Shown here: positions 1-20,000 of the stretch, piece after piece
Position numbering within the stretch: position 1 is the stretch's first letter
How the letters are laid out: every line of letters starts with the position of its first letter
Origin: an uncultured virus (IMG/VR IMGVR_UViG_3300044627_003959)
Lineage: Duplodnaviria; Heunggongvirae; Uroviricota; Caudoviricetes
Direction: 5' to 3' (one strand)
Length of the DNA: 20,000 nt
Virus record (IMG/VR): IMGVR_UViG_3300044627_003959
Position numbers and translations under genes: made by a program
The notes under the pieces: model-generated
What the model was told of the DNA's origin: nothing
Database searches by the model: none
The model's input: the letters and a program-made list of their open reading frames with translations, nothing else

Positions 1-2
1 TG

Positions 3-782
3 ATAGGTAAGAGACACGCTGTCGTTAAATCTGAAGGTCAGAATAACGGTAAAATTATTTTTGATGCCGCACAAGCAAAAGCTATTGTTGTGAAAGCACA
101 GAAATTTTTATGCAGTGTTTTGGAAATGTTTGACATTAACCGTATTTTAACGCTAAAAGGTAATTCTCTGAGCGTTAGCGATGTACGCTGCAAAAGCGCG
201 CATGTTGAAAAAAATCTTACGGGACCTAAAAATCCAGGTAAACAGGAACCGAATAATTGCTGCTTCGTTCCTCACGGGGAGCACGTGCAGTTATTCAACG
301 GTAATTCCCCTGTCACACTGGCTACAGCATCAGATGTTCAAGAGTTAACAAATTACAATACCGCGTCTGTATCGGAAGTTAATCCCCACGAAGATGCACA
401 AGATCCGCCAGACGGACCTGACTGGGCATACACAGCTGAAGACAAAAAGTTTGATGACAGCGGGTATGAAAACGATCCTACTGATGATGAAGTGTTCCAG
501 CCTATGGCGCAGCAGAGATTAAGTGAACCATTCGCTGACGCCTTCATTGATAAATCTGGTTATGATTCCTGGGACTGGGAAGAGGATAATAAACTTAAGG
601 AAGGTAAGCGTACCAACACGAGCAGCCGTCCGTTTCCCGGTGCGAATTCCCAGGAGAAGAAATTTGATGCTGGACAATCATTACATTCTCCTTTAAGTGA
701 ACCCTATTCCGATCAATCGCCGGATAAAGCAAAAGACTTAGTAACAGAAAACATAGTACGCAAATTCTTAAAATATAGTTAA
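3..782 (+). CDS. 5'-truncated putative virion structural protein (possibly the C-terminal part of a baseplate spike-like protein) with an acidic C-terminal extension
   Basis: The frame of track ORF 90..782 is open back to base 3 (IGKRHAVVKSEGQNNGKIIFDAAQAKAIVVKAQKF...), so the GTG at 90 is probably internal. The N-terminal part has short beta-strand-like segments, then CCFVPHGEH, then a D/E/P-rich tail. The stop is coupled to the next gene by TAA-T-ATG. The function is inferred from context only. Confidence 0.55.
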   Translation: MGKRHAVVKSEGQNNGKIIFDAAQAKAIVVKAQKFLCSVLEMFDINRILTLKGNSLSVSDVRCKSAHVEKNLTGPKNPGKQEPNNCCFVPHGEHVQLFNGNSPVTLATASDVQELTNYNTASVSEVNPHEDAQDPPDGPDWAYTAEDKKFDDSGYENDPTDDEVFQPMAQQRLSEPFADAFIDKSGYDSWDWEEDNKLKEGKRTNTSSRPFPGANSQEKKFDAGQSLHSPLSEPYSDQSPDKAKDLVTENIVRKFLKYS

Positions 783-783
783 T

Positions 784-1485
784 ATGGAACAAGTACAACC
801 TGAAGAAGTGAAAGCGTTTTTGGATGAACAAACAAAATCCGAAAACGAAAAAAGCAATGTAATGAACTTAGATGAGGCAGTCAAAGCGCAAGCCGACTCT
901 GATTTAAGAATTAAAGAGATGCTCAATAAAGTAGAAGAAGACAGGGTTAAAACATTCGATCCAGAAGTTGATACGTTGTCGAATATATCACCTTGGAAGA
1001 TGGATGAGAATGACTTCAAAGTAGAAATCTCTGATGAAGATAAGGCGCTGTATCTAAAAGCTTTACTGCACGATAATCCCCTCAGGCTTAATATTAAATT
1101 AGAAATGGGAATTAGTTTTGAGATTAAATCTTTGACTAATTTTGATCTAGAAATCGTGCATCTTACGTTGATGGATTATGTCGATAATAAACGTGTGATC
1201 GGGCCTGCGCAATATGCCTCCGCAGTACAGCAATGCGCTGCAGCTATTCAGATTTGTAAAATACAGGACACAATTACGGAACCTCCGTCCTTTGTGCCGG
1301 GAGAGATTGAGGCGGCAGCTGCTGTAGCGATTCTGAAAGAACGCGTAGAAAAAGTTATCGGTAAATGGGCGTGGCCTAAATGGCAGGCTGCAGTTACAGC
1401 TGTAAGACTCTTTGAATATAAGTTAACCTTGTGTAACGCGAACGCTAGAGATTCAAATTTTTGGCAGACCGCAGGTGCCAATTAA
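784..1485 (+). CDS. putative tail assembly chaperone (gpG-like position), 233 aa
   Basis: Acidic and helical-looking. It lies two genes upstream of the tape-measure-like gene and ends in ...DSNFWQTAGAN, which contains an in-frame slippery heptamer A AAT TTT (1455-1461). Confidence 0.55.
   Translation: MEQVQPEEVKAFLDEQTKSENEKSNVMNLDEAVKAQADSDLRIKEMLNKVEEDRVKTFDPEVDTLSNISPWKMDENDFKVEISDEDKALYLKALLHDNPLRLNIKLEMGISFEIKSLTNFDLEIVHLTLMDYVDNKRVIGPAQYASAVQQCAAAIQICKIQDTITEPPSFVPGEIEAAAAVAILKERVEKVIGKWAWPKWQAAVTAVRLFEYKLTLCNANARDSNFWQTAGAN
1455..1461 (+). other. candidate -1 programmed ribosomal frameshift site (A AAT TTT)
   Basis: X XXY YYZ heptamer in the correct phase of ORF 784..1485 (tcA AAT TTT tgg). 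The -1 frame is the open frame 1461..1838. Confidence 0.6.
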
Positions 1486-1838
1486 TGTTAGCAGCCTATC
1501 TGCGGGGGCTATTAAAACCTGACTACTCACAAGGAATTAAATCTGTTTATAGAGAGAATTTAATTCTTCAGTCTATTGCTAGAGAGCAAGAAGCCGAAGA
1601 AATAGTTCTTACTATAAATAATGAGTCTAACTATTCTCCTTTGCTGAGCCCTACTCAGGCAAACAAGCTATTGAAACATCAAAATAAAATGTTATCTTTA
1701 GCTTTCGAAAACTTAAGGCATAAGAAAGCTACTAGCAACGAACTCAATGTAGATGTCAAAAGCGTTTATAATTTTGCTGCTATGTACAACAGACTTAAGC
1801 GGGCAAAGTTAGTAGGAGTAGTAGAACCAAAAGAATAA
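1485..1838 (+). CDS. putative tail assembly chaperone second ORF (gpT-like); expressed from ATG 1485 and/or as a -1 frameshift fusion with 784..1485
   Basis: The frame is open from 1461 or earlier. ATG 1485 overlaps the upstream stop (TAATG). It lies immediately before the tape-measure-like gene. Confidence 0.55.
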   Translation: MLAAYLRGLLKPDYSQGIKSVYRENLILQSIAREQEAEEIVLTINNESNYSPLLSPTQANKLLKHQNKMLSLAFENLRHKKATSNELNVDVKSVYNFAAMYNRLKRAKLVGVVEPKE

Positions 1839-1839
1839 A

Positions 1840-4464
1840 ATGGATCCTAGTTTATACGCAGCATTAAGCGGTTTAGGCCCTCAGACAGGCGGATTTAATC
1901 CTACGCCTGCGGAGAGTATGTTTGCTAAGTCGCGCGAAAGATCTTCGCAGGGGCTTATGGACTACGCGCTCTACACCGCGCCGCAGGTTAGAAACTCGAG
2001 CATGCTTACAGCTACCGCTTTAGCTGGAGATCCGGCGAAGGCGCACGAAATGCTCAAGAACACCGCACAGGGGCAATTCATAAAGGATACCTACGGGGTG
2101 GCTATGCAATCAGGTTTAATGCCTGGGGGTAACCCTATGAATCTTGCTTCAAGCGTGCAGCAAATGATTTCTAGCTCGGGCTTTAAAGTTGGAGGTATGA
2201 TGGGTGGCGGTGCCGCCTTCGGCCATGGAGGCATTACCGACCAACTGAGCCGACAAGTATTCGACCAGATTAAAGGTAACTTTTTTAGTCCTACATCAGG
2301 CCTAAGTAAAAATAACGCTAAAGGTATGGATATGTCTCAATTCGGAGACATGGTCGGCCAGTTAACATCCCGGGGAGCCTTTGCTGGTATGGAGGCTTTT
2401 ACTACTACCTCTGTTGGGGGTAAAATGGACTTTAAGGTCGTGCCTGAGAAGATGAAGCAAATTAATAAAAAATTGGAGGACTACGCAGGCATGGTTAAAG
2501 ATGCTACCTCCATATTTGGAAAATTACCCGTGGGGCAGATAACTGAAATCGCCGAAAGATTAACAGGGATGAGCATGGGCGAGCTTGGGGGTATAAAAGC
2601 AGCCAAGGACAAAATGGCTAATATTAAAGCTCACGCTTTAGCTTACGGTGCAAATCCTGAAAAGGTAGCAGCCAATATAATGAACGCGACGGATTCTGTG
2701 CAGCAGCAGTTATTTGCTGGCGGAGTACAAAAGAACGAACAAGCTGCTAGTGCTTTTAATTTAGCAGGTGCATCTTCCGCTTACGGCAGACAGGCGGCTA
2801 TTATAGCCGAGAAGGCAACATTCGCAGGTATGCAAGTAGCTCATGCGAGCGATGTAAATGCTAATCAGTTAGCCGCTAAAGGCGTGTACACCACACGTTT
2901 CAATGAGTCAGATGTCTCTAAAGCATACCAGGAAGGTCACATCGCTATTGGTAACGAATCTAGCTTTAAAAGGGTAGACGCGGCGCTTTATGAAATGTCC
3001 CAGGAAAATTCCAGAATCAAAGGACCAGCCAGAGAAAAAATATTGGAGCTTACTAAAAGAATGGGCTCCGCCAGCGTCTCAGAACAGGCTACTATAAGCA
3101 AACAAATTTCAGATATAGCAAAAAATAGTGGAGCTGATTTATCAGCCATTATTCGAAATATGGATGAATCAGAAATTAAAGGAGGTACAAGTCAGGAATT
3201 AAGTAATTTTAAACAAGATGTTATACACGGGGCGACTAAATCTCGTTTTGCTGCAGGTGCCTTACAACAAGCGCAGCGTATAGGCTTGGGTGGTGGGTTG
3301 CTTAATAGAGGATCAAAAAGTCTAAAAGGGCTTACTTCTTTAGTATCTAAATTTAATGCTGGTACTTTAGACCAGATAGCCGGGGCTATAGATGAAAAAG
3401 GAAATGTTGATGCGGAGAAATTAGATCAGATATATAAGACCACTCCCTCGCTAAAAAATATTATGACGGCTGAGCAGCTGAGAGCTGAAGTCGGAGATAT
3501 AGCCGCAGGACAAAAAGGCGACGTCGGTCAAAATATGCGCGATGTCTTTAGCCGTATAAGAACAACTAACAGAGGTAAGATGACGCAAAATGAGCAAGAC
3601 ACAAGAGAAGCAGCTGTGCGCGCAGTACAGGCTACATTAGCCGACGCTTCCCTAGGCGGACCTATTGATTCAGAATCTTTTGGTTCTGAATTAGTTCGCG
3701 GGTTTTTAGGCGGAGGTAAAATTGAAGATAAAAATATAACTCAGGCCTTAATGAACGATAAGAATGCGACTGGTGCTATATTAAAAATCAAAGAAGATAA
3801 ATCTGGCTTAAACGTCAGCGGAAAAGATATAGCCAATCTTGAAAAAACTTTAGGAGCTGAGAATCTAAAGGGCTTATACGCTAGCCTGGGTATTAAACAA
3901 GGTGACGCCGCAGGGCTAGCTTCAGCTTTAGGTACGCCTCAGGGGTATCAGGCCCTGGAAAAGAATATGGGGGGAGGTTTAATGCAAGCGGACGCAGAGG
4001 GTAACCTTCGTGTATTCGGTGAGGACGCCGTTTCAGGTAAACGAGGTGAATTAGAACAGGAAGCGATGATGCGTGAAGCTAAGACTTTACTTGGTCCTGA
4101 GGCTAGTTTTAAATCTACTGGCGATTCCGGAAAGGATTTAATTAACTTTAACAAGCAAATGAAGGAAGGCTTAACAAGCGATAAGCTGTTAGGTCTAGCT
4201 ACAGTATCCAAAGAAGGTAAATATGAAAATAAAGAATTCGATGCTTTAGCCCGCCAATTTAAAAATGATCCTGACTTAGATAAGCATCTAAAACAAAAAA
4301 GTGATGAGTTAAAGGATCAAGGCAAAAAGGAAGAAGCAGGACAAATCAAAGAATTACGCGATGCACTTAAATATAGAAATACGCAAGAAGGAGGCGGACA
4401 ATATCTTGGAATATTACAGATTATGAGTGATAGTATGTCCAGCTTAGCTCTTTATAAACAATAA
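1840..4464 (+). CDS. putative tail tape measure protein, 874 aa
   Basis: Long, rich in Ala/Gly/Gln/Lys/Met, no Cys seen, helical character. It sits between a chaperone-like pair and baseplate-like genes. Confidence 0.65.
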   Translation: MDPSLYAALSGLGPQTGGFNPTPAESMFAKSRERSSQGLMDYALYTAPQVRNSSMLTATALAGDPAKAHEMLKNTAQGQFIKDTYGVAMQSGLMPGGNPMNLASSVQQMISSSGFKVGGMMGGGAAFGHGGITDQLSRQVFDQIKGNFFSPTSGLSKNNAKGMDMSQFGDMVGQLTSRGAFAGMEAFTTTSVGGKMDFKVVPEKMKQINKKLEDYAGMVKDATSIFGKLPVGQITEIAERLTGMSMGELGGIKAAKDKMANIKAHALAYGANPEKVAANIMNATDSVQQQLFAGGVQKNEQAASAFNLAGASSAYGRQAAIIAEKATFAGMQVAHASDVNANQLAAKGVYTTRFNESDVSKAYQEGHIAIGNESSFKRVDAALYEMSQENSRIKGPAREKILELTKRMGSASVSEQATISKQISDIAKNSGADLSAIIRNMDESEIKGGTSQELSNFKQDVIHGATKSRFAAGALQQAQRIGLGGGLLNRGSKSLKGLTSLVSKFNAGTLDQIAGAIDEKGNVDAEKLDQIYKTTPSLKNIMTAEQLRAEVGDIAAGQKGDVGQNMRDVFSRIRTTNRGKMTQNEQDTREAAVRAVQATLADASLGGPIDSESFGSELVRGFLGGGKIEDKNITQALMNDKNATGAILKIKEDKSGLNVSGKDIANLEKTLGAENLKGLYASLGIKQGDAAGLASALGTPQGYQALEKNMGGGLMQADAEGNLRVFGEDAVSGKRGELEQEAMMREAKTLLGPEASFKSTGDSGKDLINFNKQMKEGLTSDKLLGLATVSKEGKYENKEFDALARQFKNDPDLDKHLKQKSDELKDQGKKEEAGQIKELRDALKYRNTQEGGGQYLGILQIMSDSMSSLALYKQ

Positions 4465-4468
4465 CAAT

Positions 4469-4933
4469 ATGGCAGTATTAGTTCCATGTCGAGGCAGTGT
4501 ATACCGCGTTAACCCTATGCAGGGACAAGGCGGCGAGAGAGGCTTTTATGAAGTCGACGGATTGACAGCTAAAAAAGGAGACGGGGATGCGTTGCTTATA
4601 AACACAGCCAGCCCGAATGAGAATGATGTTGTTTTGCCTGTTATAACTTTGGAAAATACTAGAATACTTTATTCGTTCGGAGCTAACTTTGGAGATATGA
4701 CTATTTCTGGTTTGATCCTTCTAGGTAAGTCAGGCAATCCCGGGACTTCCCTGGCTACTGTTATAGACTTCTTTAAACAAAAGAGAGTATCTAGTAATAA
4801 GGAAGCTGTTAAGGTCACAGGCCCGGGCACAAGCTGGAAAGTATTTTTAACAGGGTTAACAATATCAGACGCGGATCCTCAGATAAATTCCCAGACATTC
4901 GCTTTTACAGGAAAGATCGCAGCCCCTAAATAA
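4469..4933 (+). CDS. putative baseplate/tail-tube-initiator-like protein, 154 aa
   Basis: Small beta-rich protein directly after the tape measure. The segment RILYSFGANFGDMTISGLILL and the terminal 'FAFTGKI' strand resemble tube-fold baseplate proteins. Positional inference. Confidence 0.45.
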   Translation: MAVLVPCRGSVYRVNPMQGQGGERGFYEVDGLTAKKGDGDALLINTASPNENDVVLPVITLENTRILYSFGANFGDMTISGLILLGKSGNPGTSLATVIDFFKQKRVSSNKEAVKVTGPGTSWKVFLTGLTISDADPQINSQTFAFTGKIAAPK

Positions 4934-4935
4934 CT

Positions 4936-5694
4936 ATGCGTGACGCTGTATTACATTTAATATCAAATAAATCTAATGGGTTCAATGTCCCGTGCTTTCC
5001 CGTTTATAGTTCTTTCACTCCTTATACGGCTACAGCACAGGAAACCGTACTGCGAGACAAGCTATTTATTAACAGTAGTAATTATCATTTAATAAATAGT
5101 TTGCTAGCTGTTTATTCTTTTATAGATATTTTATCTGAATTTAGGGAAACATCCCGCACCTTTAACTTTTCAGATTTGCCTACTGGTGAAGTCAGCATTG
5201 TTAACGCTACTTACGGTAATACAGATACAGTAAACTTTAATATATTAAACATACCAAATTCTTTTCCATCGCCTAATTATTTTAATTGGGAAATAAAGTA
5301 TCAAGATGACGCGTTTATTGTTCTACACTGCTGCGATACTGTTTCCACTATTCCGTACACACTGACGTCGGTTACACAGAATAGTACTACCTATAGATTG
5401 CTCACAGCTGATTGGCCTGTTGTGACTGGGATAAAAGGAGGTTTTATATTAGACCCCGCATTAAGCTGGAGTTACGGTAATAGCATAACTTTAACTGTAC
5501 CTCCTGTTGTTTTCCCATACGAGCAAGCTATAAAACTTGTAGACAAACTAGCGGAAACGGCGCATGTACTTAACGGTTCTGGCTTAGCTAGAAATTATTA
5601 TAATGCACAATCATATATTGAGAAATACGCGTTGCTTATGCTTGCTATAGCTAGACCCGATTTGAGAAATCCTAAAATAGTAACCGTTTGTTAA
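4936..5694 (+). CDS. hypothetical protein (probably structural), 252 aa
   Basis: Full ORF with 2-nt and 1-nt gaps to its neighbours. Central N/T/S/Y-rich beta region with helical ends. No recognised family. Confidence 0.7.
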   Translation: MRDAVLHLISNKSNGFNVPCFPVYSSFTPYTATAQETVLRDKLFINSSNYHLINSLLAVYSFIDILSEFRETSRTFNFSDLPTGEVSIVNATYGNTDTVNFNILNIPNSFPSPNYFNWEIKYQDDAFIVLHCCDTVSTIPYTLTSVTQNSTTYRLLTADWPVVTGIKGGFILDPALSWSYGNSITLTVPPVVFPYEQAIKLVDKLAETAHVLNGSGLARNYYNAQSYIEKYALLMLAIARPDLRNPKIVTVC

Positions 5695-5695
5695 T

Positions 5696-7123
5696 ATGGC
5701 GAATAAAGCTAATACATTAGAAGTTCGTAGCCCTTCAGTCTCTGTTCAGGAAGAAAAAACAGATAGCGTCGAACTCACCTGGACGCTTCCCGTGGACTCT
5801 TTTTTGGCTGGCGCACCTGCCGCTAAATACTCAGCGCACCCGGCTGGAAGTAACAAAGTTTTCTCCCCTAATGCCGCAGAGTTGATAAAAAAAATTGCAG
5901 ACGCTCAAAACACTATGTTTCAGCCTGCTCAAGTCAAGACGATAACTGTACGTGATGGTAGCGAGCAAACACTGGAATTCACAGGGTATGATGGAGGTCC
6001 TTCGCATTCTGTGATGTTTGGAAGAGTAAACAATGGTAAAACTATAGTCCATAGATGCTCTAAACTATTTTTTATAAATACCAGTATTTACAGCCTACCT
6101 CCTGATAAATTTGCAGTTTTTGCTGATGAAGTTGCAAGCGCTAAAAATCCTACCGAGATGATAAAAACAGTTTTAAAAAACTGTTTAGATGAATTTCAAA
6201 ACACAGTAGACAATGATTTCTCATTAGTAGGTAAGGCAAAAGAAATTAAAACCAGAATACATAATAAAAATGTAAAGGTTATTAATGATGAATGGTTTCC
6301 TATTTTAGACGCCAGCACTGACTCGGGTTTAGACAGTTTTTCAGAAGTAGTAAGCGATATTTATTCAGTCAGACAAAAGGTATTTGATTCTATTTACCAA
6401 GTTTATGTAAACAGCAACACTGACTTCAGCTCAACTATTTCTCAATTTTGCAGTATGTTTCAAATGGTTTTTGTTCCGTCTACAGACGGCAAGAGCCCAG
6501 GTAAGTTCATATCTTACAGAAAAATGTTGAGCGATGCCGAAGACAAGGATGTTCTAATCTCCAGTCTATCTATGTCCCCGGGCTCTTCGAGATTCTTAAC
6601 TGTTAGTGGTGTTATTATGCAGGGCGGGCCTGGAGATAATTTCTTTGGGGTTCTTTCCAGCGGGTCTGGTATAGTCAGCTGGCCGGAGAGCATACCTGAA
6701 AATGGGGAATTAATTCCGATGCGTGTTCCTTCTTGGATACCTGCGGAAGAGTTTCCTGAGGAAGTTACAGCTGACGGTACGACTCTAGATTTAAATGAAA
6801 ACGCTAAAAATGTCGAAGCGCAGGCAGGTAAAATAAAAACCGACTGCGAACTTGTGGCTAAGCTTATAAAAGAAATAGCGCGCTTAGCTTATAATAACGC
6901 AGCCCTAGGTACAGCCTCAGCCACTATAACCACAGTTCTTGACGTCAGTTGGGAAATAGGTAAAAGATACGCAGTGAAACAAGCTGGCGGTGATTTATTA
7001 TTTTCAGGCTTTTTGAAAGGATTAAGTCACCGTGTTAGTTCTAGCGTGGACAGCCCAGAAGCAGTTACTCAGCTTTCTTTCTCGCATGTCGAGACAAACG
7101 GTTTTACATTACCTAATAAATAA
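5696..7123 (+). CDS. putative baseplate hub protein (T4 gp27 / Mu gp44 / P2 gpD-like), 475 aa
   Basis: Size and position fit. The C-terminus ATITTVLDVSWEIGKRYAV...LFSGFLKGLSHRVSS...VTQLSFSHV follows the typical hub C-terminal barrel pattern (G-x-hydrophobic...V/L-x-H...T-x-L). Confidence 0.55.
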   Translation: MANKANTLEVRSPSVSVQEEKTDSVELTWTLPVDSFLAGAPAAKYSAHPAGSNKVFSPNAAELIKKIADAQNTMFQPAQVKTITVRDGSEQTLEFTGYDGGPSHSVMFGRVNNGKTIVHRCSKLFFINTSIYSLPPDKFAVFADEVASAKNPTEMIKTVLKNCLDEFQNTVDNDFSLVGKAKEIKTRIHNKNVKVINDEWFPILDASTDSGLDSFSEVVSDIYSVRQKVFDSIYQVYVNSNTDFSSTISQFCSMFQMVFVPSTDGKSPGKFISYRKMLSDAEDKDVLISSLSMSPGSSRFLTVSGVIMQGGPGDNFFGVLSSGSGIVSWPESIPENGELIPMRVPSWIPAEEFPEEVTADGTTLDLNENAKNVEAQAGKIKTDCELVAKLIKEIARLAYNNAALGTASATITTVLDVSWEIGKRYAVKQAGGDLLFSGFLKGLSHRVSSSVDSPEAVTQLSFSHVETNGFTLPNK

Positions 7124-10100
7124 TGGACAGAGAACAACAAAGACAACTGAGAAGAAGTACTGAGACTTCATTTTCTTGTACAGCAGAGTATTCTCTGCCT
7201 GTGGTAGAGAATGTTTCTCCGCGCCCATCCGCCAGTTGTGATCCGCCTAATGAACAACCGGAGCCACTTCCATTTGTTGAGTTGGTACCGTGTCCTCCTC
7301 TGCCTGTTCCTGCGGTTAATTTACCTGATGGGTTAGGTATTAAATCTGATCCTACTGTTGCTTACTGTCCTTCCACAGCAGGCTACAGCGTTACCGGAAC
7401 TACGGCTGTATCTCTTTCGGCGGGCGCTATTAGCCAAAACGTAATATTTACTCTACTTACGGATATTACAGATAATCAATTGAATTATTTGTATGAAGCT
7501 GTGCCTGGTTCTAGCGCAGCTATAGTCAGTGCGGCATTGAGCGGAGCTACTACTTCAGTGGTGGCCTTAACGCATCTTAATTATGATCAATCAGAAGAGC
7601 TGATAATCAATATTCAGACTACAAAGTTTACTGTGGATAGTTTAGCCGTAGAGCGGGCTAGAAATTTATTGTTATGCCAAGTAGAAAATACAGTGCAGAA
7701 CGCGGCGTGTCCTACGGGCTCTTACACCGGATCTTCTGCTTTAGTCCCACCAAGCTTTGAGTACACACCTACTGCCTCCGTGGCTGCTAGTTCAGTGTTA
7801 GTTACTTTTGACCTAACGCCTACATCGGGAGGTCAGACTGCATTTAATATAATTAATATACCCAGTCTTACGGCGGCAGCGGCGCAAGCTAATATTATAG
7901 CCCTGTCACAGGCTGAAAGTCAGTTGCGTTGTGTATACGCTAATTCCACAACTACTGCAGCTTGTTGTACATCAGAAGCGCCGCATAATAATTTAGGTTA
8001 CACCTATTGTGTTCCGGCTACAGGTCCATCTATAACAGGTTCCGCGACTGCGGTAGGTTTTTACACGGTGGAACTAAATACGATTTTTTCTTCTGTTGGC
8101 GCAGCGGAAGTTAATCAGCTCGCGGCTGTTCTCGCTCTTAATTCTCTAAACTGCTATTTCGCTAGTGACCCCGTTACAGTGGCATGCACAGCTTACGCCC
8201 CTCCATATGCTTACGCTGCCAATTCTACAACATCCTTCAGTCTCCCGGCGGGCACAATCATACTTAATGATTTAGTCTCAAGTGTTACTGCTGCCACAGA
8301 GCAAGCTACTTCTATAGCTGTAGCTTCTTTAAATTGTTTTTGGAGTAACGACCCGCAAAGTTCCACTTGTCCTAAATCCGGAACATTCACGGCTATAAAT
8401 AGCCAGCAATATGATTTACCTGCCAGCACTGCAAATTCTATCAGCTACACAGCCGGTATAGAAGGTGACATCGTTATTTCTTATGAAAGTAAAACAGCAG
8501 CAAACGAGCAAGCTATATCGTTAGCCCAGTCACAACTATCTTGTATTTATTGTAGCGACGAGGTACCACCGACTTGTACTGGTGGTGTAAATGAAACCTT
8601 GGGCGCTACTGCGAATTTGGTTTGTAGCTCTTTGGCTATTGTTGCTCAAAATACAGCTCTTTCTCTAGGTAGTATTTTATTATCTACGTCAGGAGGACAA
8701 CTGAATTGTTGTTACGGTAATGACGCAGTAAATAATAATATCTACTGCGGAACTGGAGCATACAGAAATCCAGGCTCGGCCTTTACTAGTATTGACAATT
8801 TCTTCATACCGGAAAATGTAATCACTGTCTGTTTTAGTACAACAGGCGCTGCTCCGGATCCTACATTATTTCAATATTCCAACCTCTACGCGGGTACTAC
8901 ACCACAAGCAGCAGCTTGTTTAGATACGACGCCATGCTCTGTCACATCAGGCTCGGCGACAGCGCTACCTGCGCTCTGGGCCTCGCAAACAGACTTGTTC
9001 TCGGCTATTACTTACGGCGCTACATTCTATTCAAATACAGCGCTAGCCCCGTATAGTTTCGATCCTTCTTATCCTTATATTGTAGATAGGTCGTTTACGT
9101 ATAGAAGCTATAGAACGGTGACTGGAGGTACTGGGTATACAGAAGGACTGACAGCTTATTCTTGCAGTGATTTCGCGGCATACACTTTCAGAGGGGCCAC
9201 ACTAGGAAATTACCCGGGGGCGTCTGGTACTCTGGCTTTACAAGATATTTTCTGTAGCTCCTCAGGTCCTACGGCTGGCTTGATAACTCTTTATTCAGAT
9301 ACGCTTGTACCATTTTCTTCCAGCAACACAAGCGCATGGTACACAGATCCGTGCGGGCTGACCGCTTTTAACCCAGTCGTTGACTCTTCTACAGCCGCGC
9401 AATATTACGCTGGAATAATTCAAGATGGCATAGCTGCGTATATCGCATTCTCTACTTCCGGAAGCAACACAGCCGAGTACCAGGGTTTGTACAATTTAGC
9501 CACTTGCGCTACTGGACCTTGGCCGGACACTAATCCATCTCCTACTTCGAGTGGTTCGTCTTATATAAGCTATACACCACCATCAGGCACAAATGATTAT
9601 AAGGTACAGGCCAATGATATCGCGCAAAATATTGTTAACAACTTCGTAAAGTGTTATTACTTAAATGATTTTTTAATAGGAAAGTCGTGTAGTATAGGCG
9701 AAACATTAATCCAGCTAGGAAGCGTGGCGGCTGGTGAAGTTGTAAGTATGGTGTCCAAAGCAGATGCGAATAAAATTGCGCAATCGATAGCAGATTCTAG
9801 AACTATATGCTTTACAGAAGAGCAACTTAAGCAAGGTTGTGCTGGTACGACGATCAGCTCCCCGGCGCTCTTGCCTATATTAGGTAAAAATTTAGAATTA
9901 AAATTTGAGCAGGCCGCGTGCTCTTTCACTACAAGTCTTACTTTGGAAGGAAGCTTTAATAAAACATCTATTCAAAACTTGCCTCCAGCAGGAGTGAAGC
10001 AAATAACATTGTGCGGAACTGCAGGAACTCAGAACATACTTATACCTTACTGGGATGAGGGTGTAGTTGACGAAACCGCAGCGATTACTATTTTAGCAAA

Positions 10101-10158
10101 TAGCGCGGGAACTGATTTCCCTGGAGGATCCACTTTCGACGCAGTAACAGACAACTAA
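7123..10158 (+). CDS. large cysteine-rich repeat protein (DUF5977-like repeats), probable virion fibre/appendage, 1011 aa
   Basis: About 34 Cys by manual count; T/S/A-rich; no signal peptide. About eight degenerate units of type 'S..AN..A...A...L.C.Y.N......C', e.g. SYESKTAANEQAISLAQSQLSCIYCSD and AGEVVSMVSKADANKIAQSIADSRTIC. Confidence 0.65.
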   Translation: MDREQQRQLRRSTETSFSCTAEYSLPVVENVSPRPSASCDPPNEQPEPLPFVELVPCPPLPVPAVNLPDGLGIKSDPTVAYCPSTAGYSVTGTTAVSLSAGAISQNVIFTLLTDITDNQLNYLYEAVPGSSAAIVSAALSGATTSVVALTHLNYDQSEELIINIQTTKFTVDSLAVERARNLLLCQVENTVQNAACPTGSYTGSSALVPPSFEYTPTASVAASSVLVTFDLTPTSGGQTAFNIINIPSLTAAAAQANIIALSQAESQLRCVYANSTTTAACCTSEAPHNNLGYTYCVPATGPSITGSATAVGFYTVELNTIFSSVGAAEVNQLAAVLALNSLNCYFASDPVTVACTAYAPPYAYAANSTTSFSLPAGTIILNDLVSSVTAATEQATSIAVASLNCFWSNDPQSSTCPKSGTFTAINSQQYDLPASTANSISYTAGIEGDIVISYESKTAANEQAISLAQSQLSCIYCSDEVPPTCTGGVNETLGATANLVCSSLAIVAQNTALSLGSILLSTSGGQLNCCYGNDAVNNNIYCGTGAYRNPGSAFTSIDNFFIPENVITVCFSTTGAAPDPTLFQYSNLYAGTTPQAAACLDTTPCSVTSGSATALPALWASQTDLFSAITYGATFYSNTALAPYSFDPSYPYIVDRSFTYRSYRTVTGGTGYTEGLTAYSCSDFAAYTFRGATLGNYPGASGTLALQDIFCSSSGPTAGLITLYSDTLVPFSSSNTSAWYTDPCGLTAFNPVVDSSTAAQYYAGIIQDGIAAYIAFSTSGSNTAEYQGLYNLATCATGPWPDTNPSPTSSGSSYISYTPPSGTNDYKVQANDIAQNIVNNFVKCYYLNDFLIGKSCSIGETLIQLGSVAAGEVVSMVSKADANKIAQSIADSRTICFTEEQLKQGCAGTTISSPALLPILGKNLELKFEQAACSFTTSLTLEGSFNKTSIQNLPPAGVKQITLCGTAGTQNILIPYWDEGVVDETAAITILANSAGTDFPGGSTFDAVTDN

Positions 10159-10171
10159 ACATATAAAATTA

Positions 10172-10570
10172 ATGAGCAATATTGAGATATACATACTTGG
10201 TTCCGTCGCCGTAAGCAGCATGATGATGTGGTGGTTTAATACTAATTTACCCATCCATATTGTGCAGATAATTAAATGGTTGGGGTACAAGAAGAACGAT
10301 AAAAACTTCTGGTATTCTGAAACGCCTTGTCATCTATGGACTGATGCAGATCTTAGTGCTTGGAAAATGCAAAGTCTACCTGCATGGCTGGACGAACTAA
10401 CCTCATGCCCTGGGTGTCTTAGCATGCACTTCAGTTTTTGGTTCTCCTTATTTTTAAATTTAGTAACATGGCATGGTTACGAATCTTTTGTTATATTTCT
10501 GCTTGCATGGTTGGGCTGGCCGTATATTGCTAATGTTGCTTTAGCCTTTCTTAAAAAAATACAACACTAG
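10172..10570 (+). CDS. membrane protein with CxxC motif (DUF1360-like), 132 aa
   Basis: Hydrophobic N-terminal segment, then LDELTSCPGCLSMHFSFW followed by two hydrophobic helices. This matches my recollection of the DUF1360 signature 'ELL.CP.C.S.W'. Confidence 0.6.
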   Translation: MSNIEIYILGSVAVSSMMMWWFNTNLPIHIVQIIKWLGYKKNDKNFWYSETPCHLWTDADLSAWKMQSLPAWLDELTSCPGCLSMHFSFWFSLFLNLVTWHGYESFVIFLLAWLGWPYIANVALAFLKKIQH

Positions 10571-10572
10571 TT

Positions 10573-11091
10573 ATGAGCGAAACTGAAAACAATAACCCAC
10601 CGAGTGCCCCGCCTGTTAATTTAAGAAGTATTTATCTGTATAAGATTATACAGGGGCATAAGATTAAGTGGCAGATAAAAGTAAACAATGAAATGGTCAT
10701 CATTGATGAAGGTCCTGCCAATGTTGCGCAATTTAACAATATCTTGGCCGGGAAAGTAGAACCCCCGACAAATGTAGCCGGTGAAGTAACAAAAACTTAT
10801 TCTCTTACACCTACCGACAACTATAAGAAAGTTCTCGATGCGCGTGGTATTAAATATAATACTACAGCAAACGGGCAAATCATGGTGCAGGAAGTTCCAT
10901 ACAAAGAAAAAATGATTATGCAGTTTTTCGACATGGATGCTCCGCCTCCAACTGGAGACGGCGTTGACGCGCTGCGCGCTAAGTATAGACAAGAAATAGA
11001 AGAAGCCGGAGGTACAGCCGGTTGTACTGGCTGTAAGTTGAATTCCATTCAGAGAAAATTCAGAGAACTACTCAAAGATAAATTCAATTAA
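10573..11091 (+). CDS. hypothetical protein with C-terminal CxxC helix motif, 172 aa
   Basis: The C-terminus is AGCTGCKLNSIQRKFRELLK. These are the only two Cys in the protein. Confidence 0.7.
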   Translation: MSETENNNPPSAPPVNLRSIYLYKIIQGHKIKWQIKVNNEMVIIDEGPANVAQFNNILAGKVEPPTNVAGEVTKTYSLTPTDNYKKVLDARGIKYNTTANGQIMVQEVPYKEKMIMQFFDMDAPPPTGDGVDALRAKYRQEIEEAGGTAGCTGCKLNSIQRKFRELLKDKFN

Positions 11092-11288
11092 TGTCCGCTT
11101 CTTATGATCATCTCGTAGCAGGTATAGCAGCTTACCCTGACTTAGAACGTAGGTTGGCGGCTGAGATTTCATTCAATAAAAGCACTACAAAGAGCGGCTG
11201 TGGAAACTGCAAGACACAGCAAGTTATTCGTAAATATAAATCTCTTGTAGATTTGAGACGTAAAAAAGAACCTGGGCGCAGGTATTAA
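11091..11288 (+). CDS. small basic CxxC protein, 65 aa
   Basis: TAATG overlap with the upstream gene. The motif SGCGNCKTQQVIRKYKSLV resembles the C-terminus of the preceding protein. Confidence 0.7.
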   Translation: MSASYDHLVAGIAAYPDLERRLAAEISFNKSTTKSGCGNCKTQQVIRKYKSLVDLRRKKEPGRRY

Positions 11289-11289
11289 C

Positions 11290-11318
11290 TTGAAACTCAG
11301 TCATATTTAAACTATAAA
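11290..11318 (+). promoter_or_regulatory. sigma-70-type promoter for the sigma factor gene
   Basis: TTGAAA (11290-11295), a 17-bp spacer and TATAAA (11313-11318), each 5/6 to consensus. It lies in the only sizeable intergenic gap of the window (39 bp). Confidence 0.65.
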
Positions 11319-11327
11319 TGTAGTTAT

Positions 11328-12044
11328 ATGACTAGCGCAAAAATTTCAAATGTCGACACTGCGTATAATAGTTATCTAGCGGATCCTACCCCTGATAATC
11401 TATTTAGTGTAGTTGAACAGTTGAATCCCGTTATTAGCTACAGCTTATCCACTATCAATGCTACCACGGACAATTTAATTAAAAATAAAGCTAAAGTATT
11501 TGCAGCTGAGGCTATTAAAAAATTTAATCCTACTAGCGGGGCGTCTTTGCCTACTTGGGTCAGCGGTCAATTAATGCAGTTAAAGCGGTTTAGGCGCGAT
11601 GTCAATCAGCCCATAAAAGTACCTGAGCGCACGCAGCTTGATGCTTATACGCTGGCTCGCGCAGAACAGGAGTTTATAGACAAGAATAACCGGGAACCGG
11701 ATGTAGAGGAACTCTCCGACTTTTCAAAGATTCCAAGGAAGAGAATCGAAAAAATAAGACGCACCTTTAGGGCTATGCCGTCACAAGGTGCTATGGGTGA
11801 GGGTGCTTCTCAGTCAGAAACTGACTTTGGAACTGAGGCCCTGGATTACATATACAAGGATGCGGATAAAGTGGATAGAAAAATTATAGAGATGAAGCTG
11901 GGCTACGGCGGACGCTATGAGCCTATGGCTCCGAATAAGATATCCACAATGCTTGGGTTATCTCCCAGCCAACTGACCCGCAGATCCATAAAGCTTTCCT
12001 TGAAGTTACAAGAGATAGAAAAAAACCTACAAAGCATTCAATAA
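11328..12044 (+). CDS. RNA polymerase sigma-70 family sigma factor (group 3, SigB/SigF/FliA-like architecture), 238 aa
   Basis: Region 2-like AAEAIKKFNPTSGASLPTWVSGQL, linker QPIKVPER, region 3-like NREPDVEELSDFSKIPRKRIEKI, region 4 HTH-like DRKIIEMKLGYGG...NKISTMLGLSPSQLTRR. Confidence 0.85.
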   Translation: MTSAKISNVDTAYNSYLADPTPDNLFSVVEQLNPVISYSLSTINATTDNLIKNKAKVFAAEAIKKFNPTSGASLPTWVSGQLMQLKRFRRDVNQPIKVPERTQLDAYTLARAEQEFIDKNNREPDVEELSDFSKIPRKRIEKIRRTFRAMPSQGAMGEGASQSETDFGTEALDYIYKDADKVDRKIIEMKLGYGGRYEPMAPNKISTMLGLSPSQLTRRSIKLSLKLQEIEKNLQSIQ

Positions 12045-12045
12045 T

Positions 12046-12423
12046 ATGAGAATGATAGAAGAGTTTAAGTCGAAGCAAGCTACCGAGCGAATTAACGCTA
12101 TCAATGGTTGGGTACAGACCGTGCCTCAAAGATATGCGGTAGAGTATTACAGCTCTTTCGTTGACTTCACTGATAAATTAAAACGGCAAGCAGAAATAGA
12201 AAATTCAGAAGTTATTATTCAAAATGCCAGTAAGAGCGTGAACTTAGTTAAGCTGGCTCAGGCGCGAGCTAAATTAACTTATGCCGCTGCGCTGTATAGA
12301 GACTGTAAATACAGTTTAATGCATAGAGGTAGACTGCAAGAACTAAATATTCACAACATGTATAGAGAAGCGTATGAAGCTGGACGCGCAGCTAAAATAT
12401 CAGAAATAACACCATCATCTTAA
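12046..12423 (+). CDS. hypothetical helical protein, 125 aa
   Basis: Fills the gap exactly, with TAA-T-ATG junctions on both sides. No recognised motif. Confidence 0.65.
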   Translation: MRMIEEFKSKQATERINAINGWVQTVPQRYAVEYYSSFVDFTDKLKRQAEIENSEVIIQNASKSVNLVKLAQARAKLTYAAALYRDCKYSLMHRGRLQELNIHNMYREAYEAGRAAKISEITPSS

Positions 12424-12424
12424 T

Positions 12425-12820
12425 ATGGAAGGCTTAAAAGTAAATTTTACAAAAGATGATATTAGCATAAATACTGGAAGTAAAGTTTCAGATTTTGATG
12501 CTACTGTTCAGAATGCCTTAGTTAACATAGGCACGCGCGAAGGCACAGACAAAATATTCGCAGGCAAAGGAACAAGAATTCTGGATAGAGCAGTTGAAGG
12601 TAAGATCGTAGGCTTTAATGCCGCTAATCATGAATCTCAACTGGCTGCTGTCGACACCCTATTCTTTTCGAGAGAGTACGAGACATCCGCCTCAGATGCG
12701 ATTAAATTAGGAAATGTGGCTATGGCTCCGTTAACATACGACGGCAACAAACTAACAATAGAAGCGGCCTTTACAAATTTATCAAACTCACGCACGGTAG
12801 GTACCGTAACTAATTTATAA
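12425..12820 (+). CDS. putative baseplate wedge / sheath initiator (T4 gp25 / P2 gpW-like), 131 aa
   Basis: DATVQNALVNIGTREGTDKIFAGKGTRI resembles the gp25 'Q.I...L.T..GE....P.yG' motif. The size fits, and it directly precedes the baseplate J-like gene. Confidence 0.6.
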   Translation: MEGLKVNFTKDDISINTGSKVSDFDATVQNALVNIGTREGTDKIFAGKGTRILDRAVEGKIVGFNAANHESQLAAVDTLFFSREYETSASDAIKLGNVAMAPLTYDGNKLTIEAAFTNLSNSRTVGTVTNL

Positions 12821-12821
12821 T

Positions 12822-14558
12822 ATGGCACTAGATTTCATTAATACTTATTTTCCTGATGTAGCGGATATTAGTCAGGCCTCTCTTCTTTCTGCTAGAGAGA
12901 GATTGGATACTGTTCTAAAAAAGAAATATCCTAATCTCGATGCGCGCCCTAATTCAGTATTCGGAGATTTAGCGTTGTCTCCTTTTGCATATTTAGTTGC
13001 CGCCCACGAAATTGCCATGGAGAGATTCATGAGCGATTTGGACTTGGAACAAGTGGCGTCCGGTGTTGTGTACAATTGTGACTTCGTTAGTAAGTACATT
13101 CAGAACTTCGCTACTGTTGATCAAAAAACACTTCAATCATCAGGTGTTATCCGTCTAGTCTTTTGTGCTGATGACAGCTACACTATTGATAGAAGAGCTA
13201 GATTTTTATTTGATACTGGGAATGAGTTTACTTTAAGATTGCCTAACGCCGGGTCGTTGAGCGTATTGCCTGTAGGTTCCCTTCCGAGTCCTTACACAAA
13301 CGAATACGCATTAAAACAAATCTCTGAAACTAGCTACGCTATTGATATAGGTGTTGTGGGTACTATGACCGCGCAGGTCGTTGCGGGCGCTGTAGGTACT
13401 ACAGACTATCCAATAACGGATATGACAGATATTATAGCTGTCACCAATTTTGAATTTGGGTTACCCCCAGAGAGTCTCGCAACACTGGCGGCTAAAACAA
13501 GGGAGGCTTTCTACAGCGCCACATTAACTACAAGAACTGGAACCATAAACTATTTAAATAGAGAGTTTCCAGACTTAGCCTGTGTATCCCCTATAATTCC
13601 CGGGGACACGGCGGCTTTACGCGCGGCTGTAAATCCTTTAGGAGTGGCGAATGGTAAAATGGATGTATGCGTTCAATCTAGTAACTTTGGAACATCGATA
13701 GCTCAAACAATTAAGCTAGGATATAGCGCATCTGGTGCGTCCGGTCCTGCTTACTATGGTAAACTTGATTTTATTGAAGTTCCTCAGATTTTTGAATCTA
13801 TTCAATATGCCGGGGACGCCACTATAAGTTTAGGCGCAAAAGGACCAACGGGGGCTATTACTGTTTTAAGTCAGAGCACTGACTTTAGCAAGGCTCCTTT
13901 GCTTACTGCTGCTTACTCTGATTACGACGATTACTGGATTCGTATTGTAGCCCCAGGCGCATCTGGTTTTGATTTCGACCCTTTGAGTGACGGGTTGACT
14001 GGTCCCCAGTATAACTACTTTACAGTTAATTACCGCGCTGACCCGCTCGTTAAAGTTGTGGCGGATGCGTTAGCTAGCTCAGATTTAACACCTATTGGTG
14101 TGGATGTTCTGGTAAAAGGATACGTTCCAATATATATCAATTCTCTGTTAATAACTTACACAAAGAGACCTGGAGTGCGTGTCGCTTTAGACACAGCCAA
14201 GACAGAGATATTTAATTACTTCAAGACTTTAGGTTATAATAAAGTTTACGCTGCAAGTAAGATATACGACGCATTGTTCTATGCAGGCGCAGATGACGTA
14301 GTTTCTATATCTGTTAACTCTCAAGTTCAATGGTCAGTGGCCGATAAGATTTTACCTGCGTCAGTTACAGCAGACCCTAGTACACAAGATGGATTCGATG
14401 CTGCATATAGTGCGGGCCTTACGGCTCCCTCGCCCGTTCTCAATAATTTATCCGCTACAGCCGCGCCTGAATTTACGACATACAGCGTTTTAGAAGTGCG
14501 TAACCGTGGGTATTATCTGCCTATAGATAATATACTTTTCTCAGAAGTGATATACTAA
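12822..14558 (+). CDS. baseplate J-like / T4 gp6-like wedge protein, 578 aa
   Basis: N-terminal helical 'YPNLDARPNSVFGDL..PFAYL', 'SSGVIRLVF' strand, 'G...ESLATLAAKTREAF' (typical E-S/T-D-x-x-L-R-x-R position), and C-terminal 'KTEIFNYFKTLGYNKVYAASKIYDAL...GADDV'. Confidence 0.75.
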   Translation: MALDFINTYFPDVADISQASLLSARERLDTVLKKKYPNLDARPNSVFGDLALSPFAYLVAAHEIAMERFMSDLDLEQVASGVVYNCDFVSKYIQNFATVDQKTLQSSGVIRLVFCADDSYTIDRRARFLFDTGNEFTLRLPNAGSLSVLPVGSLPSPYTNEYALKQISETSYAIDIGVVGTMTAQVVAGAVGTTDYPITDMTDIIAVTNFEFGLPPESLATLAAKTREAFYSATLTTRTGTINYLNREFPDLACVSPIIPGDTAALRAAVNPLGVANGKMDVCVQSSNFGTSIAQTIKLGYSASGASGPAYYGKLDFIEVPQIFESIQYAGDATISLGAKGPTGAITVLSQSTDFSKAPLLTAAYSDYDDYWIRIVAPGASGFDFDPLSDGLTGPQYNYFTVNYRADPLVKVVADALASSDLTPIGVDVLVKGYVPIYINSLLITYTKRPGVRVALDTAKTEIFNYFKTLGYNKVYAASKIYDALFYAGADDVVSISVNSQVQWSVADKILPASVTADPSTQDGFDAAYSAGLTAPSPVLNNLSATAAPEFTTYSVLEVRNRGYYLPIDNILFSEVIY

Positions 14559-15985
14559 TGAATAACTTACTAAAAAATAAACATTCCATTTTTGGTTCCT
14601 TAGGCGACTTCTGGTACAGGCAACAGACAGAAGACAATCCTGATGGGGTTCAGCTGGCTCGCACTATTACCCATTTGGTAGATGGAGATAATGTTATAGG
14701 TCAAATGAGTAGTATCATGCAGAATTTGAGCGGAGAAATGCAAAGTTACAACGGCAATCTCACTCATACATTTAATCCTAAAGATGTTAGGATATTGAAT
14801 TTTAATCCGCAGCAGAGGTACACAACTGGAAGCTACCCTACAATAACAATTGATAAACCTATACAATATTCTTTACCCAATACTGGTGCGCTGCAAATTG
14901 ACGCGTTAAGTCCCACTGCTGACCCTGAAAATTTAACCACGGCAGCAGAAAACACATTAGCAGACAACGATTACGGTAACTTCTGGTTTGAGTTAGAAGA
15001 TGCTAATAGAGCTGTTCTGTTTTCTACAGATCAGGCGCGCCCTCTTTATTTTGTCCCAGTACCATACAACATTAATCCTATTAGCATCACGACTAAGGAT
15101 AGAGAATTAACGATAGGTTGTAGTTTTAGAGCGGGGCCTGGTTACATACTGCTGTTTGAGGATCCCTCCGTATTGTTCCCGAATAACATCATTGTATTTA
15201 GAAGTGTTACTAATGATAAATCGCATCCGATGGATTATACATATCAAGTTGATAATGTGTATTCAGACGGAAGATATGTTGCGACTTATATGCGACAAAC
15301 CAGCTCAGCATATGCTTTACGTTTAGCTTTAGCTGCGGTGGCCGGGTTGCCTATATTGTTCAACGATTCTATTCTGCAGCAAGTAATTAGCAACTATGAT
15401 GTAATTATATATGAATTTGACTCACAGGTAATACGTGTGCCTGTGTATATAGAGCATGACACTTTAGTTGTCGGCACCACTTACCCGGCAGGAACTATAT
15501 TCGGCGCAGATTATATTAAAGTTTATTCTGCGTCTAATGTCTCTGACTCCCCGTGGTACAGAACTCCTGATTTGAATGATGTGTGGACTACAGAAGGTTT
15601 AAAACTTAATAACATATCTCCTTTCAGCGGGGTAGTAATTAATGATACTATCGGAACTTTCGCTTACAATGGCGCAACTGGCGGTGGAGGCACTTCTCAT
15701 TATTATTTATCTACTACAGGCGTGACAGGTAGTAATACAGCAGGGTACTGGGCCTTTGTGCGTAATGCGGAAACTTACTCTGGGCGCTATATCGCCGATA
15801 TAAGCGGTGTAACGCTCGGAGCTACGGCAAATTGCATAGACTTTTATTTTGATAATATGCTAACTTATAACTCTGTAGTTATAAAATTAAGAACAAAAGA
15901 ATTAGGCTCTGAGAAACATAGTAATGTTTTATCTTTCTTGCAAAGAAATTTGCCTATTAACGTCACACCTATTATATTAAGCTAA
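14558..15985 (+). CDS. putative second baseplate wedge protein (P2 gpI / T4 gp7-like position), 475 aa
   Basis: Follows the J-like gene with a TAATG overlap. 'SAYALRLALAAVAGLP' and the terminal 'FLQRNLPINVTPII' resemble the conserved helix and 'k/l-P-a-h' end of this class. Confidence 0.5.
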   Translation: MNNLLKNKHSIFGSLGDFWYRQQTEDNPDGVQLARTITHLVDGDNVIGQMSSIMQNLSGEMQSYNGNLTHTFNPKDVRILNFNPQQRYTTGSYPTITIDKPIQYSLPNTGALQIDALSPTADPENLTTAAENTLADNDYGNFWFELEDANRAVLFSTDQARPLYFVPVPYNINPISITTKDRELTIGCSFRAGPGYILLFEDPSVLFPNNIIVFRSVTNDKSHPMDYTYQVDNVYSDGRYVATYMRQTSSAYALRLALAAVAGLPILFNDSILQQVISNYDVIIYEFDSQVIRVPVYIEHDTLVVGTTYPAGTIFGADYIKVYSASNVSDSPWYRTPDLNDVWTTEGLKLNNISPFSGVVINDTIGTFAYNGATGGGGTSHYYLSTTGVTGSNTAGYWAFVRNAETYSGRYIADISGVTLGATANCIDFYFDNMLTYNSVVIKLRTKELGSEKHSNVLSFLQRNLPINVTPIILS

Positions 15986-16390
15986 ATGGAAATTACCTTA
16001 CAACGTGATGGGTTGGCTGTGCAGAATTTAGGCGGACAGCAAGTCTGGCCTCTCAAGATCACAGCAACTTTAGCTGCGGATTCCACGATGCCTTCAGATA
16101 AAATATTTGTTTATCATGCCAGTATGGCAGACGATGCATACGAGGGAGATATATTCGAATGCGTAGCTAGTATTCAGCAATACTATGATCTGCCTGTCGA
16201 TGCCGCCGTTGCTGAAGGTATGGACTATGTTGTTCCTTATTATCGGTTAAACTTTGTGCAGTTAAACTGTCTTTCCCCGGAAGAAGCAGATGAACTTTGG
16301 AGTGATATAATTTCCGACACTAAAGATTTGATAACTAATTTTTACGCGAAGGACGATTTATCCGAAAGCGAAACAATATCTCTGCCATAA
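15986..16390 (+). CDS. hypothetical acidic protein (probably structural), 134 aa
   Basis: Abuts the upstream stop (TAAATG) and lies between wedge and fibre genes. Confidence 0.65.
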   Translation: MEITLQRDGLAVQNLGGQQVWPLKITATLAADSTMPSDKIFVYHASMADDAYEGDIFECVASIQQYYDLPVDAAVAEGMDYVVPYYRLNFVQLNCLSPEEADELWSDIISDTKDLITNFYAKDDLSESETISLP

Positions 16391-16393
16391 TAA

Positions 16394-18682
<2,289 letters not shown>

Positions 18683-18683
18683 T

Positions 18684-19049
18684 ATGGCCACATTTTCAAA
18701 AATATTATTGTCTCAAAGTACAGACGGCGCGGGAGTAGCGCTAACTTCAACAGCAGCCCCAGGCGTGCTGGTCCATGCAACACAATCTAGTACCGGTACT
18801 TATGATGAAGTTTGGTTATACGCTAACAACATTAGTGCAGCTGATGTTTCGATTAATGTTTATTGGGGAAGTACAGGGAGTACTAACTATATAGGCCCTG
18901 TAATAATTCAAGCTTACGCAGGACCCACACTAGTGTCTCCCGGATTAGTTCTGCGCGGTACCGGTTCTACTAGCAGTGTTATTTACAGTACCGCGTCCGC
19001 AACTGGTAGTATAAATTTGTTCGGTTATATAAATAGAATAACTGCATAA
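18684..19049 (+). CDS. small beta-rich hypothetical virion protein, 121 aa
   Basis: S/T/G-rich, with the motif YDEVWLYANN...LVSPGLVL...INLFGYINRI. It lies between two fibre/adhesin-like genes with a TAA-T-ATG junction. Confidence 0.65.
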   Translation: MATFSKILLSQSTDGAGVALTSTAAPGVLVHATQSSTGTYDEVWLYANNISAADVSINVYWGSTGSTNYIGPVIIQAYAGPTLVSPGLVLRGTGSTSSVIYSTASATGSINLFGYINRITA

Positions 19050-19052
19050 TTT

Positions 19053-20000
19053 ATGAGTATAAGATACGGACAAAAAGTTTTTAATTTAGCGGATAAGCAA
19101 ATATCTACTGCTTTTACTGGATTTAACCGAGCCATAAAGCAGATGCCACCCTCTGCCACTAGTGTTGTTACTTCATATGATAGACCAACAGATTATGTTA
19201 CCATGCCCTCAATTACAAGTAGCGAGCAAAAGGTCGCGATGCTTGTTTTTATATCCAATGATTCGTCTAATTTTTTGTCATTCACATGTGCGGGCAACTA
19301 TACTGTTGATTGGGGAGACGGCACAACAGAAAATATTTCGTCCGGGGCAGCGGCGTATCACACTTATGATTATTCGGCTTTTGACCCGACTAACACAACC
19401 CTGAATTCAGAAGGTTTTAAGCAGGCCGTAGTTGTTATTACTCCTCAAGGAGGAGCTAATTTAACATCTTTAAATTTTCAAACAAGACACTCGTCCGCAG
19501 CCACTGCGAACGTTTATTCGCAACCTATCGCAGAAATGTATATTTCTGCGCCAAACCTTACATCTTTAACTATAGGCTCTGCGGGCCCCACTAGCGTTGT
19601 TTATCCAAGATATGTAAAATATATCAATTTAATTAATACGGGCTCGCTAACGAGTCTAGCCAATTTATTTTATAGTTTATATAACTTAATATTTTTTGAT
19701 GTTGGTACAACAGCAGCAATTACGAGCACAGCATCCATGTGCGCTGCTTGTTATAAATTACAGGGGTTCGCATTTAGTAATTTAGTTAATTTTTCCGCTT
19801 TGACTGCAACGAATAGTATGTTTAGCTCTTGCTATAGTTTGGTGGCACCACCGCTGTTCAATACGGCGAACGTTACTAATATGAACAATATGTTTGCTAG
19901 CTGTTACAGCTTAAGACAGGTGCCACTATTTAACACTGCGAACGTTACTAATATGTCAGCAATGTTCACTACGTGTCCCAGTTTGACTGCTGTTCCGTTG
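19053..20000 (+). CDS. 3'-truncated PKD-like + BspA/DUF285-type leucine-rich repeat protein (at least 316 aa), putative adhesin/receptor-binding protein
   Basis: Not in the ORF track because it has no stop in the window. Manual translation from ATG 19053 is open to the end: MSIRYGQKVF...NYTVDWGDGTTENISSGAAAYHTYDY...MFSSCYSLVAPPLFNTANVTNMNNMFASCYSLRQVPLFNTANVTNMSAMFTTCPSLTAVPL. It has the WGDG PKD motif and 23-aa 'FNT.NVTNM..MF..C.SL..VP' repeats. Confidence 0.85.
   Translation, partial: MSIRYGQKVFNLADKQISTAFTGFNRAIKQMPPSATSVVTSYDRPTDYVTMPSITSSEQKVAMLVFISNDSSNFLSFTCAGNYTVDWGDGTTENISSGAAAYHTYDYSAFDPTNTTLNSEGFKQAVVVITPQGGANLTSLNFQTRHSSAATANVYSQPIAEMYISAPNLTSLTIGSAGPTSVVYPRYVKYINLINTGSLTSLANLFYSLYNLIFFDVGTTAAITSTASMCAACYKLQGFAFSNLVNFSALTATNSMFSSCYSLVAPPLFNTANVTNMNNMFASCYSLRQVPLFNTANVTNMSAMFTTCPSLTAVPL

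Follow-up and report, generated by a model that had tools for sequence, protein, structure and literature searches.

A conserved three-gene CxxC module next to a cysteine-rich fibre-like gene in an uncultured large-phage lineage, possibly a cytoplasm-facing thiol-disulfide relay

Here we describe three consecutive small genes, ORF9, ORF10 and ORF11, which together make up a conserved module in an uncultured lineage of large phages (related virus records reach 200 kb) and directly follow ORF8, a gene for a cysteine-rich fibre-like protein. The reading that we rank first, and hold only tentatively, is that the trio is a cytoplasm-facing thiol-disulfide relay that oxidises ORF8. New here are natural ORF9-ORF10 fusions, the paralogy of ORF10 and ORF11, a likely cytoplasmic CxxC motif in ORF9, a sigma-like neighbour gene and a remote kinship to DUF1360/phrog_781. 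The window, which is the whole 20,000-nucleotide stretch of viral DNA analysed, carries the four genes as a co-directional + strand block at 7123-11288 with intergenic gaps of 13, 2 and -1 nt; the initial annotation had reported this block, and the open reading frames and DNA bear it out. The features are:

7123..10158, + strand: ORF8, 1011 aa, Ala/Ser/Thr-rich fibre-like protein with 34 Cys, the proposed substrate
10172..10570, + strand: ORF9, 132 aa, membrane protein with three hydrophobic helices, a putative remote DUF1360/phrog_781 relative
10406..10417, + strand: CPGC codons of ORF9, invariant in 147/147 aligned relatives
10573..11091, + strand: ORF10, 172 aa, soluble protein with an N-terminal domain, an alpha/beta domain and a CxxC module
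11023..11034, + strand: CTGC codons of ORF10; C154 invariant, C151 present in 13/14 relatives
11091..11288, + strand: ORF11, 65 aa, stand-alone copy of the helix-CxxC-basic helix module
11199..11210, + strand: CGNC codons of ORF11; C37 and C40 invariant in 9/9 relatives
11328..12044, + strand: sigma-70-family-like gene, 238 aa, directly downstream neighbour of the trio, which may or may not belong to it functionally

ORF8 contains 34 Cys (3.36%), ORF9 three, and ORF10 and ORF11 two each; Cys content in the remaining 16 ORFs of the window is 0-1.9%, with just one further CxxC among them. Each small protein has one CxxC (CPGC at 79, CTGC at 151, CGNC at 37). The initial annotation had noticed these motifs, and had described the latter two as the sole Cys of ORF10 and ORF11; both observations are correct. 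Because they are conserved in the relatives of ORF9, ORF10 and ORF11, these motifs are more than chance occurrences. Conservation of the Cys, put forward at the outset as a check, proved strong in all three CxxC families and in ORF8 and, as judged from these alignments, strong selection acts on each of the four Cys sets. The flanking genes are less secure, as the labels ‘hub’ and ‘gp25/J wedge’ given to them earlier are based on gene order and a single weak match (phrog_6, E 0.0039) and remain unconfirmed, PDB profile searches with both proteins having returned no matches. The interval between them also contains the sigma-factor-like gene at 11328-12044, which the initial annotation did not include.

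The signature of ORF9 is C79-P-G-C82-x3-H86 at the start of helix 2. Across an alignment of 147 relatives C79 and C82 are the sole invariant columns, Pro follows the first Cys in 99 sequences (CPxC, the commonest form), and H86 is found in 132, with Trp or Gln in 11 of the 15 exceptions. The family alignment shows three hydrophobic segments, and the AF2 model of a fused homologue (P0079; mean pLDDT 85, above 90 across the ORF9 domain) has three long hydrophobic helices, H3-32, H96-119 and H123-148. In both the ORF9 and ORF10 parts of this model a long helix is capped at its N-terminus by the CxxC, and the ORF9 helix begins one residue past the first Cys, in keeping with the earlier description of CPGC at the start of a hydrophobic helix. 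Mean Lys+Arg counts per sequence are 0.17 at the N-terminus, 6.13 in loop 1, 0.12 in the TM2-TM3 turn and 1.66 at the C-terminus. This charge distribution, together with the fusions, indicates that the CxxC, which lies in loop 1, and the C-terminus most likely face the cytoplasm. As ORF10 and ORF11 have no signal peptide, all three CxxC motifs would meet in that compartment; by eye all four proteins are without an N-terminal hydrophobic signal-like segment, as had been claimed for ORF8.

Three parts make up ORF10: an N-terminal domain, a small alpha/beta domain (RGIKY...) and, at the C-terminus, a helix-GG-CxxC-basic helix module; their secondary structure is taken from the P0079 model. ORF11, whose tail is strongly basic, is a paralog of this C-terminal module (hhalign profile-profile comparison: probability 96.2%, E 2.5e-9, over the last 45 columns). 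In both proteins the CxxC separates two helices, at a distance of 18-25 residues from the C-terminus, and there is no Pfam match. A thioredoxin or glutaredoxin fold, which has a beta-alpha-beta core with the CxxC behind strand 1 and then a cis-Pro loop, was rejected on these grounds. Fusions of ORF9 to ORF10 occur in seven of 149 family representatives and in the L015 protein, at least eight in all; they keep both CxxC motifs and thus bring two CxxC, or four to six Cys, into a single chain.

For ORF8, the ‘regularly spaced’ Cys of the initial annotation hold for eight helix-C-x9-11-C units, while the rest are irregularly placed. Homologues at ~61% identity retain 34/34 Cys, and 13 are invariant even when two homologues at 22-27% identity are included. 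An AF2 model of residues 150-560, with a mean pLDDT of 62, places both Cys of a unit in the strand region that comes after a helix. The repeats appear to be distantly DUF5977-like: DUF5977 (PF19404) scores 27.7 and 26.2 bits (E 4.1e-6 and 1.2e-5) in the homologues P0049 and P0051, 21.5 bits (E 3.5e-4) in the L005 homologue, which is below the 25-bit reference cut-off, and 11.1 bits (E 0.65) in ORF8 itself.

According to the relay model, ORF9 would be embedded in the inner membrane of the host, its invariant CxxC and x3-H lying at the cytoplasmic mouth of helix 2, and ORF10 and its mini-paralog ORF11 would dock on it through their own helix-capping CxxC modules. Reducing equivalents would pass from the 34 Cys of ORF8 to the trio and on to the membrane, presumably to quinone, so that the helix-plus-hairpin units of ORF8 would become disulfide-stapled while the baseplate is being built in the reducing cytoplasm. 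The Cys of the trio may be redox-active, ORF8 may be the substrate and quinone may be the acceptor. Cys conservation, the helix-capping position of the CxxC, the most likely cytoplasm-facing CxxC of ORF9, the membrane-soluble fusions and the Cys-rich protein encoded upstream in related loci are consistent with such a relay. Several features count against it, namely the lack of oxidoreductase likeness, the link to the sigma-like gene, and the xx dipeptide, which is highly variable in all three families, a variability unusual for redox-tuned CxxC enzymes. A further point is an extra C-x5-7-C pair in distant ORF10 relatives and in all fusions, a pattern typical of Cys4 zinc sites. It should also be noted that the disulfides of ORF8 could instead form spontaneously after lysis.

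Pfam, PHROG and NCBIfam searches with ORF9, ORF10 and ORF11 gave no match to a thiol oxidoreductase. Foldseek against the PDB returned nothing at E<=0.001 (best E 0.62), a VKOR-like chain coming 18th (E 2.9, TM 0.10); in VIA-align the top score (Z 8.8) went to generic helical bundles, with DsbB and VKOR folds absent among the best 50 matches. Overall, we found for the trio no likeness to thioredoxin, DsbB, VKOR or Erv and no flavin or quinone site; that no cofactor site can be named also counts against the relay.

DsbB and bacterial VKOR are quinone-coupled membrane disulfide oxidases with four helices and two Cys pairs. The likeness to DsbB-DsbA and VKOR lies in a CxxC that starts a membrane helix and in a soluble, sometimes fused CxxC partner, the ORF9-ORF10 fusions being reminiscent of the known VKOR-thioredoxin fusions. 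With DsbB there is also a shared polar residue four positions past the second Cys, His in ORF9 and Arg48 in DsbB. However, the P0079 model and the family alignment give ORF9 three helices instead of a DsbB four-helix bundle, and in place of two periplasmic Cys pairs just C79/C82 are conserved, which from the charges most likely face the cytoplasm. Its partners, moreover, are helical hairpins and not thioredoxin folds, and there is no sequence or fold match: VKOR (PF07884) and DsbB (PF02600) did not match ORF9 at E<=0.01 and are missing from the family lists obtained for sets of 21 and 147 relatives.

The poxvirus E10R-A2.5L-G4L system likewise comprises three virus-encoded proteins with one redox-type Cys pair each, among them the small, non-thioredoxin helical protein A2.5L, and resembles the trio in its proposed action on virion proteins assembled in the cytoplasm. 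It differs in that the entry point of the trio would be a membrane protein, in its unrelated sequences, and in that no Erv/ALR flavin oxidase, glutaredoxin or thioredoxin was found on the phage side. Erv1/ALR (PF04777) had no match among the 20 window ORFs, nor in three related virus records, where the control matched in no genome either. Thioredoxin and glutaredoxin gave no match in these three records (one rated 98% complete), leaving the trio as the sole candidate redox gene set seen. Were the relay reading correct, the trio would be the first phage-encoded oxidative protein folding machinery, in which a thiol oxidase of the DUF1360 superfamily, anchored in the membrane and facing the cytoplasm, and its dedicated helix-CxxC-helix carriers staple a Cys-rich tail fibre before lysis, with a fold unrelated to DsbB, VKOR, Erv or thioredoxin; we advance this as a speculation that may well prove wrong.

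The relay reading was also examined across related loci. A protein with 1.8-6.1% Cys is encoded directly or closely upstream of the trio in all 11 loci that have upstream DNA, so that a search for homologues of the trio without a Cys-rich virion protein, proposed earlier as a challenge to the idea, found none. As these loci come from nine contigs, of which two are nearly identical, and every locus except one is a syntenic relative, they provide little independent evidence; the co-occurrence is mostly inherited synteny, which counts against the relay. The order is rearranged in L016, where a gene for a 710-aa protein with 6.1% Cys is followed by ORF10-like and then ORF9-like genes.

The earlier label ‘DUF1360-like’ for ORF9 can be kept in the sense of a probable remote kinship with DUF1360/phrog_781, families of small membrane proteins with a CxxC that occur in phages, Bacillus and actinobacteria. 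ORF9 of the window itself matches neither model, whereas among its 147 relatives DUF1360 (PF07098) matches 16 at E<=0.01 (best 9.8e-5) and phrog_781 matches 40 (best 6.9e-8); in a smaller set DUF1360 was found in one of 21 (E 0.052). In the ESM Atlas the closest clusters are viral and 17-53% of their members carry DUF1360, and a BFVD search weakly returned a DUF1360 protein at rank 44 (E 0.86). ORF9 shares with these proteins its small size, a number of hydrophobic helices and a CxxC ahead of a helix, whereas dedicated soluble CxxC partners, fusions with such partners and the CxxCx3H signature are described here for the ORF9 branch only. In a preprint on B1 mycobacteriophages, the DUF1360 membrane protein Aelin gp7 has a predicted association with the viral capsid or coat protein (10.1101/2023.05.30.542743). 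As DUF1360 has no assigned function, the kinship of ORF9 yet explains nothing.

A close second in our ranking, and only slightly more doubtful, is a shared metal site, in which Zn, a soft metal or an Fe-S cluster would be bound by the single CxxC motifs of two different subunits: ORF9 and one of the soluble proteins, or ORF10 and ORF11 together. Such a site could clasp the soluble proteins to ORF9, much like a zinc hook or clasp or like the hand-off from a metallochaperone to a transporter, and might help to assemble the baseplate or fibre at the membrane or serve some other task. In the Rad50 hook, CD4-Lck and the CPxC Fe-S dimers of the Nbp35/Mrp type, the CxxC motifs of two chains build one metal centre; the trio resembles them in having a single CxxC per chain, although none of these is membrane-embedded or tied to virion genes. 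The CPxC form, which is the classical metal knuckle, is the commonest in ORF9 and is also found in many ORF10 relatives. C79, C82 and H86 offer three possible ligands, and the freely varying xx residues, the four Cys of distant ORF10 relatives and the multiple Cys of the fusions argue in the same direction. However, the clade of the window has lost the extra ORF10 Cys pair and its CxxC is nevertheless invariant, indicating that this motif does not simply complete an internal Cys4 site. Furthermore, the usual replacements of H86 are Trp or Gln and not Cys or Asp, three CxxC motifs are an odd number for pairwise Cys4 sites, and the constant Cys-rich neighbour is left unexplained.

We consider it improbable that ORF10 and/or ORF11 act as a thiol- or zinc-based anti-sigma factor or co-factor that ORF9 tethers to the membrane, so that late transcription is timed by redox or membrane state. 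Zinc- and thiol-based anti-sigma factors do exist (RsrA-type ZAS), and the basic tail of ORF11 would fit such a role. Wherever a locus shows ORF11 and a sigma-like gene, the latter comes after ORF11, 8-39 nt away in the window and in the five loci read (L003, L005, L013, L014, L018). The trio is thus as constantly tied to this gene as to the Cys-rich gene, which counts against the relay. The 238-aa product matches phrog_351 (E 1.6e-7), PDB RpoD (E 1.1e-4), Sigma70_r3 (E 0.0035) and TIGR02980 SigB/F/G (E 5e-11; 42.7 bits, under the cut-off of 234). Against this regulatory role, ORF10 and ORF11 have no match to an anti-sigma family and no His before the CxxC as in the ZAS motif H-x3-C-x2-C, the order of which is reversed in ORF9 (C-x2-C-x3-H). 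Among the ten loci with the gene, the sigma-like protein is devoid of Cys in seven and has a single Cys in three (L013; the two L015 reading frames are taken as one), and the L016 pair stands beside a Cys-rich protein with no sigma-like gene within 450 bases after the ORF9-like gene. Finally, a part in lysis or membrane perturbation, with ORF9 as a holin-like or superinfection-exclusion protein and ORF10 and ORF11 as accessories, is very improbable: ORF9 is small with three hydrophobic helices and one of its 147 relatives matches a holin PHROG (E 0.0021), but an invariant cytoplasmic CxxC is, to our knowledge, not a feature of holins, Pfam and PHROG searches of the window detect no adjacent endolysin, and the module lies in the midst of the tail genes in every locus.

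The Cys-rich fibre-like protein ORF8 and the three CxxC proteins that follow it, the membrane protein ORF9 and the soluble ORF10 and ORF11 (together, the trio), lie in a closely packed series of genes, the plus strand carrying every ORF of more than 100 aa that fills the window. The initial annotation had proposed that the trio may be a phage thiol-disulfide relay that oxidises ORF8, and the coordinates on which it drew, with gaps of 13, 2 and -1 nt between the four genes, were borne out by ORF calls:

7123-10158, plus strand: ORF8, Cys-rich fibre-like protein, 1011 aa
10172-10570, plus strand: ORF9, membrane CxxC protein, 132 aa
10573-11091, plus strand: ORF10, soluble CxxC protein, 172 aa
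11091-11288, plus strand: ORF11, soluble CxxC protein, 65 aa

Its account of the cysteines was also correct, with 34 in ORF8 (3.36%), those of CTGC alone in ORF10 and those of CGNC alone in ORF11; ORF9 has CPGC at residue 79 and one more Cys. Across the remaining 16 ORFs of the window Cys content is 0-1.9%, and a single CxxC occurs among all 16. A simple scan of positions 5000-13000 gave no excess of promoter-like sites (23, against 17.3 +/- 4.1 in shuffles) or of terminator-like sites (8, against 7.0 +/- 2.7), and on this basis the block looks like one operon. The labels 'hub' and 'gp25/J' attached to neighbouring genes are tentative, their sole support being a match to phrog_6 (E 0.0039) for a 578-aa protein, and PDB profile searches with the 'hub' and J-like neighbours returned no usable match.

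ORF9 drew 33 clusters of 55-82% identity from a large protein database, and its profile, run against 1.84 billion representatives, retrieved 158 proteins at E<=1e-3, 63 of them at E<=1e-10. We aligned the window protein with 146 of the 149 representatives fetched (n=147), omitting P0192 (repetitive, no CxxC), P0204 (a 26-aa fragment) and P0193 (95 aa, no CxxC), which may be either a fragment or a genuine motif-less member. Just two columns are invariant, those of C79 and C82; H86, four residues past the second Cys, is kept in 132 of the 147 sequences and is replaced mainly by Trp and Gln. The description of ORF9 as DUF1360-like is supported as a distant kinship: neither Pfam nor PHROG models match the window protein itself, and among the 147 relatives 16 match DUF1360 (E<=0.01) and 40 match phrog_781. 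In the ESM Atlas its closest clusters are viral (scores 0.93-0.91; 214-226 shared features) and have DUF1360 on 17-53% of their members. From these sequence matches ORF9 may be read as a remote branch of the DUF1360/phrog_781 superfamily, present as one copy per related record.

The two soluble proteins are conserved in the same residues. C151 and C154 of ORF10 are invariant among 12 close relatives, and in a wider set (n=14) C154 remains so and C151 is missing just in the second ORF10-like gene of one locus, L015; C37 and C40 of ORF11 are invariant in 9/9 relatives, at identities down to 29%. When the two profiles were compared, that of ORF11 aligned with the final 45 columns of the ORF10 profile (probability 96.2%, E 2.5e-9), and ORF11 is thus a free copy of the C-terminal helix-GG-CxxC-basic helix module of ORF10. 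ORF10 itself found no usable match in a profile search of the PDB or in the ESM Atlas. ORF9-ORF10 fusions bearing both CxxC make up seven of the 149 representatives (231-328 aa), and an eighth, of 281 aa, is encoded in L015. That short contig carries, at 103-1865, four tandem helix-CxxC-helix modules (the fusion, a piece of 80 aa, an ORF10-like protein of 160 aa whose CxxC no longer has its first Cys, and ORF11), followed by a sigma-like gene.

A model of the fused homologue P0079, built from a 41-row alignment, reaches a mean pLDDT of 85.2; values exceed 90 in both domains, and the linker is disordered. Its ORF9 part consists of three long helices and short ones, and CPGC directly caps helix 96-119, in agreement with the earlier placement of this motif at the start of a hydrophobic helix; the ORF10 part forms helix-strand-strand-helix and then two helices, the last of which (284-301) is capped by the CxxC. 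Loop 1 of the 147 ORF9 sequences has a mean Lys+Arg count of 6.13, compared with 0.17 for the N-terminus, 0.12 for the helix 2-3 turn and 1.66 for the C-terminus, and by the positive-inside rule we infer that loop 1, with its CxxC, and the C-terminus face the cytoplasm. Such an orientation of the C-terminus agrees with its fusion to a domain that, when free, is without a signal peptide. Neither the PDB (Foldseek) nor BFVD returned anything at E<=0.001 for the fused model, and the highest VIA-align score (Z 8.8) was to generic helical bundles. The one BFVD row of note, A0A6J7X5S6 (prob 0.99, E 0.23, TM by target 0.65, 23% identity), is a protein of 66 aa from an uncultured Caudovirales phage; it overlays the C-terminal CxxC module of the fused model and is probably an ORF11-type protein.

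Eight Cys pairs of ORF8 share a layout in which an Ala-rich helix ends in L-x-C and the second Cys comes after a further 9-11 residues. In a set of 13 close homologues that includes the window protein, 34/34 Cys are kept wherever a homologue has the position (mean column identity 61%), and 13 are still invariant once two more distant homologues (22% and 27% identity) are added. Cys conservation, which the proposal presupposed, is seen throughout ORF8-ORF11: the CxxC Cys are invariant or near-invariant and no ORF8 Cys is lost among the close homologues. Residues 150-560 of ORF8 were modelled at a mean pLDDT of 62 as units of strands, a helix and a strand region bearing both Cys, and a PDB search with this model found no solved relative (best E 2.8).

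Thirteen loci were compared by script. The conserved order is a 475-aa protein, the Cys-rich protein, ORF9, ORF10, ORF11, the sigma-like gene and five more conserved tail genes; it is present in the window's clade (L003, L009-L011), in L013 and L014 and in the high-GC pair L005/L018, and in part in L004, L008 and L017 of the window's clade. The record with L005 is 200 kb long and has a completeness rating of 98%. In length the Cys-rich protein varies between 653 and 2664 aa, in Cys content between 1.8 and 5.1%, and no locus without such a neighbour emerged, a Cys-rich protein being encoded upstream in 11/11 loci that have upstream DNA. The synteny-independent evidence is L016 only, where the order differs: a 710-aa protein (1430-3562, 6.1% Cys) stands immediately 5' of an ORF10-like and then an ORF9-like gene. 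It is homologous (E 2e-19) to a second Cys-rich protein of L014 (3805-5451, 548 aa, 3.5% Cys), which is encoded between ORF8 and ORF9; members of this second family have the motifs CWCKT and CCQT in common and are without a PHROG match. An additional gene of 194-206 aa (0-2 Cys) separates the Cys-rich gene from ORF9 at L005 9308-9928 and L018 1174-1758, the two products being 30% identical. PHROG scans of the extra genes of L005, L014 and L016 also gave no match. The cultured-phage collection yielded no match by blastn with the block or by tblastn with ORF8, ORF9, the sigma-like protein and the distant member P0102. IMG/VR contains only three related contigs, and scans with other subfamilies or fusions gave no match. 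The sole pattern match among genome contigs, L019 in a Pseudomonas contig, proved to be coincidental and lies in a frame with many stop codons.

Tentatively, we place first the possibility that the trio is a thiol-disulfide relay that faces the cytoplasm and acts on ORF8. Among established systems, DsbB has Arg48, VKOR-thioredoxin fusions exist, inverted DsbB and VKOR work in the cytoplasm, and poxvirus A2.5L is a member of a three-protein cytoplasmic disulfide pathway. A relay would account for the absolute conservation of all the Cys concerned (C151 of ORF10 excepted in one L015 gene), the helix-capping position and predicted cytoplasmic side of the CxxC, the fusions and the persistence of a Cys-rich neighbour, L016 included; searches of related records for thioredoxin or glutaredoxin found no other redox gene, and in the corresponding Erv search the control itself failed. 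However, fold searches with the fused model revealed no meaningful resemblance to DsbB or VKOR, no known oxidoreductase fold or cofactor site was recognised, ORF9 has just one Cys pair and three helices, the dipeptide within CxxC varies freely, and ORF8 could oxidise spontaneously outside the cell. A further difficulty is that distant ORF10 relatives are of a four-Cys form: they and all the fusions have a second pair, C-x5-7-C, some 20 residues N-terminal to the CxxC, and this pair has been lost from the window's clade.

These four-Cys relatives are explained if the CxxC motifs instead form a shared metal site, as are the CPxC form and the His. We rank this reading close behind the relay. It leaves unexplained both the Cys-rich neighbour and the invariance of the CxxC after loss of the extra pair.

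That the trio regulates a sigma factor is unlikely, and its sole basis is adjacency. The gene that follows ORF11 (11328-12044), absent from the initial annotation, encodes a 238-aa protein with no Cys in the window that on profile matches resembles sigma-70-family factors (phrog_351, E 1.6e-7; TIGR02980 SigB/F/G, E 5e-11, far under the curated cut-off; PDB RpoD chains, E 1.1e-4 from a profile of seven sequences). This gene, which lies mid-way through the tail/baseplate operon, is better conserved than any other in the block, at 76% identity in L003, compared with 69% for ORF9, 44% for ORF10 and 63% for ORF11. The idea is weakened by L016, which has no sigma-like gene within the remaining 450 bases of the contig. 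A lysis-type function is very improbable, and what probability remains falls to explanations outside these four.

Our literature search found no paper naming a phage enzyme for disulfide formation in the reducing cytoplasm. Structures of phage particles joined by disulfides are now appearing: disulfide-linked Q-beta and Milano particles are named in the discussion of PMC13576161, Jabs is a further such structure (PMC13419713), and a term search of the Milano paper (PMC10811340) for the route of bond formation gave no occurrence; a DUF1360 membrane protein is mentioned in 10.1101/2023.05.30.542743. With a candidate of only three genes, the question can be put to a direct test in E. coli, helped by a presumed natural substrate encoded alongside, by fusions that occur naturally and by a clear six-Cys mutational target. 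Were the relay true, a widespread DUF (DUF1360/phrog_781) would gain a function and the cytoplasmic production of disulfide proteins a new tool; metal binding would still make the trio a new module for tethering to the membrane, one that is conserved across a phage lineage without a cultured member.

Elsewhere in the window, 16397-18682 encodes a tail-fibre protein of 761 aa with collagen repeats (Pfam Collagen, E 4e-42), within whose gene falls the sole GC-rich kilobase (17001-18000, 56.5%). An ORF with an open 3' end (19053-20000) matches DUF285 (BspA-type repeat, E 6.6e-10) and has 6 Cys and a CAAC motif. The 874-aa protein encoded at 1840-4464 contains zero Cys, has homologues of 27-28% identity in L003 and L004 and, judged by position, is possibly the tape-measure protein.
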